NCBI GenBank assembly: GCA_027450205.1
Contig: DAIDJL010000004.1
Location: 139,932 to 203,931, forward strand
Length of the DNA stretch: 64,000 nt
DNA from: Candidatus Parcubacteria bacterium
GTDB lineage: Bacteria > Patescibacteriota > Minisyncoccia > UBA6257 > 2-01-FULL-56-20
Direction of reading: 5' to 3'
Positions 1 to 64,000 of the stretch are shown here, piece by piece. Position numbers and translations under genes: made by a program. Positions within the stretch are counted from its first letter, which is position 1; the number at the start of each line of letters is the position of its first letter. Below the pieces are notes generated by a model that was given only the letters and a program-made list of their open reading frames with translations, was not told where the DNA came from and did no database searches.

Positions 1-288
1 GCTGAAGAACTCGGCTTTATCGGCGCCGGCGCGCTCGTTGCGCTTTTTGCGATCGTCACGTTCCGCATGTTCTGGCTGGCGAAACGCGCCGGCGACCGGT
101 TCGGCCAGCTCATATTGATCGGCTTCGGCACGGTCATCGCCCTGCAGGCATTCGTCAATATGGCGTCCATCTCCGGCGTCATTCCGCTCACCGGCGTGCC
201 GTTGCCATTCGTAAGCTATGGCGGTACCGCGCTTGCGGTCTTCATCACGATGGGCGGCATATCGCTGAACGTCACAAGGTATAATTAA
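1..288 (+). CDS. ftsW: Cell-division/peptidoglycan polymerase FtsW/RodA (SEDS family), C-terminal fragment; gene runs off the window start
   Basis: The frame is open from nt 1. The C-terminal motif ...PLTGVPLPFVSYGGTALAV... is typical of SEDS proteins. The position immediately upstream of murG fits the usual ftsW-murG order. Confidence 0.7.
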   Translation, partial: AEELGFIGAGALVALFAIVTFRMFWLAKRAGDRFGQLILIGFGTVIALQAFVNMASISGVIPLTGVPLPFVSYGGTALAVFITMGGISLNVTRYN

Positions 289-312
289 CGGAACGGCAAT
301 CATTAAAAGATC

Positions 313-1443
313 ATGGAAAAATTTCGCGTGGTGTTCACGGGCGGGGGGAGCGGGGGACATATCTATCCGATCATTGCAGTGGTGGAGGCGCTGCAAAAAC
401 GGCTGACCGCGCTCAATGCGCCAGCGGAGTTTTTATATCTCGGCCCGAAGGATGAGTATAGTGCGCTCCTTGCCGGGCACGGCATTGCCGTCCATCCGAT
501 CGCTGCGGGAAAGCTGCGCCGCTACATGTCCGTGCAAAATTTTCTGGACGCGCCAAAATTTTTGATCGGATTCATCCAGGCGCTGTGGAAGCTATTTTTC
601 ATTATGCCGGACGTTGTTTTTTCCAAAGGCGGCACCGGGGCCCTGCCCGTCGTTGTTGCCGCGTGGTTCTATCGCATCCCTGTTGCCATCCATGATTCCG
701 ACGCTCAGCCCGGGCTCACCAATGTCACTTCCGGCCGCTTTGCCACGCGCGTGTTTCTGAGCTTCGCCCGCGCCGCCGCGTTCTTCCGTGCCGATAAAGC
801 GGCGGTCGTGGGGTCGCCTCTCCGGGCGGAACTGCTTGGTGAGCGCGTTTCACGCGAGGCAGCAAAAGAGATCATGGGATTTGATAAGACCCAGCCGCTC
901 GTACTGATCCTCGGGGGTTCGCAGGGTGCGATGCGTATCAATGAATTCGTGCTTGCGAACATTCAGCAATTTATCGGCCTTGCGTCGGTTCTGCACCAGA
1001 CGGGTGCCGGCAACTTTGCGGAAGTGGAAAGGTTGGCCAAGGTGGCGCTTGCGGATGCGCCGGTATCATTCCGTTATGTGCCGGTGCCGTATTTAAAAGA
1101 CACCGACATGCTGACCGCGCTCTGTGCCGCGGACATTGTCGTGGCACGCTCCGGCAGTTCGGTGTGCGAGTTCGCATCGTTCGGCCTTCCCGCGATCCTT
1201 ATCCCGCTTACCGAATCCGCCAATGACCATCAGCGTGTGGATGCCTACGAGTTCGCCAGCGCCGGCGCGGCGGTCGTCATTGAAGAGGCGAATCTTTTGC
1301 CCGGCATCTTCTTCACCCAGCTCAAAACCATTCTGACCGACAATGACCTGCGCGCCAAGATGAGCGCCGCCTCGCTCGCGTTCTTTATCCCCGGCGCTGC
1401 GGAAAAGATCGCGGAGGGGCTGATGATGATAAGCTCGAAGTAG
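313..1443 (+). CDS. murG: UDP-GlcNAc:undecaprenyl-PP-MurNAc-pentapeptide GlcNAc transferase
   Basis: N-terminal GGGSGGHIYP glycosyltransferase-28 motif; length 376 aa; sits between ftsW and murC. Confidence 0.9.
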   Translation: MEKFRVVFTGGGSGGHIYPIIAVVEALQKRLTALNAPAEFLYLGPKDEYSALLAGHGIAVHPIAAGKLRRYMSVQNFLDAPKFLIGFIQALWKLFFIMPDVVFSKGGTGALPVVVAAWFYRIPVAIHDSDAQPGLTNVTSGRFATRVFLSFARAAAFFRADKAAVVGSPLRAELLGERVSREAAKEIMGFDKTQPLVLILGGSQGAMRINEFVLANIQQFIGLASVLHQTGAGNFAEVERLAKVALADAPVSFRYVPVPYLKDTDMLTALCAADIVVARSGSSVCEFASFGLPAILIPLTESANDHQRVDAYEFASAGAAVVIEEANLLPGIFFTQLKTILTDNDLRAKMSAASLAFFIPGAAEKIAEGLMMISSK

Positions 1444-1489
1444 GGAGTCCCTAGCCCATTCCTCATTTTCGTGCTAAAATAGGGGAGTT

Positions 1490-2986
1490 ATGGAAGCTGC
1501 CGCGCCGAAAATTGCAGGAAAATCGATTCGGGTGCGCTTTGCGCCGAGTCCGACGGGACCGATCCACGTCGGCAGCGTCCGCACGGCGCTTTTCAGCTGG
1601 CTGTTCGCGCGCAAGTATGGCGGTACGTTCGTGCTGCGTATCGAGGACACCGACAAAGTACGCTCTGAAAAACGCTACGACGACGAACTGCTCCAGGGGC
1701 TTTCCTGGCTTGGGTTGGATTGGGATGAAGGTCCGGAACCGATCGGCGCGGGCGGCCAGTTGCCGCTCGGCGGCGAGCGCGGTGAGTTCGGCCCGTACCG
1801 CCAAAGCGAGCGCACGGAGATCTATAAAAAATATTTACGGCAGCTGCTTGAGAGCGGCGACGCGTATTATTGCTACTGCAGCAAGGAAGATATCGAAGCG
1901 CAGCGCCAGATGATGCTTGCGCAGGGGCTCCCGCCGAAGTACGGCGGCCATTGCCGCAATCTTGCAGCGCCGCCGGAGGGTAAGAAGCCGGAGGTCATCC
2001 GTTTCAAGATTCCGGAAATAAAAATTGAGTTCAAGGATCTGGTGCGCGGAAAGGTCATGTTCGACGCCGCGCTTTTCGGGGACATCATCATCGCGAAGGA
2101 TCTCGATAGTCCGCTCTATAACTTTGCGGTCGTGGTGGATGACGCGCTCATGCAGATCTCGCACGTGATCCGTGCGGAGGATCATCTCTCCAACACGCCG
2201 AAGCAGATCCTGATGCAGCGTGCGCTCGGGTTCGCGGAACCGGTCTATGCGCACATTCCGCTCATCCTCAACGCCGACCGGAGCAAGATGTCCAAGCGGT
2301 TTGCCGACCTGGCATTGCTCAATTACCGCGAGCGGGGATACGTGCCGGATGCGATGGTCAATTTTTTGGCGTTGCTCGGCTGGCATCCGAAGGGCGACAA
2401 AGAAGTGCTCTCGCGCGAGGAGCTGATCGCGGAGTTCGATATTGATCGCGTTCAGCAGTCAGGCGCGGTATTCAATGAGGAAAAATTGGATTGGCTGAAC
2501 CGCGAGCATATCAAAGCGATGCCGGTGGCGGAAGTGGCGAAGCTCGCCGCACCGTTCTTTGCAAAGCACGGCATCACGGTGCTCGATGAAGTAATGCTCA
2601 AGCGCGTCATCGCCGTGCAGATCGCGCGCGCAAAGACGCTTGACGATCTTGCGGCTGCGAGTGCGTTCTTCTTCGCCGTGCCGGAATATGAGCCGAAGCT
2701 TTTGATCTGGAAGGATTCATCCACGCTCAGGGAAGTTGCCGAAGTGCTTGCGCATGTGCGCGGCGTGCTGGAAAAAATGTCGGCGGATGATTTCGACCAT
2801 GAGACCCTGGCCGGTTCGCTGCCGGTGATCGTCGGCGAGCGCGCAAGGGGAGTGGTACTGTGGCCGTTGCGTGTCTCGTTGTCCGGCCAGGCGAATTCGC
2901 CCGACCCGATCGAGATCATGGCAGTGCTTGGCCGCAATGAATCGCTTAAGCGCATTGATGCTGCCATCAAGAAGGCCGAGGCGTAG
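1490..2986 (+). CDS. gltX: Glutamyl-tRNA synthetase
   Basis: Class I HIGH-type motif (PSPTGPIHVG) and KMSKS (KMSKR); 498 aa; GGGGAG RBS upstream. Confidence 0.9.
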   Translation: MEAAAPKIAGKSIRVRFAPSPTGPIHVGSVRTALFSWLFARKYGGTFVLRIEDTDKVRSEKRYDDELLQGLSWLGLDWDEGPEPIGAGGQLPLGGERGEFGPYRQSERTEIYKKYLRQLLESGDAYYCYCSKEDIEAQRQMMLAQGLPPKYGGHCRNLAAPPEGKKPEVIRFKIPEIKIEFKDLVRGKVMFDAALFGDIIIAKDLDSPLYNFAVVVDDALMQISHVIRAEDHLSNTPKQILMQRALGFAEPVYAHIPLILNADRSKMSKRFADLALLNYRERGYVPDAMVNFLALLGWHPKGDKEVLSREELIAEFDIDRVQQSGAVFNEEKLDWLNREHIKAMPVAEVAKLAAPFFAKHGITVLDEVMLKRVIAVQIARAKTLDDLAAASAFFFAVPEYEPKLLIWKDSSTLREVAEVLAHVRGVLEKMSADDFDHETLAGSLPVIVGERARGVVLWPLRVSLSGQANSPDPIEIMAVLGRNESLKRIDAAIKKAEA

Positions 2987-3026
2987 ACCGGCACGTGTGG
3001 CGCTGTAAAATGTTATAATAAAAAAT

Positions 3027-3494
3027 ATGAAGAAGAACGTTTCGATGTTCTTTGCGCCGGCGGCTCCGGGCGTGGTTGCCGTCTTTATTTTGTCTTTATT
3101 TTTTACCGGCGCGCCGCAGGCACGCGCGTACGCGGTCGGTTCGACCGGGACCGCTCCTACGAACGGTTCCGGCGGTTATGATGTCGCCGGTTCGCTGCAG
3201 AATATCATTTCGCCGTTCACAAACTTCATAAATGAGCTCAAATTCAATAATAATACGACCATCAACACCAATGGCCAGGGGGTGCCGCTGCCACAGCCGA
3301 TCAATATGGGACCCGTCCTGCAGGACGGCGTGCAAAACATTTTGACCCAATGGTTCGGCCAATTTGATAACTGGTTTTACGGGATCTCGGGCGTACACTT
3401 GTCGGGGATATTTTATGCGATACTCAGTGTTTTTTCTTGGGCGCTTGGATTGGCAAAGAGCGTGGTGGATTGGCTATTGGGATTGTTTCATTAA
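3027..3494 (+). CDS. Hypothetical secreted/membrane-anchored protein
   Basis: N-terminal signal-like hydrophobic segment, Gly/Thr-rich middle, C-terminal hydrophobic helix; no recognisable domain. Confidence 0.45.
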   Translation: MKKNVSMFFAPAAPGVVAVFILSLFFTGAPQARAYAVGSTGTAPTNGSGGYDVAGSLQNIISPFTNFINELKFNNNTTINTNGQGVPLPQPINMGPVLQDGVQNILTQWFGQFDNWFYGISGVHLSGIFYAILSVFSWALGLAKSVVDWLLGLFH

Positions 3495-3637
3495 GACAGG
3501 AATAGAAGATCATTAAAGGTGAATTAAATGGTATTTTCCTATATATCTGACACAAAAGGTATATTGGGCGACAGATAAGACAAAACAAAGGCTCTATTCC
3601 CTAACGGCGCGGATTCAGGCAGAATAACCATACGCAT

Positions 3638-4285
3638 ATGTTAAAACGTATCGGTTTTATTTTTCTTGTGATCCTGGTGATCGCCATTGGCTACGATGTG
3701 GTCGCTTCCATAGGCAATGCCATCGGCGCGGGATCGTTTTCGTCATTCCTCCCGTCAATCGCCCCCGTCACCGGTGCCGATACCGCCGTCGGCGGGCTTA
3801 GGTCGATCAACTTCAGTATTTTCGATAAGGGCGGCGACGGCTACAAGTACATCACGCAGGGCTATGGCCGCACGCCATGGTCGTACATGTATATTGGCGG
3901 CTGGCATAACGGCATTGATATTGCCGCCGACTATGGCGCGCCCATCTATTCGCCTACCGACGGCGTTGTGGTCGCGACAGGCAACCAGGATAATTATTGT
4001 CCGCGCCGCGCATTCGGGCGTTTCGTTGTCGTGGAGGATGACACGAATCACCTCGTTCTGATGTTCGCGCACCTCGCCCAAATTCCGGTGGTGCCGCTCG
4101 AACAGGTCAAAAAGGGGCAGCTCATCGGCACCGTTGGCGCGACCGGCGACGAGACCGGTACGCATCTCCATTTCTCGATTTTCCAAAGCGGGAGCTTCAG
4201 TATGGCGCCTGCGCATGGCTGTGGTCCCTATCCGCAGGGACGCGACGTGAACCCACTTGATTTTTTGGGTTCAACATATCAGTAA
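3638..4285 (+). CDS. M23 (LytM-type) metallo-endopeptidase, membrane-anchored
   Basis: N-terminal TM. HxxxD (HNGIDI) and HxH (THLHFS) zinc-binding motifs of peptidase family M23. Confidence 0.8.
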   Translation: MLKRIGFIFLVILVIAIGYDVVASIGNAIGAGSFSSFLPSIAPVTGADTAVGGLRSINFSIFDKGGDGYKYITQGYGRTPWSYMYIGGWHNGIDIAADYGAPIYSPTDGVVVATGNQDNYCPRRAFGRFVVVEDDTNHLVLMFAHLAQIPVVPLEQVKKGQLIGTVGATGDETGTHLHFSIFQSGSFSMAPAHGCGPYPQGRDVNPLDFLGSTYQ

Positions 4286-4291
4286 ATAAAA

Positions 4292-4312
4292 TGGGAGGAC
4301 TTGCGGTCCTCC
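4292..4312 (+). terminator. GC-rich hairpin just after the M23 peptidase stop; GGGAGGAC-ttgc-GGTCCTCCC with no clear U-tract
   Basis: Perfect 8-9 bp inverted repeat read from the sequence. Confidence 0.35.
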
Positions 4313-4644
4313 CGGTAAACCATATGAGCAGCGAGTTCTTCTCGCCTGATGACTGCCTTACAGCCTCTTTCTCAGTGCCTGCCTGAGTTTTTCGCTGGCC
4401 TCGAACCTCACCAATCGGCGGCTGTGCGCGAGCCGACTTTCAGCGGTTCTACGGATCGTTGTTTATGTGGACATCGCTGTCCTACAAACCGCAGCTCAGC
4501 TGATGGTACTTGATGTTGACCAGGTAAACAACCCCAGTGCATCCTTATGTCACCCTCATCCACGACTTCTGGGCCCATATGGTTTGCTATTGGCATACTA
4601 CCGCAAAGGCAATATTTTTTCAACAACTTTAAAAAGGAGTTATA

Positions 4645-6060
4645 ATGATATCCATCAGTATGAGCATTTTCCCGCCAAAAAGGCCGTCCCTTCCCCGCGT
4701 CCATTTTATTGGTATCGGCGGCATCGGCATGAGCGGTTTAGCTCGATATTTCCTTGCCCATGGATGGTCTGTTTCGGGCTCTGACGCGACAAAGGGGGCA
4801 ATGACACAAGAGCTCATAAAAGACGGCGTAAAGGTCAAAATTGGGCATAAAAAGGGCAGTATACCGGCCGGTACGCAGCTGGTTATCTATAATAGGGCAA
4901 TTCTCCCGGATAACCCTGAATTGGTGGCCGCGGAGTCCGCCGCGCGGGCTGGTAAAGAAATCGTGGTTCTCCCCTATGCCAGGGCACTGGGGCGGATCAC
5001 GGAAGATTATCAGACGATCGCAATCACCGGTTCGCATGGCAAAAGCACCACCACCGCGCTTGCCGGGCTTGCGCTCATGCGCGCAGGACTGGATCCGACC
5101 ATTTTGGTCGGTACTAAAATGGCGGATCTCGGCGGAAAAAATATCCGAATCGGGCGCGGGCCGTATCTCGTGCTGGAAGCGGACGATTTTCACGCCGCGT
5201 TCCTGGACTACTCCCCTGCCATCGCGATCGTCACAAACATTGATCGCGAGCATATGGATTTTTATAAGACGTTTGCGAACGCCAAGCGCGCGTTTTTAAA
5301 ATTTTTGGCACGGACACGGCGCGGCGGCATATTGATTTTGAATCGTGACGACGCGCCGCTTTATTCGTTGCGCGCGGCAATATCGCGGCTGGCAAAAAAG
5401 CGCGAACTAAAGGTGGTCTGGTTCTCGCTGCGTGGTGATGCTACGGAAGCGCGGCGCATAAAAAAGGTCATTCCGATCTCCGGCGCGCACAATATTTCGA
5501 ACGCGCTTGCGGTGGCCAAGCTCGGCGCGATATTAAAAATTCCTGAAAAGAAAACTTTGGCGGCGATCGGTTCGTATCGCGGCGCGTGGCGGCGAATGGA
5601 GCTCAAGGGAACGTTAAAAAACACTAAAATCCCCGTCTACGACGATTATGCGCACCATCCGACGGAGATCCGCGCGACACTCGCCGCATTCAGGGAAAAA
5701 TTTCCGCGGTCGCCGCTGGTCTGTGTTTTTCAGCCGCATCAGGCAAAACGGTTGGAGCTGCTATTTAAAGATTTTGCGTCGGCGTTCGATGCGGCTGATA
5801 TCGTTTTCATCATGCCGCTCTATAAAGTGCTCGGGCGCGATGAAAAATATCCGCACGATTCCGAGGCCTTGGTAAAAGCGCTTATCGGGCGTACGCCAGA
5901 AAAGCCGGTATTCTACCTTCATCAGCCGGCAAGGGTGCGTGAGGCGGTCATGAAAGCGCTTCGCGACGTGCCCCTCGTAAAAAAATTCGCCCACTCCTCC
6001 GTTGTCGTAATGATGGGCGCCGGAGATATTTCCGATCTTACCGGCAGATTGTTAAAGTAA
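4645..6060 (+). CDS. murC: UDP-N-acetylmuramate--L-alanine ligase
   Basis: N-terminal HFIGIGGIGMSGLA Rossmann motif; ITGSHGKSTTTAL P-loop; Mur ligase length; GGAG RBS 6 nt upstream. Confidence 0.9.
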   Translation: MISISMSIFPPKRPSLPRVHFIGIGGIGMSGLARYFLAHGWSVSGSDATKGAMTQELIKDGVKVKIGHKKGSIPAGTQLVIYNRAILPDNPELVAAESAARAGKEIVVLPYARALGRITEDYQTIAITGSHGKSTTTALAGLALMRAGLDPTILVGTKMADLGGKNIRIGRGPYLVLEADDFHAAFLDYSPAIAIVTNIDREHMDFYKTFANAKRAFLKFLARTRRGGILILNRDDAPLYSLRAAISRLAKKRELKVVWFSLRGDATEARRIKKVIPISGAHNISNALAVAKLGAILKIPEKKTLAAIGSYRGAWRRMELKGTLKNTKIPVYDDYAHHPTEIRATLAAFREKFPRSPLVCVFQPHQAKRLELLFKDFASAFDAADIVFIMPLYKVLGRDEKYPHDSEALVKALIGRTPEKPVFYLHQPARVREAVMKALRDVPLVKKFAHSSVVVMMGAGDISDLTGRLLK

Positions 6061-6065
6061 ATAAT

Positions 6066-6833
6066 ATGTTCGACGAATTCAAGGACCTCAATGATTTTAA
6101 GGAGCAATGCGGCTATACGATCGATGGCGACTGGTATCCGCGCGTTACGAAGATCGTGACGATCAAGGCGAAGCCGGCGCTCTATTATTATTACGGCGAG
6201 GCCAAGAGCTATCGCGCGGCGAAAGAGGCCACGGAACGATCGGCCGAAGAAGGTACGATGCTGCACGAAGCGGTGGAGGCGCTTTTGCTTGGTCACGACC
6301 GCGAGATTCCCGCCGAGGTCGCGCCCGCGGTGCGGTCGTTCCGGGAATTTTTTGAGAAGAATCATATCGAGGTGACACCTGATCGTGTGGAGCGGCGCAT
6401 CGTCAATCGCGATCATCGCTATGCCGGCACGGTGGATGCGATCGCGCGTATCGGCGGCAAGCTTGGCGTTTTGGATATCAAAACGTCGCAGTCCATCTAT
6501 CGCGACTATTGCCTGCAGACATCCGCGTACATGGACGCGCTCAGGAACGAATTCGAAGATCTTTCGACGCGCTGGATCTTAAAGATCGACCAGATACAAA
6601 AGTGCGTGCGGTGCGGCGCGATCCGGCGCGTGAAGGGCGGCCGTGAAAAGATCAAAACGGATTGGCGCAACGCGGCGATGCGCGGGTGCGTGCACGAATG
6701 GGGCGAGCTCTACGGCGACATTGAACTGAAGGAGTTTCCTTACTGGCAAAACGACTTCACTGCGTTCCTGGGCGCCAAGCGGCTGTGGGAATGGGAAAAC
6801 GAGGATTGGCTTAAAAAGGCGGCATATTTATAG
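6066..6833 (+). CDS. PD-(D/E)xK nuclease with a 4-Cys cluster (Cas4/RecB-nuclease-domain-like)
   Basis: Motifs D...LDIK (D/E-x-K) and QTSAYMDAL (QxxxY). One N-terminal Cys plus C-terminal CxxC...C, as in Cas4/AddB Fe-S nucleases. Confidence 0.55.
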   Translation: MFDEFKDLNDFKEQCGYTIDGDWYPRVTKIVTIKAKPALYYYYGEAKSYRAAKEATERSAEEGTMLHEAVEALLLGHDREIPAEVAPAVRSFREFFEKNHIEVTPDRVERRIVNRDHRYAGTVDAIARIGGKLGVLDIKTSQSIYRDYCLQTSAYMDALRNEFEDLSTRWILKIDQIQKCVRCGAIRRVKGGREKIKTDWRNAAMRGCVHEWGELYGDIELKEFPYWQNDFTAFLGAKRLWEWENEDWLKKAAYL

Positions 6834-7021
6834 GGAAAATCGGCTAAAAATAGGGCTGGATGGAACATCCACAGCGGCTCTTCCGTATCATCTTGCGGTA
6901 TGGATTATAATGAATGTTCAAAGGGAGCGGCGCATTCGAAAGGTCGAATATCACAAGACGGTGTGTTTCTCCTGTTGGTGACCAGTACTAAAAAACAAAA
7001 AATTATAATCATATCTCTATC

Positions 7022-7330
7022 ATGTCAAAGACCGTAAAAATAATTTTGTGGATCGTTGTTGTCGTGATCGTGGTTGGCGGAATCTGGTGGTGGATGGCAA
7101 GCCGGAGCGGAGGTCCGGTGAGCGAGAATTATACCGCCCCAACCTCCACCGCTGCCGGCGCGGCGTCCAGTACGGCGTCCAGCACGCAGACTGCTTACCC
7201 TCAGGGCAACTCAGATCAGGCAATTAATCAGGATATGACGAGTCTCAACGCCCAAATGAACGGGTTGAGCTCGGATAACGCGAGTGTGACTCAAAGCATG
7301 AACGATCAGCCCGTGCAGCAGGTACAATAG
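7022..7330 (+). CDS. Hypothetical small membrane-anchored protein (N-terminal TM, Ser/Thr/Ala-rich tail)
   Basis: ORF with hydrophobic N-terminus; a TATAAT-like element lies upstream. Confidence 0.4.
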   Translation: MSKTVKIILWIVVVVIVVGGIWWWMASRSGGPVSENYTAPTSTAAGAASSTASSTQTAYPQGNSDQAINQDMTSLNAQMNGLSSDNASVTQSMNDQPVQQVQ

Positions 7331-7377
7331 CGCAACAAAGACCAGATACCAGATAAATGTAACTATATCAAACGATC

Positions 7378-8238
7378 ATGAATAAAAAATATCTTACCAT
7401 GGCCGCATCGATCGGAGCCGCGCTTGCGATCATTGCCGGAGCGGTATCTCCCGCCTTTGCGCTGGCAGGCGTCGGGCTTGGAGTGAGCGCGGGCGCATCC
7501 GGATCGGTGTCCGGCACCGGAGTAGGCGTCGGCGCCGCCATTAATGCCGCCCTTGCCACCCGTATTAAGAACATCACCACTCGTGCCGATGCGGAGATCA
7601 CCCGCCGTATCAATGCAATGAACGCGTTGAGTGCGCGGCTGAGCAACGTCATTCGTCTTTCAGCGACGGAGAAGAACGATCTCTCCGCTACGATACAGGC
7701 GCAGATCGCTGCGATGAATTCCCTGCAGGCGCAGATCGCTGCCGATGCCCAGGCGAACAATACAAGCAGCCTTAAGGCTGACGTGCAGTCCATCATCGCT
7801 TCATATCGCATTTTTGCGCTGATCCTTCCGCAGGCGACGATCGAAGCCGCAGGTGGCCGAGCTCTTACGATCGCGGGCATATTGACCAATCTTAGCGCCA
7901 AGCTTTCGGCGCGCATCTCGGAGGCGCAGACGGCCGGCAATAATACGACCGCCGCCGCTTCGGCCCTCGCCGACATGAACGCCAAGATCGCTGACGGTAA
8001 CACGCAGGCAAATGCGGCGATCGCGGGAGTTGTTTCGCTCAAGCCGGATAACGGCAATAAGACCGTCATGGCGTCAAATGAGGCGGCTTTGAAGGCTGCC
8101 CGCTCAAAGATCCAGGCGGCCCAACAGGATTTTGTTGCCGCGCGCACCGATGCGCTTGCGATCATCAAAGCTCTCAGGACCTTCAAGGTTTCCGCGGGCG
8201 CGAATGCTACCGCGACCGCTTCTACAAGCGTGCAATAA
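7378..8238 (+). CDS. Hypothetical secreted Ala-rich coiled-coil protein
   Basis: Signal peptide; low-complexity Ala/Gln/Asn heptad-like repeats. The overlapping antisense ORF 7368..8186 is judged spurious. Confidence 0.5.
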   Translation: MNKKYLTMAASIGAALAIIAGAVSPAFALAGVGLGVSAGASGSVSGTGVGVGAAINAALATRIKNITTRADAEITRRINAMNALSARLSNVIRLSATEKNDLSATIQAQIAAMNSLQAQIAADAQANNTSSLKADVQSIIASYRIFALILPQATIEAAGGRALTIAGILTNLSAKLSARISEAQTAGNNTTAAASALADMNAKIADGNTQANAAIAGVVSLKPDNGNKTVMASNEAALKAARSKIQAAQQDFVAARTDALAIIKALRTFKVSAGANATATASTSVQ

Positions 8239-8251
8239 CGATCGATATATT

Positions 8252-8310
8252 AAAAAACTGCGGGTTTGCCTCTTGGGCATGATAGTCCGGCAAACCCGCA
8301 GTTTTTTATT
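8252..8310. terminator. Bidirectional rho-independent terminator between convergent genes
   Basis: About 15-bp stem (AACTGCGGGTTTGCC / GGCAAACCCGCAGTT) flanked by an A-run and a T-run. Confidence 0.8.
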
Positions 8311-8319
8311 TTTTGATCT

Positions 8320-9015
8320 TTATTGCCAGACAGTACTGACTGGGACGGTAGAAGAACTGCCGATGGTCGGCATGCTTGATGTTGATTCTACGATGGTGCC
8401 CACTTCTGCGGTCCAGGCGCTCGTGGAAGCATTGAGTCCGCCAAAGATCAGAACATCCTTGCCGAGCGGGCCGGGTGCACAGCCGTAATTGGCCGCATCG
8501 CCGGTAGCGGTAATGGGAAGGGTTCCGGTGAATGGCGTGCAGAGCGTGCCATCGCCAAGCTGCACGAGCCATGCCCAGTTATTGGGCGGAAGGCCGGGTG
8601 GGACCTGCGACGCCGGAAGCGCTTTGGTAAGTTTGAGTACGAATGTGGAAGTGGAGGCCGGCACGGTCGGGTTGATATCGCAGAGCAAGGTGCTTGTACT
8701 GCCCGGGATCTCAAAGCACGGGTCGCTGATGCTGTTTCCTACCGTACAGCGCCAGGCATCGGCTCGGAATGGGGCGGCGATGGAATTCGTCCAGCAGGAG
8801 CCGCTTTTCACCGGCGTGGAACTGGCGGGCGTCGGCGGAACATATGCGATGATCTGTGTGGCGGGCGTCGCCGGCGGGGTCTGCGAAGCGGTGGAGGTTG
8901 TTTGATTTACTATCGAAGGATTGATCGGTGCGAGGCCGGCAAAAAATTGTCCTACGCCAAAGAGCACAACGAGCGCGAGCACCACCACTACGACTATTTT
9001 ATTTGTTTTATTCAT
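8320..9015 (-). CDS. Hypothetical secreted protein (N-terminal TM/signal, Thr/Pro-rich linker, Cys-containing globular C-terminus)
   Basis: ORF and composition only. Confidence 0.45.
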   Translation of the reverse strand: MNKTNKIVVVVVLALVVLFGVGQFFAGLAPINPSIVNQTTSTASQTPPATPATQIIAYVPPTPASSTPVKSGSCWTNSIAAPFRADAWRCTVGNSISDPCFEIPGSTSTLLCDINPTVPASTSTFVLKLTKALPASQVPPGLPPNNWAWLVQLGDGTLCTPFTGTLPITATGDAANYGCAPGPLGKDVLIFGGLNASTSAWTAEVGTIVESTSSMPTIGSSSTVPVSTVWQ

Positions 9016-9029
9016 TGTTGATTGATGAG

Positions 9030-9749
9030 TTATTGAAATTTGAACGTGCCGATGATGGTTTGCATGAGCGAATTTATTTTTTGTTCATCGAATGGTTTCA
9101 GATTGTATGATGACGGATAATTTGCGATCTGGGCAGAATGGACCGTGTATTCGACCGCGTAGCATTTTCCTGCATGGAGCGTGCGATAGCTTGTGGTTTG
9201 ATAGTAGTTCCCCGCGCCGGCCCCCGCAGAGTTGAAAACGGTAAAAGAGGTGCCATTGACCATTGCGGTCGAGGTGGCTGTCGCCGGTCCCCCGCTCTGA
9301 TCCGCGGCCATGCAATCAGCGATGGCGGCACTATTGGCGCTTGCGCCGATAGTGAGCTTCGCGTCAACAAAGTTCGTTTGCGGTTCGAACGCGCGCGGCA
9401 CGGTCAATATGAAATATTTTACTCCTGGCGCACCATTGGCACCCAGGCGCCAGTCCACGGACGGCGTGGCTGAATAATTATCCTGCGTATCGAAATCAAT
9501 CGGGTATGCGATGCTGAATCCCCCATTCATGTTGTTGGCGTCGGTCTGCCATTCGGCGGGATTGTTGTAGTATGCCGCGCTTGTGTTGGTGCCAGTACCG
9601 CCGATGCCCATTGTCTGCACTTTGCCGATCTCCGTGATCGTCTTTCCGTATTGCGTTCCATAATAAAATCCGATGAATGGCAACGCCACGAAAAGCGCCA
9701 GCGCAAGCAGCTTTGAATACCACGTTACTTTATTCCATTCTATTTTCAT
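9030..9749 (-). CDS. Hypothetical secreted protein; start placed at MKIEW... (AAGGAG RBS) rather than the listed 9878
   Basis: Signal/TM after MKIEWNKV; the internal ATG is preceded by aaggag. Confidence 0.45.
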   Translation of the reverse strand: MKIEWNKVTWYSKLLALALFVALPFIGFYYGTQYGKTITEIGKVQTMGIGGTGTNTSAAYYNNPAEWQTDANNMNGGFSIAYPIDFDTQDNYSATPSVDWRLGANGAPGVKYFILTVPRAFEPQTNFVDAKLTIGASANSAAIADCMAADQSGGPATATSTAMVNGTSFTVFNSAGAGAGNYYQTTSYRTLHAGKCYAVEYTVHSAQIANYPSSYNLKPFDEQKINSLMQTIIGTFKFQ

Positions 9750-9857
9750 ATGAATAGTATACTCCTTTCGTTTGAAATGGCGTAGAAGGTGGGGTATGCT
9801 ATGCAAAGGCATTACGGTTTTACAAGCATAAAAACGCACCACTTTAGGGAGGTTGTT

Positions 9858-10310
9858 ATGTCCATCGGTTTTCAGCACGACATAGCTGTTTTCATTTGGG
9901 GATTGTCGCTAATCCAGGCGGGATTCTTTATCGTGACCGCGGTTCGCGGCAGGCAACTTCAGCAACAGAGAGCACGCTGCGGCGTTTCCCGTGAAAATGA
10001 CAATGTTCGCCATGAGCGGCTGGGAAAACGTTCGCTATTTGCGATGGCGGTGATCGTGGCTATCATTGATACCACGATCCACATCCTCAAGCTGCCGTAC
10101 TCACCCTTCTTTAAATGGGTCCACGCGCCGATCCTGGTTTTTCTGGTCCTCTTTCTTGCGCTAACCTTCATGTTCAACGGCAGGAAAGATCCGGCGCGGC
10201 ATGCGATCTTTGCTCCGCTTGCCGTGCTGTTTGTCATTGCGGCGACGATCACCGGGGATATTCTTGTTTACCAGCTTATTTGGCTTCACTACCCGACCGT
10301 TCTTCATTGA
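9858..10310 (+). CDS. Hypothetical polytopic small membrane protein
   Basis: GGGAGG RBS then ATG (MSIGF...); about 4 hydrophobic helices. Confidence 0.45.
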   Translation: MSIGFQHDIAVFIWGLSLIQAGFFIVTAVRGRQLQQQRARCGVSRENDNVRHERLGKRSLFAMAVIVAIIDTTIHILKLPYSPFFKWVHAPILVFLVLFLALTFMFNGRKDPARHAIFAPLAVLFVIAATITGDILVYQLIWLHYPTVLH

Positions 10311-10323
10311 GCGGCCGGGTTTT

Positions 10324-11118
10324 TTATATCTGTATCTTTGAGAAGAAATAGCTTCCAAGTCCGAGGAATACGGCGGTGACAACGGCTAGCACGGCAAAAT
10401 CCGTGCCGAGACCGAAGCTGCCGTTGTTCACAAGCAATATCCGGAACGAATCGATGCCGTACGAGAGCGGGTCGAATTTAACAATTCCAGCCAGTACGGC
10501 CGGCAGACCGTCAAGCGGGAAAAGTGCTCCGGAAAGGAAAAAGAGCGGCATAACGAGGAAGTTCATGATGAGCTGGAAGCCCTGCATGTCATCCAGGAGC
10601 GAAGCGATCGCGGCGCCAAGCGCGGCGAAAAGGAGTGCGACGAGCAACATGAAAAGGATCACCACGGGCACGAGCGCCCAGTTATACGGGCGGAAACCGA
10701 AGATCGTCACCAGTATGAGCACGAGCAGGCCCTGCATGGTGGCGACGGTTGCGCCGCCGAGCGTGCGGCCGATCATGATGTTGAGCCGGTTTACGGGCGC
10801 GACGAGCGTTTCTTTAAGGAATCCGAACTGCCGATCCCAGATCATTTGAATACCGGAGAATATTGCAGTGAAAATGATGCTCATGCCGATGATGCCGGGC
10901 GCAAGGAATTCAAAATAGTTTCCCTCCCCCGCTTTTGCGAATACCGAACCGAGGCCGTAGCCGAGCGCGAGCAAAAAGAGGAGCGGTTGGCCGAGCGAAC
11001 CGATAATGCGCGACTTCGAGCGCAAATAGCGCTTGATCTCGCGGAGCCATAAAATATAGATAGTTTTCATTGGGTTTGATATTGGAATTTGTCGCGCTAG
11101 CGCCTTCCTCCGCGCCAC
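10324..11118 (-). CDS. ABC-2 family transporter permease
   Basis: Six-TM ABC-2 permease pattern. GTG start overlaps the upstream ATPase gene (coupling); an internal ATG at about 11070 is an alternative start. Confidence 0.7.
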   Translation of the reverse strand: MARRKALARQIPISNPMKTIYILWLREIKRYLRSKSRIIGSLGQPLLFLLALGYGLGSVFAKAGEGNYFEFLAPGIIGMSIIFTAIFSGIQMIWDRQFGFLKETLVAPVNRLNIMIGRTLGGATVATMQGLLVLILVTIFGFRPYNWALVPVVILFMLLVALLFAALGAAIASLLDDMQGFQLIMNFLVMPLFFLSGALFPLDGLPAVLAGIVKFDPLSYGIDSFRILLVNNGSFGLGTDFAVLAVVTAVFLGLGSYFFSKIQI

Positions 11119-11900
11119 ATCCTGCCATGCGCGCGCATCTTGTCGGTGGTGCTCGCATCCTCGTCGCGGATCACCGTGCCGGTCAGTTTAAGGAATGCGT
11201 CTTCAAGCGAATTGGTTTTTGTCCGTGATTTCAGCTCCGCTGCGGTGCCGGACGCGACGATCTTCCCATGGTCGATGATGGCGATCCGTTGCGCGATGCG
11301 CTCGGCCTCTTCCATATAGTGCGTAGTAAAGAACACCGTGACCCCCTCCTTTTCGTTAAGGTCTTGAAGATAGCTCCACATATGATTGCGCGTCTGCGGA
11401 TCGAGGCCAAGAGTCGGTTCGTCAAGGAACAATACCGCAGGATGATGCAAAAGCCCGCGTGCGATCTCAAGGCGGCGCTTCATGCCGCCGGAAAACTCCT
11501 TTACCTGGCTGTCGCGTCGATCCCAAAGCTCAACGAAACTGAGCAATTGCTCGATCCGTTCTTTGCGGATCTTGCGCGGGACGCCATAGAGCACGCCATG
11601 GAGATCCATGTTTTCAAGCGCGGTAAGGTCATCGTCCAGGCTTGGATCCTGGAACACGATGCCGAACGAGCGGCGCACGGCATCGGCATCGTTCTTCGCG
11701 TCGTGGCCGTTCAGCTTGATGTCGCCGCCCGTGGGATTCAGGATCGTGGTCAGCATTTTTATCGTGGTGGACTTCCCCGCCCCGTTCGGTCCCAAAAACG
11801 CAAAAATCTCGCCTTTTTTGACGTCGAAGGAAATATCATCCACGGCGGTGAAATCACCGAATTTTTTGACCAGATGCTGCACTTCAATGATATTGTCCAT
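11097..11900 (-). CDS. ABC transporter ATP-binding protein (partner of the ABC-2 permease)
   Basis: Walker A GPNGAGKST, ABC signature, Walker B. Confidence 0.85.
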   Translation of the reverse strand: MDNIIEVQHLVKKFGDFTAVDDISFDVKKGEIFAFLGPNGAGKSTTIKMLTTILNPTGGDIKLNGHDAKNDADAVRRSFGIVFQDPSLDDDLTALENMDLHGVLYGVPRKIRKERIEQLLSFVELWDRRDSQVKEFSGGMKRRLEIARGLLHHPAVLFLDEPTLGLDPQTRNHMWSYLQDLNEKEGVTVFFTTHYMEEAERIAQRIAIIDHGKIVASGTAAELKSRTKTNSLEDAFLKLTGTVIRDEDASTTDKMRAHGRMWRGGRR

Positions 11901-11904
11901 TGAT

Positions 11905-11999
11905 GATGGTATTGATTAATTATAATACCATAATTATTCACTTACTTAACTACCCTGTGGATAACCATACCATTTTGGCCGATTATATGGTATAATACA
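11905..11999. promoter_or_regulatory. Divergent promoter/operator region with two TGGTAT...ATACCA inverted repeats; TATAAT sits 7 nt before the macA-like ATG
   Basis: IR1 TGGTATTgattaattatAATACCA and IR2 ATACCAttttggccgattatATGGTAT; -10 TATAAT at about 11991-11996. Confidence 0.35.
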
Positions 12000-12003
12000 A
12001 CGT

Positions 12004-13572
12004 ATGAACGCAATCATGGCACGCTTCGGGTTCGGGAAGAAAAAAATGATCATCGGGGTGGTAGTGGTGGCGGTCGCCGCACTGGGCTATTTTTTTGTCG
12101 CTTCGCGCGGCGGAGGCAAATATCAGTTCGTGGGAGTTACCCGGGGTACGATCACCGAAGTGGTCAGCGTCACCGGCAATACGACCCCGATCCAGAGCCT
12201 TGACCTTTCGTTCCCTGCGGGTGGAACCATTGCGGCGGTATATAAAAATGCCGGTGATAATGTGAGCGCGGGCGATGTTCTGGTGCAGCTCGATACGGGC
12301 AGCCTGCAGGCGCAGCTTGCACAGGCGCAGGCCGCAGTGGACGCGGCGCAGGCGACGCTTGAAGGGCTTCAGGCGGGACCGACGCCGCAGGCGGTGCAGG
12401 TTTCGAAAGCTGCCCTTGCGACCGCGGAGCAGACGCTTTCAAATACCTATACGGGCATTTCGAATGCGGTCATCGATGCATACGCCAAAGCGAGCGATGC
12501 GGTACGCAATCAGATCGGGGCGTTTTATAACAATCCCGATTCGAACAACCCCCAGCTTTCGTTCTCGGTCAGCGATTCGCAGGTGGTCAACGATGCGAAT
12601 GCGGAGCGCGTCCAGGTCGGACAGGAGCTGGCCGTATGGCAGAATGAGATCAATACACTTTCTCCCGCGGCGGGAACCTCCACATTGGCGCAAATTTTAC
12701 AGAGCACCGCCGGCCATCTTTCGGTTGTCGCGACAATGCTGAACACCGATGCGACCGCTGTCGTGGAGGAGAGCGGCCTTTCGGCGAGCGCGGCGCAGGC
12801 CTATAAGACCGACGTAACGAATGCGATCACGGAAGTGAACGGTGCGGCGGGCGCTATCAATACGATCCAGCAGAGTATCGCTTCGGAACAGGCTGCGGTC
12901 GCTCAGGCACAGGCCCAACTGAGCCTGACGCTCGCAGGATCCACCCCGCAGGCGATCGCCGCGCAGCAGGCGCAGGTGGAGCAGGCGCAGGCGAATGTGC
13001 AGAACATCAAGGTGAGCATCGCGAACGCGACGCTTTCATCCCCTATTAACGGCATTGTCACCGTGCAGAACGCCAAGATCGGGCAGACCGCGGTGGCGGG
13101 GCAAACGATCACATCCATTATTTCCGGAAACAATTTTGAAGTGGACGCCTATGTGCCGGAGACGGACATCGGAAAGGTCGCGATCGGAAACCCCGTCGAT
13201 ATGACCTTCGACGCGTTTCCCGGCGAGACGTTCTCCGGAAAGGTTTTTTATATCGATCCGGCCGAAACGATCCTGAGCGGCGTTGTTGATTATCTTGTAA
13301 AAGTATCATTTATCACTCCCGATGTGCGTATCAAGAGCGGTCTGACCGCGAATCTGGACATCAAGACGCAGACCGACAAGAATGCGCTTATCCTTCCGCA
13401 ATACGCCGTCGCGCAGAACGTGAGCGGCACGTTCGTTGATATTTTACAGAATGGCGTCGAGACGCAGGTGCCGGTGACGCTTGGCATCCGCGATCAGAAT
13501 GGCAATGTGGAGATTACTTCCGGCGTGACCGAAGGCGAACAGGTCATTAATATCGGATTAAAAACTCAGTAA
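12004..13572 (+). CDS. HlyD/MacA-family periplasmic adaptor (membrane fusion protein)
   Basis: N-terminal TM, long Ala/Gln coiled-coil, beta-barrel/lipoyl-like C-terminal segments; followed by MacB-type ABC genes. Confidence 0.8.
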   Translation: MNAIMARFGFGKKKMIIGVVVVAVAALGYFFVASRGGGKYQFVGVTRGTITEVVSVTGNTTPIQSLDLSFPAGGTIAAVYKNAGDNVSAGDVLVQLDTGSLQAQLAQAQAAVDAAQATLEGLQAGPTPQAVQVSKAALATAEQTLSNTYTGISNAVIDAYAKASDAVRNQIGAFYNNPDSNNPQLSFSVSDSQVVNDANAERVQVGQELAVWQNEINTLSPAAGTSTLAQILQSTAGHLSVVATMLNTDATAVVEESGLSASAAQAYKTDVTNAITEVNGAAGAINTIQQSIASEQAAVAQAQAQLSLTLAGSTPQAIAAQQAQVEQAQANVQNIKVSIANATLSSPINGIVTVQNAKIGQTAVAGQTITSIISGNNFEVDAYVPETDIGKVAIGNPVDMTFDAFPGETFSGKVFYIDPAETILSGVVDYLVKVSFITPDVRIKSGLTANLDIKTQTDKNALILPQYAVAQNVSGTFVDILQNGVETQVPVTLGIRDQNGNVEITSGVTEGEQVINIGLKTQ

Positions 13573-13587
13573 AAGGGATCGTTTTGG

Positions 13588-14298
13588 ATGATCGAAGTCA
13601 AAGACCTTAAAAAGGATTATACCGACGAAGGAGAAGTGACTTCCGCGCTGCGCGGGGTTTCCTTTACGATCAACAAAGGAGATTTTGTCTCCATTATGGG
13701 TCCGAGCGGTTCCGGAAAGTCCACGCTCGTGCAGATTTTAAGCTTTCTTGACCGTTCGACCGGCGGAAGCTATGAGTTCAACGGAAAGAAGATCGATGAT
13801 CTTTCCGACGTGGAGCTTGCGCGCATCCGCAATAAAAGCATCGGATTCGTATTCCAGTCGTTCAATCTTCTTACGCGGCTTACCGTCTATGAGAACGTTG
13901 AACTCCCACTCGTCTACTCCGACGTTCCGGTATCCGGCCGGAAAAAATTGATCGAAGATGCCGTGCATAGCGTTGGCTTGGATGAAAAATTGTACGTGGA
14001 AACGGCAAAGCTCTCCGGCGGGCAGAAACAGCGCATTGCGATCGCCCGCGCGCTGGTGAACGATCCGGATATCATTTTTGCCGATGAACCGACGGGCAAT
14101 CTTGACTCCGTTTCCGGCGCCCAAGTGATGTCCATTCTTGACGGGTTGAACCACAGCGGCCGCACGGTGATCCTTGTGACGCACGAGACGAACACCGCCG
14201 AGTTCGCTGATCGTATCATCCGCCTTCGCGATGGCATGGTGGAAAGCGACGAGAAAGTAAAGAACCCCCGGCACTCAAAGGACGAATTCTTCAAATAA
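13588..14298 (+). CDS. MacB/LolD-type ABC ATP-binding protein
   Basis: GPSGSGKST Walker A; LSGGQKQRIAIARAL signature. Confidence 0.85.
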   Translation: MIEVKDLKKDYTDEGEVTSALRGVSFTINKGDFVSIMGPSGSGKSTLVQILSFLDRSTGGSYEFNGKKIDDLSDVELARIRNKSIGFVFQSFNLLTRLTVYENVELPLVYSDVPVSGRKKLIEDAVHSVGLDEKLYVETAKLSGGQKQRIAIARALVNDPDIIFADEPTGNLDSVSGAQVMSILDGLNHSGRTVILVTHETNTAEFADRIIRLRDGMVESDEKVKNPRHSKDEFFK

Positions 14299-14317
14299 CG
14301 ATCGAATATCATTTGAC

Positions 14318-15565
14318 ATGCGCGTAAGCGATCTTATCAAATCTTCCCGGGCAACGCTCAAACACGGCAAGATGCGTTCGCTTTTGACGATGCTCGGTAT
14401 CGTGATCGGCATCTCATCGGTGATCATCCTGATGTCCATCGGCGCATCGGCGCAGGACTATATTTTGGGCCAGGTGCAGGGGCTCGGCTCAAATTTGATC
14501 ATTATCCTTCCCGGAGGAACCAATAACGGGAAATTCTCATCCCCCGCCGCGGCACAGGGCATCATTGTCACAAGCTTGAAGCAACAGGATGTCGACGCGC
14601 TCGGCCGCGACCCGTCGGTCGCCGCGGTGACGGAGGAATCGCGCGGCCAGGCAACCGCGGCGTTCGGCGACAACAGCATGGTGACCACGTTCGACGGGGT
14701 TCCGGCGAACTTCTTTACGGTGCGTAATTTCGCCGTACAAAACGGCTATCCGTTCACCGATGCGGACGTCCAGGCATATAACCACGTGGCGGTCATCGGT
14801 TCCTCGCTCGCGGATACGCTTTTTGGCGCCGGGTCCGACCCGGTGGGTCAATATATCCAGGTGAAGAACATCCAGTTCCGCGTCGTTGGCGTGCTGGCCA
14901 AGAAGGGCACCGGGGCGTTCGGCATCGACCAGGATAATCTGGTGCTGGTTCCGATCACGGTCGCGCAAAAGCAGATGCTCGGCGTGGATTACTTTACCGA
15001 CGTGATGGTGCAGGCGAACGATTCATATAACATCGATTTCGTGAAAGCGCGCGTGCAGAATATTTTAGAACAGGACCACAACATCACCGACCCCAATAAA
15101 GATGATTTTACGATAGAGACGCAGCAGGACGTGCTTTCGCTGCTTGGCAATATCACGAACATTCTGACATTGTTCCTGGCTGCGATCGCATCCATCTCGC
15201 TCATCGTCGGCGGCATCGGCATCATGAACATCATGCTCGTATCCGTCATTGAGCGCACGAAAGAGATCGGCCTGCGCAAATCCGTCGGCGCAACGAACAA
15301 CGATATTCTCCAGCAATTTCTTGTTGAGTCGGTGATGCTCACGTTCATCGGCGGCATTATCGGCATCGCGCTTGGCGGCGTGGTGGTTGGGCTGGCCTGG
15401 CTCGTCATCACGAAGGTCTTTGCCGTTGCATGGACCTTTGAATTCCCGCTTACGGCGATCCTGCTGGCCGTTGCCGTCTCGAGCGTCACCGGTATCGCAT
15501 TCGGCATCTATCCCGCCCGCCAGGCGGCGCGGAAAAGCCCGATCGAGGCGTTGAGGTATGAATAA
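14318..15565 (+). CDS. MacB/FtsX-type ABC permease
   Basis: N-terminal TM, large extracytoplasmic domain, C-terminal FtsX-like 3-TM bundle. Confidence 0.85.
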   Translation: MRVSDLIKSSRATLKHGKMRSLLTMLGIVIGISSVIILMSIGASAQDYILGQVQGLGSNLIIILPGGTNNGKFSSPAAAQGIIVTSLKQQDVDALGRDPSVAAVTEESRGQATAAFGDNSMVTTFDGVPANFFTVRNFAVQNGYPFTDADVQAYNHVAVIGSSLADTLFGAGSDPVGQYIQVKNIQFRVVGVLAKKGTGAFGIDQDNLVLVPITVAQKQMLGVDYFTDVMVQANDSYNIDFVKARVQNILEQDHNITDPNKDDFTIETQQDVLSLLGNITNILTLFLAAIASISLIVGGIGIMNIMLVSVIERTKEIGLRKSVGATNNDILQQFLVESVMLTFIGGIIGIALGGVVVGLAWLVITKVFAVAWTFEFPLTAILLAVAVSSVTGIAFGIYPARQAARKSPIEALRYE

Positions 15566-15619
15566 AAAAAATGACGAGGGAGGTCCCGATGCGACTTCCT
15601 CTCTAGATTGTAAAATAAC

Positions 15620-15648
15620 AAAAAACTCCAGTGAAATGGAGCTTTTTT
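15620..15648. terminator. Bidirectional rho-independent terminator
   Basis: AAAAAACTCCA-gtgaaa-TGGAGCTTTTTT. Confidence 0.7.
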
Positions 15649-15668
15649 GCCGTTGATCTCCGCTAAAT

Positions 15669-16082
15669 TTATCCCCTCGCCTTTTTTGTCGGCCTTGCCC
15701 TGCGCACCGGTTTTTTCTTTGCCGCCTTCTTCGGTGTATACTTGCTCGCCATCTTTTTTGCTTCGGCGTGGATACGCTTCCACTCCCCTTTCAGATCCTT
15801 TCCCGCCGCGAGCATTTCCGCCGCAGCCATTTTTTCGAGCGGGCCGTAGTGTTTGATCGCCTGGTCTACGATACGCGCATATTCTTTTGCACCAAGTTTT
15901 TTTGCGATCTTTGCATTCTTTGCTACCTCCTTGCGCGCACTTACAACCCACTTCTTCGCTCTCGCCTTGGTCTTTTTGTCTGAGAGAAGGTAGGCTCCGG
16001 CCGCAGCCGCGAGTGCCGCCGCCGTCACCGCGCCGCCGAGCTCCCACGCCTTTGCGCTCCCCGATTTCTTTTTTGTCGCCAT
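15669..16082 (-). CDS. Lys/Ala-rich basic small protein (histone H1/Hc1-like composition); function unknown
   Basis: 137 aa, about 30% Lys plus abundant Ala, no hydrophobic core. Confidence 0.35.
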   Translation of the reverse strand: MATKKKSGSAKAWELGGAVTAAALAAAAGAYLLSDKKTKARAKKWVVSARKEVAKNAKIAKKLGAKEYARIVDQAIKHYGPLEKMAAAEMLAAGKDLKGEWKRIHAEAKKMASKYTPKKAAKKKPVRRARPTKKARG

Positions 16083-16113
16083 ATTCGTTATAAAATTAAA
16101 TGATTAAAATTTA

Positions 16114-16389
16114 TTATTTCTTCGACCTTGCTTTCGTTTTCTTGAAAAGGTTCTTTGCGAACATCATAAAACGCTCAATACGAAACCCTTCTTTCTTGAT
16201 ATCACCCCTCAGCTCGCCGATATCCTCGCGAAACAATACCGTTTCTTCCTTCACCTGCCTGGTTATTTCTTTGATGTCGCTCAACACGTTTGCCAGATAG
16301 ATGAGCGCGATGGTGAGCGCGACCGCTACCACGATGACGGCGATCGTCGTCACAAAAAAGAAAATGTCGGCATGCACCAATGTGTTCAT
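16114..16389 (-). CDS. Hypothetical small membrane protein
   Basis: Single N-terminal TM, charged C-terminus. Confidence 0.35.
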   Translation of the reverse strand: MNTLVHADIFFFVTTIAVIVVAVALTIALIYLANVLSDIKEITRQVKEETVLFREDIGELRGDIKKEGFRIERFMMFAKNLFKKTKARSKK

Positions 16390-16397
16390 ATTTGAAA

Positions 16398-17591
16398 TTA
16401 TAACATATCGCCGCGTGCGGTGCGGGTGTTACTCAGCCGATCCAGCGCTTTCTGCTTGTCCGCAAGCGGGAGGCGCGTCTTTCGCACGGCTTTGCCCAGC
16501 ATCATGATCGTCTCGTCGTAGGTCTTCCGGTCAACGGGATACGGCGTGGCATCCTTGCCGCCATGCGCGAAACTATAGCGGGCGGGATCCTCGTATGACG
16601 GCGATGCGCCGTAGATGACCTCGCCCACGAGCGCGAGCGCCCGCATGGTCTTTGCGCCCACGCCTTCGGTGGCCAGGAGTTTTTCGTAGCTCCCCGGCCT
16701 TTCGTCGGTCACTTTCGCAAGTATTTTCTCCAGATATTTGCTCTTGGCAAAATCCTCGTGTACGACGGGGTGATATTTGAACTCGCGTGTTTCGAGATTG
16801 AGCAGCGTGAGTTGCTGGCTCGGACGGCCATCGCCGCCGATCTGGATCTTCGCCATTTGCGAAAGCCGTGAGGAATATTTGCGTAGGAGCGTGATATCCT
16901 TCATCAGCGTCGCATAACCGGCGTGGGTAAGCTCGGTGGATATCTCGCGTGTCTTGTCGCTCTTTGCAGCGCTGAGATCGAGCACGGTCTTTAATGTGAC
17001 CGGCGAAGAAATGCCCGAATGCGGTTCGGATACGAGGTCGTTCACATTCTCCGAATACCAGTGGTACCGGCGCGCGGTGCCACGGTCCGCGTTCATCCCC
17101 TGTTGGACGACCGCCCACGCGCCGCCACGCGAGAAGAAGAATGCATGGTGGTAGAGCTGGAACCCGTCCTGCACGAGCGCGGAATCCACCTTGGCGCTCA
17201 TCTTTGAGTTATAGACAAGCTTGTTCGTCTGCGCCACGGGCAGCGCCAGGCGTTCGCCCCACGCCATGATCTCGTCCGGCGTTTTGCGTGATGTCTTCCC
17301 TTTCCCGCCGGCGATCACGATACCGAAGTCCGCTTCGTGTCCGCGTATCGCCTCTTTCAGCGCCGCGGTCAAAATGGTGGTGAGACCGCTCGCATTCCAG
17401 TCGAATGCGAGCACCGTGCCAAGCGATTGGAACCAGGCCGGGTCCGCGATGCGCTTGATGAATTCGTCCGGGCCATATTCGGCCACAAGCACATACATCA
17501 TTTCGCGTCCGAGCTTTACCATGCGCTCAAAAAGCCACGGCGGGCAGTGGCCGGAATCGAGCCCGAAGGAAGCTATGCCGCGCTGGATCAT
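16398..17591 (-). CDS. Conserved protein resembling the archaeal/CPR DUF763 family; start placed at MIQRGIASF
   Basis: About 400 aa with no known catalytic motif. Family assignment is from memory of DUF763 and should be verified. The internal start avoids an 80-nt overlap with the rseP-like gene. Confidence 0.45.
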   Translation of the reverse strand: MIQRGIASFGLDSGHCPPWLFERMVKLGREMMYVLVAEYGPDEFIKRIADPAWFQSLGTVLAFDWNASGLTTILTAALKEAIRGHEADFGIVIAGGKGKTSRKTPDEIMAWGERLALPVAQTNKLVYNSKMSAKVDSALVQDGFQLYHHAFFFSRGGAWAVVQQGMNADRGTARRYHWYSENVNDLVSEPHSGISSPVTLKTVLDLSAAKSDKTREISTELTHAGYATLMKDITLLRKYSSRLSQMAKIQIGGDGRPSQQLTLLNLETREFKYHPVVHEDFAKSKYLEKILAKVTDERPGSYEKLLATEGVGAKTMRALALVGEVIYGASPSYEDPARYSFAHGGKDATPYPVDRKTYDETIMMLGKAVRKTRLPLADKQKALDRLSNTRTARGDML

Positions 17592-17629
17592 AGCTCTATT
17601 ATAGCGCTTTTGGGAAGGGTTTTTACCGC

Positions 17630-18709
17630 CTAAAACAACCCATGGATGTCCCGCACGGTTAGCACCACCATCAATAAAAGCAGCAAAGCAAAGCCAATGC
17701 CGTTGATCCACGCTTCCACTTTATACGGCATCGCCGAACCTTTTATTTTTTCTACGATCACCATGAGGAACCGGCCGCCGTCAAGCGCCGGGAACGGGAT
17801 GCAGTTGACGATCATCAGGTTGATGGAGATGATCCCGAGAAATTGCAAAAGGTACGCAAGGCCGATCTTGCCGGTTTCCTCCGCGATGCCAAAGATGCCG
17901 ACAGGCCCGACGACGTCGGCGGGGATGGAGGCATGGATGAATATCTGCTTCACCAATTCATAGAACGCCTGAAGTGTGAGCCATGAGATGATCGCGGCAT
18001 CCTGCAGACCGTTCCACAGCGCCGCGAAGAAATTTTCCCGCGCCGCGCCGCCCTCTTCCAATGCTACGCCGAGCGCGCCCTGATCCGCGGGCGGGTTTAC
18101 CCGTGGCGTCATGGTGAAGGTCAGGTCCTTATCGCTCCGGATGACCGTGACGGTGACCGGTTTGCCTTCATTTGCGTCAATATAATTAATGAAGCTTTGT
18201 GCATCAGTGTAGCCTTTGATTACATCGCCGGACTGCAATCCGGCTGCCGCCGCGGGTGAACCCGCCTGCGTTGCCGAGATCACAAGCGTCTGCGGGACGC
18301 CAATCATGAACACGGCGGCGATGAGCAGCCATCCGAGGATAAAGTTCATAAAAACGCCCGCAAGTACGATCGCGCTCTTTTTCCACGCCGGCTGGTTATA
18401 GAAGAGGCGCGCCTGGTCCGCGTCGCCTGTTGGTGTCGCGTCGCCCGGATGGGCGGCGGCATCCATACCATCAGGATTGATCCCTTCAAACTCTCCCCGC
18501 TCGCCGCTGATGCGCACAAATCCCCCGAATGGCAGCCAGTTGATGCTGTATTCCGTATCGCCGAATTTTCGCGCCGTTATGCGCGGCGGGAAGCCGATGC
18601 CGAACTCGTCAACCTTCAGTCCGAATAATTTTGCCACGAAAAAATGCCCGGCTTCGTGGCCGAGGATCAAAAATGATAATCCGACAATGACAAGAACAAC
18701 GATGAGCAT
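17630..18709 (-). CDS. RseP-like site-2 protease (peptidase M50 with PDZ domain)
   Basis: HEAGH zinc motif in TM1, PDZ-like middle domain, C-terminal ALDGGRF motif. Start placed at MLIVVLVIV (the listed ORF begins at an upstream TTG). Confidence 0.8.
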   Translation of the reverse strand: MLIVVLVIVGLSFLILGHEAGHFFVAKLFGLKVDEFGIGFPPRITARKFGDTEYSINWLPFGGFVRISGERGEFEGINPDGMDAAAHPGDATPTGDADQARLFYNQPAWKKSAIVLAGVFMNFILGWLLIAAVFMIGVPQTLVISATQAGSPAAAAGLQSGDVIKGYTDAQSFINYIDANEGKPVTVTVIRSDKDLTFTMTPRVNPPADQGALGVALEEGGAARENFFAALWNGLQDAAIISWLTLQAFYELVKQIFIHASIPADVVGPVGIFGIAEETGKIGLAYLLQFLGIISINLMIVNCIPFPALDGGRFLMVIVEKIKGSAMPYKVEAWINGIGFALLLLLMVVLTVRDIHGLF

Positions 18710-18820
18710 GATGGTCTGTGAAAGCTTACTAAGTATATCAGATGTCCGGCAAAACGGTAGCTTGACGCAATGCCATAATTTCTGCTTTAATGATGCCAGC
18801 GCCAACTTCAGGAGACCGGT

Positions 18821-19063
18821 ATGAAGAAGAATATTTTGCGATGGATATGCATGGCGGTAAATGCCGCCCTCTTCGTTTCGAGCTATATATCTTTCAGGAT
18901 CGGAATGAAGGCAGAATCCCTCCACGTCGCCGTATGGGGTAAGACATTCTTCGAGTGGATGGTCATTGTAACAATATTGGGGATAGCATCTGTCATCGCC
19001 ATAGCGGCGTCGTGCTGGATGATCGACCGCGTTGACCAAACGCCTCAGGAGGAGTCTTCCTGA
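18821..19063 (+). CDS. Hypothetical small 2-TM membrane protein
   Basis: 80 aa with two hydrophobic helices. Confidence 0.35.
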   Translation: MKKNILRWICMAVNAALFVSSYISFRIGMKAESLHVAVWGKTFFEWMVIVTILGIASVIAIAASCWMIDRVDQTPQEESS

Positions 19064-19074
19064 GGCGTTTTTTA
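19041..19074. terminator. Bidirectional rho-independent terminator overlapping the stop of the 80-aa ORF
   Basis: CGCCTCAGGA-ggagtct-TCCTGAGGCG followed by TTTTTT. Confidence 0.8.
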
Positions 19075-19632
19075 TTCTCCCAATTCCCCCAACTTTCCGT
19101 TCACCATCGCCTCGATGTCCCCGTTCGCCTTGTCTATCACCTTTTGGATCCTTTCTTTGCCTTTATACGCGTCATCCTCGGTGATCTCTTTCTTCCCCTC
19201 GGAGTCCTTGAGGCGCTTCATTGCGTCGTCGCGCCGGGCGCGAACTTGGATGCGTGCCGCTTCGGATATTTTTTTGACGAGTTTCGTCATTTCATCGCGC
19301 CGTTCGTCGCCAAGCGGCGAGAGTGTTGCGCGGATGGTGTTGCCGTCGTTGTTCGTTGACAGTCCGAGATGCGCGTCATCGATCGCTTTCATGACCGCGC
19401 CGATCGCGCCCGGATCCCAGACGGTGATCTGGATGGTTCGCGGCGGCAGCACGCTGAGCGATCCGAGTTCCCGTATGCTGAGCTGCTGGTCGTAGAGATT
19501 CAGCCGGATATCCTGGATCATGTCCGGCGACGGCCGGTTGCCGCGGATCTGAGCGAAGTCCTGTTTTAGCTTTGTCGTCACCCCGGCGAGCGCGCCTTCG
19601 AGGTCTTTTGTTATTTGTTCGGAGATGGTCAT
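19072..19632 (-). CDS. frr: Ribosome recycling factor
   Basis: 186 aa with full-length RRF similarity (…RGNRPSPDMIQDIRL…). Confidence 0.9.
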   Translation of the reverse strand: MTISEQITKDLEGALAGVTTKLKQDFAQIRGNRPSPDMIQDIRLNLYDQQLSIRELGSLSVLPPRTIQITVWDPGAIGAVMKAIDDAHLGLSTNNDGNTIRATLSPLGDERRDEMTKLVKKISEAARIQVRARRDDAMKRLKDSEGKKEITEDDAYKGKERIQKVIDKANGDIEAMVNGKLGELGE

Positions 19633-19658
19633 ATTTGCGTGTGATAAAAATTTAATGG

Positions 19659-20555
19659 TTATTTCATAAGTGCTTCCAGTTGCAGGCGCGGATTGAGGCT
19701 GAAATTATTCACGCCCTCGTATAATTTCAATGTTTTGTGCCAAAAAGCCGATTTTGCTTTTGATGGCGTTTCCCATGCCAATGTCATTATAACCGCATCA
19801 AGAAAGGTCCGTAAACTGAAATCGTCCGGGTCTATGAGCTTTTTTATGAAGTCGCGCCGGCCGGCCGGCGCGGTCTTAAGGAACGCCTCCGCAAGTTCCA
19901 AGTTCTTTTGGAATGCCTTGTCATGAAGGATCCGCCATGCAATGCCCGGCTTTCCGAGCGAGCGTTTTGCCAAAGCCGTTGCTTTTGCCCTGGTAAGGCC
20001 TTCGGTTTCCACAAGCCACGTTTCTATGGCTGCTTGCGTTGCCGCCCCAAAATAGATCTTCGGCAAGCGTGAAACGATCGTCGGCAAAATGCTTTCAATG
20101 TCAGATGTGACCAGAATAAGAAGCGACGATGCCGGAGGTTCTTCGGTGATCTTAAGCAATGCATTCTGCGCTTCGATGGTGAGCAACTCGGCGTTGTCGA
20201 TGATAAGCGTGCGCCGCGGGCTCGCGTTTGGCCGCTGCCACAGGAAGTTCTTCACCTCACGCGTGGCGTCTATACCGATCGAATCGCCACTCGCATCCGG
20301 GTCGAGCATTTTCATGAACGCAAGATCGATGATCTTCATGTCTTGCAGAACCTCTTGATCGCCATCCTCGCGGTTCGGTTTGTCGTTGCGGGCCGGTTCA
20401 TAGACTCCTTTTTCAAGATAATGCCCCAGCCCAGCGGCAACGGTTCGTTTTCCTACCATCGCCGGTCCAACAAAAATATAACCGTGCCCCAGCGCACTGC
20501 GGGTAATAAGGCCTTTCAGATCGCTAATGATCGCTTCGTGTCCTATGATAGGCAT
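19659..20555 (-). CDS. holB: DNA polymerase III delta-prime subunit
   Basis: AAA+ clamp-loader fold without intact Walker A (GHGYIFVGPAMVGKRT); LLKITEEPP and SRLP motifs. Confidence 0.75.
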   Translation of the reverse strand: MPIIGHEAIISDLKGLITRSALGHGYIFVGPAMVGKRTVAAGLGHYLEKGVYEPARNDKPNREDGDQEVLQDMKIIDLAFMKMLDPDASGDSIGIDATREVKNFLWQRPNASPRRTLIIDNAELLTIEAQNALLKITEEPPASSLLILVTSDIESILPTIVSRLPKIYFGAATQAAIETWLVETEGLTRAKATALAKRSLGKPGIAWRILHDKAFQKNLELAEAFLKTAPAGRRDFIKKLIDPDDFSLRTFLDAVIMTLAWETPSKAKSAFWHKTLKLYEGVNNFSLNPRLQLEALMK

Positions 20556-20573
20556 CGAACGCGTAGTATGTTC

Positions 20574-21581
20574 TTATCTTTTATTCAGCAATGTCCGCTT
20601 ATACGTGTCCAAATGGTTCAAAATAAGGCCTGTCCCCTTGGCCACGCAGAACAGCGGATCCTCCGCCACGTACGCCTGCACTCCAAGGAAACGTTCAAAG
20701 AACTCCGGAAGGTGGTGGAGCTGGACGCTGCCGCCGCTCAGAATGATCCCCTTCTCCATAATGTCCGCCACGAGCTCCGGCGGGGTTACGTTGAAAACGT
20801 TCTGGACGCTGCTCGCGATCTCTATCAGCAACGGATTGAGTGCCTCCGCGATCTCATTGGAGTTGATAACGACATCCTTCGGCAAGCCGGTCACGAGGTC
20901 GCGTCCGCGCACCTGATATTCCATCTTTTCCTTGGTAGGCATCGCCGAACCAATCTCGATCTTGACCTGTTCCGCGGTCTGCTCGCCGATCGCGAGTGCG
21001 TATTTCTTTTTAATATAATCCATGATCGCCTGGTCAAACTTGTTTCCGGCGATGCGAAGCGAGTTCCATGAGACGATGTTGCCGAGCGCGATCACCGCCT
21101 GCTCGGACGTTCCGCCGCCGATGTTGATGATCATGTTCCCGCTGCGCGCATTGATCGGAATGCCGGCGCCAAGTGCGGCGAGGATCGGCTCGCGGACAAT
21201 GAATGCGTTGCCCGCACCCGCTTCACGCGCTGCGTTCATCACGGCGCGGCGTTCAGTCTGCGTAATGCCCGCCGGAACGGAAATCACGACATCGGGCTTC
21301 AGTATATTGAACCAACCCGACGCCTTTGAGATAAAGTACGTGAGCATGGCCTTCGTAATATAGTAATCCGCGATCACGCCGTCCTTGAGCGGGCGGTATG
21401 CCACGATCTCGTCCGGGGTGCGGCCGATCATTTCCTTTGCTTCCGCGCCTACCGCGAGCACGGTATTATCGGGTTGCATAAGCGCCACAATTGTGGGCTC
21501 GTTAATGATAAATCCCTTGCCGGGCACAAAAACAACGGTGTTAGCCGTGCCCAAATCAATGCCGATCTTCTTGCCAAACAT
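20574..21581 (-). CDS. mreB: Rod-shape determining actin homologue MreB
   Basis: IGIDLGTANT phosphate-1 motif; start placed at MFGKKIGIDLGT. Confidence 0.9.
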   Translation of the reverse strand: MFGKKIGIDLGTANTVVFVPGKGFIINEPTIVALMQPDNTVLAVGAEAKEMIGRTPDEIVAYRPLKDGVIADYYITKAMLTYFISKASGWFNILKPDVVISVPAGITQTERRAVMNAAREAGAGNAFIVREPILAALGAGIPINARSGNMIINIGGGTSEQAVIALGNIVSWNSLRIAGNKFDQAIMDYIKKKYALAIGEQTAEQVKIEIGSAMPTKEKMEYQVRGRDLVTGLPKDVVINSNEIAEALNPLLIEIASSVQNVFNVTPPELVADIMEKGIILSGGSVQLHHLPEFFERFLGVQAYVAEDPLFCVAKGTGLILNHLDTYKRTLLNKR

Positions 21582-21665
21582 AAGAGGGATTATAGCTGAA
21601 ATCATTAAAAAATACAAAAGAAATGGCCCGCCTTTGAAAGCGGGCCCTGATTTTAGTGGTGATTT

Positions 21666-21953
21666 TCAAAAATCAAAATCGTCTCGACCATCCACATACA
21701 TAAATGTGTATACCATATGGCCCATTCCTCGGAATATTACAGCCCAAGCAATAACGGCCAAGATTCCCGGGGGGCCTAGTTTGGCGACGGCCACGATAGT
21801 GGTCCAGATGATAGATCCTGCAAAGAGAAAGTTCAGTATCGCCATGAACGACTCGCTTGTATCATCGGAACACGGAATCAGCAGAGAGATTGCCAGCATC
21901 AACGCCGAGATCCCACCACTAACAAAGAACCAATGCCTGAAGCTTTCAACCAT
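21666..21953 (-). CDS. Hypothetical small membrane protein
   Basis: 95 aa, 3 hydrophobic helices. Confidence 0.3.
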   Translation of the reverse strand: MVESFRHWFFVSGGISALMLAISLLIPCSDDTSESFMAILNFLFAGSIIWTTIVAVAKLGPPGILAVIAWAVIFRGMGHMVYTFMYVDGRDDFDF

Positions 21954-22015
21954 ACTAACCTCCTAACTATTTCAGCTAACCGATTAACGCCAGTATCATA
22001 AATTATATTAAATTT

Positions 22016-23329
22016 TTATACAACCCGCGTGATATCGGCGCCCAGCTGTCGCAGCCGCTCGTCAATCCGCTCGTATCCCCTGTCGATCTCTTCCACGCCA
22101 TCCACTTCGGAGACGCCGCTCGCGACGAGCGCGGCGAGGATATCCACCATGCCGGAGCGGAGATCGCGTACGGTGAGATTCTTGCTTGAGAGCGGCGTGG
22201 GGCCTTCGATTGTGGCAAAGTGATAGTGGCTTTTGCCGTTAAGGCGGCATGGGTCGTCCGGCGGACAGTCGATCGCCACCTTTATTTTTGCGCCCATCTC
22301 GTTGAGGTCAAGCGCATACGCGAAACGGTCCTCGTAGATCGTCTCGTGGATGGTGCTCGTGCCGCGCGCTTGCGTGAGCAGCACCGCGAGCGGCTGCTGC
22401 CAGTCGGTCATGAATCCCGGATGGACGTCGGTATGGATGTGGAGCGGGTGAAGTCCGCCGCCGCCCCGGGCGACGCTGCGCGAGAATGCGATGCCGTCGT
22501 CCGTTACCTCATATTCCCCGCCCATACGCCGCACGGCATTCAAAAATGTGATGAGGTGTTCCTGATTCGCACCGTTCAGCATGATCCGTCCGTTCGTGGC
22601 GATCGCGAGGCATGCCATGGATACCGCTTCATTGCGGTCGGGCGGCGTGCGATGGGTCACGCCGTGAAGATGTTCTACGCCTTCTATCATGATCGTTCTT
22701 GGCGGCGAGAGCTCCACGATCGCACCCATTTTCTGGAGCATCTTCATGAGCTCTATGATTTCCGGCTCGAGGGCGGCATTCTTGATGACCGTCTTGCCCT
22801 TGGCAAGCACTGCCGCGAGCATGATGTTCTCCGTAGCGCCGACACTCGGGAATCGCAGCTCGATTTCCGCGCCACACAGGCCGTCCTTCGCCCATGCGTG
22901 ATAACTGTCTTTTGTTATCTGGATCTGCGCGCCGAGCTTTGCCAGTCCTTCCAGATGGATGTCCACCGGGCGCGGCCCGATCTTATCGCCGCCGAGCACG
23001 GGCACCTCAGCCTCGCCGGTGCGCGCCAAGAGCGGTCCGAGTGCGAGGATCGGGATACGGTTGCGGCGCGTGAGCATCGTCACGCGGTTGTTTGCGATCG
23101 TCGGCGTTGCGACCTTCACGACATCGCCGGCTTTGTCGATCGCCGACCCGATGTTCTTTAAGAATTCAAAAATGATATCCAACTCTCCGATCGTCGGGAC
23201 GTTTTCCAGGATGCACGGTTCGTCAGTGAGCAGTGATGCCACCATCATCTTGGAGGCAGCATTCTTGGCTCCCGCGATCGTGATCTCACCGAACAGCGGT
23301 TTGCCGCCTTTAACGATAAATTTTGCCAT
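22016..23329 (-). CDS. murA: UDP-N-acetylglucosamine 1-carboxyvinyltransferase
   Basis: N-terminal MAKFIVKGGKPLFGEITIAGAKNAA; EPSP-synthase fold length. Confidence 0.9.
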   Translation of the reverse strand: MAKFIVKGGKPLFGEITIAGAKNAASKMMVASLLTDEPCILENVPTIGELDIIFEFLKNIGSAIDKAGDVVKVATPTIANNRVTMLTRRNRIPILALGPLLARTGEAEVPVLGGDKIGPRPVDIHLEGLAKLGAQIQITKDSYHAWAKDGLCGAEIELRFPSVGATENIMLAAVLAKGKTVIKNAALEPEIIELMKMLQKMGAIVELSPPRTIMIEGVEHLHGVTHRTPPDRNEAVSMACLAIATNGRIMLNGANQEHLITFLNAVRRMGGEYEVTDDGIAFSRSVARGGGGLHPLHIHTDVHPGFMTDWQQPLAVLLTQARGTSTIHETIYEDRFAYALDLNEMGAKIKVAIDCPPDDPCRLNGKSHYHFATIEGPTPLSSKNLTVRDLRSGMVDILAALVASGVSEVDGVEEIDRGYERIDERLRQLGADITRVV

Positions 23330-24746
23330 GGAGGAACTCGGTCAGCTTGTCCATCGTCACCCGCTCCTGCTTACCGGTATCGCGGTCACGCACCGTCACC
23401 GTATTTTTATTGGCCGCTTCGCCTTCGCCCAGCGTATCAAAATCAACCGTGACGCAGAACGGCGTGCCGATCTCGTCCTGCGCATAGTAGCGCTTACCGA
23501 TGTTGCCACGGTCGTCCCAGGCCACCGGGAAGCGTTTTTGCAGGTCCGCATAGATCTCGCGGGCTTTCTCCACGAGCGCCGGCTTATTGGCAAGGAGCGG
23601 GAAGACAGCTGCCTTATAGGGCGCAAGGCGTGGCGGGAGCTTAAGAAATATACGCTCGCCATCTTCGGTGTAGGCGTCGAGCATCACCATCGCCATCAGG
23701 CGGTTCACACCCACCGCCGGTTCGATCACGTGCGGCACAAATTTGCGTCCGGAGGCCGGATCGGTGTACGAAAGGTCTGTGCCGGAATACTTCATATGCT
23801 GGTTGAGGTCGTAATCGGTGCGGTACGCCAGACCCCAGAGCTCCTTGAAGCCGAACGGGAAGTTATATTCAAGGTCCTCGGTGCGCTTACTATAGAAGCT
23901 GCGTTCCTCATCGCCATGCTCGCGCCAGCGGAGCATGTCCGCGCGTACGCCGAGATTTCCGGTGACGAACGTCCACATATCCCCTTTCCACTGCTCGTAT
24001 AATTTCTTCCAGTCGGTCGCTTCCGGATCGAAGAAATATTCTATCTCCGCCTGTTCGAACTCGAGCGTGCGGAAGATAAAATTGCCTTTGGTGATCTCAT
24101 TGCGGAAGCTTTTTCCAAGCTGGCCGACACCGAACGGCAGCCGCACGCGGGTGGAATCCAGAATGTTCTTAAAGCTGATGAAGATCCCCTGCGCCGTCTC
24201 GCCGCGCAGGTAGACCTTTGACTGTGCTTCCGGCACGATGCCGACATGTGTCTCGAACAACAGGTTGAATTTGCGCACCGGCGTCCAGTCGAACTTTCCG
24301 CAGGTGGGACATTTGATCTTCTCCTGCTGGATCACTTCATCCAGCTCCTTTTCCGATTTTCCTTCAACGCTGATCTTTTCACCCTTCGCTTCAAAGTGGT
24401 TCTCGATCAAGTGATCCGCACGGGTGCGCGTATGGCATGCTTTGCATTCCACCATTGCGTCCACCAATCCCGCAACGTGCCCCGATGCTTCCCATGTCTT
24501 CGGGTGGAGAATAATAGAAGAATCGAGACCTACCATGTCGGCGCGTTCGCGCACGAACACGCGCCACCACTCGTCCTGAATGTTTTTCTTCAATTCGACG
24601 CCTGCCGGGCCGTACTCATAGGAGTTCGCCAGTCCGCCGTAGATTTCCGATCCCGGAAAGACGAAACCGCGCCGCTTGGCGAGCGATACGATCTTTTCCA
24701 TGAGTCCCGATTCTGAAGGGTTTTTTGCCGCTTCTCTTTTTTTCAT
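23310..24746 (-). CDS. glyQS: Glycyl-tRNA synthetase, dimeric (archaeal/eukaryotic-like) type
   Basis: Class II motifs; Zn-knuckle CKACHTR...CPTCGK; 478 aa. Confidence 0.85.
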   Translation of the reverse strand: MKKREAAKNPSESGLMEKIVSLAKRRGFVFPGSEIYGGLANSYEYGPAGVELKKNIQDEWWRVFVRERADMVGLDSSIILHPKTWEASGHVAGLVDAMVECKACHTRTRADHLIENHFEAKGEKISVEGKSEKELDEVIQQEKIKCPTCGKFDWTPVRKFNLLFETHVGIVPEAQSKVYLRGETAQGIFISFKNILDSTRVRLPFGVGQLGKSFRNEITKGNFIFRTLEFEQAEIEYFFDPEATDWKKLYEQWKGDMWTFVTGNLGVRADMLRWREHGDEERSFYSKRTEDLEYNFPFGFKELWGLAYRTDYDLNQHMKYSGTDLSYTDPASGRKFVPHVIEPAVGVNRLMAMVMLDAYTEDGERIFLKLPPRLAPYKAAVFPLLANKPALVEKAREIYADLQKRFPVAWDDRGNIGKRYYAQDEIGTPFCVTVDFDTLGEGEAANKNTVTVRDRDTGKQERVTMDKLTEFLHGKIYR

Positions 24747-24758
24747 ATTTTTAATGAA

Positions 24759-26714
24759 TTATTGCGTCACCTCGCCATTCTGATTTTTAGCAAATGGATC
24801 GTCCGGCAGCTGCGTAGTAATCGCGTTAGTCGATTGCGATATTGCCGTGCCAGTGTAGGCATCCGTGGCGGTGAGCGTTGCGGGACCCATCAGAGTGATC
24901 TGTTGACCGACCTGATTGACCGCCGGCGTGTTCGTCACCTGGAACACGGCTGTGACCGGGGCGCTGATCACGCCCGCAGTTGCCGGAATATATGGGATGG
25001 TCCACGTGACCTCACCGGTCCCCGCGTTATAGGTAGGCAACGTGGTTGATGTGAGGCCGGTGCTCGTGGCAACACCGGTGAACGTGGTACCGGACTGCAG
25101 GTACGCCGATATCGTAACATTTTGCATGTCGGTGGAGTAGTTCACGAGGCTCCAATGGATTGTGTATGTGGTTGGCTGGTCAACTTTTGGCGGATAGGGG
25201 CCGGTATTTTTTATGCCCACGGCGGTCTCTTTATAGAAGGCATCCGATGTGAGCGCGATTTCGCCGCCCACTTTGCTGGTGAGCGAGGCGACGGAAACGG
25301 TGTCTGTGCCGGCGGTGTTTGGCGGTACGGTCGGCGACTGCGCTTTTGCGAAGACGTTCAGGGAATAATCCTTGTCGCTCGGCAGCTTTATCGGAAACGA
25401 TGATTTTGTATTGATGGTAAAATCCACCGACCCCGACTGCCCGGGCGGGATCGCCGCGAGCGCCGGAGCATTCGCCGTGTTCCACGTAATGGTGTTGGAT
25501 TGCGAATTGAACGAACCGTTCGTTTTGAGCGATTTGAAATCGTACATTCGTCCGACGAGTGCCGCAGAAATGTTCACCGCCTGGAACGTCACATCGGAAT
25601 CATTCGTATAGGTCAATGTGTAGTCAAGGTTGTCTCCCAATCCGGCAACGTATGTGGATGAGTTATTCAGTGCGATCGTGAACGAGAGCGGCGACGGGGT
25701 GATCGCAAAGTTCACCGGCGCGATGTTCGCGGGATAGTTTTGCCCGCCGAAATTTGCGCCGATCACGCCGGTCAGCTGATATTGCGCGCGCGCCGGTCCC
25801 ACGATGTTGCCCGTGACGACGATCGTGCCGGTCGCATTCGCCGGAAGATCACCAAGGTTCCATGTTTTTGTTTTAAGAGTGCCGAGATCCCATATTGTTT
25901 CCGCCGGAGCGGTGCCGCTTACCGAAATGAACGTGTATGCCGGCGGGTATTGCAGTTGCAGGTCAACGCCCTGCATATTTTCACCCGTATTGTTCTGATA
26001 ATTCATTGCGATATCAAAATTCTGCCCGCTGAAGATGTTGGAAGGTACGGTATAGGACACCGTGAGCGCTGCCTGCGTGCCGACAGCAAGCGATGTGTTT
26101 GCGGTGTTGGTGAACTGCGTATCGGGCGAAGCCGCGGTGCTGTACGTAAGGACGGCGTTCGCGGTTTGCGATGTCCCCGGATCCCCCGTCGCGATCAATT
26201 CTATCGTTTGCGGCGGATTGATCGTTTGCGAACTGAGTGTTCCTATCGGGATCATGAGCGCGCGCTGGCCGGGCGTGGTCCCGGTCGCCACAAACGATAT
26301 TCCCGTCGGAAGCGTCAGGGTTAATTGCGTGTTTCGCAGGGCGCTCTTTGATTGGTTGGAGACGGTGACGGTCAGTGGGAATGGCTCTCCCAATACGATC
26401 GTACCGGGATCGGAAAATGTTATGGCGATGTTCGGCGTTGAGGGCGGAAGCAATAAGTAATAAATGAATGCCGCAAGGCCGATTGCCAGAAAAATTCCTA
26501 TGGTAAAGAAGAGGAGGCTATGGCGCTTAAAGAACGACGGCTGTGCGGGCGGTTTATTCCCGGATTTTTCACCCGGCGGGGGCGTGCCGCCCGGCAGTGG
26601 ATCCTGGGCGTCTTGCGGACGCTGTGCGGTATATGAGGTTTTGTCCCCCGGCGGCGTGTAAGCGTATTTCTTTTCTTTGCTCCCCCACACCGAATTCGGA
26701 TTATAATCGGGCAT
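24759..26714 (-). CDS. Large cell-surface protein: Pro-rich cytoplasmic N-terminus, single TM, about 550-aa extracellular Thr/Asn-rich beta-repeat region (DUF11/CARDB-like repeats)
   Basis: Composition and repeat pattern only. Confidence 0.45.
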   Translation of the reverse strand: MPDYNPNSVWGSKEKKYAYTPPGDKTSYTAQRPQDAQDPLPGGTPPPGEKSGNKPPAQPSFFKRHSLLFFTIGIFLAIGLAAFIYYLLLPPSTPNIAITFSDPGTIVLGEPFPLTVTVSNQSKSALRNTQLTLTLPTGISFVATGTTPGQRALMIPIGTLSSQTINPPQTIELIATGDPGTSQTANAVLTYSTAASPDTQFTNTANTSLAVGTQAALTVSYTVPSNIFSGQNFDIAMNYQNNTGENMQGVDLQLQYPPAYTFISVSGTAPAETIWDLGTLKTKTWNLGDLPANATGTIVVTGNIVGPARAQYQLTGVIGANFGGQNYPANIAPVNFAITPSPLSFTIALNNSSTYVAGLGDNLDYTLTYTNDSDVTFQAVNISAALVGRMYDFKSLKTNGSFNSQSNTITWNTANAPALAAIPPGQSGSVDFTINTKSSFPIKLPSDKDYSLNVFAKAQSPTVPPNTAGTDTVSVASLTSKVGGEIALTSDAFYKETAVGIKNTGPYPPKVDQPTTYTIHWSLVNYSTDMQNVTISAYLQSGTTFTGVATSTGLTSTTLPTYNAGTGEVTWTIPYIPATAGVISAPVTAVFQVTNTPAVNQVGQQITLMGPATLTATDAYTGTAISQSTNAITTQLPDDPFAKNQNGEVTQ

Positions 26715-27231
26715 CTATTGATATTACCGCATCCCGCCGCGCTTTTGAAGCGTGCGCGTGGCAATAGAATTCCTGGGTGGTGGTGTAAAAATAACGCGGC
26801 TGTCTTTCGCCGCACGCGGCGCATTCGGCGTGTTCCGGATCCCATCCCAGTATGCCAAGTGATGTGGTCCAGTTGAACGTACTGCCGGTGAGCAGTTCCC
26901 AAAGCGCCGGCTCCGGCTCCGCTTCGGGGATAAGCTGGCTCAGGAGGTGCAGGTCATTCAGTGCGACCTCTATTCGTGCAGATTTAAGCGCATCAATAAG
27001 CTGTATTCCTTTTGCTTCCACGAAACGTATCTTAGAGAGGATCCCAGGCTCAAGGTGCGGCGCGAGCTTGGACGTGATCTTGCGTGAACTGGTAGCGCGT
27101 CCTACGACCTTGCCAAATTGTTTTGTGAACAGCGTGTAGCGGCCATTAAGGTCGCCCGATGGATCCTTCCTGAGCACAATGGCATCGGCCACATATTCCT
27201 GCATGCGCTCATTATAGGAAAATCGGGCCAT
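26701..27231 (-). CDS. recO: RecO-like recombination mediator (short form)
   Basis: N-terminal OB-fold similarity (DAIVLRKDPSGDLNGRYTLFTKQFGKV) and C-terminal CxxC...CxH zinc module; start placed at MARFSY. Confidence 0.55.
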   Translation of the reverse strand: MARFSYNERMQEYVADAIVLRKDPSGDLNGRYTLFTKQFGKVVGRATSSRKITSKLAPHLEPGILSKIRFVEAKGIQLIDALKSARIEVALNDLHLLSQLIPEAEPEPALWELLTGSTFNWTTSLGILGWDPEHAECAACGERQPRYFYTTTQEFYCHAHASKARRDAVISIDARL

Positions 27232-27240
27232 ATCCGATAC

Positions 27241-27268
27241 TTGACAAGTATATATTCTATGATACAAT
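27241..27268 (+). promoter_or_regulatory. Near-consensus sigma70 promoter: TTGACA, 16 nt, TACAAT
   Basis: Read directly from the sequence; it drives the 50-aa ORF downstream. Confidence 0.5.
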
Positions 27269-27298
27269 ATCCGAGTAGGTATCCTGGGAGGATAAAAT

Positions 27299-27451
27299 AT
27301 GGATCAGCTCCTTGTCGTTGTAAATAACTTCATTGCTCAGGTTCCCCGGCCGCTAGGGATCATGGCGCTCCCGTTGGGCATTTTATTGCTTTTCAAGCTC
27401 AACGAAGCTCGCGCCTTCAAAAAGGCGCGGGTGCCGCGCAGAAGGTTTTAA
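27299..27451 (+). CDS. Unlisted 50-aa small hydrophobic protein (MDQLLVVVNNFIAQVPRPLGIMALPLGILLLFKLNEARAFKKARVPRRRF); complete promoter-RBS-ORF-terminator unit
   Basis: GGGAGG RBS 7 nt before the ATG; one TM helix plus basic tail; terminator follows. The ORF is below the 60-aa cutoff of the ORF track. Confidence 0.4.
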   Translation: MDQLLVVVNNFIAQVPRPLGIMALPLGILLLFKLNEARAFKKARVPRRRF

Positions 27452-27476
27452 GCCGCCAAACGACCTCACAACAGAA

Positions 27477-27512
27477 AAGACCTCGTGTCTTGCTGGTGCG
27501 AGGTCTTTTTTA
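27477..27512 (+). terminator. Rho-independent terminator
   Basis: AAAGACCTCG-13 nt loop-CGAGGTCTTTTTT. Confidence 0.7.
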
Positions 27513-27549
27513 ATATATCAATTCGTTGTTGTATACTTCTATTGTAAAT

Positions 27550-27894
27550 ATGAAATTATCCGTAAAAAGAGTATATGACCCATATGCAAAAACCGACGGG
27601 TTTCGTGTGCTTGTGGATCGTCTCTGGCCCAGGGGCGTTACGAAAGCCGCGGCAAAAATAGATCTATGGGATAAGCAAATTCCGCCGTCATCTGAACTTC
27701 GCTCATGGTTTCATGTTAATAGGGAAAAGCGATTTAACAGTTTTATAAATAAATATGATCGCGAACTCAGCAGAGGAAAGGCGGTGGCAAACTTAAAAAA
27801 AATACTTCGCGGCAAGAAAACGGTGACAATCGTCACGGCGGCAAAGGATATTGAGCATTCTCATATCCCTGTGTTATTTAAACACTTGCGTTAA
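27550..27894 (+). CDS. DUF488-family protein
   Basis: MKLSVKRVYDP...DGFRVLVDRLWPRG...KIDLWDKQIPPSSELRSWFH...TIVTAAKDIEHSHIPVL matches the DUF488 consensus. Confidence 0.6.
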   Translation: MKLSVKRVYDPYAKTDGFRVLVDRLWPRGVTKAAAKIDLWDKQIPPSSELRSWFHVNREKRFNSFINKYDRELSRGKAVANLKKILRGKKTVTIVTAAKDIEHSHIPVLFKHLR

Positions 27895-27975
27895 CCGTTC
27901 CATCGGTGTGGAGGATGGGATGATATTGATAAATGCATAAAAAAGCTTTATATTAAGATCCAGAGGAGAAAAACC

Positions 27976-28073
27976 ATGTCTCTAACATCTCGGCAGAGGC
28001 TTTTGCTGGTGACCTTGGTCCTTGCCCTCATTTCAATCCTATTTCGGATGATTTCCCCTCATGCCGCCCCTTA
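27976..28073 (+). CDS. Unlisted 32-aa hydrophobic peptide (MSLTSRQRLLLVTLVLALISILFRMISPHAAP) with its own promoter, RBS and terminator
   Basis: Promoter TTGATA-17-TATATT at about 27925-27953; RBS GAGGAGAAAAACC-ATG; stop overlaps a CCGCCCC-ttaaaaa-GGGCGG hairpin followed by TTTAACTTT. Confidence 0.35.
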
Positions 28074-28083
28074 AAAAGGGCGG

Positions 28084-28123
28084 TTTAACTTTGTGCGGGG
28101 TATCGGACCAGGTTCGAACCTAT
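28084..28123 (-). repeat. Repeat A: degenerate copy of the tRNA-Tyr 3' end (T-loop to acceptor), placed immediately 3' of the SET gene
   Basis: Minus-strand reading AAATAGGTTCGAACCTGGTCCGATACCCCGCACAAAG versus the tRNA-Tyr 3' end AGGTTCGAATCCTGCCCGGCGCA. Confidence 0.5.
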
Positions 28124-28124
28124 T

Positions 28125-28532
28125 TCAGTCGTTGAGATAGGGGTCTGTGCTCATTGCGTCAGCCGCATCGAAGGTCCGATAGTTGATCAATATCTCCTCC
28201 CCTGCTTCGATGTCCCGATTTGCAACCCCGCGTGTCTCTGGCTCGCCGTCAAACGGTACTACGTCGAGATTGTTCTTTGTTGATGAATGGTTCATAAAGC
28301 GTGCATCATCAGCGCAATAAATATATTCCCCGCTGTCCGTCGAAAGATAGGCATATCGGACGATGAGGTCTTTCTGTAACTGATCCCATGTCTCGACTTC
28401 TTTTGGATCAAACGAAAGATCAAACCGGGGATCATATTTCCATACACTCGTTCCTTTGGGAATTTTTTCCGTAGCAAACAATCCGAAACCTTCTATGCTA
28501 CTTTGCTTCACAATTGTTTTAACAACAAGCAT
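28125..28532 (-). CDS. Minimal SET-domain protein (vSET-like putative protein-lysine methyltransferase)
   Basis: EGFGLFA...; RFMNHSSTKNN corresponds to the NHSC pseudoknot motif; EEILINY post-SET-like; 135 aa. Leaderless extended -10 promoter TGaTATAAT 6 nt before the ATG. Confidence 0.6.
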   Translation of the reverse strand: MLVVKTIVKQSSIEGFGLFATEKIPKGTSVWKYDPRFDLSFDPKEVETWDQLQKDLIVRYAYLSTDSGEYIYCADDARFMNHSSTKNNLDVVPFDGEPETRGVANRDIEAGEEILINYRTFDAADAMSTDPYLND

Positions 28533-28579
28533 GTCTGTATTATATCAGACTATTAATTTAATGCGTTGAACGGGATTTG

Positions 28580-28732
28580 TGCGCCGGGCAGGATGGGGCG
28601 GATGGGAATCCGCCCCCGAATTGGTTCGCTCGTCGAAAATGAAAACCCGCCCTTGTCGCTTGCCCGTTTTCATTTTCTCCTCGCTGCCAATTCCCGAACC
28701 CTAAAGGGTTCTTATCCTGCCCACCATACGAG
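28580..28732 (-). ncRNA. R1: structured repeat element (copy 1 of 2). Ends with a 15-nt copy of the tRNA-Tyr 3' end. Strand and function unknown
   Basis: Homologous to R2 over conserved blocks with covarying hairpins (GGGGCGGAT/ATCCGCCCC versus GCGCGT/ACGCGC). Long-range pairing GGGCAGGAT/ATCCTGCCC. Confidence 0.45.
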
Positions 28733-28736
28733 TACT

Positions 28737-28765
28737 AAAACAGGATGCCAATGGCATCCTGTTTT
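28737..28765. terminator. Bidirectional terminator hairpin (AAAACAGGATGCC-aat-GGCATCCTGTTTT)
   Basis: Perfect 9-bp stem flanked by an A-run and a T-run. Confidence 0.65.
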
Positions 28766-28801
28766 AGTATGGTGCGGGACAGCGAACCAAATTCGAACCT
28801 A
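28762..28801 (-). repeat. Repeat B: degenerate tRNA-Tyr 3'-end copy abutting the ASCH gene stop
   Basis: Minus-strand reading AAAATAGGTTCGAATTTGGTTCGCTGTCCCGCACCA. Confidence 0.45.
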
Positions 28802-28803
28802 TT

Positions 28804-29196
28804 TTATAGCCGCTCGACCAGGATAAATTCTTCGCAGATAACCTTAGAATTGTCGTTAAATGAGCCGGAGAAGCCCTTAAAGAACTCTCTATGCTTCTCA
28901 CGCCATGCTTCAACATCTGGATCACCTTCCCCTTCCTTTTGGATAAAATCGTACTCAACCCCTAAAAATGACTTAACTTCGGCAGCAGTGTATTGAATAA
29001 TGCAAAATCGTTTACCGTCGCTGCCGAGGATGGCGGCATATTGCCCCTTCACTGGAATTGTTTTGCCCTCCTGCCACAATCCGGTTGTCGCGGTCTTTTC
29101 CCCGGAAAGCACGAGTTGTTTCAGGTGATCAGCCAATTCTTTATCATCACCGAAGTCCCATTCATATAACTGCATTTTTGACCAATCCTTTTCCAT
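28804..29196 (-). CDS. ASCH (ASC-1 homology, PUA-like) domain protein
   Basis: MQLYEWDFGDDKELADHLKQLVLSGEKTATTGLW: the ASCH-like N-terminal beta-barrel pattern; 130 aa. Confidence 0.5.
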   Translation of the reverse strand: MEKDWSKMQLYEWDFGDDKELADHLKQLVLSGEKTATTGLWQEGKTIPVKGQYAAILGSDGKRFCIIQYTAAEVKSFLGVEYDFIQKEGEGDPDVEAWREKHREFFKGFSGSFNDNSKVICEEFILVERL

Positions 29197-29206
29197 AATT
29201 TTTCAA

Positions 29207-29932
29207 TTATATCTTCTTTAGAAGCGGGCATACAAAACCCATGGCTTCAAATGGGCAATGCTCCTCATTTGGACGCTTGGCGTTTGATGGTTTTGATCCT
29301 CGCCGTAAATTGAGAACGCTACGCGGAGATTGCGCTTTTAGAATTTCGTTCAAATTATAATTGGCTATTACCTTTAATTGCGGATGGAGCTGAAAAAGAA
29401 CGTAATCTTTGCGTTCAGGGTGGGTGCGTCCTAGTCCGACTACCGGACATACCGCCCCAGTATTCTGCAAAGCGCTCGCTATCTCTTCCCATGAATTGAT
29501 CTGAGTTCCTGTTTGAATATGAAGCAGTATGATCGTTTTTGCATCGTAAGATTTTGCTTTAGATAATTTCGTCCTACTTAAAAATTTTCCAATATCCTCA
29601 TTTGGTGCGGGAAGAAATGAAACCACTTCAACATCTTGATATTCCCAGTGAGGAGCGTGCTCTCCCTCGGGCGGTAGAAAATGCCCAGTCCTTACATCCG
29701 GGCTACCTTCCAAATCTGCTACGGGTTGCATCCAATGATCACCTTCTGCGATTTGAATGCCGAGCAAAGCATAAGCTGCTACTAGTAGCTCATCAGCTTT
29801 TTTGAACGCCTTGGTAGTTTTTTGATCCGCAGGCATCGAATCTAAATGCTGGGCGTAATGATAAATGACGCTATGCGGCGCATACCAAATCGGGTCTTTT
29901 AGCCAGTATGCTTTGTCTCTTTCATTATTCAT
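29207..29932 (-). CDS. Hypothetical 241-aa protein, no recognisable motif
   Basis: ORF only. The start codon directly abuts repeat C and has no SD. Confidence 0.45.
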   Translation of the reverse strand: MNNERDKAYWLKDPIWYAPHSVIYHYAQHLDSMPADQKTTKAFKKADELLVAAYALLGIQIAEGDHWMQPVADLEGSPDVRTGHFLPPEGEHAPHWEYQDVEVVSFLPAPNEDIGKFLSRTKLSKAKSYDAKTIILLHIQTGTQINSWEEIASALQNTGAVCPVVGLGRTHPERKDYVLFQLHPQLKVIANYNLNEILKAQSPRSVLNLRRGSKPSNAKRPNEEHCPFEAMGFVCPLLKKI

Positions 29933-29966
29933 AAACTTTGTGCGGAGTATCGGACTATGTTCAAAC
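29927..29966 (-). repeat. Repeat C: degenerate tRNA-Tyr 3'-end copy between the NUDIX-fold gene and the 241-aa gene
   Basis: Minus-strand reading GGAAATAGGTTTGAACATAGTCCGATACTCCGCACAAAG, the closest match to repeat A. Confidence 0.5.
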
Positions 29967-29990
29967 CTATTTCCTTCAATTCTCTATTTC

Positions 29991-30416
29991 TTAATGATAC
30001 AAATCCAAGGCTTTCAGAAGCTTTACGGACGGAGGAACGAGGTCATATTGCGATAACATCGTCGTCGGTATCCAATCAACCCTTTCCGCACCCGTCGGCA
30101 CCCTTGGTTGGCCGCCGATATATTTACATATCAGATTCACATATGTGAACTCTTTTAAAATACCGTCATGATCGTTCTTTATTTCGGAATCCGAAGGTAT
30201 CGCACGATCATTCACTTCAACATCAATACCCAATCCTTCTTTTAGATAGTCTTTTAAGGTTGTTGAGTCTTCTTGTTTTGCCGTTGGCTCACATCCGAAA
30301 AGATACCACGTTTCTTTATACGGAGGAGATCCCGCAGGTTTTTTACGCATTAAAATCGAACCATCTTTTTCGATAACGGCGATCAGCAATTTCTTCTGAG
30401 GGAGATCGGATCTCAT
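29991..30416 (-). CDS. MutT-like NUDIX-fold protein with a degenerate Nudix box (catalytic Glu residues replaced by Lys)
   Basis: Collinear with MutT (LLIAVIEKDGSILMRKK...; C-terminal DLVPPSVKLLKAL). The box reads GCEPTAKQEDSTTLKDYLKEGLGI instead of GX5EX7REUXEEXGU. Confidence 0.45.
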   Translation of the reverse strand: MRSDLPQKKLLIAVIEKDGSILMRKKPAGSPPYKETWYLFGCEPTAKQEDSTTLKDYLKEGLGIDVEVNDRAIPSDSEIKNDHDGILKEFTYVNLICKYIGGQPRVPTGAERVDWIPTTMLSQYDLVPPSVKLLKALDLYH

Positions 30417-30441
30417 ACGATCATTCTACCACCTTTCTTTG

Positions 30442-30574
30442 TGCGCCGGGCAGGATGGCGCGTAAGAACGCGCGAAATTGGTTCGCTCGTCGAAAATGAA
30501 ATTCCCCTATTTCATTTTCTCCTCGCTGCCAATTCCCGAACCCTAAAGGGTTCTTATCCTGCCCACCATACGAG
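30442..30574 (-). ncRNA. R2: structured repeat element (copy 2), directly downstream of tRNA-Tyr. Ends with ATCCTGCCCGGCGCA identical to the tRNA 3' end
   Basis: See R1; the two share conserved blocks GAAATTGGTTCGCTCGTCGAAAATGAAA... and ...CATTTTCTCCTCGCTGCCAATTCCCGAACCCTAAAGGGTTCTTATCCTGCCCACCATACGAG. Confidence 0.45.
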
Positions 30575-30611
30575 CAAACAAAAACGGTACTAATGGTACC
30601 GTTTTTGTTTG
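30575..30611. terminator. Bidirectional terminator hairpin between tRNA-Tyr and R2
   Basis: CAAACAAAAACGGTAC-taatg-GTACCGTTTTTGTTTG. Confidence 0.65.
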
Positions 30612-30614
30612 TAG

Positions 30615-30698
30615 TGCGCCGGGCAGGATTCGAACCTGCGTAGCCCATAGGGCGACAGATTTACAGTCTGTTGCGATTGACCACTCCGCCACCGACGC
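30615..30698 (-). tRNA. tRNA-Tyr (anticodon GTA), class II long variable arm, CCA not encoded
   Basis: GCGTCGGTGGCGGAGTGGTCAATCGCAACAGACTGTAAATCTGTCGCCCTATGGGCTACGCAGGTTCGAATCCTGCCCGGCGCA. The acceptor pairs 7/7 (one G-U) and the T-loop is GGTTCGAATCC. Confidence 0.85.
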
Positions 30699-30707
30699 AA
30701 TGTTAGG

Positions 30708-31037
30708 TTATTCAGGCCTTTCTCCTTCCTTATTCTGCCCGCTGATCTCCTTAAAATCAATGGTCGGGCGCTTATCTTCCTCCGGTTTGATCTTTTGCAG
30801 ATGCCGTGCGAGCATATTGTCCAGCTTGAGCACCAATACTTTTATCTTCCGCAGGAACTTGAGTAAAAAATTGTTGAATGCGGCATCGATCTTTTCCGGC
30901 ATCTCGGAGTGCGCCCAGCGCTCCAGAAATCCCCTCTCCTCTGCCGGCGTCTCTTCGATGCGCGGCAATGCCTGCACCGTCAGATAAAACACGATACCGA
31001 GACACACCATCAAGATCGTTGTAAAGATGAATTCCAT
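30708..31037 (-). CDS. Hypothetical small membrane protein (N-terminal TM)
   Basis: ORF only. Confidence 0.35.
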   Translation of the reverse strand: MEFIFTTILMVCLGIVFYLTVQALPRIEETPAEERGFLERWAHSEMPEKIDAAFNNFLLKFLRKIKVLVLKLDNMLARHLQKIKPEEDKRPTIDFKEISGQNKEGERPE

Positions 31038-31078
31038 GTAAGATGTGCGATCAAATGGGCATGCGGGATATACGTACG

Positions 31079-31549
31079 CTATGCTTCAACGCGATAAAAC
31101 TCGCCGACGGTGATGTTTTCCCCCACTTTTGCAATCACTTCGCCGATGATATCCTTTACCGTACGCGATTCGTCCTTTATATACGGCTGGGCCATCAGCT
31201 CTTCTGCATTTTTTGGCGCCGCCGCCGCAATGTGCATCGCAAGATCGTGTGCCAGCTCTTTGAACGGCTCAGAGCGGACGACAAAGTCCGTTTCGGCGCT
31301 CAAATGGAGCAAAACGCCGATCCGCTCGTTATGAACATATGATTGCACGAGTCCCGCGCCCGTCGCACGATCGGAACGCTTTTCTACTTTTACCAAGCCT
31401 TTTTCTCGGATGATCCTGACAGCGGCATCGATGTCGCCATTCGCTTCAATGAGCGCTTTGCGGCAATCCATTACTCCCGCACTTGTGATATCGCGTAATT
31501 TTTGAACCAGTTCCGCCGTGACCGTTGTTTTGGTTTCCATAGTTTTCAA
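31079..31549 (-). CDS. tsf: Elongation factor Ts (short form)
   Basis: N-terminal UBA-like TAELVQKLRDITSAGVMDCRKAL; 156 aa; downstream of rpsB. Confidence 0.85.
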   Translation of the reverse strand: MKTMETKTTVTAELVQKLRDITSAGVMDCRKALIEANGDIDAAVRIIREKGLVKVEKRSDRATGAGLVQSYVHNERIGVLLHLSAETDFVVRSEPFKELAHDLAMHIAAAAPKNAEELMAQPYIKDESRTVKDIIGEVIAKVGENITVGEFYRVEA

Positions 31550-31580
31550 TTATACTACATTCTCCTTTCTTACAGACAAT

Positions 31581-32387
31581 TTATTTTTCGTTCGTAGAAG
31601 CGGTCTGGGTGGCGGGCGATTCTGGCGCCGGTGCTGCCACTGCTGCCGCCGCGCGCAACTTAACCCCTTCTTCGTACGCCTTCCCTATCCGCTCCAAAAA
31701 CCATTCAATGCTCTTCTTTGCCTTATCGTTTCCCGGAACGACATAACTGATCTTGTCCGGGTCTGCATCCACATTGGCGAGCGCGACAACCGGGATTTTT
31801 TTGGTATTTGCTTCGCTGACCGCCGTATGGTGCAGGATGGGGTCGATCACGATGACGACATCCGGTTCTTTGGTCATCGCCTCGAGGCCTCCCATCAGCT
31901 CCTCCAAGCGGCGCATCTCGCGCTCCATTTCCAGTCGTTCTTTCTTGGTGTATTTATTGACGAGCGCACCGGATGCGAGATCGGCGCGGAGCGTCTTCAT
32001 GTGTTCGATGCGCTTGACGATGATCTTGAAATTTGTGATCGCGCCGCCGACCCAGCGGGTCGTGACATATGGGATGCCGAGCTTCTTTGCGAGCGCAGTG
32101 ACGCTGGCTTCTGCCGCCGGGACGGTACCCACGAGAAGGATCAGGCCGTTGTTGCGTACACGTTCCTTAATGAACGCCGCCGCCGCATCCATCATTTCCT
32201 CGGTCTTTTGAAGATTGATGATCTCTATTCCCCCGCGGTTGGCCAACACGAACGGGCGCATCTTGGGGTTCGTTTTACTCTTTTTGCGCCCATAAAAAAC
32301 ACCCGCATCCATCATTTCGCGGGAACCTTCCGCCGGATATCCGGACGTCTGGTTGTTCTGCATCGCTATAACTGTGTCTTCTGGCAT
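31581..32387 (-). CDS. rpsB: 30S ribosomal protein S2
   Basis: Full-length S2 similarity (...VTTRWVGGAITNF...); rpsB-tsf order. Confidence 0.9.
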   Translation of the reverse strand: MPEDTVIAMQNNQTSGYPAEGSREMMDAGVFYGRKKSKTNPKMRPFVLANRGGIEIINLQKTEEMMDAAAAFIKERVRNNGLILLVGTVPAAEASVTALAKKLGIPYVTTRWVGGAITNFKIIVKRIEHMKTLRADLASGALVNKYTKKERLEMEREMRRLEELMGGLEAMTKEPDVVIVIDPILHHTAVSEANTKKIPVVALANVDADPDKISYVVPGNDKAKKSIEWFLERIGKAYEEGVKLRAAAAVAAPAPESPATQTASTNEK

Positions 32388-32394
32388 ACGAGAA

Positions 32395-32422
32395 AGTATA
32401 ACAAATGGTCGGAGATAGTCAA
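32395..32422 (-). promoter_or_regulatory. Sigma70-type promoter TTGACT-16-TATACT ending 7 nt before the rpsB ATG (leaderless rpsB-tsf transcript predicted)
   Basis: Hexamers read on the minus strand. Confidence 0.5.
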
Positions 32423-32507
32423 ATAAGATAGGCGTCTTTTGTTATGTTATAAAAAAAGAGCCGCGGGCAAATGCCTTTGGCTCAAACCTTTTGGACGCAG
32501 GATCACT

Positions 32508-32660
32508 CTACGGTGAAGCCTTTTCTGCGCAATTCGGAGAGCATACCTCCCCGTAATAGCGGGTTTCTATTCCTTGTCCGTTTATTGCCTCATAACAGAC
32601 GCCGCACCTTCTTTCCGATAGCCACTTCCTTATGCGATCCTTCCAACGATCTTTCTTCAT
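32508..32660 (-). CDS. Unlisted 50-aa zinc-ribbon protein (MKKDRWKDRIRKWLSERRCGVCYEAINGQGIETRYYGEVCSPNCAEKASP)
   Basis: GGGAGG RBS 5 nt upstream; extended -10 TGcTATAAT about 35 nt upstream; CxxC...CxxxC motif; lies in the 340-nt mraY-rpsB gap. Confidence 0.45.
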   Translation of the reverse strand: MKKDRWKDRIRKWLSERRCGVCYEAINGQGIETRYYGEVCSPNCAEKASP

Positions 32661-32725
32661 AAAATCCTCCCATGAGAAAATCGCCGTATCTCAGGTCGTA
32701 TTATAGCATCACTACCCCGCCGGGG

Positions 32726-33784
32726 TTAATGCGAGAGGAAAAAGATCACGAGTCCGAGCGCGCAGAACACGGCGGAGATGATCCAGAAGCGCATGGTCAC
32801 CTGCGACTCCGGCCAGCCGAGCGCCTCAAAATGATGGTGGATCGGCGCGGAGCGAAACACTTTTTTGCCACGCCGCAATTTTTTTGAGGCAATTTGGATG
32901 ATCACGGAAAGCGACTCGATCACGAGGATGACGGTAAAAAAGGGCAGGATGAGCGTGGTGTTGGTAAGCATCGCAATGACGCCGATCGTGATACCGAGCG
33001 ACATCGAACCGGTGTCCCCCATGAAGAACTTGGCGGGGTAGATATTGAACCAGAGGAATGCAAGGAGCGCGCCGATGACGACGCCGCTGAATGCCGCGAG
33101 ATCGTAGCGGTGCAGGACGAACGCCACGGTAGCGAGCGAAACGAACGCAAAAAGCGATACGCCGCCAAGCAGGCCATCCAGGCCGTCGGTTTCGTTTGCG
33201 CTGAAAGCGGCAGCGAAGATGATGAATATGAAGATCGGGATGTACCACCAGCCGATCGTGACACTGCCGACGAACGGGATCTCAAGCACGTTCCATCCGA
33301 GGCGGAAATAGAACCACCACGCGCCAACGAGCGCGACGATCATATAAAAAACCGCTTTCTGTCGGATCTTCAATCCCCCGCCGGAGGCACCGCCGAGCTT
33401 GAGCACGCCAAGCCAGTCGTCGAGCAGGCCGAGAAGCGCGGCGATGAGAAATGCCGCGATCGGCAGATATGTCTCGGCGCGGTCGACGAAGTTAAAGTAA
33501 TGCCATACCCCATCAAACAAGTGGTTCATCACATCAAAGAAGATCGCCATACCGATCACGGTGGAAACAAAGATAAGCCCGCCGCTCGTCGGCGTGCCCA
33601 GCTTGTTCTTATGCAGCTCGCTGTAGACCGGCGCATCCGTATAATTACGCAGCTGCTTGCCGAAATATTTTTTTAAGAATTTGAACCAGAGCGGCGTGAC
33701 AAGAAGCGCGATCACGAATGACAGCGTCGTGAGAATGGTGACGCGTACAGCCTCACTGAGCAACATTGATTGCATAAGTAACAT
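32726..33784 (-). CDS. mraY: Phospho-N-acetylmuramoyl-pentapeptide transferase
   Basis: 10-TM profile; NETDGLDGL and MGDTGSMSLG motifs; start placed at the internal MLLMQSM. Confidence 0.9.
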   Translation of the reverse strand: MLLMQSMLLSEAVRVTILTTLSFVIALLVTPLWFKFLKKYFGKQLRNYTDAPVYSELHKNKLGTPTSGGLIFVSTVIGMAIFFDVMNHLFDGVWHYFNFVDRAETYLPIAAFLIAALLGLLDDWLGVLKLGGASGGGLKIRQKAVFYMIVALVGAWWFYFRLGWNVLEIPFVGSVTIGWWYIPIFIFIIFAAAFSANETDGLDGLLGGVSLFAFVSLATVAFVLHRYDLAAFSGVVIGALLAFLWFNIYPAKFFMGDTGSMSLGITIGVIAMLTNTTLILPFFTVILVIESLSVIIQIASKKLRRGKKVFRSAPIHHHFEALGWPESQVTMRFWIISAVFCALGLVIFFLSH

Positions 33785-33800
33785 ATATTTGTTCGTACGG

Positions 33801-34790
33801 TTATTTATAATTGGCCCGGTACCAGGAGTATAGCATTGAGGTGTCAATGAACGGGAGCGCGGGAGCGCCGAGCACGGTGACCAACACCGGGGTCCCGTTG
33901 TCGTTGAACAGCGAAAGGAGATTTGCGTCCGCCTGCGGCGTGTTCCCGGTCTTGCCGCCGATGAAGTCCGGCGTACCCGCGAAATTATTGATGCTTCGCA
34001 CAGTGATCGTTCTTCCGGAGTTCAGTTCGGTGATCGTCGTCACCGGCGTGTCGGTGATGGCGAGGATGCCCGGATAGTTTTCGTACACATGTTGCGCGAG
34101 GATCATGAGGTCCTTCGCAGTGGATTGGTTTGCGGCAGAAATGCCGGATGGGTCGTCAAAATAAGTGTCGGTCATCCCCCATGCCGTTGCGCGAGCATTC
34201 ATCTCGTTCATGAATTGTGCGCGTCCGATGTAATCGGCCATCGCCTGCGCGGCCACATTGCTTGACGGCATGAGCATCAGATGCAAAAGATCCTCAACGG
34301 TATAGGTGCCTCCGATCACGAGCGTGCGTTCGTCCGGATCCGCCGCGAACATTTGCGGCGTAATGGTGATCCGGGTGCTTGTCGTGAGTTGATCAAAGAC
34401 AAGCGTAGCGGTCATTAGTTTGGTGAGTGACGCCGTTGGCCAGCGCTTTGACACATTCGCACCGGCAATGATACTGCCGGTGGAAAGGTCGGCCACCATA
34501 TATGCCTCACTGCTGAAATTTGGCAGTGGCGTGAGGTTTGTTGTCGTATTGTTTTCGGTAACAGTGTTTGCGTTGGCACTGGCGTTGACAGTGTTGTTCG
34601 CGCTGTTCACGGAAGTTTGCGGCAACACGAGCGTCGGAGGCGCGGTTGCGGTCTCGGCGTCCGCGGTCTGCGGCCGATCATTGCCAGCAGATACCGGTAC
34701 GCCGGAAATGTTGGGGTATGCGAAACGCGCAAAAAAAACGGCGGCTATGATAACGAACAAAAAAAATAATTGTTCCGTTTTTTTTATCAT
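33801..34790 (-). CDS. D-alanyl-D-alanine carboxypeptidase (S11, PBP5-like), membrane-anchored
   Basis: SxxK (ASLTK), SxN (SSN) and KTG motifs at canonical spacing. Confidence 0.75.
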   Translation of the reverse strand: MIKKTEQLFFLFVIIAAVFFARFAYPNISGVPVSAGNDRPQTADAETATAPPTLVLPQTSVNSANNTVNASANANTVTENNTTTNLTPLPNFSSEAYMVADLSTGSIIAGANVSKRWPTASLTKLMTATLVFDQLTTSTRITITPQMFAADPDERTLVIGGTYTVEDLLHLMLMPSSNVAAQAMADYIGRAQFMNEMNARATAWGMTDTYFDDPSGISAANQSTAKDLMILAQHVYENYPGILAITDTPVTTITELNSGRTITVRSINNFAGTPDFIGGKTGNTPQADANLLSLFNDNGTPVLVTVLGAPALPFIDTSMLYSWYRANYK

Positions 34791-35410
34791 GCCTGTTCCT
34801 GGGCGGATGCGCTTTCGGCATCCGACATATTCTTTATTTCTGCGCCCGGGATATCTTCCGGCTTGGCGCTGCTCGGCTGTTGCGGGTCGAATACCTTCAA
34901 TAATTCCTGGAATTTTTCGTAATCCGGGAGGCCTTCTTTTTCTTTTATTCCAAGATGCTTCATGAGGTCGAATGTTCCGCGATAAAGAAAGCTTGCAGGA
35001 TGTTCCGGATCGGGAAAACGTTCCACGAGACCCCGGATCATGAGGCTGCGCAAAATGACGATAGAATTCACGCCGCGCAAATATTCCAGCCGCGCGCGCG
35101 AGATCGGCCCGAGGTACGCAACAATAGAGAGCGCTTCGAGCGATGCCGGTGAAAGGTCCTCGGAGATCTCCTCCTTCATAAAGCTCTCCAAGATCGGGTT
35201 GAACTCCGGCTTGGTGGCGAGCTGCACTTTTTCGCGATCGGAAATCAACTGCAGGCCGCGCGTGTCATTTTCCAAGTCGGCCTTCAGTTCAGCGATAAGC
35301 GCTTCCAGTTCTTCTTTTTCTATTCCCAAAACGGATTGTATTTTTTTATACGAGAGTGGTTCTCCGTGGATGAATAGTAATGCTTCGAGCGATGCGCGGG
35401 ACGGTTTCAT
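34787..35410 (-). CDS. scpB: Segregation and condensation protein B
   Basis: Tandem winged-helix ScpB signature (SLEALLFIHGEPLS... / SLEALSIVAYLGPISRARLE). Confidence 0.85.
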   Translation of the reverse strand: MKPSRASLEALLFIHGEPLSYKKIQSVLGIEKEELEALIAELKADLENDTRGLQLISDREKVQLATKPEFNPILESFMKEEISEDLSPASLEALSIVAYLGPISRARLEYLRGVNSIVILRSLMIRGLVERFPDPEHPASFLYRGTFDLMKHLGIKEKEGLPDYEKFQELLKVFDPQQPSSAKPEDIPGAEIKNMSDAESASAQEQA

Positions 35411-35428
35411 AGGCTTTTAATCTTTTTT

Positions 35429-36220
35429 TCACGATTTTTTCTTCACCATTATATCAGAAAAATTGTCCATTTGCTCCAGGAGCACAAGTTGTTCGCGCGC
35501 CAGATGAAGGATGGCAAGGAAGACCACGATCATCTCGCCGCGCGACTTCTCGCCGGACAAGTTGTTAAAATGCATGTCCCCTTCCTTTTGAATGCGGCCG
35601 AGCACCTCCGAGATCTTTTCTTCCAACGTGACGATCTTCTCACGGATCGTCTCCGTCTCGATATCGTATGTTTTTATTGAATCGAAGATATTCCCGAGCG
35701 CCTCGGTCAGCGCCGATGCATGCAGGTTGTTGCCCGGGTAGAACATTTGCCGCCCCGGAACATTGCCCGCGCCGCGGCCAAGAAAATAGGGGCGGCTGAA
35801 CGATTTGTGGCTGGTGAGCCAGAGTTGATGGATCAACCGGATCGCCGGCTTGAGCTGTTGGTAGATATGCAGACGCGATTCCAAATCTTTGATATCCGCC
35901 TCTTCTTCGTCCGTAAGCGTGAGTCCCGGCAATAAATATTTTGATTTGAGGAAAATGAGCTTGCTCGCGACGGAAACAAAGTCGGCGAGTACGCGCAGAT
36001 CCACGCGGAATTTATTTTCCGCGTCTGTGGCGGTTGTTTTGACATTCGCGCCCGCGACATCCTCCGCCATCCCTTGCTTAAACCTGTCCAAATACCGCAA
36101 AAAATCATCCGTGACCTTGGCCAGGCTGACCTCGTTGATGTCCATCTTTTCCGCCTCTATGAGCTCGAGCAGCTTCTCGAGCGGGCCGCTGAACTCCCCT
36201 ACGCGCGTTTCATATTCCAT
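35429..36220 (-). CDS. scpA: Segregation and condensation protein A
   Basis: Kleisin ScpA similarity; scpA-scpB operon. Confidence 0.85.
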   Translation of the reverse strand: MEYETRVGEFSGPLEKLLELIEAEKMDINEVSLAKVTDDFLRYLDRFKQGMAEDVAGANVKTTATDAENKFRVDLRVLADFVSVASKLIFLKSKYLLPGLTLTDEEEADIKDLESRLHIYQQLKPAIRLIHQLWLTSHKSFSRPYFLGRGAGNVPGRQMFYPGNNLHASALTEALGNIFDSIKTYDIETETIREKIVTLEEKISEVLGRIQKEGDMHFNNLSGEKSRGEMIVVFLAILHLAREQLVLLEQMDNFSDIMVKKKS

Positions 36221-36321
36221 GGGTGGAAGGCTATGTGTTTATGATAGAAGAAATATGAATGGGAATCAATAAAAAAAAATAGCGGCTGATCATCTAGAAA
36301 TTCGATGATCAGCCGGTGGGT

Positions 36322-36831
36322 TTAGCGCCGTCTAAGTTGCAAGACGCCGACGGTCGAAGTTATCTTCGAGTCATCATTTTCAAAGCTCAATTCGTCCGTC
36401 GCCGCCCAACCATGGGGAGACATGTTTTGGCTAATTCTTGCAGCGATAAAGCTGGCTGCATCGGCTTTTGACATCCCTTCAGGGAGTTCGAACTTTGTTA
36501 ATTCGGTGTTGAATGTTACGTCCCCCGATTCCGATTTTCCTACGCCGACGACCTTAAACTCATGCGGCAATAGATCTGGACAAACGTGAAAACTCAATTG
36601 CTGAATTTTTTCAGAATTCTGTCGAGCGTGGTCAAAATTCCAGAAGAGTGTGTCGAGGGTTCGTGCGATACATTGTTCAAGTTTAATGAGATCCACAAAC
36701 CCAAGCGCTAAAATTCTCATATTTCCTCCATGCGTCCCATGATGGGAAACGTCTCCTTGTGGAGAAACGTGGATTGAACTGGACGAATCCAGAACTGGTA
36801 ACAATATATCATAAATTTGAGAATTTTGCAA
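36322..36831 (-). CDS. Hypothetical protein
   Basis: ORF only; no motif recognised. Confidence 0.35.
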   Translation of the reverse strand: MQNSQIYDILLPVLDSSSSIHVSPQGDVSHHGTHGGNMRILALGFVDLIKLEQCIARTLDTLFWNFDHARQNSEKIQQLSFHVCPDLLPHEFKVVGVGKSESGDVTFNTELTKFELPEGMSKADAASFIAARISQNMSPHGWAATDELSFENDDSKITSTVGVLQLRRR

Positions 36832-36852
36832 CTAACGCTATAATAATCTCAC

Positions 36853-37995
36853 ATGGCACAAGCGCTCTATCGTAAATATCGGCCGCAGAAGCTGGACGAC
36901 GTACTCGGCCAGGAGACGAACGTCGAGATCCTCAAGAACGCCGCGAAGGCGGGGCGGCTCGGGCAAGCTTATATTTTTTATGGTGCGCGGGGCACGGGCA
37001 AGACGACGACGGCGCGGCTGATCGCAAAGCTGCTCAACTGCGAGAAGCGCCGCGATGATCCGGAATTTGCCAAGCTCGGCGAGCCGTGCAACGAGTGCCG
37101 CGAATGCCTGGCGATCGACGCGCAGAACTCGTTCGACGTGGTTGAGATCGACGCGGCGTCCAATCGCGGCATCGATGAGATCCGCAACCTTAAGGAAAAT
37201 ATTCGTACCTCCCCCGCCAGCGCCGATCACAAAGTTTATATTATAGACGAAGCTCATATGCTTACCGGCGCGGCGTTCAACGCGCTGCTCAAGACGCTCG
37301 AGGAGCCGCCAAAGCACGCGGCGATCATTCTGGCGACGACCGAATTCGAGAAATTGCCGTCGACGATCACCTCGCGTGCGCAACGGTTCATATTCAAAAA
37401 ATTGCCGAAGGCGACGATCATGGAAAAGCTGACGTCCATCGCGGCGAAGGAAAAAATAAAAATTGATGAGGCGGCGATCGAGCTCATTGCGGCGGCGGCA
37501 GAAGGAAGCTTTCGCGATGCGGAGTCGTTGCTGGACCAGATCTCGTCGCTTGAAGGAGCGGGTACGGACGATGGCAAAGATGGCGCGAAGTCAAAGGGCA
37601 TTTCCCTCGCCGACGCGGAGCGCGTTACCGGCCGCACCGGACTCAAAAAAGTGCATGAATTTGCCGATCTTATTGTTAAAAAAGATATAAAAGACGCACT
37701 TGGTTATTTGAACGAGCTGAATGAAGACGGCCACAACCTCGTGCAATTTAATAAAGATTTAATACATTATTTACGCAAAGTGCTGTCGCTCAAAGTAAAT
37801 CCTTCGCTCAAGGCGGTCATGGAACGCGACCTTACGCGCGATGAGGTAGCCGCAGCCATCGCGCTGGGCGTTGCCGCCGACATCGCTGTTCTTGTTAAAA
37901 TGATCAAAGCGCTCATCCGCGCGTACGCGGAGATGCGCTATTCCCCGTTTGCCATTGTTCCGCTCGAAGTGGCGCTCGTTGAGAACCTCTCATGA
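36853..37995 (+). CDS. dnaX: DNA polymerase III subunit gamma/tau (short, gamma-like)
   Basis: Walker A GARGTGKTT; Zn module CNECRECLAI; SRAQRF sensor 2. Confidence 0.85.
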   Translation: MAQALYRKYRPQKLDDVLGQETNVEILKNAAKAGRLGQAYIFYGARGTGKTTTARLIAKLLNCEKRRDDPEFAKLGEPCNECRECLAIDAQNSFDVVEIDAASNRGIDEIRNLKENIRTSPASADHKVYIIDEAHMLTGAAFNALLKTLEEPPKHAAIILATTEFEKLPSTITSRAQRFIFKKLPKATIMEKLTSIAAKEKIKIDEAAIELIAAAAEGSFRDAESLLDQISSLEGAGTDDGKDGAKSKGISLADAERVTGRTGLKKVHEFADLIVKKDIKDALGYLNELNEDGHNLVQFNKDLIHYLRKVLSLKVNPSLKAVMERDLTRDEVAAAIALGVAADIAVLVKMIKALIRAYAEMRYSPFAIVPLEVALVENLS

Positions 37996-38981
37996 AGGCA
38001 CTTTTTTCAAAATATTTCATCATCGTCATTTGGGTGGTCGCGCTCGGAGTGATCGGGACGCTTTTTGTATTCGTGGTGGAACCAAGCCTGAATCCCGCAC
38101 GACAGGGCGCGGGAAATAATTCGACCGCCGCGGCCGGATCGGCGCCGGTTGCGCCGGTAACGCCAAGCGTGGAGCTTACGATCGTAAAGACCAAAGCCGG
38201 AAATTCGCTTTATATCCAATGGGCCAACCTGCCGGGGAACACTACGGGGCTTAATATTTTCCGGGGATTGAAGAACAGTACGAGCGGCTGGTCGCTTTGG
38301 AAAACGCTCACGCTGACCCCGGGCGAGATCGCGAGCGGAAACGCATCGATCGGCCTCGGCAGGGCGACGCTCGCCGGATATTCCTTTTATGTGGAAGCAA
38401 TAAGCGGAAACAATAATGGAACGAGTACGGGCAACGGTGCGGGATCGAATCCGGCGGTGCTTTGGACATCATCCGTGACCGACCCCGCGGTCGCCACTTC
38501 CACGCCGCAAAGCATCCCGACAAGCAATACGTCGCCGACGGGAACACAAACGCCTTCTTCAACATCTTCATCGACATCCCCCGCGCCCGCGCCGTCTTCG
38601 ACCGCCACCTCAACCAGCCCAACGCCGACCACTCCCCCTTCCGCGCCAACCGGCACGCCATACTATAGTCCAAAAATGCAGATCGAAGGTTACGGCTCCG
38701 CGCAGACCAATAATTTCTGGGTCCAGCACGTTGACCAGAAGATCCAGATCGGCTGGCAGAATCTTCCGCCGACCACCACGAGTATCGTCATCCTGCGATC
38801 GCAAAACCAGAACGGTCCGTGGGCAGCCATGCTCACCCAGCAGAACCCGGGCGTGAACGGCGCATATTCGATCCAGGTGGTGGACAATACCCTGGGGGTC
38901 CCTTACTACTATGAGATGAACGCGCTCGCGGGAAATACAGTGATCGCAACGTATGGACCAGTCTATCTACCCGGCAATTAA
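37992..38981 (+). CDS. Hypothetical membrane-anchored extracellular protein with Ser/Thr/Pro-rich linker
   Basis: N-terminal TM and PT-rich low-complexity region. Confidence 0.4.
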   Translation: MKALFSKYFIIVIWVVALGVIGTLFVFVVEPSLNPARQGAGNNSTAAAGSAPVAPVTPSVELTIVKTKAGNSLYIQWANLPGNTTGLNIFRGLKNSTSGWSLWKTLTLTPGEIASGNASIGLGRATLAGYSFYVEAISGNNNGTSTGNGAGSNPAVLWTSSVTDPAVATSTPQSIPTSNTSPTGTQTPSSTSSSTSPAPAPSSTATSTSPTPTTPPSAPTGTPYYSPKMQIEGYGSAQTNNFWVQHVDQKIQIGWQNLPPTTTSIVILRSQNQNGPWAAMLTQQNPGVNGAYSIQVVDNTLGVPYYYEMNALAGNTVIATYGPVYLPGN

Positions 38982-38986
38982 GGCGC

Positions 38987-39457
38987 CTATTGCGTGACGG
39001 AAATCGTCTTGTTCAGTTCCGCAAACGGCGCGGATACCGTGATCTGCCCCGTGGAAGAATTGGCAGCGATAGAATAAGCGCTGTCATAATCGCTCACGGA
39101 GTTATAGTAACTGCTTGTCGCGCTCGGATCGAAGGGAAAACTGAAGAGGCCGTACGCGCCATTTCCAAGGACGACGCACGGTGCGATATTATATCCCCCG
39201 GCGGAGCTTTTCATGCGTGCGGTGGAGGTCGGGATGGCGCCCGATGCGCAGGAAAACTGTTCGTTGCTTTGGTCCGCGATGTTCTGACGGATCGCGTTCA
39301 TGATGGTTTGCAGATTCGAGATCCGCTGAGTGTTCCGCGCTGATGCTAATTGTCCGGCGGGATTCGCGGCGATAAGATAGACGCCCGTGATGATCGCAAT
39401 AAGCGATATCGTTACAATAAGCTCTATCAGAGTGAATCCGTTCCGTTTTCTGATCAT
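38987..39457 (-). CDS. Type IV pilin (prepilin-type N-terminal cleavage/methylation domain)
   Basis: RNGFTLIELIVTISLIAII class-III signal motif. Confidence 0.75.
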   Translation of the reverse strand: MIRKRNGFTLIELIVTISLIAIITGVYLIAANPAGQLASARNTQRISNLQTIMNAIRQNIADQSNEQFSCASGAIPTSTARMKSSAGGYNIAPCVVLGNGAYGLFSFPFDPSATSSYYNSVSDYDSAYSIAANSSTGQITVSAPFAELNKTISVTQ

Positions 39458-39461
39458 TTAT

Positions 39462-40895
39462 TCATTGTACTTCTTCCCATGAAATCGGCGAATACTGGTC
39501 GGTGGTCAGCGGGAAGCTCGGCGGCGGGCTATAGAGAAGATTGGTATCATAATTGTAATCCCGATTCTGATATCCGCTCACCACCGGATTTCCCCACGCG
39601 ACCCCCGCTTGTTGGTTGCTCGCGATGATGCCGAGCGTGGTCAATTGATTGCGAAGATATGACGATCCGCAGTATGAGCTGTAATAGTAGCGCCGAACGG
39701 CGCCATTCTGCGCGATGAGCGCGGCGTCGACCGTAAGATTATTGTCGCTATTAAGGCCATAAATGATATTGTTCTGTGCGATGAGCGCGATGGTATCCGA
39801 TCCGTTGAAGTTGGTGTAATTGATGCTGTTGTTCACGATGATATTGGTGTACGTAGATTGGTTCGCCGGGAATTTTCCGGAGGCGATCGTCACCCGCGCG
39901 CCATCCACGGTTCCCCGCACCCAAAGATTGTCGGCAAAGAACATATTTCCGTTCTGCGGAATCGTTCCGGTGGCATAGAGCGTTTCCGACTGGATGCTCC
40001 ACGTCCCCCAACCCGTTTCGTTCTGGGAGTTGGTGCAATATCGCGGCGGAGATACGAGCGCCGTCACCTTATAGACGGTGAACGTCGTCGATGAAAGCGC
40101 AAGGTCGTATCCGAACGCGCCGGAACCGGTGGCGTAATATCCCGTTGCCTGCGCATTTGCCTCGATCGTCGCAAGATCCTGGGTGATGCCGGCAAAATCC
40201 ACCGCCGGCACGCCAAGCGACCGGCCGGCAAGAAACACGTTCGAGGTGCTGGTAGGTAACGGTGTAGGCGGCTGAGGATCGGCCGGCGGGGTTGTGGTAT
40301 ATACCGCCCACTCAGTGCGGTTGCCGTTGGCCGGATCCGTATAGGTGGTAAGCGCGCTTTCCACAAGATTGTGCGCGGTACCGTCAAATTGGATGCCGCC
40401 ATTGGAATCGATCACGCCGTAGACCTGCGCCGTCGTGCCGAAAACGACATTGCTGTTCAACACCCACGCATATTTTGCGAATGACGGGATCCCCATCTGC
40501 ACTTTTATTATTTTTTTAATGCTTGCATCGGCGGTCACGGTACCGGCGCTTGAAATGGTGACGACCGTAGAACCAGGCGGCGGCGGCGTGATCGTAAGCG
40601 TGAACTGCCCGATCTCATTGCCGTTCTTGTCATAATAATTATGAACATATGGGCCAGGCTGCCCCGTTCCGTCCTGATAATCCGTCGGCGCATGCGCGAG
40701 ATGCCACCGGTAATATTCAATGCCTGCTTCGGCGATCGCGAACGCCTGCAGTTTATTCTGGGCGCGCACGGAAAGCTGAAGGAATGATCCCGCAAGCGAA
40801 ATGAATCCGCCGATCACCGTCACGATGATGGCGGAAAGGAAAAGCATTTCTATGGCAATCTGCGCGGTTCGATTGTGCGTGGTGTTCATGGTCAT
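39462..40895 (-). CDS. Pilus-associated large protein (PilX/minor-pilin-like N-terminal helix, Thr-rich beta region)
   Basis: N-terminal hydrophobic helix with a Glu at +5-like position; lies inside the pilus operon. Confidence 0.4.
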   Translation of the reverse strand: MTMNTTHNRTAQIAIEMLFLSAIIVTVIGGFISLAGSFLQLSVRAQNKLQAFAIAEAGIEYYRWHLAHAPTDYQDGTGQPGPYVHNYYDKNGNEIGQFTLTITPPPPGSTVVTISSAGTVTADASIKKIIKVQMGIPSFAKYAWVLNSNVVFGTTAQVYGVIDSNGGIQFDGTAHNLVESALTTYTDPANGNRTEWAVYTTTPPADPQPPTPLPTSTSNVFLAGRSLGVPAVDFAGITQDLATIEANAQATGYYATGSGAFGYDLALSSTTFTVYKVTALVSPPRYCTNSQNETGWGTWSIQSETLYATGTIPQNGNMFFADNLWVRGTVDGARVTIASGKFPANQSTYTNIIVNNSINYTNFNGSDTIALIAQNNIIYGLNSDNNLTVDAALIAQNGAVRRYYYSSYCGSSYLRNQLTTLGIIASNQQAGVAWGNPVVSGYQNRDYNYDTNLLYSPPPSFPLTTDQYSPISWEEVQ

Positions 40896-41509
40896 CAGTT
40901 GCTTCTTAGATTTCGTATGTCAATGAGTGCGGAAAAATATTGCGGGGGTTGTGATTGTTGCGCGCTCGCTCCGGAGCTGGAAAAAAATGATATGCCGACG
41001 AGTCGGATCGCGGATACGCTCACCGGAATCGTGAGGGCGCTTTGGGTGCCGGTGTAGTTCGCGTCATAATAGCTGAACAGCGGCGTAGAGCTCGCAAGGG
41101 TGACATTATCGATGACGTCGGTCACGACCTCGGATGATGTCGGATAGGTCGCCGGCGTCCCGGTGGGCGCGATCACCCCTTTATAGATGGTGGACGACGA
41201 AAGAAAATACCGCACATGCTCCACCCTTCCGTCCTTGTTGATATCGCTGTAGAACGCGAACGAGCTCGTGCCCGCGGCGTCGATCGGATAAGATCCGTTC
41301 TGTGAGAGGCTCGCGGAACGGATCTCGCTCGTCATGATCTGGAGCGTTTGCGCAGTATCGGACTTTGACTGAAGCTGCTGGCTGATCAATATGTTCAGAT
41401 CGTTCACATTGCCGCTGAAATTGCTCGCAATAATCACGAGTGATGCTGCGATCGCCACAACAATGAGCACTTCCACCAATGAAAATCCTTTATGTGACGG
41501 TTTTTTCAT
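40895..41509 (-). CDS. Minor pilin/pseudopilin (prepilin-type N-terminus)
   Basis: KGFSLVEVLIVVAIAA. Confidence 0.7.
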   Translation of the reverse strand: MKKPSHKGFSLVEVLIVVAIAASLVIIASNFSGNVNDLNILISQQLQSKSDTAQTLQIMTSEIRSASLSQNGSYPIDAAGTSSFAFYSDINKDGRVEHVRYFLSSSTIYKGVIAPTGTPATYPTSSEVVTDVIDNVTLASSTPLFSYYDANYTGTQSALTIPVSVSAIRLVGISFFSSSGASAQQSQPPQYFSALIDIRNLRSN

Positions 41510-41510
41510 A

Positions 41511-43277
41511 TCAGAGATGGATAAGCGGAACGGTTGACGATTGGAATCCGGGACCGACGGATACCGTGGTGGAATTCTGATTATAATTCGCCGCGCTCAC
41601 GCTTACCGTGTATGTACCTTGCGGAAGGCTGGTAAAAAGCGTCTGCGCAGGCGGCACACAGTTCGCGGAGAAACCGAACGTGACGCCCGTAAGCGCCGGC
41701 GTATAGTTCTGATCCTGGGTGGACATGAATACCTTATAGCGCAGGTAGCGGTTTCCAGAAAGCGACACAGGCAATGTGCTCGGGGTCGTCGTGAAATAGG
41801 TGCCGGACGTTCCGTCGGGACCGACGAAATTCCATGTGGCATCGTCGTTGTTCGCCGCAACCTGGAACGCGATGCTTCCCGCACCCGTCTGCGACGGTTG
41901 TGATACCGGCGTCCACGACATCCACGGGATCGTAGAGCTCGATCCGCCGAGATCGATCGTATTGGAAATGAGCCATTCGGTCACCGAAGTCGGGAATGTT
42001 CCCGATGCGTTCACAAGCAGTTGGAGCACGCCGGGTACGCTCGTATCCATTCCCCCGCTCTGGCTCGCGTATTGTCCGCCCGACCAGTCCGTCTGGGAGA
42101 CCGTTGCCTGGCCGGTGGTCTGCGTTTCGGAAAATCCGGATCCCGACATGGTAACGCTTGCCCCCGTGATCCCCGCCCCCGTCGCCGCATCGGTGACGGT
42201 GGTCAGGAGCGACGGGTCAGCCGCCGGTTCAAGCACGAACTGAAATGCCTGCGTGGAACTGGGATTCACGGTCACTGGGTCAAGCGGGATGGTACCCATA
42301 AGATCGCGGGAAACATCGGAAAGTGAGAGCGTATACGTGTCCCATTCCATGTTTTGCATCAACGTCGTGCCGTTTGCACCCATCGTCGTTGTAGTGGAGA
42401 ACTTCAGAACGTCCGGCGATGTACCGATCAATTTTGCACCGGCGATGGAGAATGATTCGTTCGGCACGGCATTGCACCGGTCATCGGTCGCGGATACAGC
42501 AAGGGAGCTCGTGCGGTCAATGGCAAAGGTTATGGCGGTCACGGTCTGCGCCACAACGGTCGCATTCGGCTTGATTGGATTGGGATTTCCGGCGCCGCCG
42601 ACCGGGTAGGTCTGGTCCGTCGAGTAACCCGGCTTGGTGACGCTGATCCAATATCCCTGCGTGCTTGTCGGCACCCCCACGAGCTCCAACACGCCGCTCG
42701 CGTTCGTCGTATCGGTGAGATCGATGGATGGTGTCACTGACGCGTTCACCACATTTACCGTCGCTCCGGGGACGCCTATGCCGTTCGCGTCGAGCGCGTA
42801 GATAAAAAGGGATCCGTCCTGCGTGGCGCTTTCCAGATTTTTGGGCGCGACGGTCGTCGTGATGGTCATGGAGACGGGATTATCGCAGAGCGGACATAAC
42901 GCCGTGATGGAAACCATTTTGTAATCGGCGGGCGCGGTGTCGTTCGGATTACCGCCAAGCGTGCCGTCAAACGGGTCATCGATGTTGCGGATCGTCGTCT
43001 GGAGGATGAAATTATAGCTGCCCATGGTGACAGTCTGCGACTGCGGGATGATGCCGGTCGGCACGCCGCCGACCGTTCCAACGCTGTCGTACGGCAGATC
43101 GCGGATCATCTCTATTTCATTGCCGACAGCCGCCGTTTCCGCGCTGCGCACGCTCACGTTCGCTACGGCGGTGATGATGGAAAAATAGACGAGATAGATG
43201 CCGCCGAACAATACCGCGACGATCGCCATACTGATCACGAGATCTATTAAGCTGGTTCCTTTAGTGGCCTGTTTCAC
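41511..43277 (-). CDS. Large prepilin-type protein (588 aa) with carboxypeptidase-regulatory/Ig-like beta domains; putative pilus tip or adhesin subunit
   Basis: KGTSLIDLVISMAIVAVLF prepilin-like N-terminus followed by a long Thr/Ser/Gly-rich beta region. Confidence 0.5.
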   Translation of the reverse strand: MKQATKGTSLIDLVISMAIVAVLFGGIYLVYFSIITAVANVSVRSAETAAVGNEIEMIRDLPYDSVGTVGGVPTGIIPQSQTVTMGSYNFILQTTIRNIDDPFDGTLGGNPNDTAPADYKMVSITALCPLCDNPVSMTITTTVAPKNLESATQDGSLFIYALDANGIGVPGATVNVVNASVTPSIDLTDTTNASGVLELVGVPTSTQGYWISVTKPGYSTDQTYPVGGAGNPNPIKPNATVVAQTVTAITFAIDRTSSLAVSATDDRCNAVPNESFSIAGAKLIGTSPDVLKFSTTTTMGANGTTLMQNMEWDTYTLSLSDVSRDLMGTIPLDPVTVNPSSTQAFQFVLEPAADPSLLTTVTDAATGAGITGASVTMSGSGFSETQTTGQATVSQTDWSGGQYASQSGGMDTSVPGVLQLLVNASGTFPTSVTEWLISNTIDLGGSSSTIPWMSWTPVSQPSQTGAGSIAFQVAANNDDATWNFVGPDGTSGTYFTTTPSTLPVSLSGNRYLRYKVFMSTQDQNYTPALTGVTFGFSANCVPPAQTLFTSLPQGTYTVSVSAANYNQNSTTVSVGPGFQSSTVPLIHL

Positions 43278-44341
43278 TTGATGCCCGACGAAATGGAATA
43301 AATGGGGGTGATGATGGAGAGCGCGACGAAGCCCACCAGCAGTCCCATGACGAGCAACATAATGGGTTCAATGAGCGACGTGAGCGCGTGCAGTTTTATA
43401 TCCACCTCATCGTCGTAATATTCCGCGAGATATTCCAGATTGTCCTCAAGATTGCCGGTCGTTTCGCCGATCTGCACCATGCCGTAAACCAGCGGCGGAA
43501 AGAATTCTTTTTTTGTGGAAAGATAGGCGCCCAGAACGCCCCCTTTGGTGATCTCTTCTTTGGAATCGAGGAGTATTTTCCGATAGACCTGATTATTGAA
43601 CGTCGCGGCGGTGATATCGAGCGATTCCACGATCTTGACGCCGCTCTTTAAAAGCAGGGAGAGTACGCGGGAAAAGTTCACCATATTCACACCAACAATG
43701 ACGCCCGAAACAACCGGCGCATGAAGTGCAAGCGTGTCCAGGAAATATTTCACCGGTTGCACCTGCTTGGTGATGATCCGGATCGCGATGACGAAGACGA
43801 TGATACCAAGGAGAATCCAGATGCCATACGTCTGGGCAAAACTTAACATCCATAGCATGATGCGCGTCGTAAGCGGAAGCTGCACGTTAAGACTTGAGAA
43901 GACCGGAATAAGCTTGGGGAAAACATAGAATGTGAGGAATCCCGCGACCGCGAGTGTGGCTACAAGGATAACGAGCGGATAGATCATCGCCGAGCGCACT
44001 TTGTTCTCCAGCGATTTCGCACGCTTGAGCTCATCGGCAAGATAGAGCAGGTTCTTTGCAAGCGTTCCGGACGTTTCGCCTACGCGGACGATATTGATGA
44101 AAAATCCCCCGAAAAGGTAGTCGAATTTTTGGAGGCCATCGGCAAGGAACTTGCCGTTGTTCACGTCAAGGATGAGGCTGTCTACCACCTTCTTCAGTAC
44201 CGGCGACTCGGTTTGTTCTTTAATGATGGTAAGGCCGTTGTAGATCGGCAGCCCCGCTTTAATGATAAGCGAAAGGTGGCGCGCAAAATTGATCCGGTCC
44301 TGAAGCGAGATGCGATCGAACACCCGGGAATAGAATTTCAT
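43274..44341 (-). CDS. pilC: Type IV pilus assembly platform protein PilC (GspF family)
   Basis: Two GspF repeats and 3-TM topology. Confidence 0.85.
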   Translation of the reverse strand: MKFYSRVFDRISLQDRINFARHLSLIIKAGLPIYNGLTIIKEQTESPVLKKVVDSLILDVNNGKFLADGLQKFDYLFGGFFINIVRVGETSGTLAKNLLYLADELKRAKSLENKVRSAMIYPLVILVATLAVAGFLTFYVFPKLIPVFSSLNVQLPLTTRIMLWMLSFAQTYGIWILLGIIVFVIAIRIITKQVQPVKYFLDTLALHAPVVSGVIVGVNMVNFSRVLSLLLKSGVKIVESLDITAATFNNQVYRKILLDSKEEITKGGVLGAYLSTKKEFFPPLVYGMVQIGETTGNLEDNLEYLAEYYDDEVDIKLHALTSLIEPIMLLVMGLLVGFVALSIITPIYSISSGIK

Positions 44342-44353
44342 GGCGAGAAACGG

Positions 44354-45586
44354 TTATTCGTGGATGACCCGCAATATTTCCTCGATGGAGGTAAGCCCCT
44401 TTCCGGCGCTTATGAGCGCATCGTCTATCATCGTGGTCATGCCGTCCTGGATCGCCGCTTCCTTGATCTCGTTGGCATCCGCGCGGCTCATGATCAATTT
44501 CTGGATCGAGTCCCTTACTTCCAGAACCTCATGGATGGCGATGCGGCCGCGGTATCCGGCATTATTGCATTCTTCGCAGCCCTTCGGGCTATAGAATTTC
44601 ATATCTTCATCAAGCGACGGGATCAACTCCTTCAAACTGCGGATCTCTTCCCGGGACATTTTCCGCTCAACCTTGCAACTCTGGCAAAGCTTGCGCACCA
44701 ACCGCTGGCTGATCGCAACGTTCACCGTGGACGCCACAAGGAATGACGGCACGCCCATATCGAGCAGGCGCGGGAATGTCGTTGCGGCATCATTGGTATG
44801 CAGCGTGGAAAGCAGCAGGTGTCCGGTGAGCGCGGCCTGCACCGAGACCGATGCCGTCTCTTCGTCGCGGATCTCGCCCACCATGATGATATTCGGATCC
44901 TGCCGCAAAATGGAACGTAATCCGGCGGCAAATGTAAGGCCGACATCGGTGTTGGTCTGGATCTGCGTCGTTCCGTCAAGAGAATATTCTATCGGGTCTT
45001 CGATCGTGATGATGGATACCTCCGGCTTATTGAGCTGCTTCAAGATGGTATATAAAAGCGTTGTCTTTCCGGAACCGGTTGGGCCGTTTGCAAGGATCAT
45101 ACCGTACGGCTTCGCGATCGCGCCCCGGATCTTTTTAAGATCCGCCGGCGAAAAACCGAATGTATCAAGCTCGAAGGTTTGCGTTTCCGCGAGCACGCGC
45201 ATGATCACATTCTCGCCGTAATATGTCGGGATGATGGAAACACGCACATCAACACCTCCTGTTTCTTCGATCACGACCTTAAAACGTCCGTCCTGCGGCA
45301 AAAGATGTTCATCGGTGCGCAGGCCGGCAAGAACCTTGATGCGGCTCACCACTTCCTGATGGAGCTCTTTTTTTATCTTTGCCTCTTTGAAGCTGTCGTA
45401 GAGCAGTCCGTCAATGCGATAGCGCACGCGGAGCATATCCTTCGTCGGTTCAATATGAATATCCGACGCACCAATGGCGTAGGCATATTCCACGAACAGA
45501 TCCACAAGTTTTATGATAGAAACCTTCTCCAGCGACTCCGCGAACTCTTTTTCAATAAGGGGTTTAAGGGATTTGATATCGCGCAT
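44354..45586 (-). CDS. pilB: Type IV pilus assembly ATPase PilB (GspE family)
   Basis: Walker A GPTGSGKTT; Asp box; His box; C-terminal tetracysteine CxxC...CEEC. Start placed at MRDIKSL so it does not overlap tRNA-Gln. Confidence 0.85.
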   Translation of the reverse strand: MRDIKSLKPLIEKEFAESLEKVSIIKLVDLFVEYAYAIGASDIHIEPTKDMLRVRYRIDGLLYDSFKEAKIKKELHQEVVSRIKVLAGLRTDEHLLPQDGRFKVVIEETGGVDVRVSIIPTYYGENVIMRVLAETQTFELDTFGFSPADLKKIRGAIAKPYGMILANGPTGSGKTTLLYTILKQLNKPEVSIITIEDPIEYSLDGTTQIQTNTDVGLTFAAGLRSILRQDPNIIMVGEIRDEETASVSVQAALTGHLLLSTLHTNDAATTFPRLLDMGVPSFLVASTVNVAISQRLVRKLCQSCKVERKMSREEIRSLKELIPSLDEDMKFYSPKGCEECNNAGYRGRIAIHEVLEVRDSIQKLIMSRADANEIKEAAIQDGMTTMIDDALISAGKGLTSIEEILRVIHE

Positions 45587-45640
45587 GGTTCTATTGTACC
45601 ATATGAAGCGCGGGCATGCTGCACCGCAAGCTTTATAATT

Positions 45641-45711
45641 TGCCGGATCATCTAATGGTAGGATAGTGGACTCTGAATCCATTCATCTTGGTTCGAATCC
45701 AAGTCCGGCAG
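45641..45711 (+). tRNA. tRNA-Gln (anticodon CTG), U1:A72 with G73 discriminator
   Basis: TGCCGGATCATCTAATGGTAGGATAGTGGACTCTGAATCCATTCATCTTGGTTCGAATCCAAGTCCGGCAG folds into a cloverleaf. TATAAT lies at about 45633-45638. Confidence 0.8.
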
Positions 45712-45747
45712 CACGAGATTCTGCTATTGGCCTCTCGACGATCTTTC

Positions 45748-46938
45748 TTACGGACGGCCGGCAATCAGACGGCCGAGCATCTGCATGAACGAAGCGAAAG
45801 GATAAAGAATGGTTGCGCCAAGCGTTGATGTGGCGATCGGCGTAACGGACGACGCGGGTGGCGCACCACCTCCTTCGTTGAAATTGCATATCTGGCCCGC
45901 CGGACACGGAGGCGGCGTGCCGCCAGGCACCATCGCCGGGCTGGCAACGCATTCGCTTCCATTCCAATATTCATTCTCGCCGCATCCGCCGGGATGGCCG
46001 TATGGAGTAGAAGAGCCGGTTATTATGTAATGCGACATCGTGGATGTTCCCGGATTGTAATTGGATTGTTTGCTGAATGCCTGGCATTCCGCAGCGTGTG
46101 CGGGATCGCTGCAGTATGCCTGGCATGATGCATCCGATGTGCAACCGCCCGGTCCGGCCTGCGTCACCTTCATATTGCCCTGTGCCGCTCCCATCGCTTC
46201 GCCGAACGCACCACAGGCAGAGCCATGACCCGGGTCATTGCAATAGGTAAGGCATGCCTGAAGCGTGGTGCATCCGCCGGGCGTTCCCCCGCTCTGCAGC
46301 AGCTGCTGAAACTTTTGCAGTGCCTCTGGTGAAACATCGTTCGGCCCTCCATTCTGACCGCCAATACGAAGACCCGCCTTCTCCGAAAAAGCCGCACACG
46401 CCGGCGCATGGCTTTCGTCGCTGCAATATGCGTTGCACGAATCCTTTGAATCGCAGCCGCCCGGCATCGTTCCGCCCGCATTCAGATATGCAAGCACTTT
46501 TTCCGCATCGCCGAGGTCGCCGCCCGTGATGTCATGCGCTTTTGCAAATGCGACGCAGGCGCTCAAATGGGAAACCGTGGTGCAGTATGCGTCGCATGCG
46601 TCCGGCGAGCTGCATCCGCCGGGACCGGTTCCGGCATTTGCAAAGAGCGCGGCGAACTGGTCGGCATTCTTCGCTTGAGCCGCGCTTTCAATGCCGTTAC
46701 TTTCCGCAAATGCGGTGCACGCCTTCATATTCACAGGTTCGTTGCAGTATGCATGGCATGATGCCTGATCCGTGCAGTTGCCAAGCGCCGCGACCGGGAA
46801 TGCAATGCTGTTCGGTGATAGCGTAGACGGCGGAGGCGTAGATGACGAAGTCTGTGCGAATGCGACGAGTGCGAACAGCGCGCTTCCCGCAACCACTGCC
46901 ATTCTTATGGCGTTCCCGACAAGAAAAGAGATCTTCAT
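45748..46938 (-). CDS. Secreted protein with five tandem about 55-aa 4-Cys repeats (G-C-x-x-x-D/Q-x-C-x-A/T-Y-C-x-D/E-P-x-H-x-x-x-C-x-A-F)
   Basis: Signal peptide MKISFLVGN...AFAQ. Repeats read directly from the sequence. C-terminal Pro/Gly-rich tail. Confidence 0.5.
   Translation of the reverse strand: MKISFLVGNAIRMAVVAGSALFALVAFAQTSSSTPPPSTLSPNSIAFPVAALGNCTDQASCHAYCNEPVNMKACTAFAESNGIESAAQAKNADQFAALFANAGTGPGGCSSPDACDAYCTTVSHLSACVAFAKAHDITGGDLGDAEKVLAYLNAGGTMPGGCDSKDSCNAYCSDESHAPACAAFSEKAGLRIGGQNGGPNDVSPEALQKFQQLLQSGGTPGGCTTLQACLTYCNDPGHGSACGAFGEAMGAAQGNMKVTQAGPGGCTSDASCQAYCSDPAHAAECQAFSKQSNYNPGTSTMSHYIITGSSTPYGHPGGCGENEYWNGSECVASPAMVPGGTPPPCPAGQICNFNEGGGAPPASSVTPIATSTLGATILYPFASFMQMLGRLIAGRP
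45950..46760. repeat. Five tandem about 165-bp coding repeats inside the Cys-rich protein gene
   Basis: Recurrent GGC...GACGC...TATTGC... units at DNA and protein level. Confidence 0.5.
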
Positions 46939-46954
46939 AATGGTCGTAAAAAAA

Positions 46955-47248
46955 TTAAAATGGGTTTTTATAAGCGCCCTGGAATGGATCAAGACTGCTG
47001 CCGACGGTTCCCGTGGCGCTTGTACTTGTACTTGCATTTGTGCTTGCACCCGCGCCCGTACCGGATGCGTTGCTTGCGGCTGTCGTTGTGGCAATGTTCA
47101 TTGACGAAGTGGCCGTGGCGACGGCGGGATTTGCCGGTACCATCGGAGGGGTCGGCGCGGATGAATGCGGTAGCAGGAAATACCATACCGCAAAACCCAA
47201 CACTGCAATAACGACCGCCACCACGAGGATGATGAGATATTTTTTCAT
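46955..47248 (-). CDS. Hypothetical small membrane-anchored Ala/Thr/Ser-rich protein
   Basis: ORF with N-terminal TM. Confidence 0.35.
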   Translation of the reverse strand: MKKYLIILVVAVVIAVLGFAVWYFLLPHSSAPTPPMVPANPAVATATSSMNIATTTAASNASGTGAGASTNASTSTSATGTVGSSLDPFQGAYKNPF

Positions 47249-47313
47249 ATTTTTATTATAACATTTGACAGCGTTGCATATTTAATGCTTGTATCCCCGA
47301 GGAGGATGCCATT

Positions 47314-47586
47314 ATGGTGAACATTGAAATCCACGGTTTTTCGGCGCAGGAGACTGAAACGAAATATTCGCAAATAGAGCGGATGCTTCGCGATTTACCG
47401 CTCGCGGGCGGCGTAACGATCAGCAAGTACGGCGATGTTGTCCTGGACCTTAAGGGATACCACCAACCATACATTCGCCTTGCCTTCACTGACGGACCGG
47501 ATATACGACAGGTGATCGACCTGCTCAAACCGTTCAAGCTTAACGTGCAGCTTCTTCGTCTGTATGCGACCATCGATCATGGTTGA
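47314..47586 (+). CDS. Hypothetical 90-aa protein
   Basis: Perfect TTGACA upstream plus GAGGAGG RBS. Confidence 0.4.
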   Translation: MVNIEIHGFSAQETETKYSQIERMLRDLPLAGGVTISKYGDVVLDLKGYHQPYIRLAFTDGPDIRQVIDLLKPFKLNVQLLRLYATIDHG

Positions 47587-47688
47587 ATGCACCCCAACCC
47601 GCTCAATGGAAACCCATTGCCAGCGGGTTTCCTATTTTATGGTCAGGATTATGAAGGTATGCAATACCACGATCGCCGATGTATAATG

Positions 47689-48222
47689 CATGCGATGATC
47701 CTCCTCTTTACCGGCAATGGAAAAGGAAAAACGACCGCTTCCCTCGGGCAAATGATCCGGGTGCTGGGGCGGGACAAGACTGCGCTCATGATCCAGTTCA
47801 TCAAAGGGCCGTGGATATCCGGCGAAGACGAGTTCGCATCCGCATATGGCATCGCAAAAGACCGGTTTGAGATCCGAAAGATGGGATTGGGATTCGTCGG
47901 CATCCTCGGCGACCCTCTGCCGATCGAAAAACATAAAGAAGCGGCGCGGGACGCCCTCACAACCTTCATAGAGGAGAAGAATTCCGGAAAGTGGCACCTG
48001 ATAGTGCTCGATGAGATCAGTGTCGCGCTTTCGCTGGGACTGCTTGCACTGGACGAAGTCGTCAATGCCGTCAAAGATTATCCTGATAGCCGCATCCTTG
48101 TCCTGACCGGCCGCGGCGCGCCGCAGGAATTGATCGATGTCGCGGACCTTGCAACCGAGATGCGCGAGATAAAACATCCATTCAACGAAGGCAAGCCCGG
48201 GCAGGTCATGGTCGAGTTCTAG
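47689..48222 (+). CDS. ATP:cob(I)alamin adenosyltransferase (CobA/CobO/BtuR family)
   Basis: LLFTGNGKGKTTASLG P-loop and family-wide similarity; start placed at an internal Met. Confidence 0.65.
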   Translation, partial: HAMILLFTGNGKGKTTASLGQMIRVLGRDKTALMIQFIKGPWISGEDEFASAYGIAKDRFEIRKMGLGFVGILGDPLPIEKHKEAARDALTTFIEEKNSGKWHLIVLDEISVALSLGLLALDEVVNAVKDYPDSRILVLTGRGAPQELIDVADLATEMREIKHPFNEGKPGQVMVEF

Positions 48223-48255
48223 CGGTGCCGTGGATATGGTATCCTAGCAGTATTC

Positions 48256-49431
48256 ATGCGTAATTTCTTTAAAAAGTGGGCGGCATTTTTAATTCTTGTC
48301 GCTGCGGGAATCGTTTGCATGCTTTTTTATATCGCCACGCACGCGAATGTCCTTTCAAAGAAGTATGCCATCTTTGGAGATGGTGGCGGCGTTGCGAGCG
48401 GAACAAACGACCCATCGTCCGGTAGCGGCGTTGCGGGAACAAGCACCTCCCTTTCCGCGCTTACGCCGATCGATATCGCCGCATATAACGCGAAACTGTT
48501 ACAGCTCGCGAACATGCCACCCCGCACCATAACCGTCATCGTCACCTCTACCATCCCCGGCACCACTACGATCCAGCGGATAAGGGTTATCAAGGTTGTT
48601 TCCTCCACAAGCTTATGGCCGGTCAAAACGGTCTATCCGAACGCCGGGGCGCTTCTGCCCTTCAATCGCATCGTGGCGTACTACGGCAATTTTTATTCCA
48701 CCCAGATGGGCGTACTCGGGGAATATCCGACCGCCCAGATGATGGCGATGCTCGCTTCAACGACCGCGGAGTGGCGCGCGGCAGATCCATCCACGCCGGT
48801 GATCCCCGCGCTTGATTATATTGTGGTCACCGCGCAGGGCAGTCCGGGTGCCGATGGAAAATATCGCCTGCGCATGCCCGACAGCCAGATCGATAAAGCG
48901 CTTGCGCTCATGGCACCGGTGAACGGATTGGTGTTTTTGGATTTTCAGGTAGGCTGGAGCAACGTGCGGACGGAAGTTCCGCTTTACGCATCATATCTCA
49001 AGCTTCCCAACGTGGAACTTTCGCTCGATCCGGAATTTGATATGCCAAATGGCGCCCGCCCGGATACCGTGATCGGGACGATGGACGCAAGCGATATCAA
49101 TTGGGCAGCGAATTTTTTGGCGAACATCGTGGACCAGAACGGTCTCCCGCCGAAAATTCTGGTGGTGCACCGGTTTACCGAAAGCATGGTCACCAATTAT
49201 CGGCAGATCACGCCGCTTCCCCAGGTGGAAATCGTGATGGACATGGACGGATGGGGTTCGCAGGCAAAAAAGATAAATACGTACGAGCGGGTCATTGCGG
49301 CGGATCCCGTGCAGTTCACCGGATTCAAGCTGTTCTACAAGAACGATCTTTTGCCGCCGAGCACCGGAATGCTTACGCCGACTCAGGTGCTCAAGCTCAG
49401 CCCGCAACCAAGCTATATTCAGTATCAATAA
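48256..49431 (+). CDS. Hypothetical membrane-anchored extracellular protein
   Basis: N-terminal TM, Ser/Gly-rich linker, about 280-aa globular domain of unknown function. Confidence 0.4.
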   Translation: MRNFFKKWAAFLILVAAGIVCMLFYIATHANVLSKKYAIFGDGGGVASGTNDPSSGSGVAGTSTSLSALTPIDIAAYNAKLLQLANMPPRTITVIVTSTIPGTTTIQRIRVIKVVSSTSLWPVKTVYPNAGALLPFNRIVAYYGNFYSTQMGVLGEYPTAQMMAMLASTTAEWRAADPSTPVIPALDYIVVTAQGSPGADGKYRLRMPDSQIDKALALMAPVNGLVFLDFQVGWSNVRTEVPLYASYLKLPNVELSLDPEFDMPNGARPDTVIGTMDASDINWAANFLANIVDQNGLPPKILVVHRFTESMVTNYRQITPLPQVEIVMDMDGWGSQAKKINTYERVIAADPVQFTGFKLFYKNDLLPPSTGMLTPTQVLKLSPQPSYIQYQ

Positions 49432-49432
49432 T

Positions 49433-50206
49433 TCACGCGATCTTCTCCATCAGTGTTTCATAATCCTTTGTTGTGATATGCCAATCCCCCGGCCTCAGCG
49501 GGTTATCAAGATCGATCAGTACGAGGAAAATGGAATATGCGAGGCTGGCGATGCTCGCGGTAAAGAGGAATGCGAGATAGATATCATTGATGGCAATGAA
49601 CATAGAGAGAGCGATCAGCAGAAACGCGGCAAAGCGCAATGTGTTCCGCAACAGCGGCGGAATATGTTCGGCGCTGTGCTGCAGCCGTGCCGAACGATGG
49701 TTGAGCACGACGGACAACAGCGCGAATGATGTCGGCATAAGCTGCGGTGCCTCGTCAAAAATTTTGTAAATACTGTTATTGAGGTCGGCGATGACATCTT
49801 CCACCTCCTTGCTCTTCTCCCCCTTTTCGCTATACTGCCAGCCTTCTTTTATAATGAGCGCGAGATAGCGTTTGATATTGGTATGGATCTCGTTCTTTAT
49901 TGTTTTCGGAAAATTGCTTGACCAGAGATACAGCTTTTCAAGCCCGTCCACCTCGCCGCGCACCGCATCGGTGAGCGAGTTCCATTCATCCCATTCTTTT
50001 TGAATGGCAAAACCGGCAAGCACGCCGAAAATGGTACCGACAACGGCGTAGAGCCATGGAATGCCGTCGCTGTTTGAAAGCAATAGACGCGTGTCATATA
50101 AGCTGCTCGTGCGAATAAAATAAAATATCGTCCAAAAAATCGCCAGAAACGGAATAAGTTTTTTAATGAGTGCCATATGGAGTAATATTATCACGTATAC
50201 CGTCAA
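49433..50206 (-). CDS. Hypothetical membrane protein (2 N-terminal and 2 C-terminal TMs flanking a cytoplasmic domain)
   Basis: Topology inferred from hydrophobicity. Confidence 0.4.
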   Translation of the reverse strand: MTVYVIILLHMALIKKLIPFLAIFWTIFYFIRTSSLYDTRLLLSNSDGIPWLYAVVGTIFGVLAGFAIQKEWDEWNSLTDAVRGEVDGLEKLYLWSSNFPKTIKNEIHTNIKRYLALIIKEGWQYSEKGEKSKEVEDVIADLNNSIYKIFDEAPQLMPTSFALLSVVLNHRSARLQHSAEHIPPLLRNTLRFAAFLLIALSMFIAINDIYLAFLFTASIASLAYSIFLVLIDLDNPLRPGDWHITTKDYETLMEKIA

Positions 50207-50211
50207 TCATC

Positions 50212-50715
50212 ATGTACATCCCGCGAAGACAATGGAGCCGCCGGCCGCCGCCGAACAATGAACCGGTCTACCTGACGCCGGAAGGGATCGAACGCCTCCG
50301 GACGCGGCTTGCGCGGCTAAAGGCTTCGCTTCCCGCGGCGATCGAGGAAACGGCGCGGACCTCCGCCTATGGCGATCGTTCCGACAACGCGGAATACAAA
50401 GAGGCAAAAGGGATCTTGCGCCGGACGAAGGGGCAGATTTTGAATATCGAGGATCAGCTGAAGCGTGTGGTGGAGATTTCCACCGGCCCGGACGACGCGG
50501 GCCGCGTGCGGCTTGGCTCGACGGTCAAGCTTTCTATTGAAAGTAAAATAAAAACATTCCGCATTGTCGGATCGTCGGAAACAGACCCTTCCCGTGGACG
50601 CATCTCGCATACTTCGCCTCTTGGCGCGGCATTGATCGGGCACATTGTCGGAGATACCGTAACCGCCCAGACGCCGGCCGGGGCTCAGAAATATATCATA
50701 GTTGATATACGATAA
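50212..50715 (+). CDS. greA: Transcription elongation factor GreA
   Basis: Coiled-coil N-terminal domain plus FKBP-like C-terminal domain (…SPLGAALIGHIVGDTV…). Confidence 0.85.
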   Translation: MYIPRRQWSRRPPPNNEPVYLTPEGIERLRTRLARLKASLPAAIEETARTSAYGDRSDNAEYKEAKGILRRTKGQILNIEDQLKRVVEISTGPDDAGRVRLGSTVKLSIESKIKTFRIVGSSETDPSRGRISHTSPLGAALIGHIVGDTVTAQTPAGAQKYIIVDIR

Positions 50716-50778
50716 AAAAAGCCGCGCAATCATCAGTAGAATGGATTATGCGGCGATATTGGTGAAACAAGCGGAGTG

Positions 50779-51108
50779 TCATCCGATAAGTTTTAGCACC
50801 CCGATGCGTTCCAAAATTTCATACAGCGTTATATCCATTTCGGCTTCCGAAGAGGATTGTTCCCTCATCTGGATATACAAGCGGCAATCGGGGCATTTGA
50901 GCAGATGGTTGATGCCTTCAACATCTTGATTGTTTTCAAGCCTGCTCATAACGGCATTAAGGGAATCATGCCGTTGATCATAGAATGGTTTACAGGCGAG
51001 TGATGGAGGAGGTCCATCGTGGTGACGAGATTTTGTGATTACAACAAACGATGTTTCTCTGTACATCAGTTCCTCCCAAGGGCCGCCTATCACTCTATCC
51101 CCGCTCAC
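50779..51108 (-). CDS. Hypothetical protein
   Basis: ORF only, with one CxxC. Confidence 0.3.
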   Translation of the reverse strand: MSGDRVIGGPWEELMYRETSFVVITKSRHHDGPPPSLACKPFYDQRHDSLNAVMSRLENNQDVEGINHLLKCPDCRLYIQMREQSSSEAEMDITLYEILERIGVLKLIG

Positions 51109-51303
51109 TTTTTATGTCAACAAAATAATATGGACGGCGCTGGTACGCCGTCCGCTGTTCTTTAATCGCCGACGACTCGGACGCCGACACACCGCTTCAT
51201 AAAAAGAATTGAACACTTCGCCACACTCCCAATCGCTGCCAAATTCCACCATCTGCGCCTCCCCACCCCATGATCAGTATTCTCATAAAATCTTAGATTA
51301 CAT

Positions 51304-51332
51304 TTGGAAATATCTCAACCTTGCGGTACAAT
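51304..51332 (+). promoter_or_regulatory. Promoter TTGGAA-17-TACAAT about 9 nt upstream of the tig ATG; no SD
   Basis: Read directly from the sequence. Confidence 0.45.
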
Positions 51333-51341
51333 CAAGCGGCT

Positions 51342-52475
51342 ATGGAAAAATCATACACAAAACTTAAAAAATTGAGCGAAAAGAACGGCGATATCGAATT
51401 TCAGGCGGAGGTGCCGGTGGAATTACTGGAGGAATATTCGCTGGCGGCGTTGGCAGAACTGGCGCAGGATTTCGCCCTCCCCGGGTTCCGCAAGGGAAAA
51501 GTGCCGCATGAAAAAGTGCGCGAACACATCGGCGAAATGGAGCTTTTGGAGGATGCTGCGAATGAAGCGTTGCGTGATGCGATGCAGCAGATCGCCGAGG
51601 ACGAAAAACTCAATATCGTCGGCCGGCCGCAGGCGATCATCACCAAGATCGCACCGAAAAATCCGCTGGAGTTCCGGATCCGTTACGCGCTTCTCCCCGA
51701 TGTTTCACTTCCTGATTATAAAAAGATCGGTAAGACCATTTTTGAGCGCAAGGACCCGACCGATGTAACCGAAAAAGAAGTGGATGAGGCCGTGGAGCGC
51801 ATCCAAAAAATGATCGCGCCGATGCTCGCGGGTGCAACGCCCGGCGCGGCAGAAGCACCGACAACGCCGGGCGAGGCGCCCGCGAAAGACGCGCCCATTC
51901 CCCCGCTTACCGACGAAACGGTCAAGCAGTTCGGCAACTTCAACACCGTTGCGGATTTTCGCGCCGAATTAAAACGCCAGCTTGAGCAGGAAAAAGTACT
52001 GCACGCGAAGGATGGCCGGCGCGAGGAAATGATCAAAGAGATCGTTAAGCATGCCAAAATAAAAGTTCCGCAGCTGCTTATTGAACAGGAACTCTACGAA
52101 TTCCTGGCCGACCGCGACGAACAGCTGAAGACCGCCGGGCTTTCACTCGAAGAATATCTGAAACAGATCGGAAAAACCTCTGAGCAGCTCGAAAAGGACG
52201 AGCGGGCGCTCATAGAGGACGATCTGCGGATGAGCCTTGTTGTCCAGGAGATCCGTAAGGCGGAAAATATCACGGCGGACGACCGTGACATCCATAGCTT
52301 GATGGCGCAGTTAAAGATCCGTTATCCCGAACGAAAAGAGCAGGAACTTCACCGCACTGCCGAGGCGATGATCATTCAAAACAAACTTTTTGCCGTTTTG
52401 GAAGGCACGCCCGCGCCGGAGCTGAAAGAGATATCAAGCGGCGATGTAGTAGTAAACGACGAAGTGATAAAATAA
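51342..52475 (+). CDS. tig: Trigger factor
   Basis: GFRKGKVP ribosome-binding signature; PPIase-like middle; start placed at MEKSY. Confidence 0.85.
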   Translation: MEKSYTKLKKLSEKNGDIEFQAEVPVELLEEYSLAALAELAQDFALPGFRKGKVPHEKVREHIGEMELLEDAANEALRDAMQQIAEDEKLNIVGRPQAIITKIAPKNPLEFRIRYALLPDVSLPDYKKIGKTIFERKDPTDVTEKEVDEAVERIQKMIAPMLAGATPGAAEAPTTPGEAPAKDAPIPPLTDETVKQFGNFNTVADFRAELKRQLEQEKVLHAKDGRREEMIKEIVKHAKIKVPQLLIEQELYEFLADRDEQLKTAGLSLEEYLKQIGKTSEQLEKDERALIEDDLRMSLVVQEIRKAENITADDRDIHSLMAQLKIRYPERKEQELHRTAEAMIIQNKLFAVLEGTPAPELKEISSGDVVVNDEVIK

Positions 52476-52488
52476 CAACCTGACAACC

Positions 52489-53199
52489 ATGGAAATCAAA
52501 GATAAGGTCATTATTGTGACCGGGGCGTCCGACGGGATCGGCGAAGCGATCGCAAAGAAGCTGGCGCGCGCGGGAGCAAAAGTGGTGCTCGCGGCACGTT
52601 CCGATGAAAAACTTGCCGCGCTCGCGCACGAGCTCCCCGGTTCCGTTGCGGTGCACGCCGACATGACCCAGCAGGCGGATATCCAAAACCTCATCGACCG
52701 CACAATGGAGGTTGACGGGCGTATTGATATTTTGATCAACAACGCCGGCCAGGGCATGTATGGTCCGATGGAATCGATCGATATCGATAAGTACAAGCAC
52801 ATCATGAACTTGAACGTGTACGGACCGCTTTATGCGATGCAGCTTGTGATCCCAAAAATGCGGGAGCAGGGCGGCGGAATGATCCTTAACATCAGTTCAC
52901 GCGTTTCAAAGAATTATTACCCCAATCTTTCGGCGTACGCCTCCACGAAATACGCTTTGAATGCCCTCTCGTTGACCGCGCGTGACGAGCTTAAAAAAGA
53001 CAATATCATTGTGAGCGTTTTCCACCCAAAGATGACGGCGACAAGTTTCGGTAAAAATGCGGTCAACGCCGATCCGGCGACGCGCGAGACATATGCCGAA
53101 CGGGCGCGTGCGGCAGGCATGGAGGTGGATACCGCCGAGCAAGTGGCGGATAAGGTGCTGGAACAGATCGGATCCGAGGAACCCGAGGCTTCAATGTAA
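52489..53199 (+). CDS. SDR-family oxidoreductase
   Basis: TGASDGIG; NNAG; S...YxxxK (YASTK). Confidence 0.8.
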   Translation: MEIKDKVIIVTGASDGIGEAIAKKLARAGAKVVLAARSDEKLAALAHELPGSVAVHADMTQQADIQNLIDRTMEVDGRIDILINNAGQGMYGPMESIDIDKYKHIMNLNVYGPLYAMQLVIPKMREQGGGMILNISSRVSKNYYPNLSAYASTKYALNALSLTARDELKKDNIIVSVFHPKMTATSFGKNAVNADPATRETYAERARAAGMEVDTAEQVADKVLEQIGSEEPEASM

Positions 53200-53265
53200 C
53201 GCCAAAAACCCCGTTCATACGCCGGGGTTCTTTTTAATCTCGTTATAGGGTACGATTGATTTGCA

Positions 53266-54228
53266 ATGCTTATTGATGATGTAAACGTCCGGATCTCGGC
53301 GGGACACGGCGGCAAAGGTGCCGTGGCTTTTAATAAAAATTTAATGAGTCTGGGGCCGGCGGGGGGGAGCGGCGGCAAGGGCGGGAGTGTCTATGCCGAG
53401 GGTGTGTCCGACCTTTCTGCCCTTGGCCAATTCCGTTTCAAGAAAGAATTCCCCGCCGAGGACGGCATGGATGGCCGCGGTCAGTTTCGTGACGGCCACG
53501 ATGGCAAAGACCTTGTTTTAAAAGTTCCCGTCGGTACGATCGCGCATAATTTGACGACCGGCGTTGATGCGGAAATTGACCGCGTCGGTGAACGCATCCT
53601 GCTTGCCAAAGGGGGTAATGGCGGCAAAGGCAACTTTCTTTTCCGTTCGTCGCGCAATACGACGCCGAAGCAATCCCAGCCCGGACTCCCCGGCGAATCG
53701 TTCGAATTCCGCCTCGAGCTTAAATTCATTGCCGATGTTGGATTCGTCGGCTTGCCGAATGTCGGTAAATCAAGTTTATTGAACGAGCTCACGAACGCGA
53801 AAAGTAAGGTGGCGAACTATGCCTTTACCACGCTTGAACCGAATCTCGGCACCTATTATGAGCTGATTTTGGCCGACATTCCAGGACTCATAGAAGGTTC
53901 CTCACAGGGCAAAGGCCTTGGCACGCGATTCCTGCGCCATATCGAGCGCACGCGGACACTCTTCCATTTTATTTCCGCCGAATCCCCCACTCCGGTGGCC
54001 GACTATAAAACGATCCGCGCAGAACTTGGCGCATATAGCAAAGCGCTGCTCAAAAAACCCGAGCATTTATTTTTGAGCAAGGCGGATGTGGTGAATGAAA
54101 AACAATTGAAGACTGCTTTGACGAAACTAAAAAAAATAGACCCGAAGGTCATCGCGATCTCTATTATTGACGACGAGAGCATCAAGAAAGTGCGAATGCT
54201 TTTGAATACGATCAAAGCAAAGAAATAG
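53266..54228 (+). CDS. obg: GTPase Obg/CgtA
   Basis: Gly-rich Obg fold N-terminus; G1 GLPNVGKSS; G3 DIPG. Confidence 0.85.
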   Translation: MLIDDVNVRISAGHGGKGAVAFNKNLMSLGPAGGSGGKGGSVYAEGVSDLSALGQFRFKKEFPAEDGMDGRGQFRDGHDGKDLVLKVPVGTIAHNLTTGVDAEIDRVGERILLAKGGNGGKGNFLFRSSRNTTPKQSQPGLPGESFEFRLELKFIADVGFVGLPNVGKSSLLNELTNAKSKVANYAFTTLEPNLGTYYELILADIPGLIEGSSQGKGLGTRFLRHIERTRTLFHFISAESPTPVADYKTIRAELGAYSKALLKKPEHLFLSKADVVNEKQLKTALTKLKKIDPKVIAISIIDDESIKKVRMLLNTIKAKK

Positions 54229-54268
54229 TGGCGGCAAACTTGTGGAGCAAAGTGATCGCTTTTAACGC

Positions 54269-54309
54269 AAAACGCCTGCGATAGAAATCATCGCAGGCGT
54301 TTTCTTTTC
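54269..54309 (+). terminator. Rho-independent terminator after obg
   Basis: AACGCCTGCGAT-agaaatc-ATCGCAGGCGTTTTCTTTT. Confidence 0.75.
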
Positions 54310-54336
54310 ATTAAAAATGTGTTAATATATCAACAA

Positions 54337-54353
54337 ACGCGCGGTCCGCGCGT
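54337..54353. promoter_or_regulatory. Perfect 8-1-8 GC palindrome ACGCGCGG-t-CCGCGCGT in the AT-rich leader of the ABC-F gene
   Basis: Read directly from the sequence. Confidence 0.3.
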
Positions 54354-54392
54354 TCTTATTATGTATCAAACGTAATAGGTAATCATTGCGTC

Positions 54393-55847
54393 ATGGCAAA
54401 CAACGAAGTAATCCTCAGGTTTAACGATGTGTCGTTCGAATACGGCAAGAAGCCCATTCTTAATGAGGCCACGTTTTCGGTGCGCCGCGGTGCAAAGATC
54501 ACGCTCATGGGCCAAAATGGCGCGGGTAAAAGCACGATGTTTCGGCTTATTATGGGCGAACTGCCTGCCGAGGAAGGCAATGTGATCTTGGAAGAAGGGC
54601 TTACAAAAGCAGTCTCCAAGCAGGTTATCCCCCGCGACCAACTCGACTCAACCGTGCTCGAATTCTTTACAAGCGCCTTTCCGGGTAAAAAAGTATACGA
54701 TATCGAACCGCGTATCAAGAAAGCGCTTGATGTGGTGAACCTCGTGGCTCCGCTTGATCGGATCGTAAAAAGCTTTTCCGGCGGCCAGCAGGCACGGCTA
54801 CTTCTTGCGCACGCGATCATCCAGGATCCGGACATGCTCCTGCTCGACGAGCCGACGAATAATCTCGACAAGGCCGGCATTGAACATCTCACGAAGTTTT
54901 TGATCGATTCAAAGAAAACATGCATCGTTATTTCCCACGACGCGGATTTTTTGAACTCATTCACGCAAGGCGTGCTCTATTTGGATATTTTTACGAAAAA
55001 AGTCGAGCAATATACCGGAAACTATTTTGACGTCCTGAAAGCGATCACGGAACGGCTTGAGCGGGAACGCATGAAGAACGTTCGGCTCCAGCGTGATATC
55101 ATGCACCGCAAGGAACAGGTAAACTTCTTTGCGCAAAAAGGCGGTCATATGCGCGATGTCGCCCGGAAGATGAACGAAAAGATCGCGGAGCTCGAAGAAG
55201 AAGTGGTTGACGTCCGTCAAGACGACAAGACCATCCGCGGCTTTGCTATCCCCTGCCAGGAAGACATCAGCGGCCGAATTCTAGAACTCAGCTCGGTCAA
55301 TGTGATCAAGAACCACAAACCGACGGCGAAGAAGGTAAATGTGACCTTAAAGAGGGGCGAACGCCTGCATTTGATCGGCCCGAACGGCATCGGCAAGACG
55401 ACGCTTCTTGAGGCACTTGCAACCGGCCACGCCAAGGGCGAGGTGGTAGAGAAAGGCATCCGCATCGGCTATTATCGCCAGGATTTCTCCACGCTCGATT
55501 TCGACGCCACCGTCTGGGATACGCTCGCCCGCGCCATGCGCGAAGGCGATCAGGATAAATTGCGCTCCACCGCGGCGGGATTTTTGATCGACGCAGATCT
55601 GCTTCGCGCAAAAGTAGGCGCGCTCTCAGAGGGACAGAAAGGACTTGTTGCATTCGCCAAGCTGTCGCTTGAAGCACCCGGCCTGCTCATCCTGGACGAA
55701 CCGACGAATCATATCAACTTCCGCCATATTCCGGTGATCGCAAAAGCGCTTGATCGCTACGAGGGTGCGATGATCCTCGTCAGCCACGTTCCGGACTTTG
55801 TGAAGCAGATAAAGATAGACTATACGCTGGATCTGGCGGCGCTTTAG
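54393..55847 (+). CDS. ABC-F family translation-associated ATPase (two NBDs, no TMD)
   Basis: Two Walker A motifs (GQNGAGKST, GPNGIGKTT) and two signature motifs. Confidence 0.85.
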   Translation: MANNEVILRFNDVSFEYGKKPILNEATFSVRRGAKITLMGQNGAGKSTMFRLIMGELPAEEGNVILEEGLTKAVSKQVIPRDQLDSTVLEFFTSAFPGKKVYDIEPRIKKALDVVNLVAPLDRIVKSFSGGQQARLLLAHAIIQDPDMLLLDEPTNNLDKAGIEHLTKFLIDSKKTCIVISHDADFLNSFTQGVLYLDIFTKKVEQYTGNYFDVLKAITERLERERMKNVRLQRDIMHRKEQVNFFAQKGGHMRDVARKMNEKIAELEEEVVDVRQDDKTIRGFAIPCQEDISGRILELSSVNVIKNHKPTAKKVNVTLKRGERLHLIGPNGIGKTTLLEALATGHAKGEVVEKGIRIGYYRQDFSTLDFDATVWDTLARAMREGDQDKLRSTAAGFLIDADLLRAKVGALSEGQKGLVAFAKLSLEAPGLLILDEPTNHINFRHIPVIAKALDRYEGAMILVSHVPDFVKQIKIDYTLDLAAL

Positions 55848-56230
55848 TCTTCCTTTTTCTCCAGCTCCAAGCAGACGGAATTGATGCAGTATCGCTTTCC
55901 GCCCTTGTCTTCGGGCCCGTCATCAAAGACGTGGCCGAGATGCGCGCCGCAGGTTTTGCAAACCACCTCCGTGCGCTTCATGCCAAAACTGCTATCGGTT
56001 TTCAGTTCAACCTTTTCCAGATTGACCGGTTCGGTAAAACTTGGCCAGCCGGACTTTGAATCGAACTTGGTTTCGGATGAAAATAATTCCGTGCCGCACA
56101 CGGCGCACTTATACATTCCTTTTGCGTGCTCATTCCAATATTTTCCCCTGAACGCGCCTTCCGTGCCGCCCTCACGCGCGATATGATAGAGCTCCGGATT
56201 CTCCGCCTTCAACTCTTCGTCGGTTTTCAT
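55844..56230 (-). CDS. msrB: Peptide methionine (R)-S-oxide reductase MsrB
   Basis: Two CxxC zinc motifs and the catalytic RYCINS. Confidence 0.9.
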   Translation of the reverse strand: MKTDEELKAENPELYHIAREGGTEGAFRGKYWNEHAKGMYKCAVCGTELFSSETKFDSKSGWPSFTEPVNLEKVELKTDSSFGMKRTEVVCKTCGAHLGHVFDDGPEDKGGKRYCINSVCLELEKKED

Positions 56231-56258
56231 GATATTTTAATAATACTATTATCGGTGA

Positions 56259-56825
56259 TTATTTTGATTTTTCTTTTAACAGATTCGCAAACTGTTTTTG
56301 CAATTTCTCCACCTTCGGCTCAATGATGATCCGGCAATATCCCGCGTCCGGATGATTTTTGAAATATTGTCGATGATAATCTTCCGCCTCATAGAACTCG
56401 CCGAGCGGAACCACTTCGGTGACGATCGGCCGGCCGCCTGGATCGGATGCCGTCAGCTCGGCGATAAATTTTTCCGCCTCTGTTTTTTGTTCCGGTGTCG
56501 AATAGAAGATCGCCGAGCGGTACTGCGTGCCGATATCATTCCCCTGCCGGTTCAGCGTAGTCGGGTCATGCGAGGCAAAGAATACGGTGAGCAGGTCGCG
56601 ATAGGTGATCTGCGCCGGATCGTATTCCACGCGCGTCGCTTCCGCGTGGCCGGTCTCGCCGGTGCAGACCGCATCGTATGTCGGATCCGGCACCGTGCCG
56701 CCGGTATAGCCCGGCACCACGGAAACCACCCCGCGCAGCTCCTGAAATACCGCTTCGGTACACCAGAAGCACCCACCGCCAAAGACCGCGACCTCGTTCT
56801 TATTTCCCATTTTTCTTTTATCCAA
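56259..56825 (-). CDS. msrA: Peptide methionine (S)-S-oxide reductase MsrA
   Basis: GGGCFWC active site; likely start at an internal MGNK. Confidence 0.9.
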   Translation of the reverse strand: MDKRKMGNKNEVAVFGGGCFWCTEAVFQELRGVVSVVPGYTGGTVPDPTYDAVCTGETGHAEATRVEYDPAQITYRDLLTVFFASHDPTTLNRQGNDIGTQYRSAIFYSTPEQKTEAEKFIAELTASDPGGRPIVTEVVPLGEFYEAEDYHRQYFKNHPDAGYCRIIIEPKVEKLQKQFANLLKEKSK

Positions 56826-58047
56826 AAGTGAATGTATACGCCTGTAATCCCGCCGACTCGATGATCAGCTGGAGGGTATGCCGCCCGCCCGCGGCCGGAT
56901 TGTCCACCAGATCATACAGTCGGCTCCCGGAAATAGTTACCTTGCCATTGTGTACATCGCTACCCGCCGCCGAATTCGGGAGTGGTTGGCCGTCCTGCAT
57001 CACATCCACGATCGTTCCCGTCGCGGCTCCCGCCGCCACCATATACACCTTGCCGGCATTATATTCGTAGGTGATCGTCGCGCCGGAGCTCAAATTCTTC
57101 GCATACTGGTCTTCAAAGTCCCATATTCCACCAAGATATAATCGATTGATGTCAATCGCGCTCATTGCAGGCGTTGTAAGCGTTTGGTTGCCATTCACAA
57201 AGAACGCGCCGTTGGCGAGCAGGCTGTTCCGTGCCGCGCCGAAATAGGTTTCCGGACTGTCGATCTCGCTTAAGTTCGGCGGAATGATGTTTACTGTAGA
57301 CGTTGCGATCGCCGACGCGCTCGTACCGAGTATCTGCGCGCGCTGATCCAACAGTTTTTGGATATCCGTTTCCGTTTCAGAATAATATCCCTCGCCGATC
57401 TGATCGTGCACGATATATCCCGCTATATCTATTAAATATTCATGCGGCCAATAAAGATTATCGTAGGCATTCCATGTTCCCTGATTGTTATCGAGCACGA
57501 CGGGGTAATGGATGCCATATTCCTGCACGGCATTCTGTACGTTCGTAAGATTTTTTTCAAAATCAAATTCCGGTGTGTGAATACCGACGATCTCCAGTCC
57601 CTGCGCCGCGTATTTTTGATACCACGCATTGAGGTATGGGATCGTGCGCACGGAATTGATGTTGCTATAGGTCCAAAAATCCAACAGGATCACCTTCTTT
57701 CCGATGGCACTGGACAATCTGAATCCCGGCGCAGTATTGATGAATCCCGTCGGATCCGCGATCTCAATCGCCGGTTTATCTCCTGCCGCCCTGTCCGCGA
57801 CTGCAAGCCGCGCGATCGCGGTCTTCTCGCCGCTATTCAATTGAACTGCCGGCGGCGCACCGGCGACGGCGGTGTTCGTGGCATTTGCCGGGCTGCTGGA
57901 AGCGTCCGCGGGCAACGAACTTACGCCGACCGCCGGCGCACTTTCACCGGGTGCGCTCGGGCGCGCCTTTGAGGTTTCAAAATACCAAATGGAACCAACC
58001 GCCGCCAATATGATGATTATAAATATTGCTTTTTTCTTGGCGTTCAT
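56818..58047 (-). CDS. Membrane-anchored thioredoxin-fold (TlpA/redoxin-like) protein lacking the CxxC pair, plus an about 200-aa C-terminal domain of unknown function
   Basis: VILLDFWTYSNINSVRTIPYL aligns to the TlpA/ResA FWASWCxPC region with the Cys pair replaced. Overlaps the msrA start by 8 nt. Confidence 0.45.
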   Translation of the reverse strand: MNAKKKAIFIIIILAAVGSIWYFETSKARPSAPGESAPAVGVSSLPADASSSPANATNTAVAGAPPAVQLNSGEKTAIARLAVADRAAGDKPAIEIADPTGFINTAPGFRLSSAIGKKVILLDFWTYSNINSVRTIPYLNAWYQKYAAQGLEIVGIHTPEFDFEKNLTNVQNAVQEYGIHYPVVLDNNQGTWNAYDNLYWPHEYLIDIAGYIVHDQIGEGYYSETETDIQKLLDQRAQILGTSASAIATSTVNIIPPNLSEIDSPETYFGAARNSLLANGAFFVNGNQTLTTPAMSAIDINRLYLGGIWDFEDQYAKNLSSGATITYEYNAGKVYMVAAGAATGTIVDVMQDGQPLPNSAAGSDVHNGKVTISGSRLYDLVDNPAAGGRHTLQLIIESAGLQAYTFTFG

Positions 58048-58148
58048 AAAGATACCGTTGTCGATTATTTGCCTATAGTATACCCTATGAATGCGCCCGT
58101 GCGCGAAACCCCATATCTGTCCCGGAGATTGCGCGGTATACTGAAATA

Positions 58149-58631
58149 ATGAGACTTCTTCCGGAAAAAGATTATCATGAACTGTTCCGCATCGGCATAT
58201 TCCTGAAAGCGGCTGACGGCTTTATTGAGGCGTGCGTCGGCATTTTTTTCTATTTTGTCGGCTATGCCACGATCGACGGCATGCTTTTCTCGGTTTTTCA
58301 CGGCGAGATCGTTGAAACCCCGCGCGATGCGTTTTGGCAATTCCTCATCAATGAATGGCATTCCGTCTCTCTTTCCAGCAACTCCTTTTGGGGATTGCTG
58401 TTCGTCGCCCATGGCGCGACAAAACTTATCCTTTCGGCGGCGCTCCTGCGGAACAAGCTATGGGCCTATCCGATTGCCGCCGTCGTGTTCTCCCTGTTTG
58501 TCGGATATGAGATCTATTCGCTCACACACCGCCCATCGCTTCTTTTATGGCTCATCACGGTCTTCGACATCATCGTCGTTGGATTGATCCTCCACGAATA
58601 CCGCCACCTCATAAAAACCCGCGTCGCATAG
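58149..58631 (+). CDS. DUF2127-family membrane protein
   Basis: YHELFRIGIFLKAADGFIEACVGIFFYF matches the DUF2127 N-terminal pattern; 4 TMs. Confidence 0.5.
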   Translation: MRLLPEKDYHELFRIGIFLKAADGFIEACVGIFFYFVGYATIDGMLFSVFHGEIVETPRDAFWQFLINEWHSVSLSSNSFWGLLFVAHGATKLILSAALLRNKLWAYPIAAVVFSLFVGYEIYSLTHRPSLLLWLITVFDIIVVGLILHEYRHLIKTRVA

Positions 58632-58647
58632 GGCGGCGGTTTTTATC

Positions 58648-60459
58648 CTACCAGGTCTTGTTCGCTTTCTTCCTTTCGTTTTCGTTCAAATATTTCTTAC
58701 GAATGCGGATATTCTGCGGCGTGATCTCCACAAGCTCATCATCGCTGATGTAATCCAGCGCATCCTCGAGCGTGAGCGTGAGCGGCACTTCAAGCTGGTC
58801 AGCCAACCCTTCGTTCTTTGCGCGGAAGTTCGTCAATTCCTTTTCGCGCGCCACATGCACAAGCACGTCACCTTCGCGTGGGGTCTCGCCCACCACCATG
58901 CCTTCATAGACCGCGACGCCGGCGCTGATGAAAAGCGTTCCCCTTCCCTGCGCGGTCACGAGGCCGTAATTATTGGAAGTGCCCGCCTGCGTGGCGACGA
59001 TGGAGCCGTGCAGCAACGGCGGAAGATCGCCTTTGTACGGTTCATATCCCAAAAAGATCGTGTTCATGATGCCGGTGCCCTTCGTGGAAGTTAAAAATTT
59101 ATTACGAATGCCGATGAGTCCGCGCGTAGGGATCGTAAAGTCCATATATGCGTTCTTATTATCGTCCACGCGCATGTTCGTCATCATACCGAGACGCTTG
59201 CCCATCATCTCAATGACGGTGCCGGAATACGCTTCCGGAACCTCAATAGAAACCAATTCCATCGGCTCGGTCTTCTTGCCATCAACCTCTTTATAGATGA
59301 CCTGCGGCTTGGAAACTTCGAGTTCAAAACCCTCACGGCGCATTTTCTCAATAAGGATGGCCAAATGGAGTTCGCCGCGGCCGGCGACCACCCAACGGTC
59401 GCTCGCTTCCGTCGGCGTTACCGCAAGCGCGACATCGGTCTCCAGCTCTTTTTCCAGGCGATCCTTAAGATTGCGCGAGGTGGTAAACTTTCCCTCCTTG
59501 CCACGGAACGGCGAGGTATTCACGGAAAACGTCATCTTGATCGTCGGCTCGTCGATATGGATCGTCGGCAGCGCGATCGGATGGTCCGGGTCGGCGATCG
59601 TTTCTCCGATGGAAACATCCGGGATCCCTGCGATGCAAACGATCTCGCCGGCGTTCGCGGATTCAACTTCCATTTTCCCAAGGCCGTCGAACAACATCAC
59701 CGACGTGATCGCAACTTTCTTTATCTCGCCCGCGCGGTTGATATGCGCGACGGTCATATTTTTTTTGAGCGTTCCCGAATAGAGGCGGCCGATGGCGATC
59801 TTGCCCTTATAATTATCGTACGCCAAGTTGACCGTAAGCATCTGCAGGGTATCAATGTCGCTCTTTTTTGGCGGCGGCAGATAATTGACGATCGTTTCAA
59901 ATACGGGCGAGATGTCGGTCATCTTTGAGAGGTCCTTCTCTTTGCCGGCCTTGCCTTCGCGTGCGGCGGCATAAATGACCGGGAATTCGATCTGCTCTTC
60001 CGTTGCATCAAGCTCAAAGAAAAGATCGTATGTTGCGTTGAGCGCCCACTCTACGCGCGCATCCGGCTTGTCGATCTTGTTCACGACGACGACGATCTTA
60101 TGACCGGCCTGAATCGCTTTGCGCAAAACAAACTTGGTCTGCGGCATCGGTCCTTCCTTTGCGTCGATGAGCAAGAGCACGCCGTCCACCATGCGCATGA
60201 TACGCTCCACTTCTCCGCCGAAATCGGCGTGACCGGGCGTATCCACGATATTGATCTTGGTATCTTTATAAATGACGGATGCGTTCTTGGAAAAAATCGT
60301 GATCCCGCGCTCGCGTTCGAGCTCGTTCGAATCCATAATAAGATCGCCGTTCTCGGCGGTCTTTTGCTTGAAACTCGCGGATTGCTTTAATAAGGCATCA
60401 ACGAGGGTCGTCTTGCCGTGGTCAACGTGAGCGATAATGGCGATATTTCGGATATCCAT
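58648..60459 (-). CDS. typA: Translational GTPase TypA/BipA
   Basis: [18 protein letters not shown] motifs; EF-G-like domains; start placed at MDIRNIAII. Confidence 0.9.
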
Positions 60460-60593
60460 GAAAACTTTATTAACAAACAGAAGCCGTGCCCCGCGACACG
60501 GTTTTCGGCCTGATGGAGGAATTATAATCAAAAATTAATGAAATAGCAATGGTTTCATATGGTACTATTAAGGTGAAATAAACAATAAATCCT

Positions 60594-61067
60594 ATGGAAC
60601 CGCTTGAGCCGAACATGCTGGCCCCGGACTTTACCCTTCCCGACCAGGATGGGGTGGGACATTCGCTCTCCCAATATCTCGGGCAATGGGTTCTGTTGTA
60701 TTTCTATCCGAAGGACGACACGCCGGGATGCACCAAAGAGGCGTGCTCGATCCGCGATGCATTCCCTCATTTTAAATCATTGAACATACAGGTGATCGGC
60801 GTAAGCGTGGACTCCGTGGAAAGCCATAAAAAATTTGCCGAAAAATATGACCTGCCGTTCACGCTCCTTTCTGACGCGCATAAAAGAGTAGTAGCGCTCT
60901 ACGGCGTCTGGGGCGAAAAGCATTTCATGGGACGCGAACACGAAGGCGTTATCCGCTCATCGTTCCTTATCGACCCCACGGGCACCATCGAAAAGATCTA
61001 TATCGACGTAAAGCCGGAAAAACATGCCGAAGAGGTTTTGCGCGACCTCAAACGGCTGGAAGAATAG
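60594..61067 (+). CDS. bcp: Peroxiredoxin Bcp (thiol peroxidase)
   Basis: PKDDTPGCTKEAC peroxidatic-Cys motif. Confidence 0.85.
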   Translation: MEPLEPNMLAPDFTLPDQDGVGHSLSQYLGQWVLLYFYPKDDTPGCTKEACSIRDAFPHFKSLNIQVIGVSVDSVESHKKFAEKYDLPFTLLSDAHKRVVALYGVWGEKHFMGREHEGVIRSSFLIDPTGTIEKIYIDVKPEKHAEEVLRDLKRLEE

Positions 61068-61217
61068 GGATTAAGGCCCTGCCGCTTGCAATTTTCCCCC
61101 GCCCGGGGTGATACTATAGGCAGAAACTTAACAAAACCTTCCGCTCTTTGACAGCCTTATATTTTTCCAAAAGGCCGTCATTATTGCACTGAGACATTAA
61201 TTAATCATTAACTATCC

Positions 61218-62174
61218 ATGAAAAGATTACTATTTTTCGCAGCACTGATAGTCGCAATAGGGAGCATTGGAGGGCATATTCTGACAGCGCACGCCCAAAC
61301 CACGAGTTCGCTCACGCCGGCACAAATTGCCGCACTTGAGCAGCAGCTCGATGTCGCCAAAGCCACTTTGGCAAACCTGGAGATGGAGGCAGGCGTCGTA
61401 CCGCCGACCGATTCCGGAACCCCGAGCACGATCCCGCCGTCCATAGCGGGAACCGGCTCGCAGAGTACGGCAACGCCGGCATCGGTTTCCGCATCTACGG
61501 GGCTTTCCGCAGACCAGATCAGCGCGTTCAACGCAACATTGAACACGCTCGCCGCGACGCTCACGCAGCTGAACACCTCGCTCGCCGCAAACACGACGCT
61601 CGCGCCTTCGCAGGAAGCTGCAGTACAGACGACGCTTAACGGCATGCAGGGCACGCTCGTTGCAATGGCCAACACCATCGCAACCGAGAAAAGCGCTCCG
61701 GCAACCGCGCCGGTGGCGGCAGCACAGCCGGCTGGTTCGCCGGTTGCAGTGAATAATCCATCCGCATCGCCCGCGCCGGGCGCATCCGCTCCGGCAACGC
61801 AAGCTCCGGCAGCTGCGCCCTCAACACCGGCGGTAGCGGCGCAAACCGCGCCAAGCGCCGACAACAGCGTACCGCAGACCGCGCAGGCATCGTCCATCTG
61901 GTCTTTCACCAAAGCCCACTGGCCGACCATCGTGATCGTTTTGCTTGTCATCGCGATCCTTGCGATCTTGTTCTGGCCGGAAAAAGAAACGGTAAGAACG
62001 GTATCCACGGCACCGTCGGGATCGGGAAAGCCTAAATCGGCTCCGACCGCGACCATGACCATGAACCAACAGACCGATTCCAATCAGCCACGGGCAGCAA
62101 TGAGCGGCAATTCCAGCGCTCCGTCGCCGGCAACACCGGTAGCGAGTGCAGTGGCCGCGCCGTCACAGAAATAA
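61218..62174 (+). CDS. Hypothetical secreted Ala/Pro/Thr-rich low-complexity protein with C-terminal TM anchor
   Basis: Signal peptide, low complexity, C-terminal TM. Confidence 0.4.
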   Translation: MKRLLFFAALIVAIGSIGGHILTAHAQTTSSLTPAQIAALEQQLDVAKATLANLEMEAGVVPPTDSGTPSTIPPSIAGTGSQSTATPASVSASTGLSADQISAFNATLNTLAATLTQLNTSLAANTTLAPSQEAAVQTTLNGMQGTLVAMANTIATEKSAPATAPVAAAQPAGSPVAVNNPSASPAPGASAPATQAPAAAPSTPAVAAQTAPSADNSVPQTAQASSIWSFTKAHWPTIVIVLLVIAILAILFWPEKETVRTVSTAPSGSGKPKSAPTATMTMNQQTDSNQPRAAMSGNSSAPSPATPVASAVAAPSQK

Positions 62175-62193
62175 GAGGTTCGTCATGAACCGG

Positions 62194-62224
62194 AAAAAAA
62201 CCGCCCCAAAGGCGGTTTTTTTTA
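62194..62224. terminator. Bidirectional rho-independent terminator
   Basis: AAAAAAACCGCC-ccaaa-GGCGGTTTTTTTTT. Confidence 0.8.
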
Positions 62225-62408
62225 TGAGCATTTCTCTATGATGATCGGCGTGTGATCAAATTGGCTGTTTGCGATATATCCCAAGCCAAAACTGAGAGAC
62301 GCCGCAAAGAACAGTATCGCGCCGAACGCGACCTCCCTTTTATGGACGGTGATATATCGCTTTATTTTTTCCACGCAATCACTATAACCGCACCCCTATT
62401 AAAACTAT

Positions 62409-63137
62409 CTAAAACTGCAAATAACTTTCCCATTTTCCATACAGTTCTCGCGTGGCGCGAATGTCGCGCACGTTGTACTTTGCAATGTCCAAAAACCTCT
62501 TTTTTTTGAAAAGCGGACCGACGTCATCCCCCGTCACGCCACCGGCTTTCGGGCTCGGGATACCGAACGCACGGGACCACAGGTGGAGACTCCCCTTCCG
62601 GCGCGTCGCGCCATAGAACGAAAGCTGTTCGGCGAGATCGATATGCAACGCCTCGGGATTGTTCTGGTAGAGATAACGGCCACGCATCAGATCTTTCGTC
62701 GGCCGGATTCCATGGACCGCGGAACGGATCATGATAAACGGCATATCGAACGCACGACCGTTGAATGTGATGAACACCTGATACCGCTCGGCAAGTTCCC
62801 AAAATTTTGCGAGCATATCCTTCTCCGTCATTTGCTTGAAACTGATACCATCCTCCTTGATCTCCGCGTTCCTCTGCCCTGGCGCCTGGTAGTACACCGC
62901 ACCCTCGTTCTTATGGTAATCAAGCAGACCGATCGCCACGATCTCGCCGGTGAGCGGCGAAAACCCCAGGCCGTTCTTAAGGTCTTCCAGCGCGATCTTG
63001 TACTCTTCTTCGCTGCCAGATTCCCGCTTGATCCAACGCGTGATATTTTCCTGGGTAGCTTTGTCGAGCGCCTCAAAATCCTCCCCGATGGTCTCGATAT
63101 CAAGAACAAGCTTGCTGGTTGTTGACATTACCTGCAT
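62409..63137 (-). CDS. DEDDy 3'-5' exonuclease, RNase H-like fold (PolB-exonuclease/YprB-like)
   Basis: Exo I LVLDIETIG; Exo II FNGRAFDMPF; Exo III YNVRDIRATRELY. Confidence 0.6.
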   Translation of the reverse strand: MQVMSTTSKLVLDIETIGEDFEALDKATQENITRWIKRESGSEEEYKIALEDLKNGLGFSPLTGEIVAIGLLDYHKNEGAVYYQAPGQRNAEIKEDGISFKQMTEKDMLAKFWELAERYQVFITFNGRAFDMPFIMIRSAVHGIRPTKDLMRGRYLYQNNPEALHIDLAEQLSFYGATRRKGSLHLWSRAFGIPSPKAGGVTGDDVGPLFKKKRFLDIAKYNVRDIRATRELYGKWESYLQF

Positions 63138-63175
63138 TCTAGCATAAAATGGATGAACAAATCGTTAACTGACAT

Positions 63176-63454
63176 ATGGCACATACCAAAGCTATCGGTT
63201 CAACTAAATTAGGGCGCGACTCCATCGCCAAGCGGCTTGGCGTCAAACTTCAGGACGGCCAGAAGGTGATGGTCGGCCAGATCATCGTCCGCCAGCGCGG
63301 CACCAAGTACACCCCGGGCGCGAACGTCATCCGTGCGGACGACGACACGCTCTTTGCCGGCAAGAACGGCGTCGTAAAATTTTCTACAAAAATGAAGGGG
63401 CACTTTGACGGCTCACGCCGCAAAGCAACAATGGTGCAGGTGATCATCGCATAA
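63176..63454 (+). CDS. rpmA: 50S ribosomal protein L27
   Basis: [16 protein letters not shown]…. Confidence 0.9.
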
Positions 63455-63475
63455 CCACGATCTTAATAAAGCGGG

Positions 63476-63510
63476 AAAAACCCCGGTGAATACCGGGGTT
63501 TTTATTTTTT
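63476..63510. terminator. Bidirectional rho-independent terminator between rpmA and rplI
   Basis: AAAAACCCCGGT-gaata-CCGGGGTTTTTATTTTTT. Confidence 0.8.
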
Positions 63511-63526
63511 CGTGACGGCGCAAGTC

Positions 63527-63976
63527 CTACTCGCCCTTTACCACAATCACCCCCAGTTTTGCAGCTACCCCTTTTTTGAGATCGATCGGCACGGAATATT
63601 CTCCAAGGTCTTTAATGGGATATTTAAGGTCGATGTCCACCCGCTCTGCACCGATCAGCTTATGTTCGCGAAGCGCCTTCATGATTGTTTCCTTATTGAC
63701 CGAACCGAATACGGCGCCAGACCTATCGGTCTTTACCTCGAACTGGATCTTAGTTTCATTTATCTTTTTCGCGAGGGATTGCAGATGGGCCAGCGCTTCC
63801 TTATCTTCTTTTTCATGTTCGGCCTTCACGGATTCAAGTTTTTTTATCGCCGCGGGCGTAGCCGTCTCGGCGAGCTTGTTGGGGAACAAAAAGTTTCGCG
63901 CATAACCGTCGCTCACATCCCTGATTTCATATTTCTTTCCGACGTTGCGTACGTCACTTAAAAATATCACTTTCAT
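63527..63976 (-). CDS. rplI: 50S ribosomal protein L9
   Basis: [32 protein letters not shown]…. Confidence 0.9.
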
Positions 63977-64000
63977 GGTTTTTTAATGATATATATTGGC

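Follow-up and report, generated by a model that had tools for sequence, protein, structure and literature searches.

The locus considered here raises two related questions: whether a 50-codon open reading frame (ORF) surrounded by its own expression signals is a gene, and what kind of protein such a gene would encode. The ORF lies between recO and a low-GC region in a 64-kb stretch of DNA from a Candidatus Parcubacteria bacterium, referred to here as the window. An earlier description made from the DNA letters alone (the sequence-only reading) presented it as a self-contained unit at an island boundary, encoding a peptide that resembles type I toxins or holin-like and membrane-depolarizing peptides. 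The features concerned are listed below in window coordinates.

26701 to 27204, minus strand: recO, with Pfam RecO_N and RecO_C, divergent from the peptide gene
27237 to 27251, unstranded: palindrome ATACTTG-A-CAAGTAT, perfect over 7+7 nucleotides and centred on the -35 box
27241 to 27268, plus strand: sigma-70-type promoter, with -35 box TTGACA (27241-27246), 16-nt spacer, extended -10 TG (27260-27261), and -10 box TACAAT (27263-27268)
27275 to 27298, plus strand: predicted 5′UTR of ~24 nt, with Shine-Dalgarno GGGAGG (27286-27291) 7 nt before the ATG
27299 to 27451, plus strand: ORF of 50 codons and a TAA stop (27449-27451), with ATG at 27299, encoding MDQLLVVVNNFIAQVPRPLGIMALPLGILLLFKLNEARAFKKARVPRRRF
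27458 to 27511, plus strand: intrinsic terminator, with arms 27475-27485 and 27499-27509 and a T6 tract at 27506-27511
27512 to 30613, unstranded: low-GC variable region, with genes for DUF488, SET, ASCH, 241-aa, and 141-aa proteins and two att-like copies of the tRNA-Tyr 3′-end
30614 to 30698, minus strand: tRNA-Tyr (GTA), which defines the hotspot as its probable integration target

All of the signals that had been assembled into a complete unit (promoter, ribosome-binding site, 50-codon ORF, and terminator) were found where the sequence-only reading had placed them, and they form one monocistronic unit. The promoter matches the consensus at 11 of 12 positions and includes the extended -10 TG. 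Across both strands of the 64-kb window, three sites reach at least 11 of 12 matches, compared with 0.3 expected under a first-order Markov model, and the peptide-gene promoter is the only one of the three with the TG. The palindrome centred on its -35 box is a possible operator; it is weakly conserved, with one arm carrying 1 mismatch in L001 and 1 in L082, two related loci described below. Within the predicted 5′UTR, a weak 5-bp hairpin (UAUCC/GGAUA) takes in part of the Shine-Dalgarno. The predicted fold of this leader reaches -7.8 kcal/mol (centroid -3.7 kcal/mol) with z = +1.33, and 187 of 200 shuffled sequences fold at least as well. Since the 5′UTR is no more structured than shuffled sequence, the ribosome-binding site is predicted to be essentially open.

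The terminator folds at -20.6 kcal/mol (z = -3.24), a stability that none of 200 shuffled sequences attained. Its stem contains 11 perfect pairs, or 17 when extended with A-U pairs, and an A-tract upstream makes it potentially bidirectional. An alternative hairpin can also form, in which 27458-27477 pairs with the same 3′ arm. An attenuator switch operating through the repeated GACCTC was considered and rejected, as both hairpins share the 3′ arm and the T-tract and both terminate. No Rfam family was found over the region at its gathering threshold, and the sub-threshold matches to leaders and small RNAs merely cover the terminator (23.7 bits vs. a threshold of 55).

The earlier judgment that this unit is too well formed to be noise was borne out by the rarity of the promoter, by the shuffle-tested terminator, and by selective conservation in a sister strain. 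The sister strain is represented by L001, a 5.4-kb contig from another assembly, which carries the sole homologue of the 50-aa peptide (P0001). The gene order in L001 is that of the window, namely a GlyRS-like gene, a 651-aa DUF11 protein, recO, and the peptide, and the two are 93.3% identical in DNA over 5,194 nt. Within the ORF, 12 substitutions separate the two strains. Eleven of these are synonymous third-position changes and one is conservative (K33R), leaving the proteins 98% identical. When 12 substitutions were placed at random, at least 11 were synonymous in 3 of 100,000 trials (P~3e-5). The other five frames contain stops or accumulate mostly non-synonymous changes, and the antisense frame whose third positions coincide with those of the ORF has two stops. 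For this single strain pair, the dN/dS of the peptide is 0.024 (Nei-Gojobori), while the neighbouring genes give 0.104 (recO), 0.111 (DUF11 protein), and 0.065 (GlyRS-like gene).

The same selectivity is seen outside the ORF. The -35 box is identical in L001, and the -10 box reads TAGAAT there, retaining TA...T. The block containing the ribosome-binding site (27279-27295) is identical, whereas the 9 nt just upstream (27270-27278) hold 5 changes, and in the terminator stem exchanges between G-C and G-U leave the pairing intact. Conservation outside the ORF therefore follows the functional elements, with the boxes, ribosome-binding site, and stem kept and the intervening 5′UTR diverged. The sequence-only reading had made its case depend on conservation of the amino acid sequence at homologous loci, and it is this conservation that the sister strain displays. 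From the one strain pair compared, it can be said with high confidence that the 50-codon ORF behaves as a translated gene under purifying selection.

Beyond the sister strain, the peptide stands apart. P0001 was the one match among 5.8 billion protein clusters (searched by word index) and 1.84 billion representatives (searched in full with HMMER). Through RecO alignment, 136 related loci were gathered; the annotation of the RecO relatives places them in Candidatus Paceibacterota, Minisyncoccia, or Patescibacteria. Most relatives derive from metagenomes of peat, bog, and soil, such as those behind GCA_009712145.1 and JGI Ga0182030 / Ga0181520. The tblastn search that had been proposed for the relatives found no homologue of the peptide among these loci beyond the sister-strain copy, and blastn likewise returned nothing apart from L001/L057. 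The gene is single-copy, as no paralogue or tandem copy was found within the 64-kb window. Searches of viral contigs, phage records, and plasmids gave only chance-level matches, and no match was obtained in Pfam, NCBIfam, PADLOC, or PHROGs, even at permissive E-values, or in the PDB by sequence or by Foldseek. The predicted peptide is thus an orphan known only from two closely related strains of Paceibacteria.

The composition of MDQLLVVVNNFIAQVPRPLGIMALPLGILLLFKLNEARAFKKARVPRRRF gives some indication of the kind of protein involved. Strongly hydrophobic residues make up 56% of the peptide, and charge is distributed unevenly, with residues 1-18 having a net charge of zero and residues 33-50 a net charge of +7. 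The sequence-only reading had described one transmembrane (TM) helix followed by KKARVPRRRF. The basic tail, which contains this motif and ends in F, and the hydrophobic core both held up, whereas the TM helix did not fare as well. The core extends over ~15 residues (P18-F32), includes 2 Pro and 2 Gly, and holds the near-repeat PLGIMAL/PLGILLL. On the Kyte-Doolittle scale, no 19-residue stretch averages above 1.61, and summing crudely over the Hessa scale gives +5.9 kcal/mol. Given the short core, its two prolines, the low hydropathy, and the positive insertion energy, a classical membrane-spanning helix is predicted only marginally, and the segment may equally well form an interfacial hairpin or a short or kinked span. 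The peptide could also be soluble or only peripheral. A single-sequence AlphaFold2 model places helices at residues 2-13 and 17-43 (pLDDT 74.5, pTM 0.34).

The placement of the gene at an island boundary was confirmed. The window and L001 remain homologous up to the final T of the terminator (27511) and no further, and GC content is 40-47% in the 3.1 kb downstream of the boundary vs. 54-58% on the recO side. In this low-GC DNA, copies of the last ~16-17 nt of tRNA-Tyr occur at 28579-28625 and 30441-30468, each following a hairpin. L001 contains the same kind of tRNA-Tyr 3′-end fragment 68 nt past its terminator, and ARAGORN detects no tRNA in the tail of this contig. The L001 tail consists of this fragment followed by low-complexity poly-C/G, probably an assembly artefact. 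In the relatives, tRNA-Tyr is found upstream of recO at a variable distance and the cargo differs. The peptide gene is accordingly placed on the core, or backbone, side of a putative tRNA-Tyr integration hotspot.

On the other side of the peptide gene, the start of recO bears on how the intergenic space is divided. The codon aligned to M10 of RecO is ATG in nearly all relatives, and the relatives are called as proteins of 167 aa vs. the 176-aa call here. recO therefore most likely starts at M10 of this longer call, with its ATG at 27204-27202, rather than at 27231. On the recO strand, a TATAAT (27216-27211) ends 6 nt before this ATG, and TCATTATA is conserved in 7 sequences, which suggests that the recO mRNA is leaderless. 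As the TATAAT abuts the start codon, the recO promoter would lie outside the peptide ORF. An antisense transcript arising from the recO promoter was rejected as a candidate, given the conserved TATAAT at the start codon and the start at 27204.

Counting from the recO start puts the first base of the peptide promoter's -35 box at nucleotide 37, both in the window and in L001. The promoters of L082 and L008, whose RecO proteins are 73% and 64% identical, respectively, begin at this same nucleotide. They have the form TTGACA-N16/18-TGnTATAAT, a 12/12 match with the TG, and the promoter regions of the window, L082, and L008 can be aligned. The place of the promoter beside recO is fixed in at least three lineages of Paceibacteria. 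The ORFs that follow, each after a Shine-Dalgarno of the AGGAGG type, encode 57 aa in L082 and 81 aa in L008, with 15-residue Kyte-Doolittle means of 2.9 and 2.4. Small hydrophobic ORFs divergent from recO and preceded by a strong Shine-Dalgarno are also present in L006/L067 (58 aa) and in L003/L061 (88 aa, 67% identical to each other). The proteins of L082, L008, L006, and L003 all have clear membrane-type segments (15-residue Kyte-Doolittle means of 2.4-3.2). Under strict criteria (a six-base Shine-Dalgarno match, a length of 25-120 aa, and a 15-residue hydropathy of at least 2.2), 35 related loci, with 416 kb of strand sequence between them, yielded 7 ORFs, 5 of them at the recO-side position. 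Two ORFs in the 64-kb window satisfy the same definition, and the peptide gene is one of these.

The occupants of this position show little resemblance to each other. DNA alignments of the ORFs did not rise above shuffled controls. The window and L082 peptides align with a Smith-Waterman score of 32 and a shuffle P of ~0.01-0.03, uncorrected for four comparisons, which is suggestive, not demonstrative, of a relationship between them. The L082 peptide is itself an orphan, and no family profile could be built to bridge it to the window peptide. The L082 ORF occurs in 15 contigs that are identical over the region, so these carry no selection signal. Backbone synteny extends on both sides up to the L082 lineage, with RecO 73% identical and a 109-aa gene beyond tRNA-Tyr 85% identical, and many related lineages are without the promoter slot. 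Our reading is that a strong promoter slot is conserved where it occurs, and that its occupant either evolves very fast or gets replaced. More broadly, and only tentatively, the recO-side consensus promoter might serve as an expression slot in which each lineage (window/L001, L082, L008, and perhaps L006 and L003/L061) harbours a distinct orphan, diverged beyond recognition or born and replaced repeatedly. We regard this extension as possible but doubtful. The divergence of an old gene, or its replacement by integration, explains the slot data as well as de novo birth does.

Taken together, the evidence leads us to lean, with slightly better than even confidence, toward a monocistronic, lineage-specific gene that encodes an abundant and non-lethal small membrane-associated protein, acting as an accessory to or modulator of an envelope function. 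Transcription would start at ~27275 from the near-consensus extended -10 sigma-70 promoter, and the unstructured ~24-nt 5′UTR with its optimally spaced GGGAGG would allow efficient translation. The hairpin and T-tract would end the transcript, ~235 nt long, at ~27511, where the conserved backbone meets the tRNA-Tyr-associated variable region. Judging from composition, two short hydrophobic helices (residues 2-15 and 18-34) would hold the product at the cytoplasmic membrane. By the positive-inside rule, the tail (residues 33-50, +7) would be cytoplasmic, probably lying against anionic lipid headgroups. The slot would evolve very fast or be refilled, so that each lineage comes to hold an orphan of its own. 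Since the strong promoter, open 5′UTR, and optimal Shine-Dalgarno predict abundant and unrepressed synthesis, which is hard to square with a lethal toxin, a non-lethal small membrane protein is favoured. The non-toxic accessory role is thus argued from the features of repression that are absent.

The alternative closest to the original description is a type I toxin that depolarizes the membrane of its producer and is silenced by an undetected antisense or trans-acting small RNA, serving as an addiction or stress module at the island edge. In the general description of type I toxins (PMC2887945), these are small proteins whose hydrophobic segment leads into a charged C-terminus, and a 50-aa peptide of this architecture fits it. 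Measured against the usual toxin profile (<~70 aa, a predicted TM segment, and a polar, charged, or aromatic C-terminus), its size and its +7 tail ending in F correspond, but the core is only ~15 residues long and is rich in proline. The gene also adjoins a tRNA integration hotspot and, like many type I toxins, is an orphan of narrow distribution. A source for the antitoxin might be sought in a weak promoter-like site on the minus strand (27324-27296), together with a minus-strand hairpin followed by a T-run (27439-27425). However, this site matches at only 9 of 12 positions, and L001 alters both of its hexamers (TTTACA to TTCACA, and CATATT to CATATC, with loss of the key final T). A sequence scan of 27232-27560 revealed no other minus-strand promoter, and no Rfam small RNA was found at the peptide locus. 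The antisense small RNA that had been proposed to overlap the 5′ end thus has no credible promoter in the scan. Moreover, a ~24-nt unstructured 5′UTR with an open Shine-Dalgarno and a near-consensus promoter stands in direct contrast to known systems, in which translation is tightly repressed. Searches for type I loci have used spacings of at least 400 nt upstream and at least 250 nt downstream of flanking genes and/or the presence of tandem repeats (PMC2887945), whereas the peptide ATG lies 94 nt from the recO start and its stop lies 99 nt from the DUF488 ATG. There are likewise no tandem copies or paralogues in the window, nor any match to a toxin family in Pfam, NCBIfam, or PADLOC. The toxin-like, holin-like, or depolarizing character originally proposed was drawn from size and composition, and antitoxin promoter, spacing, repeats, and family membership were not found to accompany it; we therefore consider a type I toxin quite unlikely. 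Membership in a holin or lysis cassette is not indicated either, since no lysis gene, endolysin, or phage family lies near the peptide gene (the neighbours are recO, DUF488, SET, and ASCH), no PHROG matches it, and the viral, phage, and plasmid searches gave nothing above chance.

Other readings dispense with the membrane or with the protein. The peptide may be a soluble small helical hairpin whose hydrophobic faces oligomerize and whose polybasic tail binds nucleic acid or the ribosome. The two AlphaFold2 helices could pack together, the TM scores are marginal with two prolines in the core, and the strongly positive KKARVPRRRF tail is encoded next door to a DNA-repair gene. Yet with 56% strongly hydrophobic residues, few polar positions are left on either helix, and the same-slot proteins in L082, L008, L006, and L003 have unambiguous membrane-type segments. 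No sequence or structure match to a DNA- or RNA-binding fold was found, and the model on which the hairpin depends is a single-sequence one with a pTM of 0.34. Such a soluble protein is accordingly unlikely. Leaderless class II bacteriocins are ~50 aa long, helical, cationic, devoid of a signal peptide, and strongly expressed. An exported peptide of this type, bacteriocin-like or host-directed, could be used by episymbiotic Paceibacteria against their host or competitors; the size, predicted helicity, net charge of ~+7, lack of a signal peptide, and very strong predicted expression signals would agree with it, and an arms race would be in keeping with the fast turnover from lineage to lineage. 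We nonetheless judge it improbable, as the peptide gene adjoins no gene for transport, immunity, or modification (in L001 it is flanked only by recO and the tRNA fragment), the charge is packed into the tail rather than spread amphipathically, and there is no homology to any bacteriocin family. A role at the level of RNA or transcription is more improbable still. Here the locus would yield a small RNA, or its promoter and terminator would insulate recO from tRNA-Tyr and island transcription, with the ORF incidental or a leader for DUF488. The position of the promoter is conserved across lineages while the ORF is not, the terminator, which might work in both directions, coincides exactly with the boundary, and the weak Rfam matches over it are leader-like. 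Those matches, however, fall far under the gathering threshold, and a pattern in which 11 of 12 changes occupy third positions of one frame would be unexpected for a non-coding RNA. A consensus Shine-Dalgarno is also kept in every lineage, the alternative hairpins share a T-tract and leave no antiterminator, and no regulated gene follows in L001. Finally, a spurious ORF with chance signals would be compatible with the short length, the single near-identical homologue, and the ease with which hydrophobic ORFs arise by chance, but it is largely refuted already by the joint occurrence of promoter, Shine-Dalgarno, ORF, and terminator, by the selective conservation in L001, and by the substitution pattern. 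We give it very little credence.

The significance of a small membrane-associated protein at this locus is of two kinds. To our knowledge, small proteins are almost unstudied in CPR/Patescibacteria, and the present locus adds a small-protein gene with evidence of coding selection to this uncultured group. It also illustrates how poorly composition by itself serves to identify type I toxins. The peptide gene by itself would not surprise a specialist; the recO-side promoter slot with its lineage-specific occupants is the more useful by-product. If confirmed at the transcript level, the slot would offer a tractable example of small membrane proteins that evolve very rapidly or are born repeatedly and, if our reading of it is true, a natural series on their origin and turnover in minimal-genome bacteria.

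Several known systems invite comparison. Phage holins and single-gene lysis peptides are similarly small and likewise combine a hydrophobic segment with a C-terminus that is highly basic, but the surroundings of the peptide gene contain no endolysin, spanin, or other phage gene, and the gene itself lies on the backbone side of the boundary. Type I toxins such as Hok, Ldr/Fst, TisB, Ibs, ShoB, TxpA, BsrG, and ZorO (PMC2887945; PMC8309996) share with the peptide a length below 70 aa, a hydrophobic segment preceding a polar or charged C-terminus, a narrow taxonomic range, and proximity to mobile or variable DNA. In contrast to these systems, the peptide locus has no detectable antitoxin RNA gene, long structured 5′UTR, or hidden Shine-Dalgarno, and instead shows near-consensus signals and tight packing between its neighbours, with no tandem copies or family match. 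Work on yeast proto-genes has given rise to the concept of de novo or fast-evolving small membrane proteins that emerge from T-rich sequence. The orphan status, the hydrophobic helical character, and the fixed promoter platform with a different short ORF in each lineage all resemble this concept, although no non-coding ancestral state was found in the slot.

The comparison class that we favour is that of the small membrane proteins of up to 50 aa, including AcrZ, MgrB, KdpF, CydX, and MgtS and those of Gram-positive bacteria (reviewed in PMC10730256). The peptide has no sequence relationship to these proteins, no partner complex is evident from its neighbourhood, its core is shorter and contains prolines, and its host is an uncultured member of the Paceibacteria (CPR). 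Nevertheless, it resembles them in size and in having a single short hydrophobic region with a charged flank. Like them, it has a free-standing gene with a dedicated promoter, Shine-Dalgarno, and terminator, is missing from longer-ORF tracks, and is poorly conserved beyond close relatives. We thus place the peptide, as a new orphan, among the small hydrophobic proteins of bacteria, a broad class.

The promoter of the peptide gene, a 50-codon ORF divergent from recO, has counterparts in two related Paceibacteria loci, L082 and L008, where 12/12 promoters and the recO start are separated by exactly 37 nt, the same distance as in the window. The small hydrophobic ORFs behind these promoters (57 aa in L082, 81 aa in L008) are unrelated. 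In the related locus L085 there is another 12/12 promoter, at position 74, and the 81-aa ORF behind it is not hydrophobic. Within the window, the peptide promoter is accompanied by two other matches of at least 11/12, at 36817 (+) and 63122 (+), the former just upstream of a 380-aa ORF at 36853-37995.

L082 3961-3988, minus strand: sigma-70 promoter, perfect 12/12, extended -10 TG
L008 3947-3976, minus strand: sigma-70 promoter, perfect 12/12, extended -10 TG
Window 27202-27231, minus strand: recO start region
Window 27211-27216, minus strand: conserved TATAAT on the recO strand

RecO of the relatives begins at an ATG equivalent to window 27204 (MQEY...), and the 176-aa recO gene call probably has the wrong start. 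Since the conserved TATAAT ends 6 nt ahead of this ATG, the sequence suggests that the recO mRNA is leaderless. As with recO, the DUF488 gene (ATG at 27550) carries a -10-like TATACT just upstream, without a Shine-Dalgarno sequence.

Two repeats lie at the peptide promoter. A perfect 7+7 palindrome, ATACTTG-A-CAAGTAT (window 27237-27251), is centred on the -35 hexamer and could serve as an operator; the sister-strain contig L001 and L082 each show a single mismatch to it. An 8-nt direct repeat, ATATCCGA, occurs on both sides of the promoter (27230-27237 and 27267-27274), and is probably due to chance because the second copy is not conserved in L001. At the other end of the gene, the direct repeat AAACGACCTC / AAAAGACCTC (window 27458-27484) provides two alternative 5′ partners for the 3′ arm of the terminator, with both hairpins finishing in one common T-tract. 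Inside the hydrophobic core of the peptide, residues 18-31 (window 27350-27391) form a heptad near-repeat, PLGIMAL / PLGILLL, whose glycines are spaced 7 residues apart and which may stem from duplication of a short internal segment or form a surface for helix packing. Under strict criteria, requiring a six-base Shine-Dalgarno match and a small hydrophobic protein, the sole other window ORF to pass is one of 95 aa at 21666-21953 (minus strand).

Beyond the terminator lies a variable, low-GC block (GC 0.40-0.47 vs. 0.54-0.58 in the flanks), which is missing directly after the peptide terminator in L001.

Window 27512-30613: low-GC block encoding DUF488, a SET-domain protein, an ASCH protein, and two unknown proteins
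Window 30614-30698, minus strand: intact tRNA-Tyr
Window 28579-28625 and 30441-30468: tRNA-Tyr 3′-end copies, each preceded by a GC-rich hairpin
L001 5263-5307: tRNA-Tyr 3′-end copy, preceded by a GC-rich hairpin

The repeated unit is the final ~16-17 nt of tRNA-Tyr, ATCCTGCCCGGCGCAC, found twice in the window, downstream of the intact gene, and once in L001, as well as downstream of tRNA-Tyr in the relatives L059, L082, L011, L091, L019, and L013. These copies look like att-site remnants left by integrations into the tRNA gene. Window 27512-30613 contains no integrase gene. The end of the L001 contig (5310-5398) is low-complexity poly-C/poly-G with an internal inverted match, probably an assembly artefact.

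Among the ORFs of the variable region, the 241-aa ORF adjoining a 141-aa ORF (29991-30416, minus strand) has only a very weak CARF-like match (E = 0.04), and the 141-aa ORF itself is hit by PDC-S07 (E = 9e-8), a candidate defence family in PADLOC.

Follow-up and report, generated by a model that had tools for sequence, protein, structure and literature searches.

[quoted passage not shown] What are these sites, and how did the genes between them arrive? Patescibacteria have very small genomes and, to our knowledge, little is known of how they gain accessory genes. We analysed the islet within a 64,000-nt stretch of DNA (the window). A first-pass annotation had listed six sites, all on the minus strand in the orientation of the tRNA, as degenerate copies of its 3′ end. 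All six were present, the coordinates of three of them (A, B and C) having been off by 2-13 nt (Table 1). Similarity exceeded chance for three patterns: TGTGCGCCGGGCAGGAT with up to 3 mismatches gave 3 matches against 0.31 expected (0 of 100 shuffles reached 3), GGTTCGAACCTATTTC with up to 3 mismatches gave 4 against 0.69, and the 19-mer of A and C gave 2 against 0.04.

Table 1. Features of the islet behind tRNA-Tyr in the window. All exact site positions take the C of GCAC as the junction.
Feature	Position	Strand	Basis or remark
tRNA-Tyr(GTA)	30614..30698	-	ARAGORN and Rfam
Last 24 nt of tRNA-Tyr, AGGTTCGAATCCTGCCCGGCGCAC, putative attB-type left half-site	30614-30637	-	Junction right after C at 30614
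Perfect 16-bp hairpin with A and T tracts, terminator-like, between tRNA and R2	30575..30611	.	
R2, RtT-like structured element: closing helix and three hairpins	30441..30578	-	Folding, RtT match, consensus fold
R2 3′ end, ATCCTGCCCGGCGCAC, equal to tRNA-Tyr 3′ end	30441-30456	-	
Cassette ORF, 141 aa, possibly degenerate NUDIX protein	29991..30416	-	No Pfam match
Element C, AAATAGGTTTGAACATAGTCCGATACTCCGCAC, putative attP-type half-site, type 1 variant	29940..29972	-	
Cassette ORF, 241 aa, without family match	29207..29932	-	
Cassette ORF with ASCH domain	28804..29196	-	Pfam E=4.4e-15
Element B, AAATAGGTTCGAATTTGGTTCGCTGTCCCGCAC, putative attP-type half-site, type 2	28772..28804	-	
Perfect 18-bp hairpin, terminator-like, between B and R1	28733..28769	.	
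R1, second RtT-like structured element	28579..28736	-	Folding, RtT match, consensus fold
R1 3′ end, copy of tRNA-Tyr 3′ end	28579-28594	-	
SET cassette left end, AAATCCCGTTCAACGCATTAAA..., then TATAAT 6 nt before ATG	28539..28578	-	
Cassette ORF with SET domain	28125..28532	-	Pfam E=5.4e-16; homologues in relatives
Element A, AAATAGGTTCGAACCTGGTCCGATACCCCGCAC, canonical type 1 putative attP-type half-site, distal array end	28093..28125	-	

The relation of the elements to stop codons was likewise as described: A and B each overlap a stop codon by 2 nt, and C begins 17 nt past the 141-aa ORF's stop, with 7 nt left between its end and the next ATG. A module of tRNA end, hairpin and R element occurs twice, as tRNA-hairpin-R2 and as B-hairpin-R1; the 18-bp hairpin after B parallels the one after tRNA-Tyr. 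The cassettes seem to carry their own -10 boxes, and some array genes are reversed. Pfam searches, covering the 10 ORFs around the islet, bore out the SET and ASCH labels but not the NUDIX-fold label of the 141-aa ORF, which gave weak PDB matches to the NUDIX fold (2rrk, E=0.0011) and showed no similarity to a cassette NUDIX protein in BLASTP.

Comparison of the sites with one another and with metagenome contigs showed that the repeats are real but comprise three different things: the tRNA-Tyr 3′ end, R1 and R2, and A, B and C. A, B and C belong to a 33-nt family conserved across genomes and are not decayed tRNA copies. The family occupies 40 non-redundant contexts and has three types, A and C belonging to type 1 and B to type 2. 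Identity among type 1 and type 2 elements is 94-100%, against ~75-80% for the backbone DNA of the same genomes. Many unrelated contigs contain elements identical to A and B; for B there are 11 such metagenome loci, the flanks differing in about 8. Arrays hold several copies (6 in L005, at least 7 in L006, 6 in L068), and elements also lie behind tRNA-Leu(GAG) and tRNA-Leu(TAG). Relative to the tRNA, A, B and C carry a constant 5-nt insertion.

These properties bear on the classical account, in which the copies are decaying tRNA-Tyr 3′-end duplicates left by serial islands that have lost their tRNA-targeting tyrosine integrases. R1 and R2 do carry 16-17 nt identical to the tRNA end, and tycheposons offer known examples of tandem islands that contain partial tRNAs. 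Yet identical copies of A and B occur across distant genomes and behind tRNA-Leu, and decay would not yield a constant +5 nt spacing in three sequence types. A tyrosine recombinase, Xer-like, was found beside one small array (L053) and in none of the others; its gene, of the housekeeping XerC/D type, stands convergent on the far side of a terminator. We consider this account improbable and largely refuted; neither the term degenerate copies nor an origin through a tyrosine integrase is supported. A dif/Xer-type site (pdif module) was also considered and rejected, the sole Xer-like gene being the convergent one of L053 and no dif-like dyad being apparent by eye.

The constant insertion has a precedent. 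Measured from TTCGAA to the GCAC end, the spacing is 21 nt in every tRNA-Tyr and tRNA-Leu gene and 26 nt in every element of types 1, 2 and 3. In serine integrase sites, the attP half-site carries the 9-bp distal (ZD) motif 5 bp farther outward than the attB half-site does (PMC3783163), and the 21 and 26 nt spacings match this shift. Around the GC of GCAC, the pattern xGGAx occupies positions 8-12 of the B, P and P′ half-sites. If GC is the centre, GGA falls at positions 9-11 on both sides, with a weak distal motif in P′; beyond GGA, the right half-sites (P′) mirror the left arm weakly. Crossover would fall inside GCAC, where symmetry favours GC as the central dinucleotide; GC is palindromic and would not alone fix orientation, and CA or AC is possible. 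The motif AAAATCCGTTTAACGC, which starts many cassettes, is not accounted for by the half-site model. As an attB right half-site it would have about the right spacing, yet no GGA motif is present in it. A stem between cassette ends, seen in L034 (GCCTTATTTAATTG / CAATTGAAATAAGGC), is absent from other junctions.

The hotspot has the conserved backbone rpsB-tsf-p109-tRNA-Tyr-[0.2-5.7 kb variable]-recO. Array content at this position is entirely different between close relatives. In relatives, up to seven cassettes stand behind tRNA-Tyr and tRNA-Leu, each closed by the same elements, in units of 0.4-1.2 kb whose cargo includes NUDIX, HepT toxin, SnoaL and YceI genes. Cargo genes of the window were not found in the arrays of relatives L002-L065; SET cassettes homologous to that of the window were present in L075-L078.

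The islet itself has no recombinase, as the first-pass annotation had stated: none was found among window ORFs compared with XerD, Cre, IS608 TnpA and gamma-delta resolvase, nor did the DNA of the window match the large serine recombinase (LSR) of L040. In relatives, LSR genes with the domain make-up Resolvase+Recombinase+Zn_ribbon adjoin the GCAC end of a tRNA in seven independent loci, antisense into the tRNA 3′ end: tRNA-Leu in five (L040, L066/67, L068/69, L072 and L073), tRNA-Tyr in one (L008+L076) and tRNA-Ser in one (L074). The 3′ end of the int gene overlaps the junction. Wherever the far end of the LSR unit was visible (4/4 loci), it was a P element, 5.4 kb away in L040, 3.8 kb in L066 and 4.6 kb in L068, where the LSR unit is followed by 5 LSR-less cassettes.

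An insertion polymorphism captured one such unit directly. L075 and L008+L076 are near-identical (flanks 97-99.8%) and one LSR unit apart. In L075, the GCAC of tRNA-Tyr is followed by ACGTTATG, SET and P; in L008+L076, it is followed by the LSR, a 198-aa ORF and a P element ending in GCAC, and then by ACGTTATG, SET and P. The LSR unit was therefore inserted exactly at the tRNA-Tyr GCAC, ahead of a SET cassette like that of the window, and the stretch common to the junctions is CGCACA. A second cassette swap between the same two genomes has P elements at its bounds. Units are gained and replaced exactly at the repeats in related genomes. Two loci look like decay intermediates, L054 with a P′ remnant and no LSR, and L076 with an LSR apparently lacking its catalytic domain. 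Scans of a viral collection with the LSR protein, the element pattern and the R pattern gave no match and no phage attP. Taken together, the linkage to LSR genes, the insertion polymorphism and the 5-bp shift argue that each of A, B and C is an attP-type half-site remaining at an attR junction. This agrees with the earlier view that att-like scars divide the islet into cassettes.

The position of the elements directly after stop codons invites two other explanations. They could be the attC sites of cassettes without promoters, on whose folded single strands an IntI-type integrase encoded elsewhere would act; in the arrays, each cassette does hold a single gene and finish in a conserved 3′ site abutting the stop codon, and the cargo (NUDIX, HepT toxin, SnoaL, YceI) is typical of cassettes. 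Against this, the DNA of A, B and C folded no better than shuffled sequence on either strand (z-scores -0.55 to +1.2), no IntI was found (ORFs of at least 120 aa compared with XerD and Cre by phmmer gave a single Xer-like gene, that of L053, which does not stand at the head of the array), cassettes have apparent -10 boxes of their own, some genes are reversed, and the LSR association accounts for the sites. An integron-like origin is thus extremely unlikely. Alternatively, the elements could be functional 3′-UTR or transcript-processing signals, partial tRNA mimics that travel with the genes and between which homologous recombination built the arrays. A T-loop sequence is common to the elements, and the R elements and E. 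coli RtT do look RNA-level. However, the 33-nt elements have no acceptor-strand partner and no stable fold, and by inspection T-stem pairing is not retained among the types. Moreover, cassettes with one and the same left end join six kinds of left partner in register. What these partners have in common is limited to GCAC and 9 nt of T-loop, which is not enough for RecA, and the LSR unit goes in exactly at GCAC. We judge this explanation very unlikely. Mimicry of the tRNA T-arm and acceptor at the RNA level by A, B and C was rejected as a separate candidate, there being no 5′ acceptor partner, lost T-stem pairs and no stable fold.

The single insertion orientation, always after a short target, together with a left-end motif (AAAATCCGTTTAAC) and a right-end motif (AAAATAGGTTCGAAC) that are similar and direct, would also suit 'peel and paste' insertion 3′ of GCAC by an IS200/IS605-type HUH (Y1) transposase, the cassettes being passengers mobilised in trans. 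Two Y1_Tnp genes indeed lie within the L006 array. This tandem IS is nonetheless a separate unit on the opposite strand, bounded by GC-rich hairpins of its own and seen in 1 array of ~25; the left-end motif is missing from many cassettes, and the elements form no hairpin. We find it hardly credible that the islet arose in this way.

The islet is, in our judgement, probably an accretion array: an LSR encoded outside the window would have built it through site-specific integration at the tRNA-Tyr 3′ end. The 33-nt site most likely marks past insertions of LSR-carrying mobile elements. The tRNA end AGGTTCGAATCCTGCCCGGCGCAC would serve as the attB-type left half-site, and an incoming element would bring attP, its left arm being the 33-nt element AAATAGGTTCGAAC..CCGCAC. 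Recombination within GCAC, as predicted for catalysis by the LSR, would leave this arm as the attR scar that closes the insert on its distal side. Newcomers would enter beside the tRNA and displace older units outward, an order that we infer for the window as well. Older units would shed the LSR gene and persist as short cassettes consisting of promoter, cargo gene(s) and arm. Since the window has no recombinase, its cassettes either have decayed or need the enzyme in trans. Recombination of attP with attL or attR is not usual for serine integrases; to enter an occupied tRNA again and again, the enzyme would have to tolerate such pairings.

R1 and R2 differ from A, B and C. Once taken for short scars, they are the ends of structured elements of 140-160 nt whose last 16-17 nt equal the tRNA-Tyr 3′ end. 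Their folding z-scores were -7.0 (R2) and -6.5 (R1). The consensus fold has 45 pairs, 5 with compensatory changes; hairpin c and the tip of hairpin b of R1 differ in sequence from R2 and retain pairing. The R 3′ end follows the tRNA-Tyr of its own genome (G>T in L013, G>A in L021). Full-length matches to RtT (RF00391) scored 19.9 bits for R2 and 15.6 bits for R1, below the curated gathering cut-off of 45. In the reverse comparison, a model built from CPR R copies and applied to the E. coli tyrT locus had the three annotated RtT genes as its top three matches, at 10.6-15.3 bits; part of the R-RtT score stems from the tRNA-like helix. Rfam applied to the L005 array gave only tRNA and hairpin artefacts. 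R elements are placed as RtT is, on the same strand downstream of tRNA-Tyr, with the tRNA-Tyr 3′ end closing a long-range helix. We suggest that R1 and R2 are copies of an RtT-like structured element, presumably an RNA, that natively follows tRNA-Tyr in this clade. Because the 3′ strand of the closing helix copies the tRNA 3′ end, R keeps the inner 12 bp of the attB half-site.

The first reading of the islet is partly supported. With the attP/attB systems of the Listeria phage A118/LI integrase, Bxb1 and phiC31, the proposed LSR array shares a three-domain LSR, integration in one orientation, short att sites with few common bases at the crossover and the 5-bp attP shift. It differs in its target, the 3′ end of class II tRNAs (Tyr, Leu, Ser), in arrays of up to 6-7 mostly LSR-less units, and in right half-sites of poor symmetry. 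In mycobacteriophages, integrases of the serine family reportedly do not target tRNA genes (PMC9262239). Tycheposons and cis-mobilisable elements (CIME) likewise enter at a tRNA and push degenerating units outward with partial tRNA-like repeats between them, but mostly with tyrosine recombinases and true partial-tRNA repeats, whereas the scars here are attP arms 5 nt longer than the tRNA end, in units of 0.4-1.2 kb. Integron arrays and CALINs resemble the islet in stacked single-gene cassettes, a conserved site at the stop codon and the lack of a nearby integrase; here there is no IntI and no folded attC, promoters are apparently the cassettes' own, and the recombinase family is another. RtT RNA (RF00391; rttR, E. 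coli tyrT operon) is alike in its same-strand place after tRNA-Tyr, its repeatability and a closing helix whose 3′ strand is the resident tRNA-Tyr 3′ end, and shares the motif GGAURAGAACC..GGUUCG..AGCGAGRGA with the R elements. In contrast, R copies are preceded by a terminator-like hairpin, are separated by gene cassettes and occur in a very distant phylum, and one variant (L005 14420-14537) ends like tRNA-Leu.

More tentatively, the arrays could be not mere graveyards but a working, integron-like gene-exchange platform run by serine integrases, a possibility that we hold to be rather unlikely. Since each array junction keeps an intact attP-type arm, an LSR element at the tRNA could then use any downstream attR for its excision, gain or lose integrase-less cassettes on the way and carry them to the tRNA-Tyr, tRNA-Leu or tRNA-Ser of another cell. 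The RtT-like elements, with the inner attB half-site kept, would be extra landing pads or decoys, and the same process could have left behind the RtT repeats of E. coli tyrT.

Tyrosine integrases usually use tRNA genes and serine integrases coding genes; serine integrases aiming at tRNA 3′ ends depart from this pattern. The loci provide a concrete set of enzyme and sites (LSR, 33-nt attP arm and tRNA 3′ end), and their natural series of B- and P-type half-sites, with three P types at fixed spacing, displays the half-site rule directly and could give new integrases with short, defined sites. An RtT-like element so far from E. coli reopens the question of RtT function and of RtT beyond enterobacteria. 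For their hosts, the arrays constitute a hotspot of gene flux in tiny genomes.

The six sites that the first-pass annotation had reported as copies of the tRNA-Tyr 3′ end are real, all on one strand of the window. The positions it assigned to the 33-nt elements A, B and C were 2-13 nt off, but their relations to stop codons were correct. Along the tRNA direction the islet runs tRNA-Tyr, hairpin, R2, 141-aa ORF, C, 241-aa ORF, ASCH, B, hairpin, R1, SET, A, where R1 and R2 are structured RtT-like elements; ...GCAC closes every unit, and we define the junction as the position following its final C. Pfam matches bore out the cargo names SET and ASCH, whereas the NUDIX fold proposed for the 141-aa ORF found weak matches among solved structures (best E=0.0011) and none in a Pfam search.

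Features of the islet and its surroundings, with further matches to the R covariance model
Feature	Position	Strand	Remark
rpsB	31581-32387	minus	
tsf, short	31079-31549	minus	
109-aa gene (p109)	30708-31037	minus	
tRNA-Tyr(GTA)	30614-30698	minus	
R2	30441-30578	minus	perfect 16-bp hairpin between tRNA-Tyr and R2
Element C	29940-29972	minus	after 141-aa ORF
Element B	28772-28804	minus	after 241-aa ORF and ASCH gene
R1	28579-28736	minus	perfect 18-bp hairpin between B and R1
Element A	28093-28125	minus	after SET gene
DUF488 gene	27526-27894	opposite to islet	terminator-like hairpin between islet and DUF488
recO	26701-27267	minus	downstream of DUF488 gene
Other R model match	L014 11343-11399	minus	
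Other R model match	L051 3459-3500	minus	

The repetition exceeds chance. A 17-mer common to the tRNA, R1 and R2 occurs three times against 0.31 expected (0/100 shuffles reached three), and a 19-mer shared by A and C occurs twice in the window against 0.04 expected. When the six copies were aligned, A, B and C shared AGGTT(C/T)GAA and CGCAC with the tRNA, with five extra bases in between; a repeat search grouped the three as one 40-nt family (90% and 73% identity). Between A and recO, window 27526-28075 (+) holds the DUF488 gene and a possible small membrane-protein ORF. No DUF488 homologue was found in any related locus by tblastn; this stretch is a further accessory insert without a recognisable element.

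The copies had been described as degenerate, a view that did not survive comparison with other genomes. Six copies behind tRNA-Tyr in the complete chromosome L005 (OY970358.1), and further ones in L004 and L023, match element A perfectly over 33-36 nt; B recurs unchanged at 11 loci in metagenomes, with differing flanks at about 8. A degenerate-pattern metagenome scan yielded 33 further loci; all element loci together make 40 non-redundant contexts, which split into two sharp types, type 1 (A, with C as a variant) and type 2 (B). Type 3, AAAATCGTTCGAAAATCGTCCAGTCGGGTGCAC, occurs in L006, L007 and others. C carries four changes relative to the type 1 consensus, A and B none. Since the backbone DNA of element-bearing genomes is only ∼75-80% identical, perfect 33-mers indicate constraint or recent spread rather than decay. 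The window's units either arrived recently or remain under constraint. tRNA-Leu(GAG) and tRNA-Leu(TAG), whose 3′ ends read ...AGGTTCGAATCCTCTCCCGCGCAC, are also followed by elements in the same orientation. The elements are not copies of the tRNA-Tyr end. A, B and C folded no better than shuffled sequence on either strand, which speaks against a role as attC-like sites or as RNA. A ‘cassette’ of L005 (15880-16235), flanked by type 1 elements on both sides, has no ORF and contains stretches resembling fragments of 16S (...CTAGTTGGCGGGGTAAGAGCCCACCAAGGCTACGACGGGTA) and 23S rRNA (...GTAGTGGCGAGCGAACG); Rfam gave no match to it at E<=0.1.

Comparison of contigs placed the joins between units precisely. 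Where two contigs have a common upstream cassette, similarity stops with the final base of GCAC (five pairs, all at offset 0), and where the downstream part is common the match begins at the element; in the trio L061/L064/L034, the two variable bases of the element go with the upstream cassette. The cassette left end AAAATCCGTTTAACGC is joined in one register to tRNA-Tyr, tRNA-Leu, type 1, type 2, short-variant and R-type ends. GCAC and the T-loop are all that these partners have in common, which points to a site-specific join. In cassette genes of the window (28530-28544, minus), L004 (11713-11724 and 12752-12767) and L005 (13876-13889), a TATAAT-like -10 box ends exactly 6 nt before ATG with no Shine-Dalgarno sequence, which suggests leaderless mRNAs and promoters borne by the cassettes.

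No recombinase was found in the 64-kb window by comparing its ORFs with XerD, Cre, IS608 transposase and resolvase, and its DNA with the large serine recombinase (LSR) of L040. Among all ORFs scanned with XerD and Cre, only one tyrosine recombinase appeared, at the distal end of a mini-array in L053, convergent and past a terminator. The IS608 transposase and resolvase scan gave two results. One is a tandem IS200-like pair in the L006 array (Y1_Tnp E=3.7e-28), on the other strand and with its own GC-rich hairpin ends, which we treated as a lodger; its two identical 610-nt copies (9185-10407) have CCCCGGG hairpin ends and follow a type 3 element by 2-5 nt. The same tRNA-Tyr array has a reversed tRNA-Ala (8607-8681) between two elements.

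The other result is a 620-aa LSR in L040 (Resolvase, Recombinase, Zn_ribbon_recom), which begins 1.6 kb from tRNA-Leu(GAG) and reads toward it, its last codons spanning the GCAC junction; the unit closes 5.4 kb away with a type 1 element. In L008 a homologous LSR 3′ end lies directly behind tRNA-Tyr (L008/L040 junctions GCAC|AACACAGGAAAATTC... and GCAC|AAGACAGGAAAAGTT...). The LSR family is large and CPR-wide, and in every context retrieved its 3′ end adjoins either GCAC of a class II tRNA or a P-type arm, that is, an element half-site. The tRNA is tRNA-Leu(GAG) in L066/L067 (the genome of L004), L068/L069, L072 and L073, and tRNA-Ser(TGA) in L074; a P-type arm is met in L070/L071 and L049. 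The L070/L071 contig carries relaxase and coupling-protein genes, and its junction of P with P′, the right half-site at the LSR 3′ end, is a candidate intact attP. The 3.8-kb LSR unit of L066 is closed by a type 1 element and followed by secDF; in L051 the same backbone comes after tRNA-Leu, another cassette and a type 1 element. In L068 a 4.6-kb LSR unit at the tRNA precedes five cassettes without an LSR, all of them ending in an element. The LSR genes of L066 (9001-10746) and L068 (7920-9764) are intact.

Three further observations concern these LSR loci. L070 1-14840, in a 24-kb contig, holds the LSR with contiguous P|P′, two Replic_Relax genes, a TrwB/DUF87-like ATPase and HTH genes, and may be the unintegrated form of a conjugative or mobilisable Patescibacteria element. 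At tRNA-Ser(TGA), L074 1607-10693 combines an LSR (52% identical) with DNA methylase+Vsr, HATPase, Z1 and DUF4420, which looks like a defence module. In the 3′ part of the LSR genes, at about 65 and 170 nt from the junction, lie two GGTTCGAACC palindromes (L040 5325-5365, 5440-5470; L008 2288-2300, 2381-2440; L066 10456-10570), which may be accessory binding sites or coincidence.

Presence and absence of an LSR unit could be compared directly between L075 and L008+L076, whose flanks are 97-99.8% identical and whose arrays differ. L075 reads tRNA-Tyr ...GCAC|ACGTTATGTTTAGCGCATT...SET-stop-AAGAGGTTCGAACGTGGTCCGTTACCCCGCAC, whereas L008+L076 reads tRNA-Tyr ...GCAC|AACACAGG...LSR...198-aa gene...GGAGGTTCGAACTTGGTCCGTTACCCCGCAC|ACGTTATGTTTAGCGCATT...SET.... 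The two alignments overlap only in CGCACA; the LSR unit thus entered exactly at the tRNA end, before the older SET cassette, bringing a P element. Further along, the two genomes also differ by a block that begins where one element ends and stops where the following element begins. The called L076 LSR gene has 287 codons, only residues 222-416 match, and it appears to lack the catalytic domain; L054 keeps a P′ remnant alone. Both look like steps toward LSR-less cassettes. The SET cassette layout is conserved in the window, L075/L076 and L077: homologous left end, -10 box shortly upstream of the start codon (at 6 nt for the window copy), SET, and arm at the stop. No tRNA lies within 6 kb of the L077 cassette.

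The geometry of the half-sites bears on mechanism. The span that starts with the initial T of TTCGAA and finishes with GCAC measures 21 nt in all tRNA-Tyr and tRNA-Leu genes compared (36 genes, 8 sequence variants) and 26 nt in the canonical elements of types 1, 2 and 3 without exception, in a search that permitted 22-30 nt. Numbering outward from GC of GCAC, xGGAx occupies positions 8-12 in B arms (tRNAs), P arms (elements) and P′ arms (LSR 3′ ends; for example P AAAATAGGTTCGAACCTGGTCCGATACCCCGCAC with P′ AACACTGGAAAATC...), and TTCGAACC occupies 12-19 in B arms and 17-24 in P arms. In sites of the A118-family integrase, the 9-bp zinc-ribbon-domain motif occupies positions 16-24 of attP and sits 5 bp nearer the centre in attB, with minimal attB sites some 10 bp shorter than those of attP (PMC3783163). 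The spacing shift agrees with this in kind and size, and is our main mechanistic argument. P′ arms mirror the distal motif poorly. Orientation control requires a non-palindromic centre; GC, the candidate central dinucleotide of GCAC, is palindromic, and CA or AC within GCAC is a possible crossover centre.

R2 and R1 fold into a closing helix (GGGCAGGAU with AUCCUGCCC) and three hairpins (z-scores -7.0 and -6.5). L013 and L021 have a homologue directly behind tRNA-Tyr; the one in L004 comes after a type 1 element. The five copies support a 45-pair consensus with five pairs changed on both sides, and their hairpin-c sequences are wholly different yet still paired. Hairpin c of R2 equals that of L013 and hairpin c of R1 resembles that of L021, so the window copies are not a fresh local duplication. 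The last 16 nt follow the genome's own tRNA-Tyr (CCCTGCGCAC in L013, CCTACCCGACGCAC in L021). Rfam RtT matched over the full model on the right strand, at 19.9 bits (R2) and 15.6 bits (R1) against a cut-off of 45. E. coli RtT, whose function is unsettled in the literature, shares GGAURAGAACC, the GAACC..GGUUC hairpin and AGCGAGRGA with R, and a covariance model from CPR copies alone top-ranked the three annotated RtT genes in the E. coli tyrT locus (ends within 5 nt, 10.6-15.3 bits). We read R as an RtT-like element native behind tRNA-Tyr. It retains B half-site positions 1-12 including GGAT, without the distal motif, and cassettes in the window begin directly after both R ends. An R-like variant after a type 1 element and hairpin (L005 14420-14537) ends in GAATCCTCTCCGCGCAC, the tRNA-Leu(GAG) rather than tRNA-Tyr 3′ end minus one base. 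L025 5939-6073 (-) is an R-like body without closing helix, antisense to a tRNA-Ala gene start (32 bits, R covariance model); the model also matches lone long hairpins AGCGAGGAG-AAAAU...AUUUU-CGACGAGCGA elsewhere.

A, B and C are probably attR scars from at least three integration events. B followed by hairpin-R1 resembles an arm joined to the former immediate neighbour of the tRNA, in which case the present tRNA-hairpin-R2 would have arrived with later DNA. Tycheposons follow the same accretion logic at tRNA genes, newcomers displacing older, degenerating units outward, but mostly use tyrosine recombinases. Mycobacteriophage serine integrases are reported not to use tRNA genes (PMC9262239), and our literature search found no paper joining LSRs, tRNA targets and Patescibacteria.

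RpsB relatives were Candidatus Paceibacterota/Minisyncoccia genomes of about 0.8-0.9 Mb. The order rpsB-tsf-p109-tRNA-Tyr is conserved in 21 loci, and recO follows the variable stretch in the 12 whose sequence reaches it; from tRNA-Tyr to recO this stretch spans about 0.2 kb (L020), 0.4 kb (L002) and up to 5.7 kb (L006). In L023 (12041-14700; compared with L051 2233-4780 and L039/L066), the secDF backbone, elsewhere behind tRNA-Leu(GAG), comes after tRNA-Tyr, a single cassette and a type 1 element, without recO; two arrays seem to have undergone a chromosomal rearrangement at an element common to both. Array cargo elsewhere includes NUDIX, SnoaL, YceI and HepT toxin, and later comparison found homologues of the window's SET gene in other arrays (L075, L076, L077). 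The earlier comparison, with the arrays of relatives L002-L065, had found none of the window's cargo genes. The tRNA-Tyr locus is a hotspot whose content is wholly replaced between relatives.

What the first reader, a model, noticed from the sequence alone, without database searches (positions are those of the whole stretch)
28580..30574. R1/R2: two homologous ~135-150 nt structured elements with compensatory hairpin variation, each terminating in the tRNA-Tyr 3' end
R2 (30442-30574) and R1 (28580-28732) share long identical blocks (…GAAATTGGTTCGCTCGTCGAAAATGAAA… and …CATTTTCTCCTCGCTGCCAATTCCCGAACCCTAAAGGGTTCTTATCCTGCCCACCATACGAG). Between the blocks, hairpins differ in sequence but keep perfect pairing: GGGGCGGAT/ATCCGCCCC versus GCGCGT/ACGCGC, and GAAAATGAAAAC…GTTTTCATTTTC versus GAAAATGAAAT…ATTTCATTTTC. 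Both have a 9-bp long-range closure, GGGCAGGAT with ATCCTGCCC. Covariation argues for a functional RNA or a structured DNA recombination site. On the plus strand each is followed by a strong hairpin plus T-run. On the minus strand each sits directly upstream of the promoter of a cargo gene (SET, NUDIX-fold). They match no standard family I can recognise: not tmRNA, RNase P, SRP, 6S or a riboswitch class. They could be an attC-like folded recombination site, a novel sRNA, or a tRNA-like decoy.
Basis: seen in the sequence. Interest (0 to 1): 0.8.

Follow-up and report, generated by a model that had tools for sequence, protein, structure and literature searches.

The report
RtT-like tRNA-Tyr trailer elements
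The two repeats are real, structured copies of a divergent form of the enigmatic "RtT" element known from the E. coli tyrosine-tRNA operon; this class proves to be widespread and custom-matched to whichever tRNA it follows, and here it sits inside a swap-prone array of small gene cassettes.

Summary
R1 (28579-28732) and R2 (30441-30574), read on the minus strand (the tRNA-Tyr strand), fold into the same four-way junction. Sixteen relatives from other genomes and metagenomes support 43 base pairs, 13 with compensatory changes.

The claim of "no known family" is wrong. They are a divergent Patescibacteria form of the RtT class (Rfam RF00391, the 178-bp tyrT repeats of E. coli), scoring below Rfam's threshold.

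- **Anatomy:** each element has a 5' arm antisense to the tRNA's own positions ~50-70, then a sense copy of 50-58, then an inserted two-hairpin module, then a sense copy of 59-76.
- **Distribution:** the same design follows Tyr, Lys, Pro, Ser, Gln, Glu, Met, Gly, Thr, Arg and Ala tRNAs. It occurs in Proteobacteria, Bacteroidota and Patescibacteria, always matched to the local tRNA.
- **Most likely role:** an RNA transcribed onward from the tRNA and released by tRNA 3'-end processing. This is inferred and its function is unknown.
- **Local context:** in this lineage R2 is the conserved first unit after tRNA-Tyr. Downstream lies a variable array of single-gene cassettes, each ending in a 27-nt tRNA-3'-like site. 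Two near-identical genomes differ exactly at those sites.
- **Missing partner:** no recombinase was found in the window.

Verdict: a new variant of a known but unexplained kind.

The parts
30614..30698 (-). tRNA-Tyr(GTA) gene. Its last 16 nt (ATCCTGCCCGGCGCAC, T-loop position 59 to just past the discriminator) are repeated at the end of R2 and R1. CCA is not encoded.
   Evidence: ARAGORN; Rfam tRNA model, 61.9 bits; repeat family D3.
30575..30611 (.). Perfect 16-bp palindromic hairpin with an A-run on one side and a T-run on the other. It looks like a bidirectional terminator and lies between tRNA-Tyr and R2.
   Evidence: Inverted repeat I3. Equivalent hairpins with compensatory inner stems precede the element in related loci.
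30441..30574 (-). R2, an RtT-like element and the first unit after tRNA-Tyr. In minus-strand order it comprises a 5' flank CTCGTATGGT; the closing helix GGGCAGGAT/ATCCTGCCC; hairpin 1 GAACCC-TTTA-GGGTTC; a long hairpin 2 with invariant purine-rich internal loops (CAGCGAGGAG / CGACGAGCGAA); hairpin 3 GCGCGT/ACGCGC; and a 3' tail GGCGCAC.
   Evidence: Fold, z = -6.95; model R1, 134 bits; Rfam RtT full-length alignment, 19.9 bits. Its position after tRNA-Tyr is conserved in related genomes.
29991..30416 (-). Cassette gene of 141 aa, weakly NUDIX-like.
   Evidence: No Pfam hit; PDB NUDIX hydrolases, best E = 1e-3; PADLOC candidate PDC-S07, E = 9e-8.
29940..29966 (-). 27-nt tRNA-3'-like cassette-end site (D2c): GTTTGAA-CATA-GTCC-GATACTCC-GCAC.
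   Evidence: Repeat family D2; site pattern, 3 minus-strand hits in the islet (a fourth hit is the 3' end of tRNA-Gln on the plus strand) against 0.005 expected per window.
29207..29932 (-). Cassette gene of 241 aa with no recognisable family.
   Evidence: No Pfam, PDB or PADLOC match.
28804..29196 (-). Cassette gene of 130 aa with an ASCH domain.
   Evidence: Pfam PF04266, E = 4e-15.
28772..28798 (-). 27-nt cassette-end site (D2b), a diverged copy. It contains a 15-nt inverted copy of the 3' strand of R's hairpin 2.
   Evidence: (D2, I12).
28733..28769 (.). Perfect 18-bp palindromic hairpin between D2b and R1. It is the counterpart of the hairpin that precedes R2.
   Evidence: Inverted repeat I1.
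28579..28732 (-). R1, the second RtT-like element. It has the same architecture as R2 but a longer apex on hairpin 2 and a different hairpin 3 (GGGGCGGAT/ATCCGCCCC).
   Evidence: Fold, z = -7.06; model R1, 144 bits; alignment A1.
28125..28532 (-). Cassette gene of 135 aa with a SET domain. In a related genome the same cassette lies directly after tRNA-Tyr, and in another it lies after a D2 site.
   Evidence: Pfam PF00856, E = 5e-16; contexts L194 and L195.
28093..28119 (-). 27-nt cassette-end site (D2a), the canonical form GTTCGAACCTGGTCCGATACCCCGCAC. It is 100% identical to copies that follow unrelated genes in three other loci (L012, L039, L140).
28063..28084 (.). G+C-rich hairpin that closes the islet on the side of the DUF488 and recO genes.
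   Evidence: Terminator-like site.

Best explanation
R1 and R2 are two copies of an RtT-type tRNA-trailer element. This class was first seen as the 178-bp repeats of the E. coli tyrT operon. Here it appears in a divergent Patescibacteria (Paceibacterota-like) form, on the strand of tRNA-Tyr.

**Shown**
- Each element is assembled from the tRNA's own 3' part. It carries a 5' arm antisense to tRNA positions ~50-70, mismatched at 57-58.
- Next comes a sense copy of 50-58, then an inserted two-hairpin module at the T-loop position, then a sense copy of 59-76.
- The two tRNA-derived duplexes and the two insert hairpins form a four-way junction. Its stems co-vary while its internal loops stay invariant.
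- The same design follows many different tRNAs in several phyla. In every case both the sense and the antisense parts match the local tRNA.

**Inferred**
- It is made as RNA by transcription running on from the tRNA.
- It is trimmed to a defined end because it carries the tRNA's own T-stem, acceptor 3' strand and trailer.
- It then acts as a stable, uncharged mimic of the tRNA's T-stem and 3' end, serving as a decoy or ligand for a factor that reads tRNA ends. The only experimental hint, from E. coli, points to the response to amino-acid starvation.
- The sense parts are kept identical to the tRNA by gene conversion or unequal crossing-over between the direct repeats. The antisense arm follows by selection for pairing or by palindrome correction.

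**In this lineage**
- R2 is the conserved first unit after tRNA-Tyr.
- R1 is a second copy now separated from it by inserted gene cassettes.
For: **Link to RtT**
- The Rfam RtT model aligns full length to R2 with the same outer helix and tail.
- The window-type model aligns full length to the four E. coli RtT copies, at 20-25 bits.
- The E. coli locus has the same logic.

**The design is general**
- Of 187 matches to the core pattern in fetched loci, 126 have a same-strand tRNA within 1.5 kb upstream. Of these, 86 end in an exact 12-mer of that tRNA's 3' end. About a dozen amino-acid specificities are represented.
- The left edge of the repeat is fixed at T-loop position 58/59.
- The 5' arm is complementary to tRNA-specific positions 63-70 and 47-51.
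- Hairpin 1 copies tRNA positions 50-58.
- The window-type insert occurs with Tyr, Ser and Met tRNAs, and each time the closing helix is re-matched to that tRNA.

**Selection on a fold**
- 43 pairs, 13 of them compensatory; no shuffle out of 500 reaches the observed values on four of the five measures, and 2 of 500 do on the count of further pair types.

**Strand**
- The orientation always equals that of the tRNA.
- G.U outnumbers A.C 19 to 6 in that sense (p = 0.015).
- In gammaproteobacterial loci the units lie between tRNA genes of one array, so they are necessarily co-transcribed.
- In E. coli a unit is the experimentally detected rttR RNA (PMC3318445).

**Long-term retention**
- Homology among related genomes, at 68-81% identity, runs through tRNA-Tyr and R.

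**No protein partner**
- No protein family is shared across the neighbourhoods of different tRNA types.
Against: - A strong terminator-like hairpin lies between the tRNA (or D2b) and each element, and there is no room for a promoter and none is conserved. Expression would therefore depend on read-through.
- There are no transcript data for this organism.
- R2 scores 19.9 bits against Rfam's 45, and R1 was not reported at all.
- The relatives were collected with a pattern derived from E. coli and the window. Conservation of GGAT-N-AGAAC, GGTTCG and AGCGAG is therefore partly imposed by the search.
- Much of that core is simply the universal T-loop read in both senses, so part of the resemblance could be convergent.
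- The order of the AGCGAG and GAGCGA motifs differs between the proteobacterial and Patescibacteria inserts.
- The G.U excess rests on 16 related sequences. A symmetric count on the closing helix of 73 elements is uninformative, at 5 versus 2.
- The proposed function is inference only.
Confidence: 0.6

Rival explanations
1. R acts at the DNA level as a folded recombination site or landing pad of the cassette array, analogous to attI/attC or the CTX-phage attP. A single strand folds so that the closing helix and hairpin 1 rebuild a double-stranded copy of the tRNA gene's T-arm/acceptor site. A recombinase encoded elsewhere inserts cassettes at its terminal GCAC, which spares the tRNA gene.
For: - Cassette breakpoints between two 99%-identical genomes fall exactly at ...GCAC of tRNA-like sites.
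- Among related genomes, homology stops at R's 3' GCAC and the variable region begins there.
- R's stems reproduce the tRNA gene sequence in duplex form, with mismatches only at T-loop positions 57-58. Many tRNA-targeting integrases are known to cross over in that region (my own knowledge).
- The R units themselves are bounded by GCAC.
Against: - Gene cassettes end in a plain 27-nt site with no antisense partner.
- Arrays in L194 and L195 work without any R.
- In Proteobacteria the same class sits inside tRNA operons as tandem spacers, with no cassettes.
- Fifty window ORFs include no integrase, resolvase or transposase.
- No recombinase recurs near the elements.
Confidence: 0.2
2. R is an evolutionary by-product with no function of its own. 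It would be a scar of repeated duplication or integration at the tRNA 3' end, made palindromic by template switching and persisting by hitch-hiking.
For: - Other, unrelated unit types also end in the tRNA 3' end: the L078 type A units and L097 unit 1.
- Vestigial complementarity extends beyond the stable helix.
- Copy number varies between genomes.
Against: - There are compensatory changes in four helices. The internal loops stay invariant across elements attached to different tRNAs and found in unrelated flanks.
- The element is retained next to tRNA-Tyr across genomes whose housekeeping flanks are only 68-81% identical.
Confidence: 0.12
3. The functional product is a plus-strand small RNA. 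It would start with a segment complementary to the 3' end of tRNA-Tyr and end at the hairpin plus T-run.
For: - On the plus strand each element is followed by a strong hairpin and a T-run.
- The plus strand folds about equally well, with z = -7.8 and -6.6.
Against: - The hairpins are symmetric.
- The element always has the orientation of the tRNA in 126 loci.
- G.U outnumbers A.C 19 to 6 on the minus sense.
- The E. coli product is the sense RNA (PMC3318445).
- No promoter-like site stands out on the plus strand. The region has 5 such sites, against 5.1 expected.
Confidence: 0.05

Closest known systems
RtT RNA (Rfam RF00391; rttR and the 178-bp repeats of the E. coli tyrT-tyrV operon)
   Same: - It lies just downstream of a tRNA gene on the same strand.
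- It ends in the tRNA's last 16-21 nt, starting at T-loop position 58/59.
- Its 5' strand pairs with that segment.
- It carries the GGAU-N-AGAAC...GGUUCG...AGCGAG landmarks.
- The unit length is about 170-180 nt.
- It tends to be repeated.
- Its function is unknown.
   Different: - It scores below Rfam's threshold, at 19.9 bits against 45.
- The insert is one long hairpin with tandem G.A loops plus a third hairpin, rather than several short hairpins.
- A terminator-like hairpin precedes each unit.
- CCA is not encoded.
- The two copies are 1.86 kb apart with genes between them.
- The host is a Patescibacteria-type genome.
Integron gene cassettes and attC sites
   Same: - The islet is an array of small, mostly single-gene units. 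Each ends in a short conserved site in one orientation.
- Unit content differs between near-identical genomes exactly at those sites.
- R is a strand-specific fold of about attC size.
   Different: - There is no GTTRRRY / RYYYAAC core.
- No integron integrase is present in the window.
- The array is anchored on a tRNA 3' end.
- Cassette genes lie in either orientation.
- The cassette-end site is 27 nt, looks like a tRNA 3' end, and is not a hairpin.
Integrative elements and genomic islands at tRNA genes (attL/attR repeats of the tRNA 3' end; tandem accretion, for example tycheposons). Cited from my own knowledge.
   Same: - Direct repeats of the tRNA 3' end bound the inserted DNA.
- The repeats start in the T-loop.
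- Units accumulate in tandem downstream of the tRNA.
   Different: - The units are 0.13-1.4 kb rather than several kb to tens of kb.
- No integrase is carried.
- R additionally holds an antisense copy of the tRNA segment and a conserved structured insert.
tRNA 3' external transcribed spacer RNAs (such as 3'ETS-leuZ) and tRNA-like structures or minihelices. Cited from my own knowledge.
   Same: - It would be a non-coding product of a tRNA transcript downstream of the tRNA.
- It has a helix plus a single-stranded 3' end that resembles the acceptor/T-arm stack.
   Different: - It contains an exact copy of the tRNA's end together with its antisense.
- It is much more structured.
- It is not known to pair with any sRNA or mRNA.

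Membership tests
RtT RNA (RF00391) | Reaches the family's curated score (45 bits) with the Rfam covariance model. | tested here: not met
   R2 scores 19.9 bits (E = 1.3 over 4227 families in 2.9 kb) and aligns to model positions 1-130. R1 was not reported at E <= 10. Nothing appears in the gathering-threshold scan of the window.
RtT RNA (RF00391) | Lies downstream of a tRNA gene on the same strand. | tested here: met
   R2 starts 40 nt after tRNA-Tyr. R1 lies 1.9 kb further on the same strand.
RtT RNA (RF00391) | The 3' end repeats the last ~19 nt of the tRNA, beginning in the T-loop. | tested here: met
   The same 16 nt, ATCCTGCCCGGCGCAC, occur in the tRNA, R2 and R1. The E. coli units have 19-21 nt starting at the same position.
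RtT RNA (RF00391) | Outer helix formed by a 5' strand and the tRNA-like segment, enclosing the landmarks GGAU-N-AGAAC, GGUUCG and AGCGAG. | tested here: met
   The pattern matches E. coli three times and the window twice, against 0.00 expected.
RtT RNA (RF00391) | Reciprocal detection by a model built from the candidate's own relatives. | tested here: met
   Model R1 hits all four E. coli copies full length, at 20.2-25.2 bits and E = 3e-4 to 8e-3 in 0.6 Mb. The E-values are rough, and the shared landmarks contribute to the score.
RtT RNA (RF00391) | Released as a stable RNA from the tRNA primary transcript. | not testable with these tools
   This is known for E. coli rttR (PMC3318445, citing Bosl and Kersten 1991). 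No expression data exist for this window.
Integron attC site | Imperfect palindrome with R''/L''...L'/R' boxes and a GTTRRRY core. | tested here: not met
   The sequences of R1, R2 and the 27-nt sites show no such core. R is a four-way junction, not a single hairpin.
Integron attC site | An integron integrase (tyrosine recombinase) adjacent to the array. | tested here: not met
   Fifty window ORFs were scanned against Pfam and none is a recombinase. The flanks are rpsB, tsf and recO.
Integron attC site | The site marks the boundary of exchangeable cassettes. | tested here: inconclusive
   This is shown for the 27-nt D2 sites. For R itself there is only indirect evidence: homology between related genomes ends at its 3' GCAC.
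tRNA / tmRNA gene | Recognised by ARAGORN or by the Rfam tRNA and tmRNA models. | tested here: not met
   Only tRNA-Tyr and tRNA-Gln are called in the window.
attL/attR scar of an integrase-borne island at a tRNA gene | Direct repeat of the tRNA 3' end bounding the inserted DNA. | tested here: met
   
attL/attR scar of an integrase-borne island at a tRNA gene | An integrase gene inside the bounded DNA. | tested here: not met
   The units hold only the hairpin and R, or small non-recombinase genes. No protein family is shared across loci.

The most novel reading that the evidence does not exclude
The RtT-type elements and the 27-nt tRNA-3'-like sites are the cis-acting parts of an undescribed, tRNA-anchored cassette-capture system in Patescibacteria, a functional analogue of an integron whose recombinase is encoded elsewhere. 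In this reading R is the folded landing pad that rebuilds the tRNA gene's recombination site in one strand. By extension, the RtT repeats of E. coli and the matched elements behind many other tRNAs would be relics or working sites of the same kind of machinery.
Probability: 0.15. Interest if true: 0.85.

Novelty: new variant of a known kind. Interest (0 to 1): 0.62.

Why it matters
RtT has been an orphan curiosity of the E. coli tyrT operon since the 1970s, with no known function.

- **A testable design rule.** The same construction recurs behind about a dozen different tRNAs in Proteobacteria, Bacteroidota and Patescibacteria: an antisense copy plus a split sense copy of the tRNA's own T-arm/acceptor end, wrapped around a conserved insert. 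This turns the curiosity into a general class. The rule also predicts the partner, namely something that reads the T-stem and 3' end of a specific tRNA.
- **A practical search recipe.** The current Rfam model misses most of the class.
- **A separate lead.** The neighbouring array of single-gene cassettes ends in 27-nt tRNA-like sites, and two 99%-identical genomes differ exactly at those sites. This points to site-specific gene shuffling in reduced Patescibacteria genomes, which are not known for integron-like systems.

Tried and rejected
- **Rfam at gathering thresholds.** Only two tRNAs are found in the window. Apart from RtT, the weak hits are noise: plastid UTRs lying on the tRNA itself, snoRNAs, a miRNA and the ylbH leader.
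- **BLASTN of the region against E. coli genomes.** It finds only tRNA-Tyr.
- **Viral contig scan with the core pattern.** It returns one E. coli-like fragment and some coding false positives.
- **False positives in the genome scan.** Many hits were set aside. These include tRNA-Gln genes of Ignavibacteria and Bacteroidetes, and coding regions in Parvibaculum, Phycisphaerales and others.
- **An own promoter for R.** The one promoter-like site, before R1, would start transcription inside the closing helix. Overall the region has 5 such sites against 5.1 expected.
- **A conserved neighbouring protein.** Clustering 356 ORFs around 67 loci gave only lineage-specific synteny.
- **A recombinase in the window.** None was found in 50 ORFs.
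- **Defence-system models.** They hit only the NUDIX-like protein, and only a candidate family.
- **Exact-sequence look-up of the SET protein.** It failed, so homologues were used instead.
- **A strand test by G.U versus A.C on the closing helix of 73 elements.** It was uninformative. A first version (28 versus 36) was biased by counting helix ends. The symmetric version gives 5 versus 2.
- **Literature searches.** They found no description of a broad RtT-like class or of tRNA-anchored cassette arrays in Patescibacteria. The library is incomplete, so this is weak evidence of novelty.
- **Readings considered and dropped.**
  - Retron ncRNA: no reverse transcriptase is present.
  - Bridge or guide RNAs of IS110 or IS605 type: there is no such gene, and the guide-like parts are paired to each other.
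  - Self-cleaving ribozymes: no Rfam signal.
  - tRNA introns: the 5' half of a tRNA is absent.


Full report
**1. What is in the sequence**

tRNA-Tyr(GTA) lies on the minus strand at 30614-30698. Read on that strand, the following parts come in order:
- a perfect palindromic hairpin, 30611-30575;
- R2, 30574-30441;
- a 141-aa gene;
- a 40-nt repeat (D2c);
- a 241-aa gene and an ASCH gene;
- a second copy of the repeat (D2b);
- a second palindromic hairpin, 28769-28733;
- R1, 28732-28579;
- a SET-domain gene;
- a third copy of the repeat (D2a);
- a G+C-rich hairpin.

The islet lies between rpsB-tsf-tRNA-Tyr on one side and DUF488-recO on the other.

R1 and R2 each end in ATCCTGCCCGGCGCAC, the same 16 nt as the tRNA. 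Both fold into the same four-way junction:
- a 9-10-bp closing helix;
- hairpin 1, GAACCC/GGGTTC;
- a long hairpin 2 with purine-rich internal loops;
- hairpin 3.

The z-scores are about -7.

**2. It is related to a known element**

A permissive Rfam scan aligns R2 end to end with RF00391, the RtT RNA. The score is 19.9 bits, well under the curated 45. The alignment shares three things:
- the outer helix (GGGCAGGAU/AUCCUGCCC versus GgGaaGGAU/AUCCuuCcC);
- the stretch GAU-N-AGAAC;
- a 3' tail that in each organism is the end of its own tRNA-Tyr.

I fetched the E. coli K-12 tyrT locus. It holds four RtT units at 133-137 bits, one between tyrT and tyrV and three after tyrV. Each ends in AATCCTTCCCCCACCACCA, the end of E. 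coli tRNA-Tyr.

Papers in the library say that rttR is one of these repeat units. They also say its function is unknown beyond a suggested link to amino-acid starvation (PMC3318445, PMC7542023, bioRxiv 10.1101/2024.07.17.603846).

**3. The class is wide and matched to each tRNA**

I built a pattern from the landmarks shared by E. coli and the window (GGAT-N-AGAA, GGTTCG, AGCGAG). It matches both, against 0.00 expected by chance.

*Species-representative genomes.* After removing tRNA-Gln genes and coding hits, the scan found elements of the same design in four groups:
- Enterobacterales;
- alphaproteobacterial MAGs, behind tRNA-Lys;
- Alistipes, behind tRNA-Glu;
- Saccharibacteria (behind tRNA-Ser), a Nanosyncoccus MAG and Paceibacterota.

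*Counts over all loci.*
- Of 187 matches, 126 have a same-strand tRNA within 1.5 kb upstream.
- Of these, 86 carry an exact 12-mer of that tRNA's 3' end at their own 3' end.
- The tRNAs are Lys, Tyr, Pro, Ser, Gln, Glu, Ala, Thr, Met, Arg and Gly.
- The left edge of the tRNA/element repeat is fixed at T-loop position 58/59.
- The right edge varies, and often runs on through the trailer and terminator.

*What Rfam covers.* Rfam's RtT model also catches the proteobacterial copies behind tRNA-Pro, Lys and Gln, at 62-99 bits. It misses the Patescibacteria, alphaproteobacterial and Bacteroidota types and several others.

**4. Anatomy**

Position-by-position comparison with the upstream tRNA gives the following picture.
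- The 5' arm is complementary to tRNA positions about 47-70, except at 57-58. Complementarity is 88-100% at 59-63, falls to 37-68% at 64-70, and is 51-63% at 48-51, against roughly 25-30% beyond 70.
- The 3' strand of hairpin 1 copies tRNA positions 50-58, with 86% identity at 51 and 77% at 58.

The element therefore reads: antisense(~70-50), loop, sense(50-58), insert, sense(59-76).

Part of the conserved core is thus the universal T-loop read in both senses. This weakens sequence similarity alone as proof of common descent. The tRNA-specific matching, the fixed insertion point and the position behind the tRNA do not depend on the search pattern.

Within a lineage the insert is conserved while the outer arms are swapped:
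- the window-type insert occurs with Tyr, Ser(GCT) and Met tRNAs;
- the E. coli-type insert occurs with Tyr, Lys, Pro and Gln tRNAs.

**5. Structure is under selection**

Sixteen window-type elements (R1, R2 and 14 from other sources) align over 162 columns. RNAalifold recovers the four-way junction.
- There are 43 pairs, 97.8% of cells are paired, and 13 pairs changed on both sides.
- No shuffle out of 500 reaches the observed values on four of the five measures, and 2 of 500 do on the count of further pair types. Slid controls give 32-50% paired.
- The internal loops CAGCGAGGAG and CGACGAGCGAA are invariant. They can form two tandem G.A motifs.
- A covariance model finds only R1 and R2 in the window, at 144 and 134 bits.
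- The same model aligns full length to the four E. coli units, at 20-25 bits, and to the other lineages.

**6. Which strand, RNA or DNA?**

For an RNA on the tRNA strand:
- The orientation always equals that of the tRNA.
- In gammaproteobacterial loci the units lie between tRNA genes of one array.
- The E. coli unit is a detected RNA (PMC3318445).
- G.U pairs outnumber A.C pairs 19 to 6 in the alignment (p = 0.015). The sequences are related, however, and a symmetric count on 73 closing helices is uninformative.

Against:
- In the window and its relatives a strong, symmetric terminator-like hairpin precedes each element. No promoter is evident.

No protein family recurs next to the elements across tRNA types.

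**7. The surroundings are a cassette array**

The D2 repeat is a fixed-length 27-nt site, GTTCGAA-N4-GTCC-N8-GCAC. It resembles a tRNA 3' end.
- It has three minus-strand copies in the islet (a fourth pattern hit in the window is the 3' end of tRNA-Gln), against 0.005 expected per window.
- Its canonical form is 100% identical after unrelated genes in three other loci.

Homologues of the SET protein led to two genomes that are syntenic with the window.
- In L194 the SET cassette starts right after the GCAC of tRNA-Tyr.
- In L195 the identical cassette starts right after the GCAC of a D2 site.
- The two genomes are 99.2-99.8% identical in two blocks that begin exactly at such sites. Between the blocks they hold unrelated DNA, 2163 versus 1138 nt.
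- L194 has four sites by the strict pattern, plus further D2-like copies found by mismatch search or by eye. L195 has five. All lie in the tRNA's orientation, and each follows a small gene in either orientation.

This is the signature of site-specific cassette exchange at GCAC.

How R relates to the array:
- These arrays contain no R.
- In seven other related loci R is the first unit after tRNA-Tyr. Homology at 68-81% runs from rpsB and tsf through the tRNA and R and stops at R's 3' end.
- In L039 a cassette with a D2 site lies between the tRNA and R.
- In L012, tRNA-Tyr 3' fragments, R and D2 occur with no tRNA-Tyr gene within the 8-kb locus.

Fifty window ORFs contain no recombinase.

**8. 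Reading**

Shown:
- R1 and R2 are conserved, structured elements.
- They belong to a class defined by position and by matching to the tRNA.
- E. coli RtT is the described member of that class.
- They sit in a cassette array whose junctions are tRNA-like GCAC sites.

Inferred:
- They act as RNA made by read-through from the tRNA.
- They are trimmed by the tRNA 3'-end machinery.
- They serve as a mimic of the tRNA's T-stem and 3' end.
- Their sense parts are homogenised with the tRNA by gene conversion.

The main rival is a DNA-level role as a folded landing pad for the cassette system. The end of homology at R's GCAC favours this rival. Three things count against it: arrays exist without R, the cassette sites are unfolded, and in Proteobacteria the class sits in tRNA operons.

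**9. Limits**

- The relatives were gathered with a pattern, so the census is biased and incomplete.
- The metagenome scan was truncated.
- Model E-values are rough.
- Homology of the insert between the Patescibacteria and E. coli types is plausible but not proven.
- There are no expression data.
- The literature library is partial.

Noticed in passing
window 28093-28119, 28772-28798, 29940-29966 (minus strand); L194 and L195: A 27-nt fixed-length site, GTTCGAA-N4-GTCC-N8-GCAC, ends every small cassette downstream of tRNA-Tyr. Two 99%-identical genomes differ in cassette content exactly at these sites. No recombinase was found nearby.
   Followed up: partly
L012 1081-1200 and 3136-3265: Two copies of a long hairpin of about 125 nt share a conserved core (CGGGCACGGTGTTCCGTTC.GCTGAACGGCCACCTCTTGCCTCGCCGCCTTCGCGGCTCCGGCTGTCCCTC) but have different, compensating outer stems. 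Each lies 35-45 nt upstream of a tRNA-Tyr 3' fragment. The element is absent from the window and from Rfam.
   Followed up: partly
L012 4437-4507 (minus strand): A 71-nt stretch matches the Rfam tmRNA model across its ends, at 28.8 bits (below the gathering score). ARAGORN calls nothing there. It may be a fragment or a reduced tRNA-like domain next to the cassette region.
   Followed up: no
window 28781-28795 versus 30473-30487: The diverged cassette-end site D2b, just upstream of R1, contains a 15-nt inverted copy (93%) of the 3' strand of R's long hairpin. It could therefore pair with R1 or R2 as an alternative structure, or it may be a rearrangement relic.
   Followed up: no
L078 (tRNA-Ala array) and L097 unit 1: Other, unrelated unit types of about 180 nt also end in the local tRNA's 3' end, and in L078 they alternate with RtT-like units. 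Repeats of the tRNA end therefore bound more than one kind of small unit.
   Followed up: no
window 29991-30416 (minus strand): The 141-aa NUDIX-like cassette protein matches PADLOC candidate defence family PDC-S07 (E = 9e-8).
   Followed up: no
L197 and L198: In another Patescibacteria-like genome a SET homologue lies next to a NUDIX gene. They sit a few kb from a large serine recombinase and a tRNA-Ser gene, with no 27-nt site nearby. This suggests the same cargo genes also travel on a conventional integrative element.
   Followed up: no
window 28566-28826 (+) and 30421-30648 (-): Mechanical ORFs of 86 and 75 aa run across R1 and R2. They recur in related loci only because the RNA-like sequence is conserved, and they are probably not genes. 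The E. coli 'tpr' ORF inside RtT is a comparable case.
   Followed up: partly
window 45641-45712 (+): The second tRNA of the window, tRNA-Gln(CTG), has no RtT-like element or cassette array behind it.
   Followed up: yes
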